From an uncultured delta proteobacterium (GTDB lineage: Bacteria; Myxococcota_A; UBA9160; SMWR01), in contig CAWHTE010000011.1 of NCBI GenBank assembly GCA_963832165.1, positions 128,001 to 192,000 of the forward strand: a DNA stretch of 64,000 bases. The letters are read 5' to 3'. The position numbers and the translations under genes are program-made. The first letter of the stretch is position 1. Every line of letters begins with the position of its first letter. Under the pieces are notes generated by a model that worked only from the letters and a program-made list of their open reading frames with translations, did no database searches and had not been told where the DNA came from. Positions 1 to 64,000 of this stretch are shown piece by piece.

Positions 1-134
1 TCCAGTGGAAGTTCCGGGCCGCGGGGCGGGGCCGGTGTGCCGCCATCGAGGCGGACCGGAGCCGGCGACCGTCGGAACGGGCCCAAGCGAATAGTCACGC
101 CCTCGCGCGCCGTCAAGGGGAGGCGGACGCGGGG

Positions 135-1436
135 TCAGGTCAGCATCGGCAGGAACAGCAGCGCGAGGCCCAGAAATGCGGCGAAACCGACCACGTCGGT
201 GACGGTGGTCAGGAAGATCGAGGCCGACTGCGCCGGGTCGCGGCCCAGCGCGCGCAGGCCGAGCGGGATCGCCGCCCCGAACAGCCCGGCCATGGTCATG
301 TTGGCCACCATGGCGAGCATGATCACGAGCACCAGGCCGGTCCGTCCGTCCCAGATCCACACGGCGAACCCGGTCGCGCAGGCGACGGCGAGGCCGTTCA
401 GCAGCGCGCCGAGCACCTCCTTGCGCACGAGGCGCCAGGTCGTGCCGGGCACGAGCTCGCGCAGGAAGATTCCGCGCATCACCACGGCGAGCGACTGCGC
501 GCCGGTGTTGCCGCCCTGGCCCGCCACGACCGGCATCAGGACGGCGAGCGCGGTGACCTGATCGATGATGTGCTCGAACAGCCCGACCACGCTCGCGGCG
601 AGAAATGCGGTGGCGAGGTTCACGTAGAGCCACGGCAGGCGCTTGCTCACCACGACCGACACCGGCGACAGCGCGCGCTCGTGCTCGCCGGCGCCCACCA
701 TCTTCTGGAGATCGCCGAACGCCTCCTGCTGGAACGCCTCGAGCACCTCGTCGGGTTTCACAACACCGAGCAGATGGCCGTCGTGATCGACCACGGGCAG
801 CGCGACGAAGCGGCGGCGCTGGATCAGCGAGGCGACCTCGTCGCTGGGCATGTCGACCGGCACCGTCACGATCTCGCGCTTCACGAGATTCTCGAGCGGG
901 TCGCGCGGCGACGCGAGCAGGAGCTCGCGCATGTCGAGCACGCCGATCAGCTTTCCGATGCGGTCGGTGACGTAGAGGTAGTAGAGCGTGTCGCGGCGCG
1001 CGCGGCGCAGCGCGGAGATCGCCTCGCGCACGGACAGATCGATCGGCAGCGACGTGAGGCGCATGTCCATCATGCCGCCGGCCGTGTCGGGCGAATAGCG
1101 GAGCAGATCGCGGATCGCGCGGCCGCGATCGGGCTCGAGCCCGGACAGCGCCGCTTCGCGCACCGCGTCCTCGAGGTGGTGCAGGATCGCGGCGGCCTGG
1201 CGCGACGGCAGGCTGCCGAGCAGGTCGCGGCTGCCCTCTGCGCCGATCAGCGAGAGGATGACCGCGGCCGAGTCGGGCGACAGCCGCTCGGTGACGGGTG
1301 CGGCGAGCCGGGTCGGCAGCTGCACGAGCAGCTGCGCGGCCGCGCGCGGCTCGAGGCCCTCGAGCGCGCGGGCTGCGGCCTCGGGATGACCGCTCGCGAA
1401 CGAGCGCACCATCGATTCGAGAGCGGACACTGCCAT
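135..1436 (-). CDS. mgtE: Magnesium transporter MgtE (N-domain, CBS pair, TM domain)
   Basis: YSPDTAGGMM before the CBS domains, RLPWLYVNL, GGNTGAQS, DPAQSASIFLTTVTDVVG. Confidence 0.95.
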   Translation of the reverse strand: MAVSALESMVRSFASGHPEAAARALEGLEPRAAAQLLVQLPTRLAAPVTERLSPDSAAVILSLIGAEGSRDLLGSLPSRQAAAILHHLEDAVREAALSGLEPDRGRAIRDLLRYSPDTAGGMMDMRLTSLPIDLSVREAISALRRARRDTLYYLYVTDRIGKLIGVLDMRELLLASPRDPLENLVKREIVTVPVDMPSDEVASLIQRRRFVALPVVDHDGHLLGVVKPDEVLEAFQQEAFGDLQKMVGAGEHERALSPVSVVVSKRLPWLYVNLATAFLAASVVGLFEHIIDQVTALAVLMPVVAGQGGNTGAQSLAVVMRGIFLRELVPGTTWRLVRKEVLGALLNGLAVACATGFAVWIWDGRTGLVLVIMLAMVANMTMAGLFGAAIPLGLRALGRDPAQSASIFLTTVTDVVGFAAFLGLALLFLPMLT

Positions 1437-1448
1437 GCGGACCTCTCT

Positions 1449-2220
1449 TCAGGGGAGCAGCGCCGCGAGCGCCGCGGCGAGCGCGCGCCGCTGCGCGGCC
1501 GAGGCGATCAGGCGTTGGTTGAGCTCGAGCTCGATGCCCAGATAATGGCGTGCCGGGAGCTCGCGCCGCAGCGCCGTCGTGAGTCCGTCGGCATCGCCGC
1601 GGTAGGGCGCGTTGCGGCGCACGCCGACCCCGGGCAGTGCGCGCGCGAGCCGCCGCTGCCAGACGAGCGCGAGCGAGCGCTCCGCGCGGCGCTTCGGGTC
1701 GTAGAGGATTCCGATTCCGAAGTCGCGCCGCATTCCGCGCAGCACGGGTGTGAAGCTGTGCACCGCGAGGTGCAGCACGGGGCCCGTGCGCTCGGCGAGC
1801 GCCGCGCGCACGCGCCGCCAGTGCGGCCGGTGATGCCGATCGAGCAGCGCGTCCCGGCGCGCGCGCGGAAGCCCGCGCGTATGCGCCGAGAACACCGCGG
1901 GGTTGTGCGGCGAGCGGTTGAGATCGACGAGCAACCGCGTGGTGGTCGCAGAGAAGAGCGGCGCGCGCCAGGCACGCGCGAGCCGGCGCGCCACGTCGAG
2001 CGCTCCGGCGTCGAAGCCGCGGTGCGAGGCGAGCGCGCGGCCCGCGTGCGCGAACAGCGAGCGATCGCGGCGCGGGACGCGGTTGCCGCCGTGCTCGCAC
2101 GTCACCACCATTGCCGGGCCTTCGCGCTCGCTGATCGCTCGCGCTCGGGCTCCGGCCTTCGCTCGGCTTCGCCTCGCTGCGCGTCGGCTGACTTCGTCAG
2201 CCTCCTTGCGGCGCTCGGGT

Positions 2221-2228
<8 letters not shown>
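1449..2228 (-). CDS. N-formylglutamate amidohydrolase family protein (start GTG 2228 or ATG 2111)
   Basis: TCEHGGN, HRGFDAGA, TRLLVDLNR, HSFTP, GILYDP, RRNAPY, ELELNQ motifs; the 5' extension is made of hairpin-repeat DNA. Confidence 0.85.
2154..2202 (-). repeat. Hairpin element family B variant plus adjacent GAA-triloop hairpin
   Basis: Minus strand CGCGCAGCGAGGCGAAGCCGAGCGAAGGCC (core 2161-2177) and GGCTGAC-GAA-GTCAGCC (2186-2202). Confidence 0.7.
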
Positions 2229-3451
<1,223 letters not shown>

Positions 3452-3465
<14 letters not shown>

Positions 3466-4930
3466 GTCCGTTTCCGAGGCCGCGCGCGTCGAGTCTGCGC
3501 CGGAACCAGCTCATCACCGCGCGGTACAGGCGATCGCCGATCACGGCGTCTTCGCAGCCGGATTCGATGTTGGGGTTGTCGTTGACCTCCATCACGAGGA
3601 AGCGCCCGGCGTATTCCTTCACGTCGACTCCGTAGAGGCCGTCGCCGATCAGGCGCGCCGCGCGCACGGCCACGCGGACCGCCTCGGCGGGCGCATCGTC
3701 GAGCGCCACCGCCTCGACGCGCCCGTAGCGTCGCTTCCCGCCCGCCTCGTGCGACACGATCTGCCAGTGGCCGCGCACCATGTGATAGCGGCACGCGTAC
3801 AGCGCCTCGCTTCCGAGCACGCCGATCCGCCAATCGAACTCCGAGGGTGTGTACGCCTGCGCGATCACGAGCTGCGAGTCGCGCAGGAAGTCGCTCGCGG
3901 CCGCGAGCAGCTCGGCCTCGGTGTCGACGCGCACGACGCCCTGCGAGAACGCCGAGTCGGGGCGCTTGAGCACGCACGGGAGCCCCACGGTTGCGGCGAT
4001 CTTGGCCACGGTGTCCTCGTGCGCCACGACCGTCTCGGGATGCGGGATCGCGTTGCGGTCGAACAGCTCGGCCAGGAAGACCTTGTTGGTGCAGCGCAGG
4101 ATCGAGATCGGATCGTCGATCACGACGAGCCCCTCGGTGGCCGCGCGCCGCGCGAGGCGATAGGTCGAGTGATTGACGTAGGTCGTCTCGCGGATGAACA
4201 GCGCGTCGAACTCGGCGATGTCGGAGGCGTCGTCGTGGTCGATCAGGCGCGCATCGATTCCGACGTCGCGCGCCGCGCGCACGAAATGGCGCAGCGCCTT
4301 CGGATCGGAGGGCGGATCGGGTGCGTGGGGATTGGTCAGGATCGCGAGGTCGTAGCGATAGGTGCGCCGCGCGCGCGACCGCCGCTGCGGGCGCCCGAAG
4401 TGCTGCTCGGCCTGCTCCATCAGGAACGGCCGATGGCTCTCGGGGATCTCGCTGGTCGCGATCGGACGCACCGAGGCGAGGTGCCACTCGCCGCCGCGCC
4501 GCTCGAAGCTCGCGCGCATCATCGGCATCGGGAACTGCTCGTGCAGCGCGCGCGACAGCGCGTCGTAGCGCTTGGCGAAGTTGCGGCCGAAGTACACGGA
4601 GAGCTCGAAGCGCTGTCCGCGAAGCCGCGTGAGGCTCTTCTGGATCAGCTCCTCGAGCTGCTCCGACACGAGCCGCACGACCGGCGACAGACGCAGGTCC
4701 TGGAGCGTTTCGACGGTCGGGAACGGGCGGTGCCCGCGCGCGGCCGCGAGCAGCGACACGTAGTAGCCGAGCGTCTGGTACCCGTAGGTGCGGCACAGGT
4801 TGTAGACGCGCAGCCCGCGCCGGTCCGCCCACGTGCCGCCCACGAGGTAGTCGCGCGCGGATACGATCTCGGCGCCCTCGAAGCGCAGCGGCCAGCGGCG
4901 GACGTTCTCGGTCACGAGGATCGCGCTCAA
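3452..4930 (-). CDS. RimK-family ATP-grasp ligase with N-terminal RLAN domain
   Basis: NLCRTYGYQTLGYYVSLLAAARGH (RLAN); DALFIRETT, CTNKVFLAE, LKRPDSAFSQGV, FDWRIGVL, YGVDVK, EVNDNPNI. Confidence 0.92.
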
Positions 4931-5655
4931 CCGCGACCCTCCGGCGGATCGAGCACGAGCAGGTTCGCGTCATAGGTGAGCGTGCCGAGCAGGATCGCGT
5001 TGATCACGCGCTCCACGGGGAGCCAGTAGAGGGGCTCGGACGGGCCCTTTGGATCCCGGTACGGGTCGGCTACCCGCACGCTCTGCTGCTGCGCATCCCA
5101 GCCGCACAGCACGACGAAGTGCCCGGTCGGAACGCCGCGCACGTCGTCCTCGACGAGCACCTCCTCGCCGGTCTCGCGCGCGCTGCGGTACAGGAAGGGA
5201 GCCGACAGGCCGGTCAGGATCGGCCGGCGCTGCTCGAGCCAGCGCCGCAACAGGTCCGGCGAGAGATCGTCCATCGCGAGCTCGCCGCCCAGGCGCAGGA
5301 ACTCGAGATAGGACTCGGTCGCCTCGCCGAGCTTGGCGTTGTGCTTCGCGGCCGCCTGGGCGCGCAGGCGGTCGGACAGGTCGCGCCGCTCTCCAGCGAA
5401 CCAGCTCGGATCGAATATGTCGATGTCGTAGGTCACGATCAATGCGCGATAGGAGCGCCGAAGCGCGTGGTTGGCGAGGTTGACGGCGAGTGTCCCGCCG
5501 CCCGCGACGCGCGGGACCCCGGCGATCACATCGTCGAGCAACACCCGATCCTTGAAGTAGTGATAGACCGCGTGCAGGCAGGTGGGCCCGCAGGTCGAAT
5601 CGTCCGGCTGGGGCTGGATCTCGAGGTCGAATGCGCAGCGGCTGGCGCGCGACAT
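4927..5655 (-). CDS. Peptidase C39-like (papain-fold) protein
   Basis: QPDDSTCGPTCL (catalytic Q/C), GHFVVLCG (His), VADPY (Asp). Confidence 0.85.
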   Translation of the reverse strand: MSRASRCAFDLEIQPQPDDSTCGPTCLHAVYHYFKDRVLLDDVIAGVPRVAGGGTLAVNLANHALRRSYRALIVTYDIDIFDPSWFAGERRDLSDRLRAQAAAKHNAKLGEATESYLEFLRLGGELAMDDLSPDLLRRWLEQRRPILTGLSAPFLYRSARETGEEVLVEDDVRGVPTGHFVVLCGWDAQQQSVRVADPYRDPKGPSEPLYWLPVERVINAILLGTLTYDANLLVLDPPEGRG

Positions 5656-5690
5656 GCGGGCGATATTCTAACCGCGCAGCGCGGGGGCGG

Positions 5691-6965
5691 ATGGTAGGCG
5701 AGAAGAACGCACGGCGGGTGGCGGTGCTCTTCGAGACCGCGTGGGACCGCCGCCAGCTCGCCGCGTGCGCGCCGCACTGGTCGGACGCGTTCGAGATCAC
5801 CTACCCCGCGCCGAGCGACCTGGACTGCCCGGACGATCTCGACCCGGTCGCGTTCGTGGCGGAGGCGGTGCGCGGGGCGTGGGGCCGCATCGACGGCGTG
5901 ATCAGCTCGAGCGACTACCCGGGCGCCGTCGTCGCGGGCGCACTCGCGACCGAGCTCGGGCTCGCGGGCTCGCGACCGGACCGCGTGATCACCGCAGGGC
6001 ACAAGTACTACTCGCGGATCGAGCAGCGCGCGGCTGCGCCCGACGCGGTGCCGGAATTCGCGCTGGTCGATCTGCGCGGAAGTGATGTCGCCCCCCCGCT
6101 CTCGCTGCCGTGTTTCGTGAAGCCCGTGAAGGCCTCGTTTTCGATGCACGCACGCCGGATCGACACGCCGCAGCAGTACCGCGACTTCGTCGGCTCGCCC
6201 GCTTTGGCGGAGTTCGGCGCGGACTACCTGGCGACCTTCAACCGGATGGTGGCGGCCTGGACCGACCTGGCGATCGACGGCCGGGCGTTGATCGCCGAAG
6301 CGCTGCTGGAAGGCGACCTCGTGACCGTCGAGGGCTTCGAGAGCGGCGGCGCGGTCGAAGTGCTCGGAATCGTCGATTCCACGCGGCACGCGAACGGCAG
6401 CTTCGCGCGCTTCGATTATCCCTCGTCGCTGCCCGCGCGCGTGCAGGAGCGGATGGCCGCGGTGGCTCGCCGCGTGATCGAGGCGCTCGGGCTCGAGCAG
6501 ACGCTCTGGAACATCGAGATGATGTACGACGCGGCGGCCGACCGCGTCTCGATCGTCGAGGTGAACCCGCGCATCTGCGGCCAGTTCGCCGACCTCTACC
6601 AGAAAGTCGACGGCACCAACAGCTACGAAATCGCGCTCGCGCTGTGCACGGGCTCGCGGCCGCGCTACGCGCCCGGGCGCGGGCGCTACGCCGCGGCGGC
6701 GAGCGTCCCGCTGCGCGTGTTCGAGCCGAGCGCGGTGCTCGCGGCGCCGAGCGATGCCGACGCGGCGGCGGCCGAGGCGCTGTTCGCGGAGACGCTCGTC
6801 TGGCGCGAGTGCCGCGCGGGCGACGAGCTCACCGACTTCGCGGGCGAGGACGGCGCGAGTCAGCGCTATGCCGTGATCAACGTCGGGGGCGCGGACCGCG
6901 CCGATCTCGAGCACCGCTGCGCCGCGGTGCGCGACCGCCTGGGCTTCCGCATGGAGGCCCTGTGA
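5691..6965 (+). CDS. ATP-grasp domain protein (L-amino-acid ligase-like)
   Basis: HKYYSR, PCFVKPVKASFS, EALLEGDLVTVEG, NIEM, IVEVNPRICG; divergent from the C39-like gene across 35 bp. Confidence 0.85.
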   Translation: MVGEKNARRVAVLFETAWDRRQLAACAPHWSDAFEITYPAPSDLDCPDDLDPVAFVAEAVRGAWGRIDGVISSSDYPGAVVAGALATELGLAGSRPDRVITAGHKYYSRIEQRAAAPDAVPEFALVDLRGSDVAPPLSLPCFVKPVKASFSMHARRIDTPQQYRDFVGSPALAEFGADYLATFNRMVAAWTDLAIDGRALIAEALLEGDLVTVEGFESGGAVEVLGIVDSTRHANGSFARFDYPSSLPARVQERMAAVARRVIEALGLEQTLWNIEMMYDAAADRVSIVEVNPRICGQFADLYQKVDGTNSYEIALALCTGSRPRYAPGRGRYAAAASVPLRVFEPSAVLAAPSDADAAAAEALFAETLVWRECRAGDELTDFAGEDGASQRYAVINVGGADRADLEHRCAAVRDRLGFRMEAL

Positions 6966-6985
6966 CGCCGCTCCATTCGCGGGGT

Positions 6986-7780
6986 TCACACCCACAGCGC
7001 GAGCAGCGCCATCACCCCCGCACCGGCCACCACCCACAGCCACTTCGCGAAGCGCCCGCCCGGCTCGTGGAACTCCTCGCGCAGGATGTCGAGCGTGGCC
7101 ACGTAGGCGAACGTGCCCGCTGCGAGCGAGAGGAATGCCGCCTCGAACGCGAGGCTCGTCGGACCCGCGAACGCGCCGACCGTCGCGCCCGCCACGATCC
7201 CGATCGGAGTCGCGGCCGCGAACAGCCCGAGCAGCGCGGTCGCGCGCGCGGTGGGCACGGCACTGCGCGCGAGACTCACGCCGAGCGCGAAGCCCTCCAT
7301 CGACTTGTGGGCGAGGATCGCTGCGAAGATCACGAGCGCGCTGCGCAAGTCGCGCTGCGCGCCGAGCGCGAGACCCTCGAGCAGCGCGTGGATCGAGAGC
7401 GCGGTCAGGATCGCGTACACCGCTCCGGGCGAGCCCTGGGCGTGCGCGCCGAAGCGGGCGGCCGAGGGTGCGTGGATCGCGTGGTGGGCGTCCTCGGGCG
7501 GAAGCACGTGCTCGAACAAGAGCATCAAGATGATCGCCGCGGCCGCGAGCAGCGTGCCGATCGGGTACTGCCAGCCGAGCTGCTCCCACTGCGCAGTGGC
7601 CGCGGGCAGCATGTGCACGAACCCCGCGCCGAGAAAGATCCCCGCGGAGAACGCATTGCCCCACTCGAGCAGGCGCGGGGACGCGCCGTCCTCGCCGCCG
7701 CGCCGGCGCAGGGGCAGGGCGCCGCAGACGAGCGCCGTCGCGAGCAACGCGAGCAGCAACACGAGCTTGATCCCGATCAC
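6986..7780 (-). CDS. ZIP family metal (Zn/Fe) transporter (alternative upstream ATG 7891)
   Basis: FSAGIFLGAGFVHMLP, His-rich loop, ALSIHALLEGLALG, AILAHKSMEGFALG. Confidence 0.9.
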   Translation of the reverse strand: MIGIKLVLLLALLATALVCGALPLRRRGGEDGASPRLLEWGNAFSAGIFLGAGFVHMLPAATAQWEQLGWQYPIGTLLAAAAIILMLLFEHVLPPEDAHHAIHAPSAARFGAHAQGSPGAVYAILTALSIHALLEGLALGAQRDLRSALVIFAAILAHKSMEGFALGVSLARSAVPTARATALLGLFAAATPIGIVAGATVGAFAGPTSLAFEAAFLSLAAGTFAYVATLDILREEFHEPGGRFAKWLWVVAGAGVMALLALWV

Positions 7781-7793
7781 GGGGGCACCCCTT

Positions 7794-7872
7794 CTGGACT
7801 GCGCTCGCCCATCTGATGGTCTTCGCTCGCCTTCGGCTCGCTGCGCGAAACTTGCGCCCGCTGCGCGAACCC
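7794..7872 (-). repeat. Hairpin element family B: 41-nt copy (7815-7855) nested in a diverged older copy
   Basis: 7815-7855 is the exact reverse complement of 11523-11563; flanked on the minus strand by GGGTTCGCGCAGCGGGC and AGATGG-GCGAGCGCAGTCCAG. Confidence 0.9.
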
Positions 7873-7966
7873 GTCTGCGCAAAACTCGCATGGTGACGTT
7901 CGGCCGGAACTGCGGCTACCCTGCGGCGCGTCTCGCATCGGGCGGGGCCGAGCAGGGCAGGTAGGA

Positions 7967-8206
7967 TTGGCGCGCGAAGATCTCATCCAGGCCAACGGAA
8001 CCGTCGAGAAGATCCTCGGCGGCGGGCGCTATCAGATCACGCTCGAGACGGGCCAGTCGGTGACTGCCCAGCTTTCCGGGCGCATGCGCCGGTTCCGGAT
8101 CCGCGTGATTCCGGGCGATCGCGTTCAGGTCGGGCTTTCGCCCTACGACCCCTCCCACGGCTTCATCACGTTCCGCCTGCGCGAAGGTCAGAATCCTGGC
8201 TCGTAG
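7967..8206 (+). CDS. infA: Translation initiation factor IF-1
   Basis: LSGRMRRFRIRVIPGDRVQVGLSPYDPSHGFITFR; TTG start with AGGA upstream. Confidence 0.93.
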   Translation: MAREDLIQANGTVEKILGGGRYQITLETGQSVTAQLSGRMRRFRIRVIPGDRVQVGLSPYDPSHGFITFRLREGQNPGS

Positions 8207-8852
8207 CTCGTTTCGGGCGGCGATCCAGCTCCGGATCGTCCAGCGCTGGGACCGGCTCCGACTCTCGCGCCTGCGTGCGCGCCATCCCGGGCTCGTGTTC
8301 GAACCCGGCGCGAGCACGAATCTCGCCGCAGCGCGCTATGTGCTCGAGCCCGGCGCGCGCGTGGTGTTCGGCGCGGGCGTGCACGCCGATCGCACGCCGG
8401 GCGGCCTGGTCGTGATCGCAGGGCGCGATGCGCTGATCGAGATCAGCGCGGGCACCTGGCTGCGCGGCGAGACGGAGCCGGTCCGCATCGTCGCGTTCGC
8501 GGGCGCGGAGCTGCGCCTGGGGCCCGACTCGTTCCTGAACGGCTGCCATCTCTCTGCGAAGCGCAGCCTGCGCCTGGGTCGCCGCGCGTGGGTGGGGCTC
8601 GGCTCGCGCGTGTTCGATTCCGATCAGCACGATTTCGACGCGGAGCGCGCCGAGGCGATCGCGCCGGTCGAGATCGGCGACTACAGCTGGATCGCGTCCG
8701 ACGTGACGATCCTCAAGGGCGTGCGGATCGGGAGCCACTGCGTGATCGGCACGCGCTCGCTCGTGACCCAGGACGTACCCGACCACAGCCTCGCATTCGG
8801 GACGCCCGCGATCGTGCGCGGCCGGGTCGGCGATCGCAGCAAGACGCGATAG
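8196..8852 (+). CDS. Hexapeptide-repeat acyltransferase (start uncertain: CTG 8196 or GTG 8295)
   Basis: FDSDQHDF, PVEIGDYSWIASDVTILKGVRIGSHCVIGTRSLVTQDVP, AFGTPA. Confidence 0.85.
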   Translation: MARSSFRAAIQLRIVQRWDRLRLSRLRARHPGLVFEPGASTNLAAARYVLEPGARVVFGAGVHADRTPGGLVVIAGRDALIEISAGTWLRGETEPVRIVAFAGAELRLGPDSFLNGCHLSAKRSLRLGRRAWVGLGSRVFDSDQHDFDAERAEAIAPVEIGDYSWIASDVTILKGVRIGSHCVIGTRSLVTQDVPDHSLAFGTPAIVRGRVGDRSKTR

Positions 8853-8896
8853 GGCGCTCCCGAAGCGAAGCCGCGAGCCCGCGCAACGCCCTTTTG
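8849..8896 (+). repeat. Imperfect palindrome upstream of the transposase (degenerate REP-like end or terminator)
   Basis: ATAGGGCG...CGAAGCGAAGCCGCGAGC...CGCCCT followed by a T-run. Confidence 0.4.
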
Positions 8897-9017
8897 CTTT
8901 GAGGGAAGACCCCACCGGCTTCCGTTGGCGTCGAATAACGTCTAAAAGCGAAAACTAACGTGAAATATATCGATGGGCTCTTGATCAAACTGGAAGATCG
9001 CCCTAATCTACACTTCG

Positions 9018-9725
9018 ATGCGTCATTCGGGAAAACAGCTCGAGCTCGATCGGGTCCGACACGGCGGACGAAGGCCCGGCGCCGGACGGAAGGCTGGCCC
9101 GAATTCGCGGATCCGGCATCGATCGCGCAGATCATTCGCCCGTCGGCTTCCGTGTCATGTCACGCTGAAGGTGCGAGCCGGCATGCCGTCGCTGCGCACG
9201 GTGCGGCTCGTGCGCGAGATGGAGCGAAGCTTCGCAATCGGGTGCGAGCGCGAAGACTTTCGGCTGGCCCACTACTCGATCCAGGGGAATCACGTTCATT
9301 TGATCGTGGAAGCCGACAATGAAAACGCGCTCGGTCGAGGGATGAAGGCACTCGGGGCGCGGATCGCCCGAGCCGTGAACAGAATCTTTAGGCGATCGGG
9401 GCCGGTTCTGGCCGATCGCTACCACGTGCGCATGCTCCGCACGCCGCGCGAGGTGCGGAATGCGCTCGCCTACGTGCTCCTGAACGCCCGCAGGCACGCA
9501 GCCAGGGCCGGTCGCACGCTTTCGCGTGCCTTCGGAATCGATCCCGCCTCCTCGGGGCGTTGGTTCGATGGGTGGAGAAACGCAATCCCGGAAACCTGGC
9601 CTTCGCCTCCGGTCGCGTTGCCCCGGAGCTGGCTGCTCGCTGTCGGCTGGAGGAGGAACGGGCTTCTGACGCTGGATGAAACTCCAGGTGCGCTCGCATG
9701 CCGCCGTGCCACGAAAGAAGAATGA
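9018..9725 (+). mobile_element. HUH/Y1 tyrosine transposase (IS200/IS605 superfamily, RAYT-like)
   Basis: HVTLK strand, YSIQGNHVHLIVEA (HUH), DRYH, catalytic Tyr in ALAYVLLN; AT-rich upstream region. Confidence 0.88.
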
Positions 9726-10219
9726 TCCGAATCTCGATCGCAGGAGCCGTGGTCCTGGTGGCGGTGGCTTGCTGGGGCCAGGCCACTGCACCGGCGCCCG
9801 CGGATCGGGTGGTCATCGAGAAGAGCGCTCGCCGACTCACGCTCTACTCCCAGGGCCGCGCCATCAGCTCCCATCGGGTTGCCCTGGGCGGAAATCCCGT
9901 CGGACACAAGCAGGAGGAGGGAGATCAGCGGACTCCCGAAGGACTGTACGTGGTAGATGCTCGCAACCCGAACAGCGCGTTCCACCGTTCCCTTCGGATC
10001 TCCTACCCCGACGATCGCGATCGAGCGCGCGCCGCAGCGGCGGGGAAGAATCCGGGCGGCCTAATCATGATTCATGGCATTCGCAATGGCCTTGGGTGGA
10101 TCGGCCGGCTGCATCGGCTCGTTGACTGGACGGACGGTTGCATCGCTGTGACGAACCGCGAAATGGATGAAATCTGGGATTCCGTGAGCGTCGGTACCCC
10201 AGTCGAGATCAGGCCCTGA
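9722..10219 (+). CDS. L,D-transpeptidase (YkuD family), secreted
   Basis: Signal peptide; VIEKSARRL, GDQRTPEGLY, IMIHG, WTDGCIAV; ATGA overlap with the transposase. Confidence 0.92.
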   Translation: MIRISIAGAVVLVAVACWGQATAPAPADRVVIEKSARRLTLYSQGRAISSHRVALGGNPVGHKQEEGDQRTPEGLYVVDARNPNSAFHRSLRISYPDDRDRARAAAAGKNPGGLIMIHGIRNGLGWIGRLHRLVDWTDGCIAVTNREMDEIWDSVSVGTPVEIRP

Positions 10220-10307
10220 TCTCGTAGGGGCCTTCTTGCTCTCTTCTGTCCAAAGCCAAACGGCGCAACGCAAGCCGCCGAGGCTGCGATCGGGCTAGCT
10301 TCATCCC

Positions 10308-11228
10308 ATGTCGCTTCGCATCGCGCTGTTCGGCCAGGCTCCGTTCGGACGCGACGCGCTCGTGCGTCTGCTCGACGCGGGGCACGACGTGGTGGGCGTC
10401 TACACGCCGCCCGCGGGCGCTCGCCCCGATCCACTCGCGGCCGAGGCCGAGCAGCGCGGCCTCGCGCTGTTCCGCCACGCGCGTTTCCGCCGCAAGGGCG
10501 TCGCGATCCCCGAGCTCGTCGAAGAGCACCGCAAGCTCGGCGCCGAGCTCAACGTGCTCGCTTTCGTCACGGTGATCCTGCCGCCCGAGATCGTCGACGC
10601 GCCGCGCCACGGCTCGCTCTGCTTCCACCCGTCGCTCCTGCCGCGCTACCGCGGCGGGAATGCGCTCGCATGGCAGATCCTGCTCGGCGCGACCGAAGCC
10701 GGTGTCACGGTGTTCCGGCCCGACGCAGGCGTCGACACGGGGCCGATCGTCGTGCAGAAGGGTGGCGTGCCGATCTCGCCCACCGACACCGCCGCGAGTC
10801 TCTATTTCGACAAGCTCTATCCGCTCGGCCTCGACGCGATCGCCGAGGCGGTCGCCGCGATCGACGCGGGCACTGCGGTGTCGCGTGCGCAGAGCGAAGC
10901 CGAGGCGAGCCACCAGGGGCTCGTCGACGATCAGGTGGCGCGGCTCGACTTCGCCAGGAGCGCAGCGGAGCTCGACCGCTGGATCCGAGGCTGCGATCCG
11001 CAGCCGGGCGCGTGGGCGCAGCGCGGCGACGAGATCGTGCGCTGCTTCGACGGATCGCTCGCGGCGGGCGGCGCCGCGGCGGCCGCGGGCGAGGTGGTTC
11101 GGATCGAAGACGGCGCCGCGTTCGTCGCGGCGCGCGACGGGCTCGTGCGCGTGGGCCGCGTGCGCGTCGGCGACGGCGCGAAGCAGCCCGCCGCGGAGGC
11201 TCTCCGCGTAGGAGACCGGCTCCACTGA
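10308..11228 (+). CDS. Formyltransferase (Fmt-like / 10-formyl-THF hydrolase-domain-like)
   Basis: FHPSLLPRYRGG, DAGVDTGPI, IRGCDPQPGAW. Confidence 0.85.
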   Translation: MSLRIALFGQAPFGRDALVRLLDAGHDVVGVYTPPAGARPDPLAAEAEQRGLALFRHARFRRKGVAIPELVEEHRKLGAELNVLAFVTVILPPEIVDAPRHGSLCFHPSLLPRYRGGNALAWQILLGATEAGVTVFRPDAGVDTGPIVVQKGGVPISPTDTAASLYFDKLYPLGLDAIAEAVAAIDAGTAVSRAQSEAEASHQGLVDDQVARLDFARSAAELDRWIRGCDPQPGAWAQRGDEIVRCFDGSLAAGGAAAAAGEVVRIEDGAAFVAARDGLVRVGRVRVGDGAKQPAAEALRVGDRLH

Positions 11229-11941
11229 GTGACGACGCGCTGCGGAGCTTCGCATCGATGCTCGACGCCGCGGGACTCGGTCTGCGCGGCGCGATCGAGA
11301 TCGCGCGCTACGACGAAGCGGTTCCCGGAGCGTGGCGCAGCGCGGCGATCCTGCCGCACGCGCGCACGGCGATCGTGGTCGCGAGCGGCGGCCGTTCGCT
11401 CTGGGATGCGTTCGCTCGAGCGCCGGAGTTCGGCGCGGCCACCGATCCACTCGACGCCTACACGCGCCGCATCACGGAAGCCGCCACCGCGCAGCTCGAG
11501 CCGCAAGTTTCGCGCAGCGAGCGCAAGTTTCGCGCAGCGAGCCGAAGGCGAGCGAAGACCATCGGGCCTGCGAGCGAAGGCCATCGGCGTGGCGGAGCTC
11601 GCGCGCTGTTCGCGTTCGAGCGGTGGGGCGGCGTCTATGCGGACTTCGTGGTGCTCGGGCGGCTCGCGGGGCTCGGCGCACCGAGCCGCCTGGGCCTCCT
11701 GCTCCATCCCCTCTATGGGCCGTGGACGTCCCTGCGGGCGGTCGTGCTCACGAGCGGCGAGTGGGACCCTGGGCCCCCGTTGGCATTCGATCCGTGCCCC
11801 CGCTGCGCCGCCCCGTGCGCCCTGGCGCCTTCCTACGCCGCCGCGCGCCGCGCGTGTGTGATTGGCCCCGAGCACATCTATTCCGAGGCCGCGCTGGCAC
11901 ACCACGCACGCCACGCCTCGGCGGGCCCGTCCGCTCGCTGA
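11225..11941 (+). CDS. QueG/CblC(MMACHC)-like protein with C-terminal Cys cluster and an in-frame repeat insertion (start CTG 11225 or ATG 11258)
   Basis: DPLDAYT, AGLGAPSRLGLLLHPLYGPWTSLRAVVL, PCPRCAAPC...ARRACVIGPEHIYSE. Confidence 0.65.
   Translation: MSDDALRSFASMLDAAGLGLRGAIEIARYDEAVPGAWRSAAILPHARTAIVVASGGRSLWDAFARAPEFGAATDPLDAYTRRITEAATAQLEPQVSRSERKFRAASRRRAKTIGPASEGHRRGGARALFAFERWGGVYADFVVLGRLAGLGAPSRLGLLLHPLYGPWTSLRAVVLTSGEWDPGPPLAFDPCPRCAAPCALAPSYAAARRACVIGPEHIYSEAALAHHARHASAGPSAR
11503..11587 (+). repeat. Hairpin element family B: 41-nt copy (11523-11563) nested in another copy, inside a CDS
   Basis: GCAAGTTTCGCGCAGCGAGC | GCAAGTTTCGCGCAGCGAGCCGAAGGCGAGCGAAGACCATC GGGCCT | GCGAGCGAAGGCCATCGG. 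Confidence 0.92.
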
Positions 11942-11969
11942 CCCGCCCGGCGCACCCTCGCGCAACCCA

Positions 11970-11997
11970 TTGAAAAACCCCTTGCCACCTCTAAACT
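11970..11997 (+). promoter_or_regulatory. Putative sigma70 promoter for fusA
   Basis: TTGAAA-N16-TAAACT in an AT-rich patch about 205 nt upstream of the fusA ATG. Confidence 0.55.
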
Positions 11998-12202
11998 TCC
12001 GCGCCTCGCCCGCCGAACCAAGAGCCCGCACGCGGGCGACCCTGCGGTCGGCAGCGCAGACCCCCAGCACAGAACAAGCGGGCTCCACGCGCGTGGAGCT
12101 CATCACCCGGCGCGGTACGGCGGGAAACGGCCGCGGATCGGGCGCTATCCATATCGATACCCGCACGCGCGGCCCGAACGCGCGAAGGCACGAGGCGAAG
12201 CC

Positions 12203-14287
<2,085 letters not shown>

Positions 14288-14318
14288 CGGCAAGCTTCGA
14301 CATGCGGGAGGACCTCCA

Positions 14319-15008
14319 TTGAAGCGACGATTCCTGAATGCGCGCAGCCCGCTGCGCCTGCTCGAGAAGGGTCTCCACGGCGGACTGGGCGCGGGCAATC
14401 TCGGCGTCGTGATCGCGGCGCACGGCGTCGGCAAGACCTCGTTCCTGGTGGGCGTCGCCATGGACGAGCTGTTGCGCGAGGGGCGCGTGCTGCACGCATC
14501 GTGCTCCCACTCCGTGAACCACGTGCGCGCGCACTACGACACGGTCTACGACGAGCTCGCCCAGTCGAAGCACCTCGAAGACCTCGGCATGATCCGCAGC
14601 GAGATCGACCGTCACCGCTCGATCCGCGTCTATCCGCCCAACACGCTCACGCCCGGCAAGCTGCGCGACGCCGTGAAGCTGGCGCGCGAAGCAGACGCCG
14701 CGCCGTCGCTGATCGTGCTCGAGGGTCTCGACCTCGCGCAGCTCACGCGCGCCGACGTCGAGGATCTGCGCAGTCTCGCGCAGGAGCTGTCGGCCGAGAT
14801 CTGGCTCGAGGCGACCAGCGCCAAGGAGCGCGCGGTGGCGGTGCCCCCGGGCATCCAGCCGTTCGAGGACCTGATCAGCGTGATTCTCGCGCTGGAGCCC
14901 GGCGAAGACGTCGTCCGGCTGCGCGCGATCAAGGATCACGCCAATCCCGATGTGTCGGATCTGCACGTGTCGCTCGATCCGCGCTCGCTCTTGCTAATCC
15001 GGAGTTAG
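14319..15008 (+). CDS. RecA/DnaB-like P-loop fold protein
   Basis: LHGGLGAGNLGVVIAAHGVGKTSFL (Walker A-like); TTG start after GGAGG. Confidence 0.7.
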   Translation: MKRRFLNARSPLRLLEKGLHGGLGAGNLGVVIAAHGVGKTSFLVGVAMDELLREGRVLHASCSHSVNHVRAHYDTVYDELAQSKHLEDLGMIRSEIDRHRSIRVYPPNTLTPGKLRDAVKLAREADAAPSLIVLEGLDLAQLTRADVEDLRSLAQELSAEIWLEATSAKERAVAVPPGIQPFEDLISVILALEPGEDVVRLRAIKDHANPDVSDLHVSLDPRSLLLIRS

Positions 15009-15040
15009 GTAGCCACCAAACGCGACGAGGTCGCTGGGGA

Positions 15041-15372
15041 TTGCAGGCCGAGTCGATTGGGCTGCGCCGCGTCGCTCCGGAGGCGATCGCCGTCGTCGCC
15101 TGCTCCGTAGCCGTCGGGCTGCTCTTGTTCGCGGCGGGCCGACCCGTGGCGACGACGATCTCTGGTGGCACCTCGCCTGGGGTCAGAGCTTCGCCCGCGA
15201 AGGTCCGTGGCGCGCCGCGAGAGTGGCTCGCGCCCCGCTCGCGTGCGCGGCGCTGATCCGCCGAACAGGCGCGTTCGATCGCGAGCGAGCTCGCTTCGCC
15301 CCCGGTGTGGTGAGTCCACGCACACGAAGTGGAAGGGCGAGAAGGCAGCGGATAGAGACGTTTCGCGTATGA
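15041..15372 (+). pseudogene. Remnant of a membrane protein gene (DxWWHLxxG motif), frameshifted and truncated
   Basis: TM segment AIAVVACSVAVGLLLFAAGRPV in one frame continues as DDLWWHLAWGQSFAREGPW in another frame from 15151. Confidence 0.45.
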
Positions 15373-15381
15373 TCTGCCCCC

Positions 15382-16203
15382 ATGCGTAACCTGTCCGCGC
15401 TGCTCATTGCAGCGTTCGTGCTCGGCGGTTGTCAGGTGCCAGGGGTCTCCGCGGATCGGGGTGTCGCGACCGACGCGCGATTGGATCGGATTCTCGCGAG
15501 CGGTGCGCTGCGCGTGGCCGTCTCACCCGACCGCCCACCGCTGGTCCTGAAGAACCGGAGTGGCGCGACGGTCGGCTTCGACGTGGACATCGTGGGCGCG
15601 CTCGCCGCCGCAATGGGTCTCGAGCTGGTCCTCGTGGAGGTGCCGTTTGCCGAGGTGATCCCGAGTGTGGAGAGCGGCCAGGCCGACCTCGGGATCTCCG
15701 CCCTCACGATGACGCCCGAACGCAATGCCCGGGTCGCCTTCGCGGGTCCGTATTTCGTGTCGGGCATGTCGGTGCTCGCGAAGTCGGACGCGATTACCGG
15801 CGTGGAGGCGCCCGCTGTGCTCGACGTCGACGGGCGCCGTTATGCGGCAGTGACCGACTCGACGAGCGCGAAGTTCATCGGCGACGTGTTGCCCCGTGCA
15901 AAGCTCGTCGCGGTCGAGAGTTACGACGCCGGCATTCAGATGGTGATCGATGGGAAGGTCGACGCGCTGTTCGCGGACCACCTCGTGTGCTCCATGGCGG
16001 TCTGGCGCCATCCGAAGGCCGGCCTCTCCGCGCTCGCGACACCGTTCACCGTCGAGCCGCTCGGCATCGCAGTCCCGCCCGATTCACCGCTGCTCCTCAA
16101 TCTCGTGCAGAACTACCTCGCCACGCTCGATCACACAGGCATGCTCCAGGGGTTGAAGGCGAAGTGGCTCGCGGATGGGCGCTGGATCGCGGAGTCGAAC
16201 TGA
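15382..16203 (+). CDS. Amino-acid ABC transporter substrate-binding lipoprotein (family 3)
   Basis: Lipobox LGGC; GFDVDI, DLGISALTMTPER, FAGPYF, EPLGIAV. Confidence 0.92.
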   Translation: MRNLSALLIAAFVLGGCQVPGVSADRGVATDARLDRILASGALRVAVSPDRPPLVLKNRSGATVGFDVDIVGALAAAMGLELVLVEVPFAEVIPSVESGQADLGISALTMTPERNARVAFAGPYFVSGMSVLAKSDAITGVEAPAVLDVDGRRYAAVTDSTSAKFIGDVLPRAKLVAVESYDAGIQMVIDGKVDALFADHLVCSMAVWRHPKAGLSALATPFTVEPLGIAVPPDSPLLLNLVQNYLATLDHTGMLQGLKAKWLADGRWIAESN

Positions 16204-16210
16204 GCCCGCC

Positions 16211-17662
16211 ATGTCGCGCACTCGGGTGTCGATTGCCTGGCTGTGCAGCGCCGCGCTGACCGTCGCTCTCGGCTGCGCGAGCTCTCCGAAGTCGAAGGCC
16301 GATGCGCCGAAGAAGCGCACGGTGCTGATGACCGAGTACGACGATGCTCGGGTCGGCCGCGAGGGCGCCCAGGACGTGAAGTCCGAGATCGGTGTGCTCG
16401 ACGATGCAGCGCTCACCGCGTACGTCGACGGAATCGGGCGAAAGCTGCTGCGCGGCGTTCCGCTCCGCGGGTTCGATTACCAGTTCTACGTGCTCGACAT
16501 GGCCGAGCCGAACGCGTTCGCGCTCCCGGGCGGCTACATCTTCGTATCGCGCGGACTGCTCGCGCTCGCGAACAACGAGGACGAGCTCGCGTGCACGATC
16601 GGACACGAGATCACGCACGCTGCGCGCCGACACGCCGCGGCACAGCAGGCGCTCCAGGAGAGTCTGCCGTCGCTCGTGCTGCCCGGCAGCGCAGCCAAGT
16701 TCGCGTCGTACGGTCGCGAGATGGAGCGCGAAGCAGACGAAGGCGGCCAGATTCTGTGCGCCGCGGCCGGGTACGACCCGATCGGGATGTCGACGTTCTT
16801 GAACAGCCTCGCGATGTCCACTCGCCTCGAGCTGGGCCACTCGCGCAATCCGAGCTTCCTGGACACGCATCCGGGCTCGGAGGAGCGCGCGGCGGCCAAT
16901 GCGGTGCGCGCGCGCGAGATCCGCTGGCAGCGCGACCCGGCGATTGGCGATTCGCGCGCGGCGCTCTTGCAACACATCGCGGGGCTCACAGTCGGGCAGC
17001 GACCCGAAGTGGGCATCTTCGAGGGCGATCGCTTCATCCACCCCGCGATCGGCTTCACGATTCGTTTCCCGTCCGGCTGGCGGACCTCGAACTCCAACCG
17101 CGCGGTCGGCGCCGTCCAGCCGCGTGGCGAGGCGGTGGTGTTTCTCACCGCGGATTCGCCTCCGGGCGAAGTCGGGGAGGTGGCGCGCCAATGGCTCGAG
17201 CGGCAGCAGACGCCCTTCGAAGTGGAGGATTCGCGGCCTGCGAAGGTCGGCGGGTTGGATGCCTGGTACGTCGAGGCGAGTGCGGACGGCCGAGGCGGTC
17301 CGATGCTCGCGCAGCTCACGTTCATCTCGTTCCATGACGCCACCTGGCGCATAACAGGCGCGATGCCGGCCCAGCTGGCCAGCCGGCACGAGGCTGTGAT
17401 GCTCTCGACCGCGCGCAGCTTCCGCCGGCTCACGGAAGAGGACCGCAGCGGGATCGAGGTGACGCGCCTGCGCGTCGAGACCGCGCGCGCGGGAGAGGAC
17501 ATCGCCGCGCTGTCGAAGCGCTCGCGAAACGCGTGGAGCATCAACGACACGGCGGTCCACAACGGCGTGTTCGCGGATCACCGCTTCGCGGGGGGCGAGC
17601 TGGTCAAGATCACCGTGCGCGAGCCCTGGGTGGCTCGTGCGAGTCAAGGAGGAGGACGATGA
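16211..17662 (+). CDS. M48 family zinc metalloprotease lipoprotein (BepA-like) with LysM-like C-terminus
   Basis: Lipobox ALGC; PNAFALPGG, GHEITH, EREAD, FLDTHP. Confidence 0.9.
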   Translation: MSRTRVSIAWLCSAALTVALGCASSPKSKADAPKKRTVLMTEYDDARVGREGAQDVKSEIGVLDDAALTAYVDGIGRKLLRGVPLRGFDYQFYVLDMAEPNAFALPGGYIFVSRGLLALANNEDELACTIGHEITHAARRHAAAQQALQESLPSLVLPGSAAKFASYGREMEREADEGGQILCAAAGYDPIGMSTFLNSLAMSTRLELGHSRNPSFLDTHPGSEERAAANAVRAREIRWQRDPAIGDSRAALLQHIAGLTVGQRPEVGIFEGDRFIHPAIGFTIRFPSGWRTSNSNRAVGAVQPRGEAVVFLTADSPPGEVGEVARQWLERQQTPFEVEDSRPAKVGGLDAWYVEASADGRGGPMLAQLTFISFHDATWRITGAMPAQLASRHEAVMLSTARSFRRLTEEDRSGIEVTRLRVETARAGEDIAALSKRSRNAWSINDTAVHNGVFADHRFAGGELVKITVREPWVARASQGGGR

Positions 17663-18222
17663 GGGGCCGAGGAACTCGAGTTTCGATGATTGCGCTCGTG
17701 GGGCTCATGGTCGCCGTGGCGTCGACCGTGCCGCGCGCTTCGACTGCGGCCTCCGCGGAGGAGCTCCGCCGCGATTCCGCTGCGGCGCTCCAGAATCTGA
17801 TCGCAACCGAGACGGCCGCGAAGCTGCTCTCCGAGAAGGCGAAGGGCATCCTGGTCTTTCCCTCGATCGTGAAGGGCGGCTTCATGGTCGGCGGGCAGAT
17901 CGGCGATGGCGCACTCTGGAAGGCCGGCAAGCTGGTCGCCTACTACAACTCGGTCGCGGCGTCATACGGACTGCAGGCCGGCATCCAGACGTTCGGCTAT
18001 GCGCTCTTCTTCATGAACGACGACGCGCTGAAGCAGCTCGACGCAACGCGTGGCTTCGAGATCGGCGTAGGCCCGAGCGTGGTCCTCGTCGACAAGGGCG
18101 CCGCGAAATCCATGACCACCAACACACTCACGAGCGACGTTTACGCCTTCGTGTTCAGTCAGAAGGGATTGATGGCCGGACTCGGGGTCCAGGGATCGAA
18201 GATCACGAAGATCGCCAAGTGA
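17659..18222 (+). CDS. Lipid-binding SYLF/Ysc84 domain protein
   Basis: AKGILVFPSIVKGGFMVGGQIGDG, SYGLQAG, QKGLMAGLGVQGSKITK. Confidence 0.9.
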   Translation: MRGRGTRVSMIALVGLMVAVASTVPRASTAASAEELRRDSAAALQNLIATETAAKLLSEKAKGILVFPSIVKGGFMVGGQIGDGALWKAGKLVAYYNSVAASYGLQAGIQTFGYALFFMNDDALKQLDATRGFEIGVGPSVVLVDKGAAKSMTTNTLTSDVYAFVFSQKGLMAGLGVQGSKITKIAK

Positions 18223-18419
18223 GCGAGGGCGCGGGAGCGCCGGCGGCCAGGCGGGGCGACGCGCGGAGCTTGCGAATTCCCTCCGGATCTCGCTGACATA
18301 CGCGCCGCTCGTGCACCTGCTGCGCGCTCCCCAGACCGTTCGAGGGGCGAACAGTATTCGCCGCGTTTGTCGTGTTCGGCGGGTTAAGATGGGCGCCCCA
18401 TCGATCCCCCCCGTCCACG

Positions 18420-19337
18420 ATGAAGCTGCGCCTCCCCACTGCACTGCTGCTCTCGCTCCCGCTCCTGCTCGCGGTCGCCGCATCGGCGGTGATCATCGAC
18501 ACCGGGGATGGGAGCGGAAATACGACCGCGCCCGTGCCGGATCCGGGCCTCGATCACATCGGCGTCCGAAGCAACGGCCTCACCACCGTGTACCTGGGCG
18601 ACGGCTGGATGTTGACGGCGAACCACGTCGGACCCGGCGACGTCGTGATCGGCGGCGTTCTCTATCGCTGGGCGCCCGGCAGCGCGGTGCGCCTGAGCAA
18701 CCCGGACACGAGCCTCGCCGATCTCTTGTTATTCAGGATCATTCCGCCGTATCCGCCGCTCGCGGACCTCACGATCGCGAGTGTCCCACCGCCGACCGGA
18801 AGGCTCATCGTGTTCGTCGGCAATGGGCGCAACCGCGGTGCCGATACGTCATGGGACGCGCCCGGCCCCGGATTCTACACCGGCTACCAGTGGGGCGTTG
18901 GCACTGCGCTTCGCTGGGGCACCAATTTCGTCGAGCCGACGGCGGACCTCGTGAACTACGAGGCCGCATTCGGTACGCAACTGATCTCCACGATGTTTCA
19001 CGAGTCGGGATCAGGCCACTCGACGCATGAGTCGCAGGCCGCGAATGGGGACTCGGGCGGCGCCGTGCTCTCGTGGAACGGCTCGCGCTACGACCTCGTG
19101 GGCATCATGGTCGGCATCACCACCTTCCCGTCTCAGCCCGTGGAGACCTCGCTCTACGGGAACCAGACGTTCTTCGCCGATATCTCCGTCTACCGCGACG
19201 AGATCGTCGAGGTGATGCCAGAGCCGCACGGCGCACTGTGGCTCGGCGTGGCGTTCGTCGCGCTGCTCGCTAGCGCTGGAACTCGGCGAGCTTGTCGCGA
19301 TACTGGCTGCGCAGCGAGCTCGCCTCCGCGCGCGTGA
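18420..19337 (+). CDS. Secreted trypsin-like serine protease with PEP-CTERM-like sorting tail
   Basis: Signal peptide; MLTANHV, DLLL, GDSGG triad; C-terminal MPEP + TM helix + RR. Confidence 0.8.
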   Translation: MKLRLPTALLLSLPLLLAVAASAVIIDTGDGSGNTTAPVPDPGLDHIGVRSNGLTTVYLGDGWMLTANHVGPGDVVIGGVLYRWAPGSAVRLSNPDTSLADLLLFRIIPPYPPLADLTIASVPPPTGRLIVFVGNGRNRGADTSWDAPGPGFYTGYQWGVGTALRWGTNFVEPTADLVNYEAAFGTQLISTMFHESGSGHSTHESQAANGDSGGAVLSWNGSRYDLVGIMVGITTFPSQPVETSLYGNQTFFADISVYRDEIVEVMPEPHGALWLGVAFVALLASAGTRRACRDTGCAASSPPRA

Positions 19338-19782
19338 AGCCGAGCTCTTCGCCGATCTTCACGATCTCGGCGCTCTCCTCGCTGCGGATCGTGCCGTCGG
19401 CGGCCGCTACTGCGTAGAGGCACGCGAGCAGGTCGGCGCGTTGCTCGCGGCTCGCGATCTGCCGGAACTCGCGCGTGACGAGATAATCCTGCGTCCCGCC
19501 GAGATGACGTGCCTGGCTCTGCGCGATCTGCACGACGAGCGCGGATTCGGCGTCGGTGAGCCCGGCGATCCGGTGCACGATGCTCTCCATCGCGGCGGTC
19601 TCGGTGGTTTCGATCCGCAGATCCGCGTTGGCGATCCGTGCCAGCACATACGCAAACGACGCGAGGTACTTCGCCTGCTCGGGCGGCAGGTGCTCGAGCT
19701 CGCGGGCGATCCGGCGGATCGTGTCGGTTTCGCTTTCGTTCGGTGCCGAACCACCGAGACCCAGGAATCGCAGCAGCGACAT
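19270..19782 (-). CDS. TerB family (DjlA N-terminal-like) protein
   Basis: LARIANADLRI, LYAVAAADGTIRSEE...IGEELGF. Confidence 0.85.
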   Translation of the reverse strand: MSLLRFLGLGGSAPNESETDTIRRIARELEHLPPEQAKYLASFAYVLARIANADLRIETTETAAMESIVHRIAGLTDAESALVVQIAQSQARHLGGTQDYLVTREFRQIASREQRADLLACLYAVAAADGTIRSEESAEIVKIGEELGFTRAEASSLRSQYRDKLAEFQR

Positions 19783-19813
19783 GCGCGCTTCGTACGACGC
19801 CGCGGGGCCGCGG

Positions 19814-20146
19814 TCAAGCCCTGCCGGCGAGAGCCCGCTCGCGCGCGATCAAGAACAGCGGGAACGTGACGCTGATCGCGATCGCGAACGAGAGCGCGAC
19901 GTAGAGCCAGACGAACCGGATCGCGTGCCGGCGCGCCTCGACCACCATCCACACGATCGCGGCCGCGGTGAGGAAGAGCAGGTCGTTGCTGAGCGAGGCC
20001 GCGGCCGGACTCGCGTAGGCGTCGCTCAGAAAGGCGGACATGCTCCCGTCGGATGACGCGAAGAACGCCAGATTCTGGGACCACGTGGCGAAGAGTGCCC
20101 CGACGGCCAGCAGCCCATACACGATGCGGAGCGCTCTCGGGCTCAT
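19814..20146 (-). CDS. DUF2834-like small membrane protein
   Basis: ASPAAASLSNDL, EARRHAIR, AISVTFPLFLIARER. Confidence 0.75.
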   Translation of the reverse strand: MSPRALRIVYGLLAVGALFATWSQNLAFFASSDGSMSAFLSDAYASPAAASLSNDLLFLTAAAIVWMVVEARRHAIRFVWLYVALSFAIAISVTFPLFLIARERALAGRA

Positions 20147-20851
20147 TCAAACCTCCTCGAATCGCACCAGCGGCGCAGGACCCGGCTGCGCGGCTTTCCC
20201 GCGCTCGAGCCACCACTCCGCGGCGAGTAGCGGAATCACCCATCCCATCCACGTGGAGATCCCAGCAATCGTCCACTGCAGCAGCTGCTCGTTGCCGCCG
20301 AACGCGGTGTCGAGCTGGGGAGCGAGGATGAAGTAGGCGAGAGGTCCCCACAACCGGTTGGTGATGATCGACGCCGTCAGCGCGAAGCTGCGGATCATCC
20401 AGCGCCGGTGCTCGGCGTAGCGGCGCTGGCGCGCCATCCGGTAGCCCGTGATCGTGAACGCGAGCCAGAGCGGTGCCATGAGCGCGCTGCTCGCGCGCGC
20501 GACGGGGCCGAACGGAGAGAGCACGCCCATCGGCAGCGCCGTGAGCCCGGCCGGCAGCACACCCGCGAATACGTAGATGCGGCCGACGATGCGGTGCGCG
20601 GTGGGGTAGCGCCGGCGAAACCAGGGCCAGATCTGGAGGCAGGCCGTGAGCAGAGCGATCGAGCCGAACAGCACGTGCGCCACGAGGAGTCGATGGTGCC
20701 CCGGGAAGCTGGCGGGCACGCGCGAGCGCGCCGGGTCGCCGCTCAGGTAGGGGGGCAGCGAGAAGGCCACGAACAGGACCGCGACGATCGCGAGCGGAGC
20801 GATCCAGGGGCGCCGCCACCAGGGACGCGAGCTCGGGTGGGTAGGGTTCAC
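20147..20851 (-). CDS. DUF2306 family membrane protein
   Basis: HVLFGSIAL, HRIVGRIY, HRRWMIRSFALT. Confidence 0.85.
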   Translation of the reverse strand: MNPTHPSSRPWWRRPWIAPLAIVAVLFVAFSLPPYLSGDPARSRVPASFPGHHRLLVAHVLFGSIALLTACLQIWPWFRRRYPTAHRIVGRIYVFAGVLPAGLTALPMGVLSPFGPVARASSALMAPLWLAFTITGYRMARQRRYAEHRRWMIRSFALTASIITNRLWGPLAYFILAPQLDTAFGGNEQLLQWTIAGISTWMGWVIPLLAAEWWLERGKAAQPGPAPLVRFEEV

Positions 20852-20856
20852 GACGA

Positions 20857-20895
20857 ATGCGTATATCATACGCATATAGTGAGTGCCATACGCAT
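20857..20895. promoter_or_regulatory. Putative TetR operator(s) between divergent genes
   Basis: Palindrome ATGCGTAT-ATC-ATACGCAT (20857-20875) and a second CATACGCAT half-site ending at 20895. Confidence 0.7.
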
Positions 20896-20914
20896 CCCGT
20901 ATCCTCGCGGCGAA

Positions 20915-21676
20915 ATGGGTGGCGAAGATCGGCCGGGCGGTGAGCTCCCGCGCAGCCTCGAGCTCCTCTGGCGGCGTGCCGACCGCGGGCGCCGTGCGCC
21001 CAGGCAGGCGCTCTCGCTCGAGCGGATCGTCTCGGCGGCGATCGAGATCGCCGACGTCGACGGCATCGCCGCGCTCTCGATGGCGCGCCTCGCCGAGAAG
21101 CTCGGCTGTGCGCCGATGTCCCTCTATCGACACGTCGCGAGCAAGGACGAGCTGCAGGTGTTCATGATGGACACTGCGCCGGGTCCGCCGCCGGCGCTCG
21201 ATGCGTCGAAGGGCGACTGGCGCGCTGGGCTCGAGCGCTGGGCGCGCGAGCTGCGCGCGGTCTACTTCCAGCATCCGTGGGTGCTGCAGATCACGGGTAG
21301 CAGTCCGCCCCTCGAGCCCGGCCAGCTCGCCTGGCTCGACTGCGGCCTCGGCGTGCTGCGCGGCACCCGCCTGCGCCCCGCGCAACGGCTCTCCGTGGTG
21401 ATGCTCTTGCTCTACTACGTACGCGGCGAGGCGCAGCTCGCGGTCGCGCGCGCGCATCCGGGCGGCCCGCATGACGACGCGGAGTCGATGGCCGCGTACG
21501 GCAACATGCTGGCCCGGCTCGTCGAGCCAGAGCGCTTCCCGGCACTTGCCGAGCTGGTTGCGGCGGGCGGATTCGACCCGGGCCCCAGCGATGGCGGCGC
21601 AGATCCGGAGTTCGACTTCGGGCTCGCGCGCGTGCTCGACGGAATCGAGCAGCTCGTCGACGCCGCGCGCCGCTAG
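20915..21676 (+). CDS. TetR/AcrR family regulator (TetR_C type)
   Basis: LSLERIVSAAIEIAD, LSMARLAEKLGCAPMSLYRHVASKDEL, FDFGLARVLDG. Confidence 0.92.
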   Translation: MGGEDRPGGELPRSLELLWRRADRGRRAPRQALSLERIVSAAIEIADVDGIAALSMARLAEKLGCAPMSLYRHVASKDELQVFMMDTAPGPPPALDASKGDWRAGLERWARELRAVYFQHPWVLQITGSSPPLEPGQLAWLDCGLGVLRGTRLRPAQRLSVVMLLLYYVRGEAQLAVARAHPGGPHDDAESMAAYGNMLARLVEPERFPALAELVAAGGFDPGPSDGGADPEFDFGLARVLDGIEQLVDAARR

Positions 21677-21698
21677 GTCGCCGCCAGGCCACTCCGGC

Positions 21699-22364
21699 TC
21701 AGCGGCGCCGCTTCAGCACCAGCGTGGCGCCCTGTCGATGCATGTCGAAGCGATTCAGGAAGCTCATGCCGAGCAGACCGATCGGGAGCGTCTCGTTGTC
21801 GATCACGACCGCCTCGACGTCGCGCTCCGTCGTCGTGCCGATCCGCACCGAATCGAGCGAAACGCGCCACCCGCGGACCACTCCGTTCACGGTCATGCTC
21901 TGGACCTGCGCGCCGCTCTGGTAGTCGAGGCCGATCCGGTCCGCATGCGCGCGCGAGAGCGCCGTCCACGTCGATCCCGTATCGACGATGAAGCGCAGCG
22001 GGGTTCCGTTCACGGCGCCGCTCGCCATGAAGTGTCCTCCCGCGTCGGCGAGCAGCGTCAGGCTCTCCGCAGCGTCGTCGCTGGTCGAGCCCCGGTACGC
22101 CACGAGCGGCAGCGTCTTCGCGACGCCATGGATCCGGACCACGGCGCTGCGGCGGTTCGCCTCGATCAGCGTGACGCCCTCGACCGTCCCGCCGACCTCG
22201 ATCGTCACGGGCGATCCGCCCCCGATCACGAGATCGGCGGAGGACCCCGGAGAGATCGCGACGACCTGCACGTCGCTGTCCGCCGTGCCGGCCAACGAAC
22301 CGACCAGCAGCGCGGCGACCAGCACGGACCAGCAGACGGAGAGCGGCGCGTTGCGTATCGACAC
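21699..22364 (-). CDS. Clan AA aspartic protease (TIGR02281-like)
   Basis: GHF, FIVDTGST, LLGMSFLNRF; signal peptide. Confidence 0.9.
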   Translation of the reverse strand: MSIRNAPLSVCWSVLVAALLVGSLAGTADSDVQVVAISPGSSADLVIGGGSPVTIEVGGTVEGVTLIEANRRSAVVRIHGVAKTLPLVAYRGSTSDDAAESLTLLADAGGHFMASGAVNGTPLRFIVDTGSTWTALSRAHADRIGLDYQSGAQVQSMTVNGVVRGWRVSLDSVRIGTTTERDVEAVVIDNETLPIGLLGMSFLNRFDMHRQGATLVLKRRR

Positions 22365-22440
22365 ACGCGCAGCCTACGCGTCCAGCGACCCCCGCGTCAA
22401 TTCGAGCGGTGCACCGAGCCCGCGTGTTCGTAGGAGGAGG

Positions 22441-22635
22441 CTAGTTCTCCTCTTCTTCCTCTTCCTCGTCATCACCCATCCTGCTCTGGCGCTCGCGGCG
22501 CTGGCGCTCCAACTCCTGATCCTGTTGCTTGCGCTCTTTGCCCTCGTCCGATCGGCCCGGCTGACCCGGCCGCGGTCCCGGTATCGGGCTGCCGCCTTGA
22601 TTCGGATTCGGAGTGAACTTCCCCTTTCGCGCCAT
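22441..22635 (-). CDS. Small hydrophilic protein (64 aa) with poly-Glu tail
   Basis: Strong SD AAAGGAG before ATG; MARKGKF...GDDEEEEEEEN. Confidence 0.55.
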   Translation of the reverse strand: MARKGKFTPNPNQGGSPIPGPRPGQPGRSDEGKERKQQDQELERQRRERQSRMGDDEEEEEEEN

Positions 22636-22879
22636 GATGAACTCCTTTCGACTTTCGTCTCGACCGTCGGCGACGGTCACCCACGAATGGTGCACGAAGT
22701 GCGCCAATCCTTTCGCGGGGTTGCGCGCGCACGAGGTGGCGCGCGAGCGATCGCGTGTTGAAAAAAGCGCCTGACGAGCGCTGAGGTGGCCGCGAATCCG
22801 CCAGGCGGTGCAAGTTCTACATCGCGTGGAACACCCTTCCGCGGATGCCCGGCGGGCACGCCGCGGCGGCGCCGCGCCG

Positions 22880-22895
22880 TGGCACGCTGCTTGCT
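22880..22895 (+). promoter_or_regulatory. Sigma54 (-24/-12) promoter
   Basis: TGGCACG-CTGC-TTGCT, a full consensus match 44 nt upstream of ATG 22939. Confidence 0.75.
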
Positions 22896-22938
22896 TTTGC
22901 ACATCGATGTGTGATGTCGAAAGGTGAGGAAGCGAGTC

Positions 22939-23745
22939 ATGCTGTTTTCCGCCGAAAATGCACGCGGTGTTATTCAACTAGCACGGGATTCCGTCAGTAG
23001 TTGGCGCGGTCCAAGTCGCCCGCTCGACTGGCACGTAGACGCCGGCGGGGACGCGATCCTTCTCTTGCACGGTCTCGCGGGATCGCCGCGCATGCTGGCG
23101 CCGATGCGAAACTACCTGCACCGCGAGCTCGAGCGGCCCGCGCTCGACATCGCGCTCGGAGTCGGCTTGGGCGACATCCGCGACATGGCGATTCGCGTTC
23201 ACGACCAGCTGGCGCAGCGGGACATCCGCCACTGCGACGTGATCGGCTATTCGATGGGCGGGCTCGTTGCGGCCTATCTCGCAAAGTGTCTCGATCAGGG
23301 CCGCTGCATCCGGCGCGTCGTCACGCTCGGCACTCCGTTCCGCGGCGTACCGTGCCTGACCGATTGGCGAGGGCTTCTCGCCCGCTGGTGTCGCTCGGCC
23401 GATCAGATGCGAGCCGGCTCGGCCTTCCTCGAACAGCTGGTTCGAATTCCGCCTCCGGCGCGCACCCACTTTCTCTCGATTGCCGGCGCGGCGGATACGA
23501 TCGTTCCGCCCGAGAGCGCCCACCTCGACGGTGACGGCTGCCGCAACCTCGTGGTTCCGGGCATCTATCACTGGTCGCTTCCGACCTCGCGGCGCGTATT
23601 CCGATGCGTGAAGGAGGTTCTCGCAGCGGAGCAGGGAGCGTGGCCCACACCGCATCTCGAGGCTGCCCCGCCGGTCCGCCTCCGGTACCCGGAGTCGACC
23701 TCGACGCCGTCGGTCGGTTTCGGCCAGGTCCAGCCCGCGCGGTAG
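22939..23745 (+). CDS. Alpha/beta hydrolase (lipase/esterase)
   Basis: LLLHGL, GYSMGG, TLGTPFRG, DTIVP, His in GIYHW. Confidence 0.88.
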   Translation: MLFSAENARGVIQLARDSVSSWRGPSRPLDWHVDAGGDAILLLHGLAGSPRMLAPMRNYLHRELERPALDIALGVGLGDIRDMAIRVHDQLAQRDIRHCDVIGYSMGGLVAAYLAKCLDQGRCIRRVVTLGTPFRGVPCLTDWRGLLARWCRSADQMRAGSAFLEQLVRIPPPARTHFLSIAGAADTIVPPESAHLDGDGCRNLVVPGIYHWSLPTSRRVFRCVKEVLAAEQGAWPTPHLEAAPPVRLRYPESTSTPSVGFGQVQPAR

Positions 23746-23764
23746 CGACGGTCGATGCGTTCAG

Positions 23765-24964
23765 TCAGGGCGCGACGACATCCTTTGCGGGAACGCGCTC
23801 GGGCGGACTCTCTTCGCGCGCGAGGTCGAGCGCGAGGCTGAACACGGGCTTCTCGCCGCGCCCGGACTCGACGACGTTCACGACGAGCACACCCGCTCGC
23901 GTCTCGGTCGTTTCGTGGAAGTCGAACACGATGAACCCGCGATGCGCGTGCGCGAACAGCATTCCCTCGGTCGACGTGACGCGGCTGGTCCTCGTGGCCG
24001 ATCCGCTCACGACGACCAGGCGCGCCTGATCGCCTCCGTCGAGGATCTGCAGGCTGTGGTCGTGGCCGCCTACCATCGCGAGCGGCGGATTCTCCGCGAG
24101 TACCTCTCCGAGCACCTGGACCATCTCGTGGTAGGTCGGCTCGATCATGTCCTGCAGGGTGTAGAACCGGTAGAAGATCTTGATGCCGAGGTCGATCCAC
24201 AGTCCGCGCGTGTAGCCGCCGTGCTCGCCTCCCGAGCGGATCGGATGGTGCGCCACGACGACGACGTTCTCGGCGCGGTGCTCGAGGAGCTCTGTGCGCA
24301 GGCGCGCGATGAAGTCGTCGGTGGTCGCGATGCCTTGACATACCGGGCGAACCGGCTCGGGCAGGAACCACCAGTAGAGATCCAGCGCGATCACCGTGAG
24401 TCCGCCCGCCAAGGCCCGGCTCGGCTTCGCGAGCTGTGAAACGGAGGGCCCCGGACAGCCCTCCTTGGGGTCGAAGGCGGCGTCGAGCTTCGCGTGAGAT
24501 TCGATGAACGCCTGCTGGTTCTTGAGCACGGCAGGCGTGCCCTGCTGGAACTGCGTGTAGCCCCAATCGTGATTGCCCGGAATGAACAGCTTGCGCGCGC
24601 GCGTCGCGTGGAGCTGCTGCAAGAGGATCGCCTCGCCGCGCGCCCGCGCGCGGCCCGTGCCCTGGAGACCGGCCGGGTAGATGTTGTCGCCCAGGAAGAT
24701 CGCGGTGGTGCGAGCGGGGTGTGCGTCTCCCCATTCACCGATCAGCGCGAGCGTCTCGTCCTTGGCGGCCGGTCTGCCCGCATCGCCCACGAGGATCAGC
24801 CGATGAATCGGCTCGCTCCGGAGGTCCTCGGGTTCGATGTGACCCTCGCTCCGATACGGATCGCGATCGGGCCCGAAGTCGACTCCGCGCAGCGGAGCGC
24901 GCCAGCACGCGACACCTAGCAGAGCGGCGCAAGCGGCGAGGATCGCGCAGCGGTGCGTCTTCAG
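23765..24964 (-). CDS. Metallophosphoesterase lipoprotein (start probably CTG 24964)
   Basis: GDAG, GDNIYP, PGNHDW, HHP, GHDH; lipobox GVAC. Confidence 0.85.
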   Translation of the reverse strand: MKTHRCAILAACAALLGVACWRAPLRGVDFGPDRDPYRSEGHIEPEDLRSEPIHRLILVGDAGRPAAKDETLALIGEWGDAHPARTTAIFLGDNIYPAGLQGTGRARARGEAILLQQLHATRARKLFIPGNHDWGYTQFQQGTPAVLKNQQAFIESHAKLDAAFDPKEGCPGPSVSQLAKPSRALAGGLTVIALDLYWWFLPEPVRPVCQGIATTDDFIARLRTELLEHRAENVVVVAHHPIRSGGEHGGYTRGLWIDLGIKIFYRFYTLQDMIEPTYHEMVQVLGEVLAENPPLAMVGGHDHSLQILDGGDQARLVVVSGSATRTSRVTSTEGMLFAHAHRGFIVFDFHETTETRAGVLVVNVVESGRGEKPVFSLALDLAREESPPERVPAKDVVAP

Positions 24965-25338
24965 AGAAGCTCGTTGGACTCGCGGTTCCCCGCGCCGAAC
25001 TCGCGGCGCATCACGAGTGCCAGTGCTCCCGTCGACAACACGATGATCATCACCTCGCTCACGGACGCGATCGGTGGACGAGATCGCAGCCAGAAGCCCT
25101 CCAAAAGCGATGCCGCGGCGAGCATCGTGCCGAGTGCGAGCACGACGCCGACCGTCCACGAGCGACCCAGCCAGATCGCGAGGGCGGCCGCGAACGCCAT
25201 CCCGGTCTGGAGTGCGTATGCCGCGACGAGTGCGGGATTCATTTCGGACGCGTAGAGCATGAACCCCAGCGCCGCGCGATGAACCGCGAGCCCGATCAGC
25301 AGAATCGGAATCAGGATCTGCCAGAGCGGACGGTCCAT
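24961..25338 (-). CDS. Hypothetical four-TM membrane protein
   Basis: Hydrophobic ORF whose stop overlaps the next gene. Confidence 0.6.
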   Translation of the reverse strand: MDRPLWQILIPILLIGLAVHRAALGFMLYASEMNPALVAAYALQTGMAFAAALAIWLGRSWTVGVVLALGTMLAAASLLEGFWLRSRPPIASVSEVMIIVLSTGALALVMRREFGAGNRESNELL

Positions 25339-25350
25339 TCTGACGAATCG

Positions 25351-25366
25351 TGCATCGACCGTGCCA
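25351..25366 (-). promoter_or_regulatory. Putative sigma54 promoter
   Basis: Minus strand TGGCACG-GTCG-ATGCA just upstream of ATG 25338. Confidence 0.5.
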
Positions 25367-25452
25367 TGCGCGAACGTCGCTCTCGTCGTCGATCACGCGC
25401 GAAAGCGCTGTAGTTCGCACAATTTTCGCGCCGCGATAAGGTAGGACGCGCG

Positions 25453-26061
25453 ATGACTCTCGAGGCGACCTCCGCGCCGGCCGAGCAGCTGATCGACCGG
25501 CTGATCGCGGGCGAAGAGCAGGCCTACGAAGAGCTCGTGCGCACCTACGGCGGCCGACTGCTCGCGGTGGCGCGCCGCTTCCTTCCGGTCGAGGAGGACG
25601 CGCGGGACGCGGTGCAGGACGCATTCTTGTCCGCGTTCCGGTCGATCCACCTGTTCGAGCGCCAGGCGCAGCTCTCGACCTGGCTGCACCGGATCGTCGT
25701 GAACGCGAGCCTCATGAAGTTGCGGACGCGCCGGCGCAAGCCCGAGACGTCGATCGAGGAGCTGCTGCCGGGCTATCTCGAAGACGGCCACTACGAACGC
25801 CCGGCCTCGCCCTGGCGCACCGAGGAGCTCGACCCGGCCGAGCAGAGCGAGCTGCGCGAGCTCGTGCTGCGAAGCATCCATTCGCTGCCGGAGGGACACC
25901 GTAACGTGCTGCTGTTGCGCGACATCGAAGGTCTCGACACGGAGGAGGCTGCTGAGCTGCTCCAGATCAGTCCGGGCGCCGTGAAGACTCGGCTGCACCG
26001 CGCGCGTCAGGCGCTGCGCGAGCTGCTGGAGCCGCACCTGCGGGAGGCCCCGCCGTCATGA
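25453..26061 (+). CDS. ECF RNA polymerase sigma factor
   Basis: DARDAVQDAF, STWLHRIVVN, LLRDIEGL, AVKTRLHRAR. Confidence 0.95.
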   Translation: MTLEATSAPAEQLIDRLIAGEEQAYEELVRTYGGRLLAVARRFLPVEEDARDAVQDAFLSAFRSIHLFERQAQLSTWLHRIVVNASLMKLRTRRRKPETSIEELLPGYLEDGHYERPASPWRTEELDPAEQSELRELVLRSIHSLPEGHRNVLLLRDIEGLDTEEAAELLQISPGAVKTRLHRARQALRELLEPHLREAPPS

Positions 26062-26297
26062 AGTGCCGCGAGTTCGTCGAGTTCCTGATGGAGTACCTCG
26101 ATGGCGCGCTCGGCGAGGCGGAGCGCGACGTGTTCGAAGGCCACATCGAGGACTGTCCCGCGTGCGTGAACTATCTCGACACCTATCGCGAGACGGTTCG
26201 TCTGGGCAGCAGCGTCTGCACACCCGACGACGAGGTGCCGCCCGACGTCCCCGAAGAGCTGGTGCAGGCGATCCTCTCAGCGCGGCAGAAGCACTAG
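26058..26297 (+). CDS. zf-HC2 zinc-binding anti-sigma factor
   Basis: MKC...EYLDGAL...HIEDCPAC; ATGA overlap with the sigma gene. Confidence 0.9.
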   Translation: MKCREFVEFLMEYLDGALGEAERDVFEGHIEDCPACVNYLDTYRETVRLGSSVCTPDDEVPPDVPEELVQAILSARQKH

Positions 26298-26322
26298 CCA
26301 CATCGTGGGCCGCTCGACGCCA

Positions 26323-27852
26323 TCAGCGCCGCAGCGCCATCCAGCGCCCGAGCCATTTCTTCACGGTCGGTGTCGCGCGCGTGCGCGTGTAGAGACCGGC
26401 TGCGCGCTTGATCCCCTCGGCCTGGGTCGGGTACGGGTGGATCACGTCGAGGAACTTGCCGAGCCCGAGCCTGGCGACGATCGCCAGCGTGACCTCGCTG
26501 ATCATCTCGCCCGCATGCGCCGCCACGATCGTGGCTCCGAGGATCTCGTCGCTGCCCTTGCGCGTGTGCACGCGCACGAATCCCTCGTCCTCGCCGTCGG
26601 TGACCGCGCGGTTCACCTGCGTGAGCGGGACGTGATAGGTGTCGACCTCGATGCCCGCCGTGCGCGCGTCGGCTTCGTACAGGCCCACGTGCGCGACCTC
26701 GGGGTCGGTGTAGGTGCACCACGGCATCACGAGCGACGACACCTTCTTGGTGCGCGCGAACAGCGCATTCTGCACCACGATCTTCGCCGCCGCGTCGGCG
26801 GCATGGGTGAACTTCCATTTCATGCAGATGTCGCCCGCAGCGTAGATGCGCGGATTCGTGGTCTGGAGGTAGTCGTTCACGTAGACACCGCGCGCCGCGT
26901 CGTAGCGCACGCCGACCGTCTCGAGCTCGAGCCCCTCCACGTTGGGCGCGCGGCCGACCCCGAGCAGGAGCTCGTCGACCACCGCGCGCTCCGTGCGGCC
27001 GTCGCGATGGCCGAAGTGGATCGCCTTCGCGGCACCGTCCTTCTCCACGCGCACGATCTTGCATCCGTTCACGACGCGGATGCCCTCGCTCTCGAAGCGC
27101 TCCTCGACGATCCGCGCCGCATCTGCGTCCTCGCGCGGCAGGATGTGCGGATCCGCGTGCAGCACGGTGACCTCGCAGCCGAGGCGGCGGAACGCCTGCG
27201 CGAGCTCACAGCCGATCGGCCCCGCGCCGATCACGCCGAGTCGGCGCGGCCGCTCGGTCAGGTTGAAGATCGTCTCGTTGGTCAGGTAGCCCGCGGCCTC
27301 GATCCCCTCGATCGGCAGCGCGATCGCGCGCGCGCCCGTCGCGATCACGGCCTTCTTGAAGCGCAGCGTCGCGCCCGCGACCTCGACGGTGTCCCTGCTC
27401 GCGAAGCGCGCGTTTCCGAGGAAGACGTCCACGCCGAGCTCGTCGCGGTAGCGCGCGGCGGAATCGTCGTGGCTGATCTGGGTGCGGACGCGGCGCATGC
27501 GCTCCATCGCGGCGCCGAAGTCGGCCTGGGCGCCGTCGGCGAGCGCGAGCCCGATCTCCTTCTGCGCGCGGCGCGCCTCGGCGACCATGCGCGAAGCGCG
27601 GATCACGCCCTTCGACGGCACGCAGCCCACGTTCAGGCAGTCGCCGCCGAGATAGTGCCGCTCGATCATCGCCACCTTGGCGCCGAGTCCGGCCGCGATC
27701 GCCGACGTGATCAGCCCCGCCGTACCCCCGCCGATCACGACCAGGTTGTAGCGGCTCGCGGGCTCGGGGTTCTTCCAGTCCGGCGGGTGCACGTTCTGCA
27801 CCAGCGCCTGATTGTGCGCGTCCATCGGCGACACCGGGGGCACTTCGAACAT
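26323..27852 (-). CDS. Pyridine nucleotide-disulfide oxidoreductase (mercuric reductase-like, not a true MerA)
   Basis: GGGTAG, GGDCLNVGCVPSK, GAGPIG, IHPYPTQAE; no C-terminal Cys-Cys. Confidence 0.9.
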   Translation of the reverse strand: MFEVPPVSPMDAHNQALVQNVHPPDWKNPEPASRYNLVVIGGGTAGLITSAIAAGLGAKVAMIERHYLGGDCLNVGCVPSKGVIRASRMVAEARRAQKEIGLALADGAQADFGAAMERMRRVRTQISHDDSAARYRDELGVDVFLGNARFASRDTVEVAGATLRFKKAVIATGARAIALPIEGIEAAGYLTNETIFNLTERPRRLGVIGAGPIGCELAQAFRRLGCEVTVLHADPHILPREDADAARIVEERFESEGIRVVNGCKIVRVEKDGAAKAIHFGHRDGRTERAVVDELLLGVGRAPNVEGLELETVGVRYDAARGVYVNDYLQTTNPRIYAAGDICMKWKFTHAADAAAKIVVQNALFARTKKVSSLVMPWCTYTDPEVAHVGLYEADARTAGIEVDTYHVPLTQVNRAVTDGEDEGFVRVHTRKGSDEILGATIVAAHAGEMISEVTLAIVARLGLGKFLDVIHPYPTQAEGIKRAAGLYTRTRATPTVKKWLGRWMALRR

Positions 27853-27872
27853 CCCGTCTCCTCTGGCCTGCG

Positions 27873-28601
27873 CTAGGCCGAATCTCCGGTCGCCTCGGCG
27901 AGCGCGCGCCGCGCAATCCGCGTGACGAGCGCCGTGACGACCGCCGTGGCGAGCAGCCCGATCCCGAGCAACACGTACTCGGCACCGCTGCGCTCGCGCG
28001 CTGCGCCTCCCGCGAGTGCGGCGACGTCGCCGATCGCCTTGCCCAAGTAAACGTAGAGCAGCGTCCCGGGGAGCATCCCGACCGACGCGGCGAAGTAGTC
28101 GACGAAGCGCACGCTCGTGAGGCCGAGCGCGTAGTTCAGCAGATTGAACGGAAACGCCGGCGAGAGCCGCAGCAGGAAGACGATCCAACGGCCCTGGCGG
28201 CCGACCGCGCGATCGATCGCCGCGAACTTCTCGTTGCCCGCGAGGCGGCGCTCGATCGCCGCGCGCGCGAGGTAGCGCGAGACCAGGAACGCGAGCGAAG
28301 AGCCCGTCACCGCCGCCGCGAACACGTAGACGGTGCCCGCGGCCACGCCGAAGATCGCGCCGCCCGCGAGCGTCAGCAGCGAAGCGGGCGCGAACGCGAC
28401 GACTGCGAGCGCATAGCCCGCGATGAACACCGCGGGTCCCCACGCGCCGAGCCCATCCACCCACGACGCAAACGCGGGCACGTAGCCGCCCGCGGTCCGC
28501 CCCAGCACCACGAGGCCCGCGAGCGCGGCGAGGCCGATCGCGATCCGGGTCCAGGGCAGCGAGCGGGCAGGGGTGGGCTCTAGCGGTGCAGTGGTGTCCA
28601 T
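27873..28601 (-). CDS. TVP38/TMEM64 (DedA) family membrane protein
   Basis: LTLAGGAIFG, LRLSPAFPFNLLNYALG, GMLPGTLLYVYLG. Confidence 0.92.
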   Translation of the reverse strand: MDTTAPLEPTPARSLPWTRIAIGLAALAGLVVLGRTAGGYVPAFASWVDGLGAWGPAVFIAGYALAVVAFAPASLLTLAGGAIFGVAAGTVYVFAAAVTGSSLAFLVSRYLARAAIERRLAGNEKFAAIDRAVGRQGRWIVFLLRLSPAFPFNLLNYALGLTSVRFVDYFAASVGMLPGTLLYVYLGKAIGDVAALAGGAARERSGAEYVLLGIGLLATAVVTALVTRIARRALAEATGDSA

Positions 28602-28653
28602 GGCCTCTCCGATGCGCGAGCGCTCCGGTGGTTTCGCGGCGAGGTGTTCCGCG

Positions 28654-29619
28654 TCAGGCGAGCGCCCCACCACAGCTCGAGCCGCTGCCGGCGGTACAGC
28701 CGAAGCAGTGCGAGTCGGTCGCGATCGGTGCGTGCTCGAGCTCCGCGAGGTCGTCGACCTCCCAGATCGTGTTCACGCGAGCGCCAAGCGGCATCTCGAG
28801 CATCTGATTGAAATCGCAGTCGTAGAGCGTGCCGTCCCAGCCCACCGACACGAGCGAGCGGCACATCAGCGCCAGGACCGTCGCGGGATTGAAGTGGTTC
28901 ACGAGCAGGCTCATGTACTCCGCGTGCTGCCCGTCGCGCTCGAGCGCGTGCGCGAAGCGCTTGATCGGCATGTTCGTGATCGCGACGAGGTGGTCGAACT
29001 CGATGCCGAAGAGCTCGCGCAGCTCGGAGCGGTAGTCCGTTTCCAACTTGGCCTGGTCTGGCGGAAGGGACGGGCCGAGCGGGTTGTACACGAGGTCGAG
29101 CCCGAGGCTGCGTCCCGGTGCGGCGTAGCCGAGCGCGTTGAGCTTCTGCAGCGCAGCGATGCTGCGCTCGAACACGCGCTTGCCGCGCTGCGCATCGACG
29201 TTCTCGCGCGTGTAGCACGGCAGCGACGCCACCACCTTCACGCCGTGCTCGGCGAGGAACTCGGCGGTGTCCTCCTGGCCGGGCTCGAACAGCACCGTGA
29301 GGTTGCAGCGGTCGATCACTTCGCGTCCGAGCGCGCGCGCCTCGCGCACGAGACCGCGGAAGTTCTCGTTCAGCTCCGGTGCGCCCCCCGTGAGGTCGAG
29401 CGTGCAGACGTCCGGGTTCGCAGCGAGCAGCTCCGTCACGCGGGCCGCGGTCGCTTCGTCCATCGCCTCCGTGCGCTTCGGCCCGGCTTCGACGTGGCAG
29501 TGATGGCACGCGAGATCGCAGCGCTTTCCGACGTTTACCTGCAGCGTCGTGACCGCGGTGCGGCGCAGCTCGGGCAGCGCGTGTTCGGCGAGCGCGGCCG
29601 CAAAGTTAGGGAGGCTCAT
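28654..29619 (-). CDS. arsS: Radical SAM protein, ArsS (arsenosugar biosynthesis)/DUF3641 family
   Basis: LQVNVGKRCDLACHHCHV, ASLPCY, YDCDFNQML, HCFGCTAGSGSSCGG. Confidence 0.88.
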   Translation of the reverse strand: MSLPNFAAALAEHALPELRRTAVTTLQVNVGKRCDLACHHCHVEAGPKRTEAMDEATAARVTELLAANPDVCTLDLTGGAPELNENFRGLVREARALGREVIDRCNLTVLFEPGQEDTAEFLAEHGVKVVASLPCYTRENVDAQRGKRVFERSIAALQKLNALGYAAPGRSLGLDLVYNPLGPSLPPDQAKLETDYRSELRELFGIEFDHLVAITNMPIKRFAHALERDGQHAEYMSLLVNHFNPATVLALMCRSLVSVGWDGTLYDCDFNQMLEMPLGARVNTIWEVDDLAELEHAPIATDSHCFGCTAGSGSSCGGALA

Positions 29620-29699
29620 CGCTTGCGGGAGAGTACCCCCTCGGGCTCGGGCGCTGCTAGGATGCCTGACCCAAGAAACCCTCTAGGAGATTCCCCCCC

Positions 29700-30611
29700 A
29701 TGAGTGAGATCCGTTTCGACGGCCGCGTGGCCGTGATCACCGGCGCCGGTGGCGGCCTCGGAAAGACCTACGCACTCGAGCTCGCTCGCCGCGGCGCGAG
29801 CGTGGTGGTGAACGACCTCGGCGGTTCGGCCGACGGACGCGGGGGCAGCGGCAGCATGGCCGACGCGACCGTGAAGGAGATCATCGAGGCCGGCGGCAAG
29901 GCGGCCGCCAACTACGATTCGGTCGCCACGCCCGAGGGCGGCAAGGCGATCATCCAGACCGCGCTCGACAACTTCGGCAAGGTCGACATCCTCGTGAACA
30001 ACGCCGGGATCCTGCGCGACAAGAGCTTCACGAAGCTCGAGCCCAAGGACCTCGAGGCGATCATCGACGTGCACCTCAAGGGCGCGTTCTTCGTGACCCA
30101 GCCCGCGTTCGCTTCGATGAAGGAGAACGGCTACGGGCGCATCGTGATGGCGTCGTCGGGTGCCGGCATCTTCGGGAACTTCGGCCAGTCGAACTACGGC
30201 GCGGCGAAGATGGGCCTCGTCGGCCTCATGAACGTGCTCGCCGTCGAGGGCGCGAAGAACAACATCAAGGTGAATACGATCGCGCCGATCGCGAAGACGC
30301 GGCTCACCGAGCAGCTGCTCGGCGGCCTGGGCGATGCGCTCGACCCGCGGTTCGTCACGCCGCTCGTGGTCTATCTCTGCTCGGAGAAGTGCGAGCTCAC
30401 GCACGAGATCTTCGACGTCGGCGGCGGCCGCTATGCGCGGATCTTCGTCGGCATGGGCAAGGGATGGGTCACGCCGAAGGGCAAGGTTCCCTCGGCCGAC
30501 GACATCTTCGACCAGATCGACGTGATCCGCGACACGCAGAGCTTCACCATCCCTACGAGCATCGCCGAGGAGACCGGGGCGATCGTCGAAGCGCTGAAGA
30601 GCCAGCAGTAG
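29700..30611 (+). CDS. SDR, MFE-2-type (3R)-hydroxyacyl-CoA dehydrogenase
   Basis: TGAGGGLG, VVNDLG, NNAGILRD, NFGQSNYGAAK. Confidence 0.92.
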   Translation: MSEIRFDGRVAVITGAGGGLGKTYALELARRGASVVVNDLGGSADGRGGSGSMADATVKEIIEAGGKAAANYDSVATPEGGKAIIQTALDNFGKVDILVNNAGILRDKSFTKLEPKDLEAIIDVHLKGAFFVTQPAFASMKENGYGRIVMASSGAGIFGNFGQSNYGAAKMGLVGLMNVLAVEGAKNNIKVNTIAPIAKTRLTEQLLGGLGDALDPRFVTPLVVYLCSEKCELTHEIFDVGGGRYARIFVGMGKGWVTPKGKVPSADDIFDQIDVIRDTQSFTIPTSIAEETGAIVEALKSQQ

Positions 30612-30627
30612 GCCAGGAGACAACACC

Positions 30628-31485
30628 ATGCCGATCGATCCCAACAAGGCGCGCGGTGCACGACTTCCCGACGGAGAGAGCTCGTACACGAAGGATCAGG
30701 TGATCCTCTACCACCTCGGACTCGGCGCGGGCGTGCCCGCCACCGATCCCAAGGAGCTCGAGTACACCTACGAGAAGAACCTCAAGGTGCTGCCGAGCTT
30801 CGCGGTGGTCCCGGGATTCGGCTCGATGGGCGGGATCGCGAGCGTTCCGGGCATGCAGTTCAACTTCGCGATGCTGCTGCACGGCGAGCAGGAGGTGATC
30901 CTGCACCGGCCGCTGCCGGTCGAGGCCAAGCTCAAGACCAGCGCGCACATCCCCGAGATCTACGACAAGGGCAAGGCCGCGCTCGTGATCCTCGAGGCGG
31001 GCGCGAAGAACGCGGCCGACGATCAGCCGCTGTACACGAACCGCATGTCGCTGTTCATCCGCGGCGAGGGCGGATTCGGCGGCGACTCGGGGCCGAAGGT
31101 CGGCAATGCGGCACCCGAGCGCGCGCCCGACGGCCTCGTGGAGCGCAAGACGCTCCCGCAGCAGGCGCTGATCTATCGCCTCTCCGGCGACAAGAATCCG
31201 CTCCATGCCGATCCCGACTTCGCGAAGATGGGCGGCTTCGACACGCCGATCATCCACGGGCTGTGCTCGTACGGAATCGCCTGCAAGGCGATCGTCGACG
31301 AGGTGCTCGACGGCGACGTGTCGCAGGTGGCGCGCTATCAGGCGCGCTTCGCGGGCGTGGCGTTCCCGGGCGAGACCTACCGGATCGCGTACTGGAAGGA
31401 CGGCGCGAAGCGGATCCTGCTCGAGGCGTCGAGCGTCGAGCGCAGCGCGAAGATCATCAGCAACGCGGTGATCGAGCTGCGGTAA
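30628..31485 (+). CDS. MaoC-like double hot-dog 2-enoyl-CoA hydratase 2
   Basis: LLHGEQ, YRLSGDKNPLHADP, IHGLCSYG. Confidence 0.92.
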   Translation: MPIDPNKARGARLPDGESSYTKDQVILYHLGLGAGVPATDPKELEYTYEKNLKVLPSFAVVPGFGSMGGIASVPGMQFNFAMLLHGEQEVILHRPLPVEAKLKTSAHIPEIYDKGKAALVILEAGAKNAADDQPLYTNRMSLFIRGEGGFGGDSGPKVGNAAPERAPDGLVERKTLPQQALIYRLSGDKNPLHADPDFAKMGGFDTPIIHGLCSYGIACKAIVDEVLDGDVSQVARYQARFAGVAFPGETYRIAYWKDGAKRILLEASSVERSAKIISNAVIELR

Positions 31486-31487
31486 AC

Positions 31488-31526
31488 GGCGGGATCCGCT
31501 CGCTGCGCTCGCTTCTCCCGCCCTAC
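31488..31526 (-). repeat. GTAG-type REP (family A), GCA-loop variant
   Basis: Minus strand GTAG-GGCGGGA-GAAGCGAGCGCAGCGAGCGGA-TCCCGCC between convergent genes. Confidence 0.85.
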
Positions 31527-33037
31527 GGTCTTTCGGCGAGGAAGTCGCGCGCGACGTCGGAGGGCGACCGGCCCTCCGCGTCGACCGCGGCGTTCATGCG
31601 GCGCATCGCGTCGGCTTCGATCGTTCCGGCGAGCTCGCGCAGCGCTCCGACCACCTCGGGATGCTCGCGCGCGAGGCGCGCGGCTCGCGAGGACGATCGC
31701 GTCGTAGGGCGGGATCACGCCCAGGTCATCCTCGAGCACGGCGAGCCCGAGCGCCTCGATCCGGCCGTCCGTCGAGTACGCGCTGATCACGTCGACCTCG
31801 CGTTCGCGGAGGGCGCCGTACATGAGCGAGGGGTCCATCGCGCGCTGCGCGCGGAACGCGAGGCCGTAGACCGCCACGAGGGATTTCCACTCCGCGCGCG
31901 CGAAGAACTCGTAGTCGCCGCCGATCTCGAGCTCGGACGCGCGGCGGGCGAGCTCGCTGATCCGGGTCACCCCGAGCTCGCGCGCGCGATCGCGCCGCAT
32001 CGCGAGGGCGTAGCTGTTCTCGAATCCGAGCGCGCCCGCCACCGCGATGCCGTGCGCGTCGGCGAGGTACTTCTCGACCTCGGCGAGCAACTGATCGCGA
32101 TGCACCGACGCGGTGTCGCGATGCATGACCGTGGCCCAGAGCGTGCCCGTGTAGTCGACGTAGACGTCGAGGTCGCCCGCCGCGAGGGCGTCGAACGCGA
32201 CCGTGGACCCGAGCGAGGGCAGGATCCGCGTCGCGGTCTCCCGTACGCGCCGTGATGTGCGCGCCGAGAATCTCGGCGAGGATGTACTGCTCGGTGAACG
32301 GCTTCGCACCGATCGAGATCACGCGCTGCGCGGGTCGAGCGCACGGCCGCCGACGCCCCGGCGTAGAGCGCGAGCGCGCCGAGCCCAGCGACGGCCAGGC
32401 CCCACCACGCGCGCCGCCGCGCGCGAATGCCCGCCTCGAGCAGGCGGATCAGCTGATCGAGGCCGAGCGCGAGCGCGGCCGCGGCGGCGCAACCCACGAG
32501 CACCGCCGCGTCGTTGCGCGTCGCAAGCCCGCTGAAGATGTAGTTGCCGAGGCTCGTCGCGCCGATCGGCGTCGCGAGCGTCGCCGTGCCCACGACCCAG
32601 ACGGCCGACGTGCGCACGCCGGAGACGATCACGGGCAGCGCGAGTGGCAGCTCGACACGGACGAGCTCCTCGCGTGGTGTCATGCCGACGCCGCGCGCAG
32701 CCTCGCGCACCGCGGAGTCGACGCCCGCGAGCCCGGTCACCGTATTGCGCAGGATCGGCAGCAGGCCGTAGAGCGTGAGCGCGACCAGCGCGGGCCATGC
32801 GCCGATCCCGCGCGCGCCGACCGCCGCGAACAGCGGCACCATCACCGCGAGCAGCGCGAGGCCCGGGATGGTCTGGATCACGCTCGCGGCGCCGAGCAGC
32901 GCGGGCTCGAGCGCGCGGCGTCGGTGCACGGCGACACCGAGCGGGATCGCGATCAGCGCGGCCAGGCCGAGCGCGGCGAGCGAGAGCGTGAGGTGCGCCG
33001 TGAGATAGCCGGGCAGCAGCTGCAGCTGCTCGCTCAC
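31523..33037 (-). pseudogene. Fused osmoprotectant (glycine betaine) ABC permease/substrate-binding protein with three frameshifts
   Basis: Permease (IQTIPGLAL, EAARGVGM) then IGAKPFTEQYIL, DVYVDYTGT and PPYDA segments in different frames, with shifts near 32330, 32240 and 31690. Confidence 0.75.
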
Positions 33038-33804
33038 GAGTCCCATCTCCGGCCGAGCAGCGCATCGAGCGCCTCGGTCTGGCGCCGCGGCGTGCGCAGC
33101 AGCTCCGCGACGCGCTCGTCGGCGGGCGCGTGCAACAGCTCGGACGGCGTGCCCACCTGGACGAGCCGTCCCGCGTGCAGCACCGCGATCCGGTCGCCGA
33201 GCAGCAGCGCTTCGGCCATGTCGTGGGTCACGAAGATCGCGGTGAGGCCGAGCTCGCGGCGAATCGACGCGAACGCCTGCTGCAGGTTCTCGCGCGTGAG
33301 CGGATCGAGCGCCCCGAACGGCTCGTCGAGCAGCATCAGGCGCGGCCGGGCCGCCAGCGCGCGCGCGAGCCCCACGCGCTGCGCCTCGCCGCCCGAGAGC
33401 GCATCGGGTCGCCGGTCGCGATACGCGGCCGGGTCGAGCGCGACGCACGCGAGAAGCTCGTCGACGCGCGCGGAGACTTCCGCTGCGTTCCACCCGAGCA
33501 GCGTTGGCGTGATTCCGACGTTCTCCGCGACCGAGAGGTGCGGAAACAGCCCGACCTGCTGGAAGCAGTAGCCGATCCTCCGGCGCAGCAGGGGCGCCGG
33601 CTCCATGCGCGTGTCGACGCCGTCGATCCAGACGCTGCCGCTGGTCGGCTCGATCAGCCGGTTCACGAGCCGGAGCGTCGTCGTCTTGCCCGAGCCCGAT
33701 CCGCCGACCAGCACGAGCAGCTCGCCGGTCTGCACGGAGAGGGAGAGGTCGTCGACCGCGACCCGCTCTGGATAGCGCCGCGTGAGCGAGCGCAGCTCGA
33801 TCAC
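33034..33804 (-). CDS. Osmoprotectant ABC transporter ATP-binding protein
   Basis: GGSGSGKTT, NRLIEPTSG, LSGGEAQRVG, LLDEPFGALDP. Confidence 0.92.
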   Translation of the reverse strand: MIELRSLTRRYPERVAVDDLSLSVQTGELLVLVGGSGSGKTTTLRLVNRLIEPTSGSVWIDGVDTRMEPAPLLRRRIGYCFQQVGLFPHLSVAENVGITPTLLGWNAAEVSARVDELLACVALDPAAYRDRRPDALSGGEAQRVGLARALAARPRLMLLDEPFGALDPLTRENLQQAFASIRRELGLTAIFVTHDMAEALLLGDRIAVLHAGRLVQVGTPSELLHAPADERVAELLRTPRRQTEALDALLGRRWDS

Positions 33805-34577
33805 GATTTTGTGGCCAGCCAGAGCTTCGCGTACTTGAGGCGCACGTAATGCGCCGCGAGGTAGGCGAGCAGGAGGCCGCGCCATCCGTCGAGGAACCCG
33901 CGTCGCCAGAAGTAGAACACGAAGAAGCGGACCGGCGGGCGCAGGATCACGTCGGACAGGCGCGCGCGCCTGCCCTCGGCGCGCATCCCGTCGGCCATGA
34001 TCGTGGTGTAGCGGTCGATCGTGCGCAGGTGGTCGTCGAAGCTGCGATAGGGCTCGTGGCGCAGCTCTCCGGCCAGCCGGCGCACGCTCCCCTCGACCGA
34101 TACGCGGTCGTGCGGATCGCGCCCACCCCAGCCACCGCGGCGCCGATCGAACAGGCGCAGCTTCCAGTCGGGATACCAGGTGCCGTGGCGGATCCAGCGG
34201 CCGAGGTAGCTCGACACGCGCGATACCTCGTAGCCCGCGACACCCGCGAAGTCCCCGCGGCGCGCGGCCTCGATCGCGGTGCGCAGCTCGGGTGACACGC
34301 GCTCGTCGGCGTCGATGCAGAACACCCAGTCGTGCTTCGCTTCGCGGACGGCGAACTCCTTCTGCTTCACGTGCCCGGGCCAGTCGCGCTCGATCACGCG
34401 CGCTCCAGCCGCGGCGGCTAGCTCGCGCGTCTTGTCGGTCGAGTGCGAATCGACCACGAGCAGCTCGTCGCACCAGTCGAGTGAATCGAGGCACGCGCCG
34501 AGCCGGTCTTCCTCGTCTTTCGCGACGATGCAGGCGCTGACCGGGACCCGCTCGGGCGCCACGCCCGCTGGACTCAC
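33801..34577 (-). CDS. GT2 glycosyltransferase (WaaE/KdtX-like)
   Basis: VVDSHSTDKT, IDADERVS, WYPDWKLRLF, GFLDG. Confidence 0.9.
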   Translation of the reverse strand: MSPAGVAPERVPVSACIVAKDEEDRLGACLDSLDWCDELLVVDSHSTDKTRELAAAAGARVIERDWPGHVKQKEFAVREAKHDWVFCIDADERVSPELRTAIEAARRGDFAGVAGYEVSRVSSYLGRWIRHGTWYPDWKLRLFDRRRGGWGGRDPHDRVSVEGSVRRLAGELRHEPYRSFDDHLRTIDRYTTIMADGMRAEGRRARLSDVILRPPVRFFVFYFWRRGFLDGWRGLLLAYLAAHYVRLKYAKLWLATKS

Positions 34578-35056
34578 GCCGTGAAGCCCAGCAGCGCGTC
34601 GAGCGCGGGCCACTCGATCGCGCTCTGCGCCGCGAATGCGCGCAGCAGGAGCTCGCGGTCGGGATCGTCACCCGCGCCGCGGTACTTCGCGACCGCCGCG
34701 GCGAGCTCGGACTCTTTGGGCTGCGCGGGCGACTCGTCCTTGAGCGTGCCTTCCTCGTGGGCGAGACCCACGCCGTCGAGCCACTCGAGCAGCAGCGGCT
34801 TGCGGCACTCGAGGAAGTAGATCGCGAGCAGCTCGTCTGCGACCAGGTTGGCGGAAACGCGCGCGAGCGCGCGGCGGATCGTCTTCGCGCGCAGCTCGAA
34901 CGGCTGGTTGCGCAGGAACACCGGCCGTGCCTTGATCGACACGGCCGCCGCGTCGACCATCTGCCGGAACATCGCGGGCGCGTCCTTCGAGAGCACGCGC
35001 AGCATGCGCTCCGCTTCCTCGGGCGGCATCGTCGCGAACACCTGGTACGAGCGCAT
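34574..35056 (-). CDS. Hypothetical protein
   Basis: Coupled to both neighbours; typical codon usage. Confidence 0.65.
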   Translation of the reverse strand: MRSYQVFATMPPEEAERMLRVLSKDAPAMFRQMVDAAAVSIKARPVFLRNQPFELRAKTIRRALARVSANLVADELLAIYFLECRKPLLLEWLDGVGLAHEEGTLKDESPAQPKESELAAAVAKYRGAGDDPDRELLLRAFAAQSAIEWPALDALLGFTA

Positions 35057-35991
35057 CAGTTCCCCCGCGCGCAGGGTTTAGCAAACGCCGCGTGCGCGGC
35101 GCCGGTCGCGGTCAGGACGAGCGCGGCGGCGAGCGCGGAGTGGAGCCCGGTGAGCTCGACCGGAATCCGGGCCAGCACGTTGGCGATGCCGACGGCCACC
35201 TGCAGTGCGGAAACCGCCGCGGCGACTCGAGTCCAGAGCGCGAGCCGCGGGCTCGTGCGCGCGATCCAGGCCAGACCCGCGAGCGCGACGACCAACAGAT
35301 AGCCGTTCGATCGGTGCAGCAGGTGCAGCCCGACCGGACCGCGCCACGACGGGAACCAGGCTCCGCCGTTGCAGGTGGGCCACTCGGGGCAAGCCAAACC
35401 CGCATAACGCGAGGAGACGAGCCCGCCCAGCACGAGCTGCAGCGCGAGCAGCGCGATCACGGCCGCGAGCGCGCGGCGCTGCGGGTGCGTGGCGGGCGCC
35501 AGCGCGCTGTGCCCGCGGCCGCGCAGGTCGAGTGCGGTCCAGGCGAGCGCCGCGGCGATCGAGTTGCCGACCACGAGGTGCGACGTGACCGTCCAGGACG
35601 CGAGCAGGTGCCAGACCGTGAGCGCACCCAGCAGGATCTGCAGCGCGAAGAGCAAAGCCGTGAGCACGAGCCGGCGCCGGATCGGATCGCCGACGGGAGC
35701 GCGCCGCCACGCGGCGAGCGCGAGCGCGGCGAAACACAGCGTGACGCTGCCCGCGACCACGCGGTGCGAGTACTCGAACGCCACGCGCAGATCCATCGCG
35801 GGAACGAACTCTCCGAAGCACAGCGGCCAGTCGGGACACGCGAGCCCGGCGCCGTGCGCGCGCACGAGCGCCCCGAGCACGATCAGCGCCCAGGTGAGTG
35901 CGGCGACCGCCCCGAATCCGATCGCGAGGCCCGCGGTTCCGCCGGCCGCGCGCACGGCCGGATCGCGGCGCACGGACGCCTCGTCTAGCAT
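35056..35991 (-). CDS. Heme A synthase, COX15/CtaA family
   Basis: Duplicated GLACPDWPLC / GLACPEWPTC, EYSHR, conserved His residues. Confidence 0.88.
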   Translation of the reverse strand: MLDEASVRRDPAVRAAGGTAGLAIGFGAVAALTWALIVLGALVRAHGAGLACPDWPLCFGEFVPAMDLRVAFEYSHRVVAGSVTLCFAALALAAWRRAPVGDPIRRRLVLTALLFALQILLGALTVWHLLASWTVTSHLVVGNSIAAALAWTALDLRGRGHSALAPATHPQRRALAAVIALLALQLVLGGLVSSRYAGLACPEWPTCNGGAWFPSWRGPVGLHLLHRSNGYLLVVALAGLAWIARTSPRLALWTRVAAAVSALQVAVGIANVLARIPVELTGLHSALAAALVLTATGAAHAAFAKPCARGN

Positions 35992-36031
35992 GCCCGCCTC
36001 TTCTAGACCGTCCACGCGAGCACGCTAGGCC

Positions 36032-37027
36032 ATGCCCCCTGTTGCCACAAACACCGCGATCGAGGTGCGCGAGCTCGTCAAGCGCTTCCGCGACGTGGAA
36101 GCGCTCGCGGGCATCGATCTCGACGTGCCGCGCGGCATCTGCTTCGGCCTGCTGGGTCCGAACGGCGCGGGCAAGTCGACGACGGTCGGTGTGCTCACCA
36201 CGCTGCTCGCGCCGACCTCCGGCACGGTGTTCCTGCTCGGGCACGACGTGGTGCGCGAGCGCGCCGCAGTGCGCCGGCAGATCGGCGTGGTGTTCCAGGA
36301 GACCGCGCTCGACCCGGAGCTCTCGCCGCGCGAACAGCTCGCGCTGCACGCGCGCCTGTTTCATCTCGACGCGCCCGCGGCCTGCGCGGATCGTTGGATC
36401 GAGCGCCTCGGCCTCGCCGATCACGCGGATCGCCCGGTGCGCAAACTGTCGGGCGGCCTGCGGCGAAGGGTCGAGATCGCGCGCGGACTGTTGCACCGGC
36501 CCGGCGTTCTCTTTCTCGACGAGCCGACCACGGGCCTCGACGTGGCCGCGCGCGCGGTGATCTGGGACGAGCTGCGCGCACTGCGCCGCAGCGGTGAGAC
36601 CACGCTCTTCCTGACCACGCACTCGATGGAAGAGGCCGACGCACTGTGCGACGTGATCGCGATCGTCGACGCGGGTCGGATCGCGACCTGCGGGAGCCCC
36701 GACGCGCTCAAAGCCGAGCTCGGCGGCGACGTCGTCACGCTCGTGCTCGAGCGCCCGCAGTCCGCGATCGCCGCGCTCGAAGCACAGCCGGGCGTGTCGC
36801 GCGTGGTCGCGGACGGCACGGGTCCCGGCGCGCTGCGCGTCACGGTGGCCGATGGGTCGCGCCGGCTCGCGGGTCTGCTCGAGTGCGCGCGCGGCGCGGG
36901 GATCCTCGAGGTCGACCTGCGCCGGCCCAGCCTCGAGCACGTCTTCCTGCACTACACCGGTCACGGATTCGAGGACGCAAGTTTCGCGCAGCGAGCCGAA
37001 GGCGAGCGAAGGCCATCAGGATGGTGA
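36032..37027 (+). CDS. ABC-2 exporter ATP-binding protein (DrrA-like) with repeat-encoded C-terminus
   Basis: GPNGAGKST, LSGG, FLDEPTTGLD, PSLEHVFLHYTG; ends ASFAQRAEGERRPSGW. Confidence 0.93.
   Translation: MPPVATNTAIEVRELVKRFRDVEALAGIDLDVPRGICFGLLGPNGAGKSTTVGVLTTLLAPTSGTVFLLGHDVVRERAAVRRQIGVVFQETALDPELSPREQLALHARLFHLDAPAACADRWIERLGLADHADRPVRKLSGGLRRRVEIARGLLHRPGVLFLDEPTTGLDVAARAVIWDELRALRRSGETTLFLTTHSMEEADALCDVIAIVDAGRIATCGSPDALKAELGGDVVTLVLERPQSAIAALEAQPGVSRVVADGTGPGALRVTVADGSRRLAGLLECARGAGILEVDLRRPSLEHVFLHYTGHGFEDASFAQRAEGERRPSGW
36977..37017 (+). repeat. Hairpin element family B, 41-nt copy
   Basis: GCAAGTTTCGCGCAGCGAGCCGAAGGCGAGCGAAGGCCATC, one mismatch to 11523-11563. Confidence 0.92.
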
Positions 37028-37779
37028 TGGCACCGCTCTCCGATCTCGTGGCGCTCACGGGGCGCGAGCTGCGCCGCTATGCGCGCGACCGCGCCTACTG
37101 GGTGGGCCAGGTGGTCTTTCCGCTCGCGTTCATCGCGTTCATCGGATACGGGCTCAACGACGTGATCGCGCTGCCGAGCGGCGCGAGCTACGTGGGCCAC
37201 CTTGCGACCGGGCTGCTCGCGATGCTGGTCGGCTCGGGCGCAGTCGGCGGCGGATTCTCGCTGATCGAGGACAAGACGAGTGGCTTCCTGCGCGCGCTGC
37301 TCGTGGCGCCGGTCTCCCGCACGCACCTCGTGCTCGCGAAGCTCGGCGCGCGCGTGCTCGTATCGCTCGCGCTCGTCGCGGGCCTGGCGCTCCTGCTCGC
37401 GGTCTTCACGCCCGTGCGGCTCGCCGACCCGCTCGCGGGGGCGGTCGCCGTGGTGGCGATCACGGCGATCTTCGTCGCGCTCGGCGTCGCGGTCGCGGTG
37501 CCACTGCGCCGCCTCGACTCGTTCCGGCTGGTCGCGGCGATGGTCACGGTGCCGCTCTATCTCTGCTCGGGAATCTTCTATCCCGTCGCCACCTTGCCCG
37601 CGCCCACGCGCTGGATCGCCCACGTGAATCCGCTCACCTATGGTGTGGATCTGCTGCGCTACGCCCTGCTCGGGGTCCACGAGTTGCCGCTGGCACTTTC
37701 CTACGGATTGCTCGGTGCGCTCACACTGCTTGCGATTGCCGTTGCCGTGCTGGCCTTCGACCGCGGGACCCGGGGGTAG
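37027..37779 (+). CDS. ABC-2 type permease (alternative start 37021)
   Basis: DKTSGFLRALLVAPVSR, SGIFYP, NPLTYGVDLLR. Confidence 0.9.
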   Translation: MAPLSDLVALTGRELRRYARDRAYWVGQVVFPLAFIAFIGYGLNDVIALPSGASYVGHLATGLLAMLVGSGAVGGGFSLIEDKTSGFLRALLVAPVSRTHLVLAKLGARVLVSLALVAGLALLLAVFTPVRLADPLAGAVAVVAITAIFVALGVAVAVPLRRLDSFRLVAAMVTVPLYLCSGIFYPVATLPAPTRWIAHVNPLTYGVDLLRYALLGVHELPLALSYGLLGALTLLAIAVAVLAFDRGTRG

Positions 37780-37825
37780 CCCGGCGACTAAACTTCGACG
37801 CCCGACGGGTCGATGAAGCGGGGTG

Positions 37826-38245
37826 ATGGACACCGCAGTGCAGATCACCGATGCCCGAGACCCCCGACGGCTGCGCGAGCTCATGGAGCGCGCGGAGACG
37901 CTCGCCCGCGACCACGGGCTCCGGTCGGTCGTGGTGGGGCTCGCGGGCTTCGAGGGCGACACGATGTTCCCGGAGATCGTCGACTACGTCGAAAGCGCGC
38001 TGCGCGTCGACGACTCGGTGTTCCGGCTCACGCGCGAGCGCGTGGTGCTGCTGCTGGCGGACGTCGACGTGGAGCGCGCCAGCGCGATCATGAATCGGCT
38101 GCTCGGCCAGTTCCGCGAGAACTTCCCGTCGCCGGTCGAGCCGGCGGTCGGGCTCGGCTACTTCGAAGTGGCGCCGGGCGTGGCCGACGTGTCGGTGAAG
38201 AACGTCCTGCCGAATCTGTTCGCGACGCCTCCCACGTCGCACTGA
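37826..38245 (+). CDS. Degenerate GGDEF-like single-domain protein
   Basis: SALRVDDSVFRLTRERVVLLLAD resembles LRxxDxxxRxGGDEF without the catalytic motif. Confidence 0.5.
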   Translation: MDTAVQITDARDPRRLRELMERAETLARDHGLRSVVVGLAGFEGDTMFPEIVDYVESALRVDDSVFRLTRERVVLLLADVDVERASAIMNRLLGQFRENFPSPVEPAVGLGYFEVAPGVADVSVKNVLPNLFATPPTSH

Positions 38246-38288
38246 TCTCCCGCCCGTCCGCGGCGGCGCTCGCTACCATGCGCGCGCG

Positions 38289-39098
38289 ATGCCGGAGATC
38301 CACCCCTCGGCGATCATCGACCGCGACGTCGAGCTCGCTGAAGACGTCGTGATCGGCCCTCACTGCGTCCTGCGCGGCCGCATCCGGATCGGCGCGGGCA
38401 CGCAGCTGCTCGGGCACGTCTATCTGCAGGGCCCGCTCGTGCTCGGCGAGCGCAACCGCGTGTGGCCGTTCGCGGCGCTCGGATTCGCGCCGCAGCACCT
38501 CGGCTGGGACCCGGATCGCGCCGGCGCGGGGCTCGTGATCGGTGACGAGAATACGATCCGCGAGTCGGTGACGATGTCGCGCGCGGCGTCGGACGACGTT
38601 CCCACGCGCGTGGGAAGCCGCAACTACTGGATGGCCAACACGCACGCGGGTCATGACTGCGAGATCGGCAACGGCTGCGTGTTCGCGAACGGCACTCTGC
38701 TCGCGGGCTCGGTGCGGGTCGGCGACGCCGTGGTCGCGGGCGGCAACGTGGCGGTGCACCAGTTCTGCCAGGTGGGGCGCGGCGCGCTGCTGTCGGGCAC
38801 GTTCGGGCTCAACAAGGATCTGCCGCCGTTCTTCATGCTCACGGGTGGGAATATCGCCGGCAGCATCAACCTGATCGGCATGCGCCGCTCCGGGATGCCG
38901 AGCGAGCAGATCGACGACGTGCGCTGGGTGTACAAGACGCTGTACCGGCGCGGGCTCTCGCTGACGCGCGCACTCGAGCAGCTCCAGGAGCGCGCGGCGC
39001 GCCCGATGGTGGCCGAGTACATCGCGTTCCTGCATGGGTCGAAGCGCGGCCTGTGCCCCGCGCGCGGCGAGGCACGGCGGGGCACGGGGACGGAGTAG
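38289..39098 (+). CDS. lpxA: Acyl-ACP--UDP-N-acetylglucosamine O-acyltransferase
   Basis: IHPSAII, NTIRESVT, HAGHDC, AVHQFC, NLIGMRR. Confidence 0.85.
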   Translation: MPEIHPSAIIDRDVELAEDVVIGPHCVLRGRIRIGAGTQLLGHVYLQGPLVLGERNRVWPFAALGFAPQHLGWDPDRAGAGLVIGDENTIRESVTMSRAASDDVPTRVGSRNYWMANTHAGHDCEIGNGCVFANGTLLAGSVRVGDAVVAGGNVAVHQFCQVGRGALLSGTFGLNKDLPPFFMLTGGNIAGSINLIGMRRSGMPSEQIDDVRWVYKTLYRRGLSLTRALEQLQERAARPMVAEYIAFLHGSKRGLCPARGEARRGTGTE

Positions 39099-39147
39099 CG
39101 CGCAGCGCCCGATCCTCCGTTCGCCCTTGCCGGGCGTCCGCCATTGT

Positions 39148-39163
39148 GTAACTGAATTGTTAC
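39148..39163. promoter_or_regulatory. Putative ArsR-family operator
   Basis: GTAAC-TGAATT-GTTAC palindrome upstream of the SRPBCC-ArsR pair. Confidence 0.6.
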
Positions 39164-39191
39164 GTATAGACTCGGCTCCGAGGAGGGCAGC

Positions 39192-39653
39192 ATGGGACTT
39201 CAAATCAGCTCGTTGGCGGTCCGGCGCAGCGTGTTCATCCAGGCATCTCCGAGCCGGGTCTGGCGAGAATTCGAGACCGCCGAGCGGATCGCGGCCTGGC
39301 TCGATCGCGGGCACAAGCTCCACTCGATCGATCCGCGCGAGGGAGGGCGCGTCGAGATGAGCGTGGAGATCGACGGGAAACGCCGGCAGTACGGCGGCCC
39401 GGTCCTCGTCGTCGAGCCGCAGCGCGAGATGTCCTTCGAGATCCGCTGGGCCACGCCGTGGGAGGCGGCCTACTCGCAGCGCACCACCTACTGGACCTTC
39501 CGTCTCACGGGCCTCTACGGCGGCACGCTGGTCGAGATCTTCCATCACGGCTTCGAACTTTCTGGCGCAGACGCCGGCGACGATCTCGAAGGCTACGAGG
39601 AAGGGTGGGACGTCAAGCACCTGAAGGCGCTCCGGGCGATCGTTGAGCAATAG
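39192..39653 (+). CDS. SRPBCC/AHSA1 domain protein
   Basis: IQASPSRVW, DPREGG, YEEGW. Confidence 0.85.
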   Translation: MGLQISSLAVRRSVFIQASPSRVWREFETAERIAAWLDRGHKLHSIDPREGGRVEMSVEIDGKRRQYGGPVLVVEPQREMSFEIRWATPWEAAYSQRTTYWTFRLTGLYGGTLVEIFHHGFELSGADAGDDLEGYEEGWDVKHLKALRAIVEQ

Positions 39654-39969
39654 GGATGTCTATGTCGCGCTCGCGGACCCGACGCGGCGCGGGATCCTCG
39701 AACTGCTCCGGGACCGGGGACCGCAGAACGCCGGCGCGATCGCGGCGAGCTTTCGCCGCGTCTCCCGGCCCGGAATCTCCCGCCATCTTCGCGTGCTGCG
39801 CGAGTGCGGTGTGGTTTCGGCCGAAGCGGAGGGGCGCGAGAACCTCTACCGGCTCGACGTCGGGCCGATCGTGAGAGCGCGCGACGGATGGCTCGCGAGC
39901 TTCGCGCCGGGCCACGTGCGCAGCCTGAGGGCGTTGCGGCGCAAGGTGGAACGGGACACGGATCGCTGA
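39643..39969 (+). CDS. ArsR/SmtB family HTH regulator
   Basis: ALADPTRRGILELL, SRPGISRHLRVLRECG, GRENLYRL. Confidence 0.92.
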   Translation: MSNRDVYVALADPTRRGILELLRDRGPQNAGAIAASFRRVSRPGISRHLRVLRECGVVSAEAEGRENLYRLDVGPIVRARDGWLASFAPGHVRSLRALRRKVERDTDR

Positions 39970-39973
39970 GCGA

Positions 39974-41527
39974 CTAGCGAGCCGCGTCGGGCTTGCGATC
40001 GAGATAGACGCGCTGGAGGTAGCGCGCGATGTCGCTGTCGGGCCGGGCCATCAGGAACAGGAAACTGCGCGCGCTGAACGCGAGGATCACCGCGGGTTGC
40101 ATCCCGCGCGCGCGAGCGGCGTCGAACAGCGGGCCGTCGTGGCGATTGGCCCAGTGGGCATGGAACTCGTGCCCCTGCTCCGAGACGACAGCGACCAGGT
40201 CGGGGTTCTGATCGAGCACGTACGCGGGATCGTCGCGGCCCTCGATCGCGATCGCGGGGTCGTTCAGGCTGTAGGTGTCGATCACGCGCAGGCCCGAGTA
40301 GTACGGGATGGCTCCGGCGTCGCCGATCGCGAGCACGGGCGCGCGCGCGCTGGTGTGCCGATAGTCCGCGAGCACGTGGCCGAGGCGGAAGTAGGTGCTC
40401 GTGAGCGCCTGGCCGTAGGCGCGCCGCTCGCGCAGCGCGAGGTGGGCGGGCCCAGCCGAGCCCGCGGCCACGAGCGCGATCGCCGCGACCGTGAAGCCCG
40501 GCAAGAGCGCCCTCTGCGCGGGGCGCAGCGCGGCCACGAGCGATGCGAGCTGCGCAAAGCCCGCGCCTGCGATCGCGAACGCGATCGGCGCCGCCGGCGT
40601 GCAGTAGCGGAAGTCGAAGTCCATCACGGGGTCCGGCAGGAATCCGACTGCCACCACCGCCCCGATCGCGAGCCAGGCCGGCGCGACCGCGCGCGGTGCG
40701 AGCAGGGTCGCAACCGCCGCGAACAGCGCGCTGCTCGCGAGCAGCGCCTGGCCGAACGCGAGCGCGTTGCCGGCCGCGGGGAAGAGCGGACCCCCCGCGA
40801 TCTTCTCGTGAAACGGAATCGGGAGGAGATATCCGTAGTAGGCCGCGCGCGCGGCGAAGTAGGCGGCGCCGGGCAGCAGGTAGCTCAGTGCGATGCCCCG
40901 TGCGAGCGCCGTGCGGCGCGGCTCGTGCGCGTGCGCGAGCGTCCAGCCGAGCAGCAGCACCGCGGCGACGTTCAGCTCCGGGCGCACGAGGCCCACCGCG
41001 AGCGAGAGCCCGCCGATCGCGTAACCCGACGAGCCCGCCCGCACGTGGGTGTGCACGAGCGCCGTGAGCAGCGCGGCCGCGAGCAGGGTCTCCATGCCCG
41101 AGGCCGCGTGGATCGCGGTCGGGTAGAAGCCCAGGAACAGCGCCCCCGCGAACGCGCCCGCGAGCGCCGGTCCCTCCGCGAACAGCTCGCGCGCGAGGCG
41201 CGCCGCGAGCCACGCGGTCGCGAGCGCGCACGCGACGCCGAGTGCTTTCGCGAACGCGACGGCGTCGATCCCGAGCGCGTGCGGAACGACGCACAAGAGC
41301 AGGTATCCGAAGCTGGTCACGCCTTCGGCGCGCGGACCGCCCGCGTTGAAGTTCGGCCCGTTCCCCGCGACCCAGTTCTGCGCATAGCGGAACGTGATGA
41401 AGGCGTCGTCGGCGGTGAACGGCCAGACGTAGCGCAGCTGCCATGCGAACGCGGCGGCGCCCGCGATCCAGAGCAACACGATCGCGAGCTGCGGTGCGGG
41501 AGGTGCTCGACGCGCGGAGGTGCTAAT
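39974..41527 (-). CDS. Polytopic membrane protein, GT-C glycosyltransferase-like (start uncertain)
   Basis: DDAFITFRYAQN, SGMET, RPE, DAGAIPYYS, IDTYSLND. Confidence 0.75.
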   Translation of the reverse strand: MSTSARRAPPAPQLAIVLLWIAGAAAFAWQLRYVWPFTADDAFITFRYAQNWVAGNGPNFNAGGPRAEGVTSFGYLLLCVVPHALGIDAVAFAKALGVACALATAWLAARLARELFAEGPALAGAFAGALFLGFYPTAIHAASGMETLLAAALLTALVHTHVRAGSSGYAIGGLSLAVGLVRPELNVAAVLLLGWTLAHAHEPRRTALARGIALSYLLPGAAYFAARAAYYGYLLPIPFHEKIAGGPLFPAAGNALAFGQALLASSALFAAVATLLAPRAVAPAWLAIGAVVAVGFLPDPVMDFDFRYCTPAAPIAFAIAGAGFAQLASLVAALRPAQRALLPGFTVAAIALVAAGSAGPAHLALRERRAYGQALTSTYFRLGHVLADYRHTSARAPVLAIGDAGAIPYYSGLRVIDTYSLNDPAIAIEGRDDPAYVLDQNPDLVAVVSEQGHEFHAHWANRHDGPLFDAARARGMQPAVILAFSARSFLFLMARPDSDIARYLQRVYLDRKPDAAR

Positions 41528-42428
41528 GCGCGAGCGCCTCGCGCAGCGCGGGCTCGAGCTCGGGGTACGCGAAGCGGAAGCCGCGCTCCAGAGCGGCACG
41601 CGGGACCACCCGGCGGCTGCCGAGCAGCTGACCCGCGAACTCGCCGAGCCCGAGGCGCAGTGCGGCGGCCGGCACCGGGAGCAGCGTGGGGCGATGCAGC
41701 ATCTGCCCGAGCGTCTGCGTGAGCACGGCGTTCGTGACGATCCCGGGCGCGACCGCGTTCACGGCACCCGACCAGCTGGTATCGCCGAGCGCCGCCATGA
41801 CCATTCCGGCGGCGTCCTCGACGTGGATCCACGGGAACCACTGGCGGCCGTGTCCGAGTCGACCTCCGAAGCCGAGGCGGAACACGGGTTTCATCAGCGA
41901 CAGCGGACCGCCTTCACCCGCGAACACGACGCCAAAGCGCAGCGAGACGGTGCGCACCCCGTCGCCCCCCGCCGCGCACGCGGCGCGCTCCCATTCGACA
42001 CACAGCCTGGCGAAGAAGTCCTCGCCGGGCTTGGCCGACTCGTCGAGCTCGGCGTCGCCGCTGTCGCCGTAGTAGCCCACGGCCGATGCACAGACGAGAC
42101 ACTTGGGCCGCTCCTCGTCGGACAGTGCCGCGAGCGAGCGCTCGATCGATTCCGTGGAGTCGATGCGGCTCTTGCGGATCTCCTCGCGGCGCGCCGACGT
42201 GAGCCGGCCGAACACGGGCTCGCCCGCGAGATGCACGATCGAGTCGACTCCGCGCAGCGCCGCCGGAGCCAGCGAGTGCCCGTTCCAGACCTGGACCTCG
42301 AAGATCTTGGGATGGCGGACGCGCTCCGGGTTGCGCGTCACCACGCGCACCTTGTGCCCCTGGGCGTGTAGCGCGCTGACCACCCGGTGGCCGATCAGTC
42401 CCGTGGCGCCCGTTACGAGGACCTTCAT
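41523..42428 (-). CDS. TIGR01777 family NAD-dependent epimerase (YfcH-like)
   Basis: TGATGLIG, SRIDST, SAVGYYG, GRQWFPWIH, GFRFAYP. Confidence 0.92.
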   Translation of the reverse strand: MKVLVTGATGLIGHRVVSALHAQGHKVRVVTRNPERVRHPKIFEVQVWNGHSLAPAALRGVDSIVHLAGEPVFGRLTSARREEIRKSRIDSTESIERSLAALSDEERPKCLVCASAVGYYGDSGDAELDESAKPGEDFFARLCVEWERAACAAGGDGVRTVSLRFGVVFAGEGGPLSLMKPVFRLGFGGRLGHGRQWFPWIHVEDAAGMVMAALGDTSWSGAVNAVAPGIVTNAVLTQTLGQMLHRPTLLPVPAAALRLGLGEFAGQLLGSRRVVPRAALERGFRFAYPELEPALREALAH

Positions 42429-42437
42429 CGCGCCCCG

Positions 42438-43208
42438 CTACTGCGGCTGCATGCGCAGCGCGCCGTCGAGTCGGATCGTCTCTCCGTTGAGCATCGGGTT
42501 CTCGAGAATGTGACACGCGAGCGCCGCGTACTCCGAGGGCTCGCCGAGCCGCGACGGAAACGGGATCGATCGGCCGAGCGCCTCGAGCGCAGGCTCGGGG
42601 AGGCTCAAGAGCAGCGGCGTCTTGAACAGGCCCGGTGCGATCGTGCACACGCGGATCCCGTGGCGGGCGAGATCGCGCGCGATCGGCAGCGTCATGCCCA
42701 CCACGCCGCCCTTCGAAGCCGAGTAGGCGGCCTGGCCGATCTGTCCCTCGAACGCTGCGATCGACGCGGTGTTCGCGATCGCGCCGCGCTCGCCGTTCGC
42801 ATCGGGCTCGTTGCCGACCATGCGCGCGGCCGCGAGCCGGATCACGTTGAACGTGCCGATCAGATTCACCTCGATCGTGCGGCGGAACGCGTCGAGCCGA
42901 AAGGGCTCGGCATCCTTGCCGACGGTCCGAGACGCGCTGCCGACCCCGGCGCAATTCACGAGCCCGCGCAGCGGACCGAACGCCGCGATCGCGGCGTCGA
43001 GTGCGTCGGTTACCTGCCCCTCGTCGGTCACGTCACCCGCGAGGAAGCGCGTGGCCGGGCCGAGCTCCTTCTCGAGCTCGGCGCCCTTCGAGCGCGGCAG
43101 GTCGTAGATCGCGACGCGCGCGCCGCGCGCGACGAGCGCGCGCACGGTGGCTTCGCCGAGCCCAGAGGCGCCCCCGGTGACGAACACGTTCGATCCGGCG
43201 ATCTGCAT
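42438..43208 (-). CDS. 3-hydroxyacyl-CoA dehydrogenase type II (HSD17B10-like SDR)
   Basis: [45 protein letters not shown]. Confidence 0.93.
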
Positions 43209-43262
43209 GCGTCGCTCCCGCGGATAGAGGCGTTACAGGGTACACGCCGATGCGGCACGGGT

Positions 43263-44060
43263 TCAATCGCCGTGAAGCACCGCGTCCAGACGCTCGGCGA
43301 GCGCGAGGCCCTCGGCGCCGAGCGGCGCCGCATCGAGCGCGACGAGCGCGCGCGCGCCGCGCACCGCATTGATCACGGCCACGCCGCGCGCCGCGAGCAG
43401 ATCGGCACGCGAGAGGTCACGCCGCTTCAGTGCGGGCAGCCGCTCGCTCACCACCTCGAGCGCGATCCCCGCGACCGCGCCGCGTTCGGCCGGCGGTGTG
43501 CAGAGCTCGCCATGGGCTGCGAGCGCGACGACGTTGGTCCGCGCGCCCTCCACGAGGTAGCCCGCGCGATCGAACAAGAGCGCCTCTTCGGCGCGCACTG
43601 CGCGCGCGGCGTCGGACGCGAGCGCCTGGAGCAGCCGATGGGTGAGCTTGGGGCCACCCGCGAGCGCTGCGCCCGGGTGTGGAAGTGGCGCGGTCACCGC
43701 GCGCCACTCGCGCGGATCCCCGTCGAGGCCGCGCGGCACACCCACCACGTGCAGCGCGCCCGTGCCATCGCGCGACAGCTGGAGGCGCACGACGCCTTCG
43801 CCACCCGGGAACGCGCTCTGGGCGAGCTCCTCGATCGCGCGCTGCAAGAGACGCGGGTCGGCTGTCGGCAGTCCGAGCGCGCGGGCATCGCGCAGCAGGC
43901 GCTCTACGTGGCGCGCCGCGAAACGCGGTGCGCCCGCGTGGATCCGCACACTCGTATAACAGCCGCGCCCCTCGCTGAACGCGGAGTCGTCCGCGCGCAC
44001 CACCGCGGCTTCCGCGGGGTGCAGCGTCCCGTCCACCCAGATCGCCGGCCGGGCCGGCAT
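43263..44060 (-). CDS. Aminotransferase class IV (PabC/IlvE-like)
   Basis: HVERL, PK (PLP Lys), EEALL, LVEGARTN, VAGI, NAVRG. Confidence 0.82.
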   Translation of the reverse strand: MPARPAIWVDGTLHPAEAAVVRADDSAFSEGRGCYTSVRIHAGAPRFAARHVERLLRDARALGLPTADPRLLQRAIEELAQSAFPGGEGVVRLQLSRDGTGALHVVGVPRGLDGDPREWRAVTAPLPHPGAALAGGPKLTHRLLQALASDAARAVRAEEALLFDRAGYLVEGARTNVVALAAHGELCTPPAERGAVAGIALEVVSERLPALKRRDLSRADLLAARGVAVINAVRGARALVALDAAPLGAEGLALAERLDAVLHGD

Positions 44061-44064
44061 CCCA

Positions 44065-45351
<1,287 letters not shown>

Positions 45352-45489
45352 TGGGGGTCCCCCTCTCTGCTGGGTAGGGATGTCGCGGGCAGCGCGGGCC
45401 AGTCTAGCCAAGTGTCCCTGAAGGGAGCACGTTCCGGCAGAGCGGGATCGCGGGTACCCTTCGGGGAAAGGGAGGCCCGGCAGCAGCGC

Positions 45490-46272
45490 GTGCGCGTCCA
45501 GCAGCTCTTCGATCTCTCGGGTCGCACCGCGCTCGTCACCGGAGGCGGCCGCGGCATCGGACGCCACATCGCGATCGGCCTCGCCGAGGCGGGCGCCGAC
45601 GTCATCGTCGCCTCGCGCAAGATCGACAACTGTCGGGCGACTGCCGCCGCGCTCGAGGCGCTCGGTCGGCGCGCCTGGGCGCTTCCGGTCGATCTCGCCG
45701 ACGAAGCGAGCATCGATGCGCTCGCGGATGCCGCTCTCGGCACGGTCGGTCGGCTCGACATCCTCGTCAACAACGCGGCCGTGATCTGGGGCGCGCCCAC
45801 GCTCGAGTATCCGATGAAGGGCTGGGACCGCACGTTCGCGGTCAACGTGCGCGGGCTCTGGCAGCTCTCGCAGCGCGTCGCGCGCCACATGGCCGAGCGA
45901 GGCGGCGGCGCGATCGTGCACGTGTCGTCGATCTCGGGTTTCCGCGGATCGGTCGAGGAGAAGGAGCCCGCGATCGCCTACAACTCGTCCAAGGGCGCCG
46001 TGAACACGCTGACCAAGGACATGGCCGTGAAGCTCGCGCGCCACAAGATCCGCGTGAACTCGATCGCGCCGGGTGCGTTCGACACCGCCATGATGGACTG
46101 GGTGCGCGGCGACGCCGAGAAGGAGGCGCGCTTCTTCGCGCAGATCCCGCTCGCGCGGCCGGGCGGCGAGGACGACGTGAAGGGGGCGGCGGTGTTCCTC
46201 GCCAGCGACGCGGCGGCCTACATCACGGGACACAACCTGATCGTCGACGGCGGGTGGTTGGTGCGCGGATAG
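45490..46272 (+). CDS. SDR family oxidoreductase
   Basis: TGGGRGIG, NNAA, YNSSK, ITGHNLIVDGG. Confidence 0.92.
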   Translation: MRVQQLFDLSGRTALVTGGGRGIGRHIAIGLAEAGADVIVASRKIDNCRATAAALEALGRRAWALPVDLADEASIDALADAALGTVGRLDILVNNAAVIWGAPTLEYPMKGWDRTFAVNVRGLWQLSQRVARHMAERGGGAIVHVSSISGFRGSVEEKEPAIAYNSSKGAVNTLTKDMAVKLARHKIRVNSIAPGAFDTAMMDWVRGDAEKEARFFAQIPLARPGGEDDVKGAAVFLASDAAAYITGHNLIVDGGWLVRG

Positions 46273-46287
46273 CCGATGTCCGCGAAA

Positions 46288-46320
46288 GGCGGGATCCGCC
46301 TTCGGCTTCTCCCGCCCTAC
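46288..46320 (-). repeat. GTAG-type REP (family A)
   Basis: Minus strand GTAGGGCGGGAGAAGCCGAAGGCGGATCCCGCC, identical to 60035-60067; between convergent genes. Confidence 0.9.
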
Positions 46321-46321
46321 G

Positions 46322-46678
46322 TCATCCACCTGCGCGCTTGACCGTGTATCCCTTCGCCTCGAGCTCCTTGATCACGGCATCGCGGTGGTCGCCCTGGATC
46401 TCGATCACCCCGTCCTTGACCGTGCCGCCGGTGCCGCAGCGCTTCTTCAGCTCGCCCGCGAGCTCGCGCAGCGCGTCGTCTTCGGCCGCAACGCCGTGGA
46501 TCGTCGTGACGGGCTTGCCGCGCCGGCCCGCAATCTCGCGCTTCACGCGCACGATGCCATCGCCGTCGCGCGGTACGCTGCGCGGATTCGCGCGGCACAC
46601 GCACTGCTTCAAGGGCCGCCCGCAGTGCGGACACGTGCGTCCGTGCTGGCTCGAGTAGACGATCCGGTCGCGGCTCAT
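46322..46678 (-). CDS. yciH: SUI1 family translation initiation factor
   Basis: GRRGKPVT, LKKRCGTGGTVKDGVIEIQGDHR; N-terminal CxxC. Confidence 0.9.
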   Translation of the reverse strand: MSRDRIVYSSQHGRTCPHCGRPLKQCVCRANPRSVPRDGDGIVRVKREIAGRRGKPVTTIHGVAAEDDALRELAGELKKRCGTGGTVKDGVIEIQGDHRDAVIKELEAKGYTVKRAGG

Positions 46679-47134
46679 GCCCGTCTCATGGACTTCGCTC
46701 GTCTTCGGCTCGCTGCGCGGACTTGCCAATCTTCGGTGCTCGGTCATCGCGCAGCGATCCTGGACCACCGCGATCCCGGCCGCCTCGAGCCGCGCCGCGC
46801 ACGCGTCGTGCCGGATGCCGAGCTGGAACCACACGCAGTCGGGGCGCCAGGGCAGGGCGAGGATCTCGTCGACGTGTCCGGGCAGATGCGCGGGCGCACG
46901 GAACACGTCGATCAGGTCGACGCGCTCCGGCAGCGCCGCGAGGTTCGGCAACGCGGGCGCGTCGCCCCACTGCGAGAGCTTCGGATTCACTGCGCGCACG
47001 TTGTAGCCGGCTCGCAGGAGGTACTGCGGCACGATCCAGGCGTCCTCGCCCCATTCCGCCTTCGCACCGAGCACGGCGATCGTGCGTGTGCGTTCGAACA
47101 CGCTGCGCAGCTCGGCGTCGTTCTCGAGCGGCAC
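46679..47134 (-). CDS. CoA-binding protein (YccU-like); no stop codon before yciH
   Basis: TIAVLG, VNP, VDLIDVFR, VWFQLGI, VVQDRC. Confidence 0.85.
46688..46726 (-). repeat. Hairpin element family B, diverged copy
   Basis: Minus strand GCAAGTCCGCGCAGCGAGCCGAAGACGAGCGAAGTCCAT. Confidence 0.85.
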
Positions 47135-47183
47135 GGACGGATCTCCTCGACACCCACAGAGGTGGCAGATACGTTACCGCGCC

Positions 47184-48545
47184 ATGCGCAACGCCCACGG
47201 GCTCGCCGCCTCCGTCGCCCTGGCGTGCGTGCTGTGGGGCGCTGCGGCGCCGGCCCTCGACGATCCGGCCGCGCGCGCGCGCATCACGCGGCTCGAGAAC
47301 GGGCTCGTCGTCGTCACGCTCGAGGACTCCTCCACGCCGGTCGTGGCGTTCCAGATGTGGGTGAAGGTCGGCTCGCGCGACGAGGCGGGCTACACGGGTC
47401 TCGCCCATCTCTTCGAGCACATGATGTTCAACGGGTCCAAGCATCTCGGGCCCGAGCAGCACGCCGAGCTGATCAGCGCGCGCGGGGGCCAGATCAACGC
47501 CTACACGAGCAACGACCAGACCGTCTACCACGAGGACGTCACGCGCGAGTCGCTTCCGCTCGTGATCGATCTCGAGTACGAGCGGCTCGCGCACCTCGAC
47601 ATCAGCGCGAAATCGCTGGATCGCGAGCGCCAGGTGGTGCTCGAAGAGCGGCGCCTGCGCAACGAGGACGATCCGATGGGGCGCGCCTACGAGACGCTGC
47701 TCGCGCTCTTGTGGCAGGCGCTCCCCTATCGCACGCCCGTGGTCGGCTGGCGCAGCGACATCGAGAAGGCGACGGTCGAGGTGTGCCGCCGATTCTTCGC
47801 GACCTACTACGCGCCCAACAACATCGTGGTGACGATCGCGGGCGACTTCGACGCCGACGATGCGCTCGCGCACATCGAGCGCACGCTCGGCAAGCTCGAG
47901 CCCGCCGAGTCGATCCCGCGCAATCCCACCGAGGAGCCCGAGCAGCGCGGCGAGCGGCGCGCGGTGGTGCACCTCGACCTGAACAGTCCGCTCCTGGGAG
48001 CCGCCTGGCATGCGCCCGCCACCGGAAGCGCGGACGGCGAGGCGCTCGACGTTTTGTCGATGATCCTCTCCGACGGACGCTCGAGCCGGCTCTACCGCAG
48101 CCTCGTCCACGAGGCGGAGATCGCGCTGTCGGCGCAGGGCTCCTACTGGGAGATGAACGACACCGGCGCGTTCGTCGCGTTTGCGAGCGTACGCCCGGGC
48201 GCGGACATCGCCGAGGTCGAGCGGCGCTTCTTCGCGGAGATCGCCCGCGTGCGGAGCGAGCCGGTCCGCGAGGCCGAGGTCGAGAAGGCGAAGCGTCAGC
48301 TCGAGGTCTCGCTCGTGAACGGGCTCGCCACGAGCCACGCGCTCGCGGGGCGGCTCGGACAGGACATCACCACGTTCGGGCGAATCCGCCCGCTCGACGA
48401 GCGGCTCGAGCGGATTCGCGCCGTCACCGTGGCCGACGTGCAGCGGGTCGCGCGCACCTATCTCGTGGACGATCAGCGCACGGTCGTGCACCTCGTGCCG
48501 CCGCCGCGCGAGCCCGCGAAGCCCAAGCGCAGGAGCGGCGCTTGA
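47184..48545 (+). CDS. M16 family zinc peptidase, catalytic subunit
   Basis: GLAHLFEHMMF, NAYTS, EERR, YAPNN; signal peptide. Confidence 0.93.
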   Translation: MRNAHGLAASVALACVLWGAAAPALDDPAARARITRLENGLVVVTLEDSSTPVVAFQMWVKVGSRDEAGYTGLAHLFEHMMFNGSKHLGPEQHAELISARGGQINAYTSNDQTVYHEDVTRESLPLVIDLEYERLAHLDISAKSLDRERQVVLEERRLRNEDDPMGRAYETLLALLWQALPYRTPVVGWRSDIEKATVEVCRRFFATYYAPNNIVVTIAGDFDADDALAHIERTLGKLEPAESIPRNPTEEPEQRGERRAVVHLDLNSPLLGAAWHAPATGSADGEALDVLSMILSDGRSSRLYRSLVHEAEIALSAQGSYWEMNDTGAFVAFASVRPGADIAEVERRFFAEIARVRSEPVREAEVEKAKRQLEVSLVNGLATSHALAGRLGQDITTFGRIRPLDERLERIRAVTVADVQRVARTYLVDDQRTVVHLVPPPREPAKPKRRSGA

Positions 48546-49972
48546 GACGCGCAATCCTGCGCACGGTGGCCGCGCTGGGGGCGACGGTCGGGCTCGGCTG
48601 CGCGCTGCCGGCGCCGAAGCCCGCGTGGGAGCTTCCCGCGCCGCCTGCGCCCGATCGGCCGATCGTGCGCGACGGCGCCCTCACGCGCGCGGCTCTGCCG
48701 AACGGCCTGCGCGTGCTCGTGCTCGAGGACCACCGGATCCCGCGCGTGTCGATCGGGCTCACGGTGCCGCGCGGCGCCGCGGTCGAGGTACCTGCGCAGG
48801 CCGGCGCGGTCTCGTTCATGGCCGAGCTGCTCGAGCGCGGCGCGGGCAAGCGCGACGCGCTCACCTACGCGGAGACGGTCGATGCGCTCGGTGCGAACTT
48901 CGCTGCGGGCGCCGACTGGGACACGGTCGAGCTCGGGATCGCGGGCTTGTCGAGCGATTTCGACTCGCTGCTGGGCCTGCTCGCCGACGCCGCGCTGCGC
49001 CCGCGCTTCGATGCGCGCGAGGTCGAGCGCGCGCGCTCCGCGCTGCTCGCGGCGCTCGAGCAGGCCAAGGACGATCCCGCGACGCTCGCGAGCTGGTACG
49101 CGAGCCGCGCCGTCTACGGCGGCCATCGCTTCGCGCTGCCGGTCGCAGGGACGCCCGAGACCGCGGCGCGGCTAGACGTCAAAGGCGCGCGCGCCTATCA
49201 CCAGAAGCTGTTCGTGCCCAACGGCGCGATCGTGAGCGTCACGGGCGACGTCGAGCCCGAGGCGGTGATCGCGGCGCTGCGCGCGCAGTTCAGCGCGTGG
49301 CAGCAGGGAGAGCTCCTGGATCCGGGACCGCCGCCGCCCGCGGAGGCGCCCGCACAGCGCAAGGTCGTCGTGGTCGACCGGCCCGACCTCGGCCAGGCGC
49401 GCATCGTCGTCGGGCACGAAGGCATCTCGCGCACCGACGAGGACCGGATCGCGGTCTCGGTCTTCAACCTGATCGTGGGCGGCTCCGGCTTCTCGTCGCG
49501 CTTGATGGCTGCACTGCGCGGAAACGAGGAGGGGCTCACCTACGGCGTGGGCTCTGCCTATGCGCTGCGCCGCGCGCGCGGTCCGTTCTACGCCTCGACC
49601 TTCACGCGCGTCGAGAAGGCGCGCACGGCGCTCGACCTCCTGCTCGCCGAGCTCGAGCGCGCGCGGAGCGATCCGCCCGGCGAGAAGGAGCTCAGCTGGG
49701 CGCGCACGCTCGCCACGGGTAGCTTCGCGATGGGGCTCGAGACCTCCGACGCCGTGACGGGCTCGCTGGTCGACCTCGACGTGTACGGGCTTCCCCAGGA
49801 CAGCCTCGACACCTACCGCGCTCGCGTACGTGCGCTCGGGCCCGAGGACATGGCCGCGGCGGCGCGGCTGCACCTGCACCCGGATCGGGCCGCGATCGTG
49901 TTAGTCGGCCCTGCCAAGGCGCTCATGCCGCAGCTCGAGGGGCTCGGCGACGTCGAGGTGGTGAAGCCCTGA
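48542..49972 (+). CDS. M16 family peptidase, non-catalytic subunit (lipoprotein)
   Basis: LPNGLRV, SSRL...LR...GLTYG; lacks HxxEH; TTGA overlap; lipobox GLGC. Confidence 0.88.
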   Translation: MRRAILRTVAALGATVGLGCALPAPKPAWELPAPPAPDRPIVRDGALTRAALPNGLRVLVLEDHRIPRVSIGLTVPRGAAVEVPAQAGAVSFMAELLERGAGKRDALTYAETVDALGANFAAGADWDTVELGIAGLSSDFDSLLGLLADAALRPRFDAREVERARSALLAALEQAKDDPATLASWYASRAVYGGHRFALPVAGTPETAARLDVKGARAYHQKLFVPNGAIVSVTGDVEPEAVIAALRAQFSAWQQGELLDPGPPPPAEAPAQRKVVVVDRPDLGQARIVVGHEGISRTDEDRIAVSVFNLIVGGSGFSSRLMAALRGNEEGLTYGVGSAYALRRARGPFYASTFTRVEKARTALDLLLAELERARSDPPGEKELSWARTLATGSFAMGLETSDAVTGSLVDLDVYGLPQDSLDTYRARVRALGPEDMAAAARLHLHPDRAAIVLVGPAKALMPQLEGLGDVEVVKP

Positions 49973-49999
49973 CGGTCGGGGCGCATGCCGCCCTTCGGG

Positions 50000-51163
50000 C
50001 TACTCCGCCCTGCCGCAATCGGGCGCCCGCGCGGCGAGCGTGATCGGCTCCGGCGACTCGAGCGGACGCGAACCCTCCGCGCCGAGCTCGCGCATGCGGC
50101 GCGTCTGCGGCAGCACGCGCATCTCGAGCGAGCCGAGCGCGCTGTTGTACGCCTCGATCGAGCGCCCGAGACTCGCGCCGATCTTGGCGAAGTGCTCGAC
50201 GAAGAGCGAGAGCCGCTCGTCGAGCACGCGCGCGTGGCGCAGCACCTCGCGCGTGTTCTCTTCGAGCCGCGCATCGCGCCAGCCGCGTGCCACCGCGCCG
50301 AGCAGCGCGTAGAGCGTCGCGGGTGTCGCGAGCACGACGCCCTTGGCGAGCGCGTGCTCGATCAGCCCGCGATCGCGCGCCGCCGCGGAGCCGAGGAAGC
50401 CCTCGTCGGGCAGGAACAGCACGACGAACGCGGGCGCGTTCTCGAGACTCGCGGAGTAGTCGCGGCCCGCCAGTGCGTCGACGTGCCGGCGCACCGCGCG
50501 CGCGTGCTCGTCGAGCGCAGCGTCGCGCTCCTCGTCGCGCGTCGCTTCGGACGCCTTCCAGTACCAGTCGAGCGGGGCCTTCGCATCCACCGCGAGCTCG
50601 CGCCCGCCCGGCAGCCGCACGAGCAGGTCGGGCCGCTGCGTCGCGCCCGCACTTCCGATCGTGACCTGCTCGGCGAAGTCGCAGTGCTCGGAGAGGCCCG
50701 CGAGTTCCGCGGTCCGGCGCAGCGTGAGCTCACCCCAGCGGCCGCGCGCGGCGCTGCCGCGCAGCGCGTTGTTCAGACGCGCGGTCTGCGCGGCGAGCTC
50801 GCGCAGCTCGCCGCCGAGCTCGCCGGCCGTCTTCGCGCGCGCGCGCTCGAGCTCGTGCGCCTCCCACTGGTAGCGATCGACCGCCTCGCGCAGCGGCCCG
50901 ACCGTCTCGTCGAGCGCCTTGCGGCGCGTGTCCCAGTCGGACTCGGAGGACTCCTCGAGGCGCTGGAAGCGCTCGCCCGCGAGCGCGAGGAAGCTCTCGG
51001 TGTTGTCGCGCAAGGCGTCGGCCGCGAGCGCCGCGAACGCCTCGCGCGTGCGGCCCGCCGCGGCGCGCGCCACCGCGCGGCCGAGCGCGAGGCCGACCGC
51101 GAGCGCCGCGCACGCCACGAGAACGAGCGTCTGCCACGGGCCTGACTGGATCCACTCCTGCAT
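50000..51163 (-). CDS. rmuC: DNA recombination protein RmuC
   Basis: RGRWGELTL, RPDLLVRLPG, VDAKAP, FVVLFLPDE, ATPATL. Confidence 0.93.
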   Translation of the reverse strand: MQEWIQSGPWQTLVLVACAALAVGLALGRAVARAAAGRTREAFAALAADALRDNTESFLALAGERFQRLEESSESDWDTRRKALDETVGPLREAVDRYQWEAHELERARAKTAGELGGELRELAAQTARLNNALRGSAARGRWGELTLRRTAELAGLSEHCDFAEQVTIGSAGATQRPDLLVRLPGGRELAVDAKAPLDWYWKASEATRDEERDAALDEHARAVRRHVDALAGRDYSASLENAPAFVVLFLPDEGFLGSAAARDRGLIEHALAKGVVLATPATLYALLGAVARGWRDARLEENTREVLRHARVLDERLSLFVEHFAKIGASLGRSIEAYNSALGSLEMRVLPQTRRMRELGAEGSRPLESPEPITLAARAPDCGRAE

Positions 51164-51315
51164 GGGACCTCCGGGGGGAATAGATGGGAGGTTCACTTTC
51201 GGGTGTGACAGATCCGGTCACGCCCGTCAGAATGGAGTCCGGCCCCAAGTGGTTAGAATGACTAATGAATTGGGGCGGACGGAGCGGGACATGAAGCCGA
51301 TGGGAACCGAATCTG

Positions 51316-53595
51316 GTGCGGATCGCGGCGCTCGCGCTGTTAGCGGCTGACGCTGCCGACTGCGAGCGGCGGCGCGGGGACGCTCGACGTCCTGTCGAAT
51401 CGCCCCGATCTGATCAGCGGCGACGACGTGTTGTCGAGCGTCGTGCTGCCGGACGGGGTCCCGCCGGAGTCGGTCGTCCTGACTCTCGATGGCGCGCCCG
51501 CGCAGAAGCCGCGGCCGGCGTCGATGCGGCGGGCCGCTATCTCGCGCGCGTCACGGGCCTCGCGCTGGGCGCGAACGTGCTCGCGGTGCAGCTGCCGGGC
51601 GACATCGAGGCCAGCGTCGAGATCGTGAACCACCCCAACGGCGGCCCGGTGTTCTCGGGTCCGCAGATCCAGCCGTGGACCTGCCAGGCCGGCGCAGTCG
51701 ATGCGCAGTGCAACCAGCCGGCCGAGTACACGCTGCTGTACAAGTCGACGAGCCTCCTCGTCACCGATCTCCAGCCCTACGACCCCGAGAACCCGCCGTC
51801 CGACCTCGCGAGCACGACGACGGACGAGGGCGTCACGCTGCCGTTCATCGTGCGCCAGGAGCGCGGCTACCAGGACCGCGACGAGTACAAGATCCTCACG
51901 CTGTTCCGACCCGGCCAACCCTGGGAGCCCTGGGCACCGCAGGACCAGTGGAACCACAAGGTGCTCGTCACGCACGGCGGCGGATGCGGTGGCGACTACT
52001 CGCCCGGCGGCGCGCCGCTCGAAGACTTCGCGGGCACGGTTCCGATCGCCGTGGCCGAGCAGAGCTACATCGCCGCTCTCGGGCGCGGCTTTGCCGTGAT
52101 GTCGACGGCGCTCGACAACAACGGACACAACTGCAACATCGCCGTGCAGGCCGAGTCGCTGATGATGGCGAAGGAGCGCCTGGTCGAGCACTACGGCCCA
52201 CTCCGCTACACGATCGGCACGGGCTGCTCGGGCGGCGCGCTCGTGCAGCAGCAGATATCGAACGCCTATCCGGGCATCTACCAGGGCCTGCTCACGACCT
52301 GCGCCTATCCCGACACGTTCAGCGCGGGCGCGCAGTTCGCCGACTACCACATGCTGCGCACCTACTTCGAGGATCCGTCGAAGTGGGCCCTCGACGCGGT
52401 GTGGCTGCCGACGCAGTTCGCCGACGTCGAAGGGCATCTCTCCCATCTGAATGCGATTGCGGCCGACGAGCTGCTGTTCAAGGCCGCCACCAACCCGGAG
52501 GGCGACTGCGTCTCCTCCGAGCTCGCCTACGACTCCGAGACGAATCCAGGGGGCGTGCGCTGCGGGATCCTGGACTACCTGCTCACGATCCTCGGGCCGC
52601 GGCCGCCCGAGGTGTGGTCGCCCAACGAGCAGCTGCTCGGCCGCGGCTTCGGCGGTTCGTTCCTCGACAACGTGGGCATCCAGTACGGGCTCGAGGCGCT
52701 GCGAAGTCTCAAGATCACACCGGCCCAGTTCGTGGACCTGAACGTCAAGATCGGCGGAGTCGACATCGACATCCAGCCGAGCCCCATCCGAATCCACGCG
52801 GACTCGCCCGCGCTCACGAACGCCTACCGCAGCGGCTCGATCAACGACGGCAGCCACATGGACACCGTCGCGATCATCAACGCGACGGGGGCCGATCCCG
52901 GCATCGCCCACGACTCGCTCCACACCTTCTGGATGCGCTGGCGGCTCGACCGCGAACAAGGCCATCACGACAACCACGTGATCTGGGAAGGTCCGGCGCC
53001 GCTGATCGGCGACGTGAACTACGCCGTCCAGTCGCTCGTCGCGATGGACCGCTGGCTCTCGGAGATCGAGCTGGACACGAGCGACACGCTGCTCTCGCAG
53101 AAGATCGTCTATCACAAGCCCGCCGACATCCACGATCAGTGCAGCGACGGTCTCGGCCAGAAGCTGTTCGACGGCCTGTGCCCCGAAACCCTGGTCCCCG
53201 TCTACGGCACACCGCGCACCGTGGCGGGCGACGTCGACACGGCCGACACGATGAAGTGTCAGCTCAAGCCGCTGAACCGCAGCGACGACTACGGCCCGCT
53301 CGGGGCGCTCACGTTCACGGACGACCAGTGGGCGCAGCTCGAGGCGGCCTTCCCCGAAGGCGTGTGCGACTACACCCAGCCGGCCGTGGGCGTGCAGCAG
53401 ACCGTCACCTGGCTGAAATACGGGGACGAGAACGGCGACGTGATCTACGGCGGGACGCCATTGCCGGGCGCGCCGATCGCCCCGGGCTGGGTCAGCGAGG
53501 CGTTCTCCCTGCCGGAGCCGGGCCAGCCCGCGCTGCTAGGCGCGGGAATCGCGCTGCTCGTGGTCCTCGCGCGCCGCCGCGCCGGATCGCGGTGA
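51316..53595 (+). CDS. Secreted tannase-like alpha/beta hydrolase (DUF6351-like) with PEP-CTERM tail; 5' end frameshifted
   Basis: HGGGC, GCSGG nucleophile; LSNRPDLISGDD lies in a shifted frame; C-terminal LPEP + TM + RRR. Confidence 0.75.
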   Translation: MRIAALALLAADAADCERRRGDARRPVESPRSDQRRRRVVERRAAGRGPAGVGRPDSRWRARAEAAAGVDAAGRYLARVTGLALGANVLAVQLPGDIEASVEIVNHPNGGPVFSGPQIQPWTCQAGAVDAQCNQPAEYTLLYKSTSLLVTDLQPYDPENPPSDLASTTTDEGVTLPFIVRQERGYQDRDEYKILTLFRPGQPWEPWAPQDQWNHKVLVTHGGGCGGDYSPGGAPLEDFAGTVPIAVAEQSYIAALGRGFAVMSTALDNNGHNCNIAVQAESLMMAKERLVEHYGPLRYTIGTGCSGGALVQQQISNAYPGIYQGLLTTCAYPDTFSAGAQFADYHMLRTYFEDPSKWALDAVWLPTQFADVEGHLSHLNAIAADELLFKAATNPEGDCVSSELAYDSETNPGGVRCGILDYLLTILGPRPPEVWSPNEQLLGRGFGGSFLDNVGIQYGLEALRSLKITPAQFVDLNVKIGGVDIDIQPSPIRIHADSPALTNAYRSGSINDGSHMDTVAIINATGADPGIAHDSLHTFWMRWRLDREQGHHDNHVIWEGPAPLIGDVNYAVQSLVAMDRWLSEIELDTSDTLLSQKIVYHKPADIHDQCSDGLGQKLFDGLCPETLVPVYGTPRTVAGDVDTADTMKCQLKPLNRSDDYGPLGALTFTDDQWAQLEAAFPEGVCDYTQPAVGVQQTVTWLKYGDENGDVIYGGTPLPGAPIAPGWVSEAFSLPEPGQPALLGAGIALLVVLARRRAGSR

Positions 53596-54042
53596 TTCCG
53601 CCTCCAGCAGGACCTTGAGCCGCACGAACGTCTCGCGGTGGGCGGCCTCGGCCTGCCGGTGCGCATAGCCGACGAGGAGCAGCGGCGCCTTCAGCAGCAC
53701 CTCCTCGTGCACGAGCGTTCCGCCCGCGGACGAGGACGTGATGCGGTAGCGCGTGTGCACCTCGATGCCCGGAGACTGCCACGCCGCCGCGAGGATCAGG
53801 TCGGGCGCGAACGGGTCGAGCTCGGCGACGTAGTGGATGCGGAACGCGAGTGGTCCGAGGTGCATCCGGTCGGTGACGCGGTAGCGCCGCACGGTGGGTC
53901 GCCCGGGATGCCGCGGCAGATCCTCGATGCGCTCGATCAGCGGATGGAGGTCGCGGTGGCGGTGCAGATCGGCGAGGAAGGCGTGGACGACCTCGGGCGC
54001 GACGCGGATCTCGATCGCCTGCTCGAAGCTTCGTTCGGCCAT
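53536..54042 (-). CDS. SRPBCC (polyketide cyclase-like) family protein
   Basis: IRVAPEVVHAFLAD, LHPLI, GGTLVHE. Confidence 0.75.
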   Translation of the reverse strand: MAERSFEQAIEIRVAPEVVHAFLADLHRHRDLHPLIERIEDLPRHPGRPTVRRYRVTDRMHLGPLAFRIHYVAELDPFAPDLILAAAWQSPGIEVHTRYRITSSSAGGTLVHEEVLLKAPLLLVGYAHRQAEAAHRETFVRLKVLLEAESPRSGAAAREDHEQRDSRA

Positions 54043-54083
54043 GCGGGTCTGGAAGGTAGGCAGCCGTCCGGAATTCCAGCGGG

Positions 54084-54139
54084 TTGACTCCCGACCGATC
54101 GGTCGGTTAAGTTGAAGACCCGACCGACCGATTGGTCGG
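54084..54139 (+). promoter_or_regulatory. Promoter with two 16-bp TetR operators
   Basis: TTGACT (54084) - N17 - TTAAGT; the spacer carries the perfect palindrome CCGACCGATCGGTCGG (54091-54106); second copy CCGACCGATTGGTCGG (54124-54139). Confidence 0.8.
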
Positions 54140-54163
54140 GAATCCGATCGCCGGAGGACCCGT

Positions 54164-54787
54164 TTGGCCGAGGCCCCGAGCTCGCGCGACAAGATCCTCG
54201 ACGTCGCAGAGGCGCTGTTCGCGCGCCGCGGCTTTGCCGGGATCGGCCTGCGCGAGGTGGCCGATGCGTCGGGCCTCGCCAAGGCGTCGCTGTTCCACCA
54301 CTTCCGCGGCAAGGAGCAGCTCTACCACGAAGTGATCCTGCGCGTACTGCTGCGGATCCGCGACCGCTTCGAGGCGAACCTCGTTCCCGACGACTCTCCG
54401 CGCGAGCAGCTCGAGCGCTGGCTCGAAGAGCTGATCGATGTGCTCGCCGAGCATCCGACCGTCGCGCGCCTGTTGTTGCGCAGCCTGTTCGAGGAGGAGG
54501 ACGCGCTCGCGCCCGAGGCGGAGGCCTGCGAGGCGCAGCTGGCGTCGATCATCGCCGATGCGGAGCGGCTGATCCGCCGCGGCATCGAGTGCGGCGAGCT
54601 GCGCCGCGTATCCACACCCCACACGCTCCTGACCGTGATGGGAGCCACCGTCTTCTATTTCGCCTCGGCGGAGATGGGCGAGCAGATTCTCGGCCGCCCG
54701 CTCTTCGCCGCGGAAGAAGTTGCCCGGCGCAAGCGCGAAGTCATCGGGCTCTTGCGCCACGGTTTGTTCGTTCACGCGCCCGACTAA
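54164..54787 (+). CDS. TetR/AcrR family regulator
   Basis: ILDVAEALFARRGF, LREVADASGLAKASLFHHFRGKEQL. Confidence 0.93.
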   Translation: MAEAPSSRDKILDVAEALFARRGFAGIGLREVADASGLAKASLFHHFRGKEQLYHEVILRVLLRIRDRFEANLVPDDSPREQLERWLEELIDVLAEHPTVARLLLRSLFEEEDALAPEAEACEAQLASIIADAERLIRRGIECGELRRVSTPHTLLTVMGATVFYFASAEMGEQILGRPLFAAEEVARRKREVIGLLRHGLFVHAPD

Positions 54788-54803
54788 TGGGAAAGGACCT
54801 GAC

Positions 54804-55877
54804 ATGGACAAGTTGATCCAGGAACACCGCAAGCGATTCGGAGAGTTCGAGGTGATCGATTTCGTCGACGAGCAGAAGCTCGCCGGGCTGCGCGATCAGC
54901 TCGATCTCGACGTTCCGCTCGGCCTGAACTGGACGTGGAACTACGGCAGCGAGGTCGCCGAGCTGCGCAACCTGTACGAGAAGGGAAAGGTCAACCAGTG
55001 GAATGCGGAGACCGACCTCGACTGGTCGATCCCGATCTCCAAGGACGAGTTCATCGTCAACCCCGAGCTATCGCTGCTCGCGCAGGCCACCAAGCTCATG
55101 GGCAAGGACGAGGCCACCCAGAAGGCGGCCGCGTTCGACGAGATCAACTACCTGCTCTCGCAGCTGCTACACGGCGAGCAGGCCGCGCTGCAGCTGTGCG
55201 GTCAGCTCACCAACGTCTGCGACAAGATGGACGAGAAGTGGTACGCCGCGAGCCAGGTGATCGACGAGGCGCGCCACATCGAGGCGTTCGCGAAGTTCAT
55301 GCAGCGCAAGATGGGCACGATCTATCCGATCGGCGGCACGCTCAAGGTGCTGCTCGACATCCTGCTGCAGGCCGAGAGCGCGCAGAAGAAGACGCTCGGC
55401 ATGCAGACGCTGTTCGAGGGCATGGCCGTCGGCATCATGGACTTCATGCGCAGCCAGTCGCGCACGCCGCTGCTCACGGAGCTCCTGCGCCGCGTCGAGC
55501 AGGACGAGTCGCGCCATGCCGCGTTCGGCGTGCTCATGATGCGCCGCGTGGTGCGCGAGGCGACCACCGACGAGAAGAACGAGCTCGAGGACTGGGCGTT
55601 CTCGATCCTCGAGGCGCTCAACGCGAACCAACAGCTCGACATGCTGCACCAGCTCGGGCCGAAGTACGACATCGACGCCGAGCAGATCACGCGCGCGTTC
55701 CTCGGGATGGAGCAGTGGGCCACCGTCAACAGCATCCCGTTCATGCACACGGTGATCCCGAACCTGCGCAATCTCGGCTTGATCACCGAGCGCACGCAGG
55801 GCGAGTGGCGGCGCGTCGGCATGATGATCGACAGCGCGCCCGGCGTGAAGGGAACGCCGGCGGTGGCCGCTAGCTGA
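54804..55877 (+). CDS. Ferritin-like diiron-carboxylate protein (AurF-like)
   Basis: LHGEQAAL, DEARH, FEGMA, DESRH. Confidence 0.85.
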   Translation: MDKLIQEHRKRFGEFEVIDFVDEQKLAGLRDQLDLDVPLGLNWTWNYGSEVAELRNLYEKGKVNQWNAETDLDWSIPISKDEFIVNPELSLLAQATKLMGKDEATQKAAAFDEINYLLSQLLHGEQAALQLCGQLTNVCDKMDEKWYAASQVIDEARHIEAFAKFMQRKMGTIYPIGGTLKVLLDILLQAESAQKKTLGMQTLFEGMAVGIMDFMRSQSRTPLLTELLRRVEQDESRHAAFGVLMMRRVVREATTDEKNELEDWAFSILEALNANQQLDMLHQLGPKYDIDAEQITRAFLGMEQWATVNSIPFMHTVIPNLRNLGLITERTQGEWRRVGMMIDSAPGVKGTPAVAAS

Positions 55878-57886
55878 CACGGCGAGCGCTGATCGCCGGT
55901 GCGCTGCTCGCACTCGCGTGCGGGCGCGGCGGTGGGGATGTGCCTGGCGACTGGCCCGTGCACGGCCGTTCGCCGGGCGAGCAGCGCTACAGCCCGCTCG
56001 CCGAGGTCGACGAGCACAACGTCGCGCAGCTCGGGCTCGCGTGGAGCTACGCGACCGGCACGAACCGAGGACTCGAGGCCACGCCGATCGTCGAGGACGG
56101 TGTGCTCTACGCGACGGGCTCGTGGAGCGTCGTGTTCGCGCTCGACGCGCGCACGGGGCGCGAGCTCTGGCGCTTCGACCCGCACGTCGCGGGCGAGGTC
56201 GGCGCGCGCGCGTGCTGCGACGTCGTGAATCGCGGCGTCGCACTGCACGCGGGGCGCGTCTATCTCGGCGCGCTCGACGGGCGCCTGTTCGCGCTCGACG
56301 CGGAGACAGGGGCCGTGGTCTGGCAGGTGCAGACCACCGATCCCGCGCTGCCCTACACGATCACGGGTGCACCGCGCATCGTGAAAGGGAAGGTGGTGAT
56401 CGGCAACGGCGGCGCCGACATCGGCGTGCGCGGCTACGTGTCCGCCTACGACGCCGAGACGGGTGCGCTCGCGTGGCGCTTCTACACGGTTCCCGGCGAT
56501 CCCGCGCAGCAGCCCGAGTCGCCCGCGCTCGCGAAGGCGCTACCCACGTGGCAGGGCGGCGAGTGGTGGAAGGTGGGCGGCGGCGGAACGGTGTGGGACT
56601 CGCTCGCGTACGACGCGGACCTCGACCTGCTCTACGTGGGCACCGGCAACGGCGGGCCGTGGACGCCGCGCCTGCGCAGCCGCGGCGACAACTTGTATCT
56701 GTCGTCGATCCTGGCGCTGCGCCCCGACACGGGCGAGCTGGTCTGGCACTACCAGACGACGCCGGGCGATCAGTGGGATTACACCGCGACGCAGCACATG
56801 ATCCTCGCGGAGCTCGAGATCGCCGGTCGCACGCGCCGCGTGCTCATGCAGGCGCCGAAGAACGGCTTCTTCTACGTGCTCGACCGCGAAACCGGCGAGC
56901 TGCTCTCGGCCGCGCCCTACGTTCCGGTGACGTGGGCGCAGCGCGTCGACCTCGCGAGCGGCCGGCCGGTCGAGGCGTCCGGCGCGCGCTACCGCGCTGA
57001 AAAGGTCTCGGTGCTGTCGCCGGGCCCGGTCGGCGGGCACAACTGGCAGCCGATGTCGTTCCATCCCGGCACCGGGCTCGTGTACATCCCCGCGCTCGAG
57101 ATGCCGTTCGCGTTCCGCGACGATCTCGACTTCGAGCTGCGCGCCAATCAGATGAACGCGGGCGTCGACGCGCTCGCGGGCGCGAAATCGATGGTCTCGG
57201 GGCGGATCGTCGCAGCGCTCGTCGCGTGGGATCCGGTGCGGCAGCGCGAGGCGTGGCGCGTCGAGCATCCGCACGTGATGAACGGCGGCACGCTCGCGAC
57301 CGCGGGCAACCTGGTGTTCCAGGGAACCGGGCGCGGCACGTTCGCCGCCTATCGCGCCAGCGACGGCGAGCGGCTGTTCGAGGCGCGCACGGGTACCGGC
57401 GTGATCGCGCCGCCGATCACCTACACCGTCGGCGGCGAGCAGTACGTCTCGGTGCTCGCGGGATTGGGCGGCGGTCTCGCGCTCGCGAGCGCCGATCCGC
57501 CGCCCGATACGCTCGCGACCGGAAATGCGGGCCACGTGCTCGCGTGGAAGCTCGGCGGAAAGGCCTCGCTCCCCGAGCCCGTGGACTGGCATCCGACGCC
57601 GATCACAGCGATCGACGAGCCGCTCGTTTCCGAGCGCGTCGCGCGCGGCGAGCGGACCTTCTTCCGCTACTGCGCCTCGTGCCACGGACCCGCTGCGATC
57701 GGGGGTGGCACGCTGCCCGATCTGCGCCGCTCGTCTCCGGGCGTCTACGAAGATCTCGCGGGCATTCTGGTGTCGGGCAGCCGACTCGCGCGCGGCATGC
57801 CCCGATTCGACTTCTTCACGGCCGAGGACGTGGCCGACGTGCGCGCCTATCTGCTCTCGCGTCGCGCCGAAATCGCGGCGCATTGA
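55874..57886 (+). CDS. Quinohemoprotein (PQQ + heme c) alcohol dehydrogenase, lipoprotein (start CTG 55874 or GTG 55940)
   Basis: EATP, vicinal CC, W-motifs, WDYT, APKNG, GGHNW, CASCHG. Confidence 0.93.
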   Translation: MTRRALIAGALLALACGRGGGDVPGDWPVHGRSPGEQRYSPLAEVDEHNVAQLGLAWSYATGTNRGLEATPIVEDGVLYATGSWSVVFALDARTGRELWRFDPHVAGEVGARACCDVVNRGVALHAGRVYLGALDGRLFALDAETGAVVWQVQTTDPALPYTITGAPRIVKGKVVIGNGGADIGVRGYVSAYDAETGALAWRFYTVPGDPAQQPESPALAKALPTWQGGEWWKVGGGGTVWDSLAYDADLDLLYVGTGNGGPWTPRLRSRGDNLYLSSILALRPDTGELVWHYQTTPGDQWDYTATQHMILAELEIAGRTRRVLMQAPKNGFFYVLDRETGELLSAAPYVPVTWAQRVDLASGRPVEASGARYRAEKVSVLSPGPVGGHNWQPMSFHPGTGLVYIPALEMPFAFRDDLDFELRANQMNAGVDALAGAKSMVSGRIVAALVAWDPVRQREAWRVEHPHVMNGGTLATAGNLVFQGTGRGTFAAYRASDGERLFEARTGTGVIAPPITYTVGGEQYVSVLAGLGGGLALASADPPPDTLATGNAGHVLAWKLGGKASLPEPVDWHPTPITAIDEPLVSERVARGERTFFRYCASCHGPAAIGGGTLPDLRRSSPGVYEDLAGILVSGSRLARGMPRFDFFTAEDVADVRAYLLSRRAEIAAH

Positions 57887-57914
57887 CGCCATCGGCGGGT
57901 ATAAAATGGAGCGC

Positions 57915-58304
57915 ATGGCCGATACCGACCGCACCGCTCGCGCCGAGGCGCTCCTCGACAAGATCTTCACGCCCGCGTGGCGAGAGCACGAGGGCGGCGT
58001 AGCATGGCCGAGCGAGGCCGGGCTCGACTTCGCGCGCATCTGCGTCGAGCACTGCTATGCCGACGCGTGGGCGCGCGAGGGAGCGCTCGACCTCAAGACG
58101 CGCAGTCTCGTCACGCTCACCGCGCTCGCGGCCCTCGGCAGCACCGAAGAGATCAAGCTCCACGTGCGCGGCGCGCTCTCGCTCGGCCATGCGCCCGACG
58201 ACGTGGTCGAGCTGTTCATCCACCTGATCCCGTATCTGGGTGTCCCGCGCATGGTGGCGGCGATGCGCAGCGCGGGAGAGGTGCTGCGCGAGGCCCGCAC
58301 ATGA
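57915..58304 (+). CDS. Carboxymuconolactone decarboxylase family protein
   Basis: WAREGALDLKTRSLVTL, LHVRGAL, PYLGVP. Confidence 0.88.
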   Translation: MADTDRTARAEALLDKIFTPAWREHEGGVAWPSEAGLDFARICVEHCYADAWAREGALDLKTRSLVTLTALAALGSTEEIKLHVRGALSLGHAPDDVVELFIHLIPYLGVPRMVAAMRSAGEVLREART

Positions 58305-59509
58305 CCGGCGCGAGCGACCTTCCCGAGCTCCACTTCGACGAGCGCTTCTTCCGCGATCCGCACGGCACGGTGGCGCCGCTGTTCGCCGCGGGTGCGCGCG
58401 CGGCGTGCGTGCCCGAGCTCGGCACCGTGTTCTTCCTGCGCTACGCCGACGTGATGGAGGCGCTGCTCGACCGGCGCTTCGGCGCGATCGGCGCGCGCTA
58501 CTACGAGCAACAGGGCTGGTCCGAGGGGGCGTACATCGACTGGGTGCGACGCACCGTGGTGTTCCTCGACCCGCCCGACCACGACCGGCTGCGCGCACTG
58601 CTCGCGCGCGCGTTCACCCCGCGCCAGGTGGCGCGCGTGCGGCCGCTCACCGAAGAGCTCGCGAACGAGCTGCTCGACGCCGCGCTCGAGGCGCGCGCGG
58701 TGGATCTCTACGACGCATTCGCACAGCGGCTGCCGCTCCAGGTGATCTGCGGCCTGCTCGCGATTCCGAGCATCGACCACCACGCGGTCGGCGAGTGGAC
58801 GGCCGCGCTCTCGCTGGCGACCGCGACGCCGACTCCGGACGCGCGCGTGGGCGCCGATCGCGCGATTCTCGCGTTCGACGATTACGTGAGTCGCATGATC
58901 GCGGAGCGCCGCGCGCAGCCCGGAGACGATCTGCTCTCGGAGCTGATCGCCGCGGAAGAGGGCGGAGATCGCCTCTCGAAGGACGAGCTCGTGGCGATGG
59001 TGGTGCAGATGCTCTACGCGGGGCACGAAACCACGCGCAACCTGATCGGCAATGGCCTGTTCACGCTGCTCCAACATCCCGACGAGCTCGCGCGCCTGCG
59101 CGCGGAGCCCGAGCTGCTCACGGGCGCGGTCGAGGAGATGCTGCGCTTCGAACCACCCATCATCTTCATCTCGCGCGTGGCGCGCGCGGACATCGACTGC
59201 GCGGGCGTGGCTGTGCGCAAGGACGATCTCGTGCACTTCGGGATCGCCTCGGCCAACCGCGACCCCGAGCGCTTCGCGGCTCCCGACCGCTTCGAGGTCG
59301 GCCGCGACGAAGTGCGCAACCTCTCGTTCGGCTGGGGCATGCACTTCTGCCTCGGCGCGAGCATCGCGCGCATGGAGGGGCGGGTGGCGTTCGAGGCGCT
59401 GCTCGCGCGCACCGCGAAGATCGAGTGGGCGGGCCCGCCTGCGACCTGGGCGCCCGCGACCGCGCTGCGCACGCTCGAGGCGTTCCCGGTCGAGCTCGTT
59501 CCGCGCTAG
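58301..59509 (+). CDS. Cytochrome P450
   Basis: DPPDHDRLR, AGHETT, EEMLR, FGWGMHFCLG. Confidence 0.96.
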   Translation: MTGASDLPELHFDERFFRDPHGTVAPLFAAGARAACVPELGTVFFLRYADVMEALLDRRFGAIGARYYEQQGWSEGAYIDWVRRTVVFLDPPDHDRLRALLARAFTPRQVARVRPLTEELANELLDAALEARAVDLYDAFAQRLPLQVICGLLAIPSIDHHAVGEWTAALSLATATPTPDARVGADRAILAFDDYVSRMIAERRAQPGDDLLSELIAAEEGGDRLSKDELVAMVVQMLYAGHETTRNLIGNGLFTLLQHPDELARLRAEPELLTGAVEEMLRFEPPIIFISRVARADIDCAGVAVRKDDLVHFGIASANRDPERFAAPDRFEVGRDEVRNLSFGWGMHFCLGASIARMEGRVAFEALLARTAKIEWAGPPATWAPATALRTLEAFPVELVPR

Positions 59510-59570
59510 CGCGCTCGGGCCTGCGTCTGCTGCCCACCCACGCTACGGTGCACCGCCCGGAGGAGGCCCC

Positions 59571-60029
59571 ATGATTCTCGGTGTTCATCATCCCGCGCTG
59601 GCCGTGCCCGACATCCAGAAGGCGCTCGACTTCTACTGCGGCGTGCTCGGATTCAAGGAGGTCATGACGGCGGAGCTTCCGTCGGGCATCCCGCCGATCA
59701 ACGCCGCGTTCGGCGTGCCCGACGCGGGCTGCAAGGTGCGCATGATCAAGAAGGGCAACTCGTGCATCGAACTGTTCGAGTTCAAGTCGGGCCAGCCGGG
59801 GGATCCGAAGCGTCCGGTGACACTCGGCGGGATCACCCACTTCGCGCTCGTGAGCGACGACATCGCGAAGGACTACGATCACCTCGCCGCGAATGGCGTC
59901 ACGTTCAACGCGGCGCTGTTCGGCGGAGCGCCGGCGCGCTTCGCGTACGGCCGCGACCCGTTCGGCAACGTGATCGAGCTGCTCGAGCACGCGCCGAACT
60001 CTCCGTCGGGGCTCCGCTTCGAGGACTAG
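59571..60029 (+). CDS. VOC (glyoxalase/epimerase) family protein
   Basis: HHPALAVPD, IELFEF, THFAL, RDPFGNVIEL. Confidence 0.9.
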   Translation: MILGVHHPALAVPDIQKALDFYCGVLGFKEVMTAELPSGIPPINAAFGVPDAGCKVRMIKKGNSCIELFEFKSGQPGDPKRPVTLGGITHFALVSDDIAKDYDHLAANGVTFNAALFGGAPARFAYGRDPFGNVIELLEHAPNSPSGLRFED

Positions 60030-60034
60030 CGAAT

Positions 60035-60067
60035 GGCGGGATCCGCCTTCGGCTTCTCCCGCCCTAC
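60035..60067 (-). repeat. GTAG-type REP (family A)
   Basis: Identical 33-mer to 46288-46320; between convergent genes. Confidence 0.9.
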
Positions 60068-60070
60068 GGC

Positions 60071-60388
60071 TCAGTGCCCGGGGCGTTTCACGTCCACGAA
60101 CACCTGACCCGCGCGCACCTCGACCGCAAACGAGGTCAGGCACGCGAGCGTCCTCTGGATGCCGCTTCCGCTCGCCACGTCGAACTGCCACTCGTGACGC
60201 GAGCACGTGAGCACGCGCCCGCGCAGCGTGCCCTCGGAGAGCAGCACTCCTGCATGGGGGCAGGCGTCCTCGTAGGCGACCACGCGCTCTCCGAGCCGCA
60301 CGACGAATACGCTGGTGCCGCCGATCTCGCACGGATAGAGCTCTCCTTCCGAGAGCACCGCAAGAAAGGCTACGGGTTCGAACGCCAT
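60071..60388 (-). CDS. Rieske [2Fe-2S] ferredoxin
   Basis: CPH...LSEG...CSRH ligands. Confidence 0.88.
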   Translation of the reverse strand: MAFEPVAFLAVLSEGELYPCEIGGTSVFVVRLGERVVAYEDACPHAGVLLSEGTLRGRVLTCSRHEWQFDVASGSGIQRTLACLTSFAVEVRAGQVFVDVKRPGH

Positions 60389-60391
60389 GGA

Positions 60392-61255
60392 TCAGTCTCC
60401 TTTCGCCGACTGCCACTCCGGATCGCCGCGCAGCCGGAAGCAACACGACCCGCTCCCTCCGAACCGCTCGAAGCGGTCGTCGAGGAAGTCGGTCGATTCG
60501 GCGGCGCCGAGCACGAGCGCGCCGCCGGGCCGCAGCACGTTCGCGACCCTCCCGAGCACCTCGCGCTTCGTGGACATGTCCCAGTAGATCATCACGTTGC
60601 GCAGCAGCACGACGTCGGCGCGTGCGATCGGAGTCGCGTCGTTGGTCAGGTTGAACTGGAGCAGCTCCACCCGCTCGCGGATCGCCTTCTCGAGCACCCA
60701 GGCGCCGTCGCGCTGATCGAAGTGGCGGACCAGCGCGGCGCTGGGCAGCCCGCGGTTGACCTCGAATTGCGTGTAGCAGCCGGCCGCGGCGCGCTCGAGA
60801 TGGGCTTGCGACAGATCGGTCGCGAGGATCCGCACCTTCCAGGTGGCGAGCTCCGCGAAGTGGTCGCGGAGCAGCATCGCGAGGCTGTAGGGCTCCTGGC
60901 CGGTCGAGCACGCGGCGCTCCAGAAGTCGAGCCTCTTGACGTTGCGACGCCGCTCGATCAATCCGGGCAGCACGTCGCTGCGCAGCGCAGAGAAGCAGTC
61001 GAAGTCGCGGAAGAAGTTCGTCTCGCCGTTGAGCAGCGCCTCGACGATCGTGCGCTCGAGCTCGCGCGTGGGCGCGCTGCGCAGCCGCGCGTCGAGCTCG
61101 GCGACGCCCTTGATCTCGAGCGCCGCCACGAGCTTCGCGAGGCGCGACTCGATCAGGTAGTCCTTGTCCGGCCCGACCACGACGCCCGCGCTGCGCTTCG
61201 CGAGGTCGCGGATCGCGAGATAGTGGGGCTTCGCGCTCGCCGCGGTCTTCGACAT
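60392..61255 (-). CDS. cheR: Chemotaxis methyltransferase CheR
   Basis: ETNFFRD, WSAACSTGQEPYSLAM, ATDLS, RNVMIY. Confidence 0.95.
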   Translation of the reverse strand: MSKTAASAKPHYLAIRDLAKRSAGVVVGPDKDYLIESRLAKLVAALEIKGVAELDARLRSAPTRELERTIVEALLNGETNFFRDFDCFSALRSDVLPGLIERRRNVKRLDFWSAACSTGQEPYSLAMLLRDHFAELATWKVRILATDLSQAHLERAAAGCYTQFEVNRGLPSAALVRHFDQRDGAWVLEKAIRERVELLQFNLTNDATPIARADVVLLRNVMIYWDMSTKREVLGRVANVLRPGGALVLGAAESTDFLDDRFERFGGSGSCCFRLRGDPEWQSAKGD

Positions 61256-62340
61256 CAGCGCGCTCCTGCAACGCGCATGGACGGCACGAGCGCGCGGCCG
61301 TGCATGGCGCCGGCGATCTGGGTGAGCGGCAGCACGGCGTCGGCGAGGCCCGCTTTTGCGACCGAGCCGGGCATTCCCCAGATCGCGCTCGACGCCTCGT
61401 CCTGCACCAGCACCTGGCCGCCCGCGGCGCGGATCTGCTGGCAGCCGCGCATCCCGTCGCTGCCCATGCCCGTGAGCACGACCGCGAGCACACCGGCTCC
61501 GCAGACGGCGGCGGCGGAGCGGAACAAGACATCGACTGCGGGGCGGCAGGCGTTCTCGGGAGCGTCCTGGTTCAGGCGCACCACGAGACCTTCGGCGCCG
61601 CGCGCCACGATGAGGTGGTAGTCGCCCGGCGCGACCCAGACCTCTCCCGCGCGAACGCGTGCGCCGTGCTCCGCCTCGCGCGCGCGCAGCGTGGTGCGCT
61701 CGTCGAGGCGCTCCGCGAACAGACGCGTGAACGGCTGCGGCATGTGTTGTGCGATCAGGATCGGTACGGGGAAGGAGCCCGGCAGCGCGATCAGCAGATC
61801 CTCGAGCGCGTTCGGGCCTCCCGTCGAGGCGCCGATCACCACGAGCTCCACCATCGCGGGGGCGAAGCCGGACGGACGCAACGTCGGAAGCGGCAGCGCT
61901 GGGGCCAGCGCTTCGCGCGCGGGCGCCGCGCGCCGCCCCACGAGCGCCTTGATCTTCGCGAGCAGCTCCGTGCGCACGCGATCGACCGAGACGACTTCGG
62001 CGCCGACCCGAGTCGGCTTGGTGACGTAGTCGCTTGCACCCGCGCTCAGCGCCTCGAGCGTGAGCTCTCCCGCGCGCTCGGTGAGGGCGGAGAAGATCAG
62101 CACGGGAAGCCGTGGCCGGAGCTTGCGGAGCTCGCGCAGCGTCTCGAGGCCGTCCATGCCGGGCATCTCGAGATCGAGCAGCACGAGGTCGGGCTCGTCG
62201 CGCGCGATCTTGTCGAGCGCGCTGCGCCCGTCGCTCGCGCTCCCGATCACATCGAGATCGGGGTCCGCCGAGAGCGTCTGAGCGACGATGCGCCGCACGA
62301 CGACGGAGTCGTCGACGATGAGGACGCGCGCCCGGGGCAT
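61255..62340 (-). CDS. cheB: Chemotaxis response regulator methylesterase CheB
   Basis: REC domain; GASTGG, QHMP, RPAVD, LTGMGSDG. Confidence 0.96.
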   Translation of the reverse strand: MPRARVLIVDDSVVVRRIVAQTLSADPDLDVIGSASDGRSALDKIARDEPDLVLLDLEMPGMDGLETLRELRKLRPRLPVLIFSALTERAGELTLEALSAGASDYVTKPTRVGAEVVSVDRVRTELLAKIKALVGRRAAPAREALAPALPLPTLRPSGFAPAMVELVVIGASTGGPNALEDLLIALPGSFPVPILIAQHMPQPFTRLFAERLDERTTLRAREAEHGARVRAGEVWVAPGDYHLIVARGAEGLVVRLNQDAPENACRPAVDVLFRSAAAVCGAGVLAVVLTGMGSDGMRGCQQIRAAGGQVLVQDEASSAIWGMPGSVAKAGLADAVLPLTQIAGAMHGRALVPSMRVAGAR

Positions 62341-62342
62341 CG

Positions 62343-62732
62343 CTATCGGATCCGGAACCCGAGCAGCGCGAGCTTTTCCACCACCATTTCGCGGGTGAAC
62401 GGCTTCATCAGATACTCGTTGACGCCGGCGGACAGCGCGGCCGCGATCCGGTCCTTGAGCCGCTCCGTCGTCATCATGAGGATCGGAAGATCTGCGTAGC
62501 GTTCGTCCCGGCGCAGCGCGCGCGCGGTTTCCAGTCCGTCCAGCACGGGCATGTTCCAGTCGAGGATGGCGAGCGCGGGGCACCCGAGGTCGTGCAGGCA
62601 CGCGAGCGCCTCCTCGCCGTTCGCGGCCTCTTCGACCGCGAAGCCGCAATCGCGCAGAATGCTCGCCACGATCCGGCGCGTCGGCGCCGAATCCTCCGCG
62701 ACCACCACCCAGCCGCAGCGATCGTTTTCCAT
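62343..62732 (-). CDS. cheY: CheY-like response regulator
   Basis: ED, DWNMP, MTT, KPFT. Confidence 0.88.
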   Translation of the reverse strand: MENDRCGWVVVAEDSAPTRRIVASILRDCGFAVEEAANGEEALACLHDLGCPALAILDWNMPVLDGLETARALRRDERYADLPILMMTTERLKDRIAAALSAGVNEYLMKPFTREMVVEKLALLGFRIR

Positions 62733-63064
62733 CACGCGTTCGCGTGAGCCGGGCAACGGCCGGCCAGCGGACGCGCCTCGTCGGCGCCATACACCTCGTG
62801 GTGCGGCCGGGCTGCGAGAATGCCGCTCGTACCCCAGTTCGTGACCTGGCGGAACGCGTCCGATCCCACGAACGCGTCGAAGCCCGCGCGGTTGCGCCAC
62901 TCCGAAACCACCAGGTACGACCGGCGGTCCGTGACGTCGTGGTAGAGCCGCGTGCGCACGTGATCCGGCATCGAGGCCATCGCCTCGACGACGAGCGCGA
63001 ACTTCTTCTCGAAGGGCTCGTTCTTGCCCTCGATCACCTCGTAGTTCATTCCAACCGTGACCAT
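62732..63064 (-). CDS. Antibiotic biosynthesis monooxygenase (ABM) domain protein
   Basis: Dimeric alpha/beta barrel pattern: YLVVSEW, FDAFVGSDAF. Confidence 0.8.
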   Translation of the reverse strand: MVTVGMNYEVIEGKNEPFEKKFALVVEAMASMPDHVRTRLYHDVTDRRSYLVVSEWRNRAGFDAFVGSDAFRQVTNWGTSGILAARPHHEVYGADEARPLAGRCPAHANA

Positions 63065-63083
63065 GATGGACTCCTTGTCGTGG

Positions 63084-64000
63084 TTATTCGAGCCAGACGC
63101 GAATTCGCTTCTCGGATTCGTCGAGCACGAAGAGCTCGCCCGGCGCGAACTCGTCGCGGACGGCGCCGCGCGCGATCTCTCCCACGTCGATCCCGCGCTC
63201 GGCCAGCCTGGGAGCGAGCTCGTCGGGGATGATGTCTGCGAGGTTCTCCGCCACGGCGGCGCGGAACGTGAGATCGACCTTCGTTCGCTCCGACTCGGAG
63301 ACGCGGATGCGGAGCGCGTTTGCCTTCATCTTCTTCTCCTCCAGGCGCGTGGCCGCGGCGCTGCTCGGCACCTCGGGCTCGGCGAGACCGTCCAGGGCCT
63401 CGTCGAGCAACTCGGGCCACACGAGCTGCGCATCGAGCGCCTCGAGGTAGCCGAGCAGGCCGCGATACGCGCGCATGAGCCAGAGCAGGTCGGGCGGTCC
63501 CGCGAGCCGGAAGTTCCAGCGCAGCTCGCCGAGCGTCTCGGAGAGCCGCTCGGCCGTGCGCGCGCCGCGCAGGTCGTAGGGCTCGCGGTTGCAGAACGGC
63601 TCGAACAGGATCTCTGCGAGCGCGGGCAACGAGTCCGCGATCGGCTCGAGCAGGTCGGCGTTGAACCCCATCGCCACGAAGCCGTCGAGCACCTCGCGCG
63701 CGGGTGCGCGCGCGCCGTCGCGCTGCGCGCCGCGGATCAGCGAGCGCAGCCCCGCGACGAAGCCCGGCGACAGCTCCTTCACGCAGCCGAAGTCGAGCAG
63801 GCCGACGCGGTAGCCCTCGGGTCCGCGCGGGAAGCGGTAGTTGCCCGGATGCGGGTCGGTGTGCACGAGCCCGTACCTGAAGCAGCCCGCGAGAAAGAAC
63901 CGCGCGAGCGTATGCGCGACGCTCGCACGGTCTGCCGGTGAGCTCTCGCGCAGCTCCGCGAAGCGCGCGCCGCCCATCCAGCTCATCACGATCACGCGCT
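63084..64000 (-). CDS. ABC1/AarF/UbiB atypical kinase (5' end outside the window)
   Basis: IVMSW, HTDPHPGN, LLDFGCV. Confidence 0.88.
   Translation of the reverse strand, partial: RVIVMSWMGGARFAELRESSPADRASVAHTLARFFLAGCFRYGLVHTDPHPGNYRFPRGPEGYRVGLLDFGCVKELSPGFVAGLRSLIRGAQRDGARAPAREVLDGFVAMGFNADLLEPIADSLPALAEILFEPFCNREPYDLRGARTAERLSETLGELRWNFRLAGPPDLLWLMRAYRGLLGYLEALDAQLVWPELLDEALDGLAEPEVPSSAAATRLEEKKMKANALRIRVSESERTKVDLTFRAAVAENLADIIPDELAPRLAERGIDVGEIARGAVRDEFAPGELFVLDESEKRIRVWLE

Follow-up and report, generated by a model that had tools for sequence, protein, structure and literature searches.

A GCAAG-tagged repeat of about 47 nt that lands in older repeats and in genes with a net gain of 42 nt

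REPs are short, hairpin-forming, high-copy repeats that carry a GT[AG]G or CGTC tag at the foot of the hairpin and lie mostly outside genes, downstream of them and often between convergent pairs. In REPINs two inverted repeats form the unit, and in REP/REPIN-RAYT systems the repeat flanks a cognate Y1 gene. HUH enzymes of the REP type cleave single strands of DNA at C|T and carry out strand transfer (PMC8266576, excerpt). REPINs nested in REPINs (PMC3116915, excerpt) and REPs inside small palindromes and genes (PMC3733652 and PMC6006769, excerpts) are known. Rickettsia palindromic elements (RPEs), about 150 bp long with a long palindrome, insert in frame and place a conserved peptide in unrelated housekeeping genes, the excerpted text establishing no mobiliser for them, while MITEs are small, non-coding, non-autonomous and present in high copy (PMC10969869, excerpt). 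IS200/IS605 elements recognize hairpins on ssDNA strand-specifically, and TIRYT or class 2 Y1 genes have inverted-repeat flanks (PMC6006769, excerpt). Because the junctions of REP-like and RPE-like repeats are rarely readable, their mode of insertion has long been an open question.

Here we analyse a 64,000-nt window (positions 128001-192000 of contig C11) of the source genome, G000 (5.5 Mb, 69% GC, 89% complete), which contains an exact 41-mer twice, at 11523-11563 (+) and 7815-7855 (-). Each occurrence interrupts an older copy of the same element. On the plus strand, the 20-nt left arm of the outer copy (11503-11522) is followed by the 41-mer, 6 nt (11564-11569) and the right arm (11570-11585), which with its tail reaches 11593. 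On the minus strand, the compound at 7872-7794 consists of a 17-nt diverged left arm (7856-7872, with a further decayed piece at about 7873-7889), the identical 41-mer, 6 nt and a 15-nt diverged right arm; the inner 47-nt copy occupies 7809-7855, and the outer right arm with its tail (7788-7808) lies just upstream of the start of a ZIP zinc transporter gene (6986-7780, -). In both compounds, 5 nt of the host hairpin centre have been swapped for 47 nt. The first-pass annotation had described these two nested structures, and we re-found the arms, the 41-mer and the 6 nt at both loci; the 6 nt, which it had set apart as a separate piece, have the length given but are the element's own variable tail. 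Per-position conservation across 288 copies divides the inner copy at 11523-11564 (+), the 42-nt net unit, into a GCAAG tag, a 4-nt spacer, a conserved 26-nt core with GNA mini-hairpins and a variable last 7 nt, followed by a variable 5-nt tail (11565-11569) in place of the host's 5-nt hairpin centre. Elsewhere in the window, one solo copy of this element lies at a gene's 3' end (36977-37023, +), and there are a solo variant with a 3-nt spacer (46681-46726, -) and a longer, type C family member (2113-2209, -) with the GCAAG tag, a 7-bp hairpin, the same core and an extra 3' hairpin.

Empty alleles of the 11503 site were found in soil-run contigs with ~98% identical flanks, which have 6 letters in place of 90 (run X6) or 8 in place of 92 (X4) and show the joint to 11594. 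Compared with these alleles, the compound is a net gain of 84 nt, made of two +42 steps; the outer left arm is likewise missing, and the site empty, in the orthologs of G002-G005. The compound lies in frame in an ORF (11225-11941, +; start uncertain) for which we found no Pfam or NCBIfam family and only a weak MMACHC match (E 0.068), and which may be QueG-like. Preservation of frame by +42, which had been claimed for both loci, is relevant only at this ORF; the 7794 copy most likely lies inside the 5' leader of the ZIP transporter gene, as predicted by our hexamer gene model. The ortholog of that gene in G004 has a different compound at the same place, not in frame. Rfam covariance models gave no match to 11400-11700 at E up to 5, nothing in plasmid and phage collections matched 80% of the compound (best E 0.2), and viral contigs contained no core match.

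In G000 the repeat is present in 102 type A copies, the short member of a family with 187 cores (102 type A, 20 B, 41 C and 24 other). A GCAAG tag stands 5' of 160 of these cores, compared with a background of 3.4%. With 2 mismatches allowed, a 35-nt pattern matched 86 times in G000, 91 in G004, 17 in G002, once in G003 and in none of 57 other relatives; the 26-nt core is present in 38 of 61 genomes of the order, in up to 572 exact copies. From G000, 60 regions of G004 and soil metagenome loci we compiled a set of 288 distinct copies, in which some non-G000 rows represent one locus in related strains and hence are not all independent. Across this set, position 1 is G in 287 copies, positions 1-35 are 89-100% conserved except for the loop base, positions 36-42 are variable, and positions 43-48 are 32-88% conserved, fading out as a G-rich tail. 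Although one 35-mer is common to 33 G000 copies, 101 of the 102 47-mers are unique. The element is thus dispersed, lineage-specific and mobile, with a 5' end fixed at GCAAG and a fuzzy 3' end. Its ends are not complementary, the 47-nt unit has no long palindrome, and within 250 nt there are 6 direct pairs and no inverted pair, so the inverted doublet of a REPIN is absent. Type A copies have a conserved CCA at positions 37-39; a tRNA-like reading of this motif was dropped, since it is missing from types B and C. At four loci (L106, L107, L117 and L142), the element sits in orthologs of G000 genes although the records bear the titles of other phyla; this suggests that the contigs were mislabelled or misbinned, not that the element was transferred.

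Like a REP, the element is short, abundant and able to form a hairpin, with a covarying 3-bp stem and a GNA loop. A stem pair of the core is C-G in 130 and G-C in 50 of the 187 cores, a compensatory swap, while the C-G closing pair is kept in 179 and a GNA loop in 174. ViennaRNA did not detect this stem and reported unusual stability on neither strand (z 0.05 to 1.06), and the element's structure rests on covariation and on the literature, according to which mini-hairpins with GNA triloops have exceptional stability in DNA form but are far weaker as RNA, withstand exonuclease and are found at ssDNA priming sites of phages and plasmids (PMC13037366, excerpt). Because of the stem swaps and GNA loops, a single-stranded DNA structure is the likely cue for landing. 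To that extent the data agree with the structure-directed ssDNA cleavage and joining put forward in the first-pass annotation, but 57 of the 102 copies are at ordinary sites without hairpin enrichment. The same mini-hairpins also figure in an account with no dedicated transposase, in which their fragments would be copied or captured by host replication-restart and end-joining (template switching at stalled forks or R-loops, G or GC microhomology and occasional untemplated CT or CC), and the core may be a primosome-assembly-like signal. A cloning-vector stretch beside a ColE1-type origin, presumably the pas/ssiA signal, is pertinent to this account. It resembles the 26-nt core (window 11532-11557) in having the core's first 10 nt, a 7-nt hairpin and a similar purine-rich arm, a possible though unproven priming-signal-like structure (PMC8134756, excerpt).

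Nesting is frequent. Of the 102 type A copies in G000, 32 have both arms of an older repeat around them, 10 have one arm, 3 are tandem and 57 are solo. The host repeats amount to ~16.8 kb, equivalent to ~1.9 nests per kb, which is ~58 times the rate of intergenic solos (25 in 759 kb, or 0.033 per kb). Among the 288 copies, the largest class comprises 44 nests at the core tip of hosts with an A-type right arm (10 of them G000 loci), and in 41 of these the net length is +42, so that the exchange of a 5-nt hairpin centre for 47 nt, first read from the two window loci, recurs far beyond chance. The junction is not, as had been supposed, always placed after GCAGCG(A/G)GC. Two other frequent classes are +44 with extra CT or CC, namely core tips with a B-type right arm (12 of 17 nests, with extra CT in 11) and a site five bases into the core (7 of 7, with CT, CC or GC). 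Further nests lie just after the type C hairpin (12 rows, 2 judged false by eye), in the first hairpin of type B (10), in the last loop of type C (2) and at GTAG REP tips (6 and 2), six of the latter having only a GAA-loop hairpin in common with the element. The targets therefore include hairpin tips of older copies of the element, as proposed, but they extend to GTAG REPs, which are unrelated, and to longer members of the family. Tip nesting is family-wide, judging from one further genus in which another family member sits at the same core tip with exactly the 3-nt loop replaced (L358; G028:C4 ~36.4 kb). The tip of the first type C hairpin, also GAA-looped, carries a nest in none of the 288 copies, nor does any of the 44 intact REP2 hairpins in G000, which counts against a pure 'any hairpin' rule. 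Nested copies keep the strand of the host repeat even when antisense, and a single inverted host fragment was found beside the 102 copies. Distant copies serve as donors, and the element lands on the sense strand; in older repeats it occupies a few fixed positions, mostly C-GNA-G loops, always in the host's orientation.

Could local replication slippage or an assembly artefact have duplicated the two halves? Left-arm-only duplications (8) and head-to-tail copies (23) do occur among the 288 copies, the two diagnostic blocks are identical between inner and outer copy in 3 of 25 A-in-A nests, and the filled 11503 allele is spanned by no metagenome contig examined. Slippage as the general cause is nevertheless refuted, because unrelated repeats are among the hosts and a match between inner copy and host is confined to those 3 of 25 nests. 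Many hosts lack the inner copy's 5' arm, the inner-outer tail match equals that of shuffles (5.04 versus 4.95 of 7, p 0.33), and the same geometry is seen in independent assemblies. The junction is fixed at the hairpin tip, in agreement with the original reading, and we find duplication of the halves barely credible; slippage acts on these repeats afterwards. Head-to-tail arrays with periods of 42, 45 or 46, some of them in nests and reading frames, were seen at six loci (L106, L053, L084, L086, L094 and L147).

Selection clearly filters the copies, as judged from net lengths of 39, 42 and 45 and from a use of the three reading frames of 8, 7 and 1, and hosts have arms of 10-11 nt in common with already nested donors. 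Survival could be the entire explanation of nesting and sense bias if insertion were unbiased and selection removed antisense copies and spared those in older repeats, or if gene conversion spread them there. We consider this improbable: the nest positions are few, fixed and of one orientation, the nest rate per kb exceeds the intergenic rate ~58-fold, GTAG REP tips receive copies despite having no arm homology, reading frames are open to the same degree on the antisense as on the sense strand, and the inner tails are not clonal.

We next examined ordinary sites. An orthologous G000 site was located for 180 of 199 distinct copies from outside G000. Weak anchors removed 97 of these and short flanks another 26; both genomes were filled at 22, leaving 35 that were measured. 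Net length at these 35 sites was +42 in 13, +45 in 6, +39 in 5 and another value in 11. Across the 13 +42 sites, identity to the empty allele after the unit was 0.31, 0.31, 0.15, 0.54 and 0.62 at positions +1 to +5, and it was 0.62 at -2 and -3 and mostly 0.77-1.0 further out. The drop over five bases, together with the +42 mode, establishes '47 in, about 5 out' as the general reaction rather than one specific to nests. The +42 first taken for a nesting geometry does hold in nests, but it is a property of the insertion step. Each landing brings in ~47 nt and removes ~5 target nt, mostly for a net +42, with +44 and a 5' CT or CC at some nest positions. No target-site duplication was found at the empty sites, which instead lose ~5 target nt; lacking this as well as terminal inverted repeats, the element differs from MITEs, which it resembles in being small, non-coding, non-autonomous and of high copy number.

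Hairpins are not in excess at ordinary sites, either at 119 reconstructed sites (27% versus 27%) or at 29 true empty sites, one of them a duplicate (31% versus 37%), and 100 ordinary sites showed no pairing register. There is a small shift in folding energy (-6.23 versus -5.94 +/- 0.12 kcal/mol), and GNA mini-hairpins are present at 2 of the 29 empty sites versus 1.6%. The 22 of 180 sites that are filled in both genomes sometimes have different junction spacing (G000:C4:73920, C5:245936, C11:164977, C1:73237 and orthologous loci), suggesting that the same tolerant spots repeatedly take up copies or let them survive.

Orientation was scored against gene calls from our hexamer gene model, with the leading strand assigned from GC skew on six contigs. 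Family copies are 56:5 sense inside genes and 66:22 sense between co-directional genes; the bias persists in lagging-strand genes (16:6), while divergent gaps contain 5 leading versus 6 lagging copies. Copy orientation thus follows transcription, not replication. The bias is present in solos (45:6) and nests (17:5), and the GTAG REP controls are near even (23:18 and 14:8) and mostly convergent. Unlike REPs, the element is not enriched between convergent genes: 61 of the 187 cores are in predicted genes and 11 are convergent, compared with 71 and 44 convergent matches for the two GTAG REP motifs. Strong sense bias is a further feature that separates the element from REPs and REPINs, although it could be a product of selection. 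Sense orientation, a variable 3' joint and untemplated bases would all be expected if a reverse transcriptase (RT) copied transcripts and switched template at hairpins, and the extra CT or CC at the 5' joint and the CCA of type A can be read in the same way. We regard this RNA-templated route as very improbable, given that PF00078 (RT) had no match in G000 (89% complete) or G004 (71%), that an RT is found in 5 of 21 repeat-rich versus 8 of 23 repeat-free genomes, with a rho of -0.10 between RT and core counts (61 genomes), that the conserved loops are GNA triloops of the DNA type and that types B and C do not keep the CCA. The carriers thus also lack the RT association of a retroelement.

On balance, we lean towards a non-autonomous mini mobile element of ~47 nt (type A), belonging to a GCAAG-tagged family, that moves as ssDNA with the help of a trans-acting enzyme and lands on the sense strand. 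The unpaired strand, with its GNA mini-hairpins, would fold, and the enzyme would cut the GCAAG end and join it to a 3'-OH in an exposed single-stranded target, this being the non-template strand of a gene under transcription or a mini-hairpin that has extruded. A few bases further downstream, the 3' tail, being unprotected, would then be joined to a G or GC of the target so that the bases in between are lost, and selection would afterwards retain frame-preserving landings in genes. The outcome would be a slow gain of 14-residue hydrophilic peptides in protein loops and a build-up of nested repeats. Within this scheme, an ssDNA intermediate is probable, whereas an HUH/Y1-type nickase-ligase acting in trans is a possibility that we hold with some reserve. 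IS200/IS605-type HUH transposition is not known to lose target bases, and the target loss seen here therefore counts against an HUH model. IS200/IS605 elements further have two precise ends and a replication-set orientation, whereas the element has one fuzzy end and follows transcription; their hairpin recognition remains a model for the inferred step, and no autonomous copy of the element was found.

The gene at 9018-9725 (+) in the window encodes a Y1 HUH transposase-like protein (PF01797, 23.3 bits; NF047646, 40.9 bits, below the cut-off of 80), at most a candidate mobiliser of the element. Its sequence is one of 11 paralogues with 53-79% identity and flanks of their own, and no repeat flanks the gene. 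Support for this protein, which the first-pass annotation had singled out for assay, comes from the order: Y1 count and core copy number correlate (rho 0.49, 61 kin genomes), and Y1 is present in 14 of 21 repeat-rich versus 4 of 23 repeat-free genomes, although this is a correlation among kin and may reflect a general tolerance of mobile DNA. The C|T cut of REP-type enzymes also counts in favour of Y1, because CT is the dinucleotide added at some 5' joints. Adjacency is rare, however, with the core within ~1.5 kb of 7 of 63 Y1 loci and, in G000, at 1.5 kb for 1 of 12 versus 9% of random points. By protein search the 9018 family was absent from G001, G003 and G005 and left only a remnant in G004 (71% complete, 91 type A copies), and G006 has 16 matches yet no type A copy. 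A 34-sequence profile of the family found nothing in five of five repeat-rich genomes, G003, G005 (99% complete), G009, G016 and G041, which have 54-116 exact cores. The 9018 family itself is accordingly a doubtful mover. It looks like a TIRYT-type autonomous element: the gene resembles TIRYT/class 2 Y1 genes (PMC6006769, excerpt), and several copies have inverted-repeat flanks. Its members (L001, L003-L012; L290-L304; L371-L410) form a multi-copy Y1 family of Myxococcota, where look-alike clusters are commonest, with ~235 aa, an NHVH...Y motif and a sigma-70 promoter, close to consensus, that almost abuts the start codon.

Other movers were also sought. No cognate enzyme gene with repeat flanks was found, the Y1 profile had no match over 245 loci (L043-L287), and in the low-copy genomes G001, G024, G043, G047 and G055 no mobile-element gene was seen by eye among ORFs beside 10 copies. 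The IS91-type Y2 transposase had no match in G000, its control matching nowhere either, and IS110 was rejected on its weak correlation (rho 0.25). The sole REPtron of G000 (L002 960-2070; G000:C4 ~535 kb) is classical, an E. coli-like RAYT flanked by GTAG REP doublets. GTAG REPs are the second most abundant repeat in G000, and G002 has many inverted GTAG pairs ~70 nt apart. By DNA search, the G000 RAYT was not found in G002, G004, G005 or G006, and G003 gave one 36-nt match. The GTAG REP system was rejected as mover on the grounds that G004 has few GTAG REPs and no RAYT was found there, yet it has 91 type A copies; this true REP/RAYT system is separate from the element and serves as its target. 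That no enzyme tracks strictly with the repeat is in line with the host replication-restart and end-joining account, as are the fuzzy 3' joint, the target loss and the extra CT or CC, which resemble repair joints. The invariant GCAAG 5' end (160/187 versus 3.4%) and the sharp +42 nest peak suggest instead a sequence-specific cutter, and a mobile partner would account better than core machinery for the element's patchy distribution over close genera. On this evidence we think it rather unlikely that host machinery moves the element by itself.

Each single behaviour has a precedent in known repeats. The element nevertheless fails the defining tests for REPs (its tag is GCAAG), REPINs, MITEs and IS200/IS605 derivatives, and it is RPE-like only in its in-frame habit, being a third as long and differing in its two reading frames, its frequent GNA-loop nesting and its defined net +42 with target loss. 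We found no description of the family in the open-access literature searched, though the repeat-family supplements of PMC3733652 and PMC6006769 could hold a related consensus; apparently, this family of REP/RPE-like single-stranded mini-elements has so far been undescribed. Tentatively, it might represent a new class of transcription-coupled ssDNA mini-elements with one precise end, which replace five target bases, home to GNA mini-hairpin loops, are moved by an unrecognised enzyme or by replication-restart machinery and write 14-residue peptides into essential proteins across the order. If so, at 42 net bases they would be among the smallest self-propagating units in bacteria. Hundreds of young copies with known hosts and empty alleles yield an exact junction rule that is testable with short oligos: a fixed 5' end, ~47 nt in and 5 out, the sense strand and GNA-loop hot spots. 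If the mover were a new enzyme, this would constitute a minimal, scar-defined ssDNA insertion system.

Whichever the mover, the element steadily supplies core enzymes with in-frame loops. In G000, 16 copies lie mid-gene, using two of the three frames (8, 7 and 1), and 11 of the 12 hosts scanned have Pfam families. They include PurH, Sua5/TsaC, biotin ligase (BirA), a RadA-type ATPase, MMPL and AMP-binding proteins, with 14 residues added to the PurH, TsaC, BirA and RadA-type proteins, and empty orthologs were found for other genes carrying the element. Many copies at operon junctions in G000 have their last bases immediately before a start or stop codon. Their G-rich tail is similar to a ribosome-binding site, and the element now contains the end of some genes or lies immediately before it. 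In G043, a longer family member lies in frame in an ORF that by eye is ATP synthase gamma-like (L336; G043:C1 ~4.886 Mb), and a second copy precedes a gene named, likewise by eye, as beta-subunit-like.
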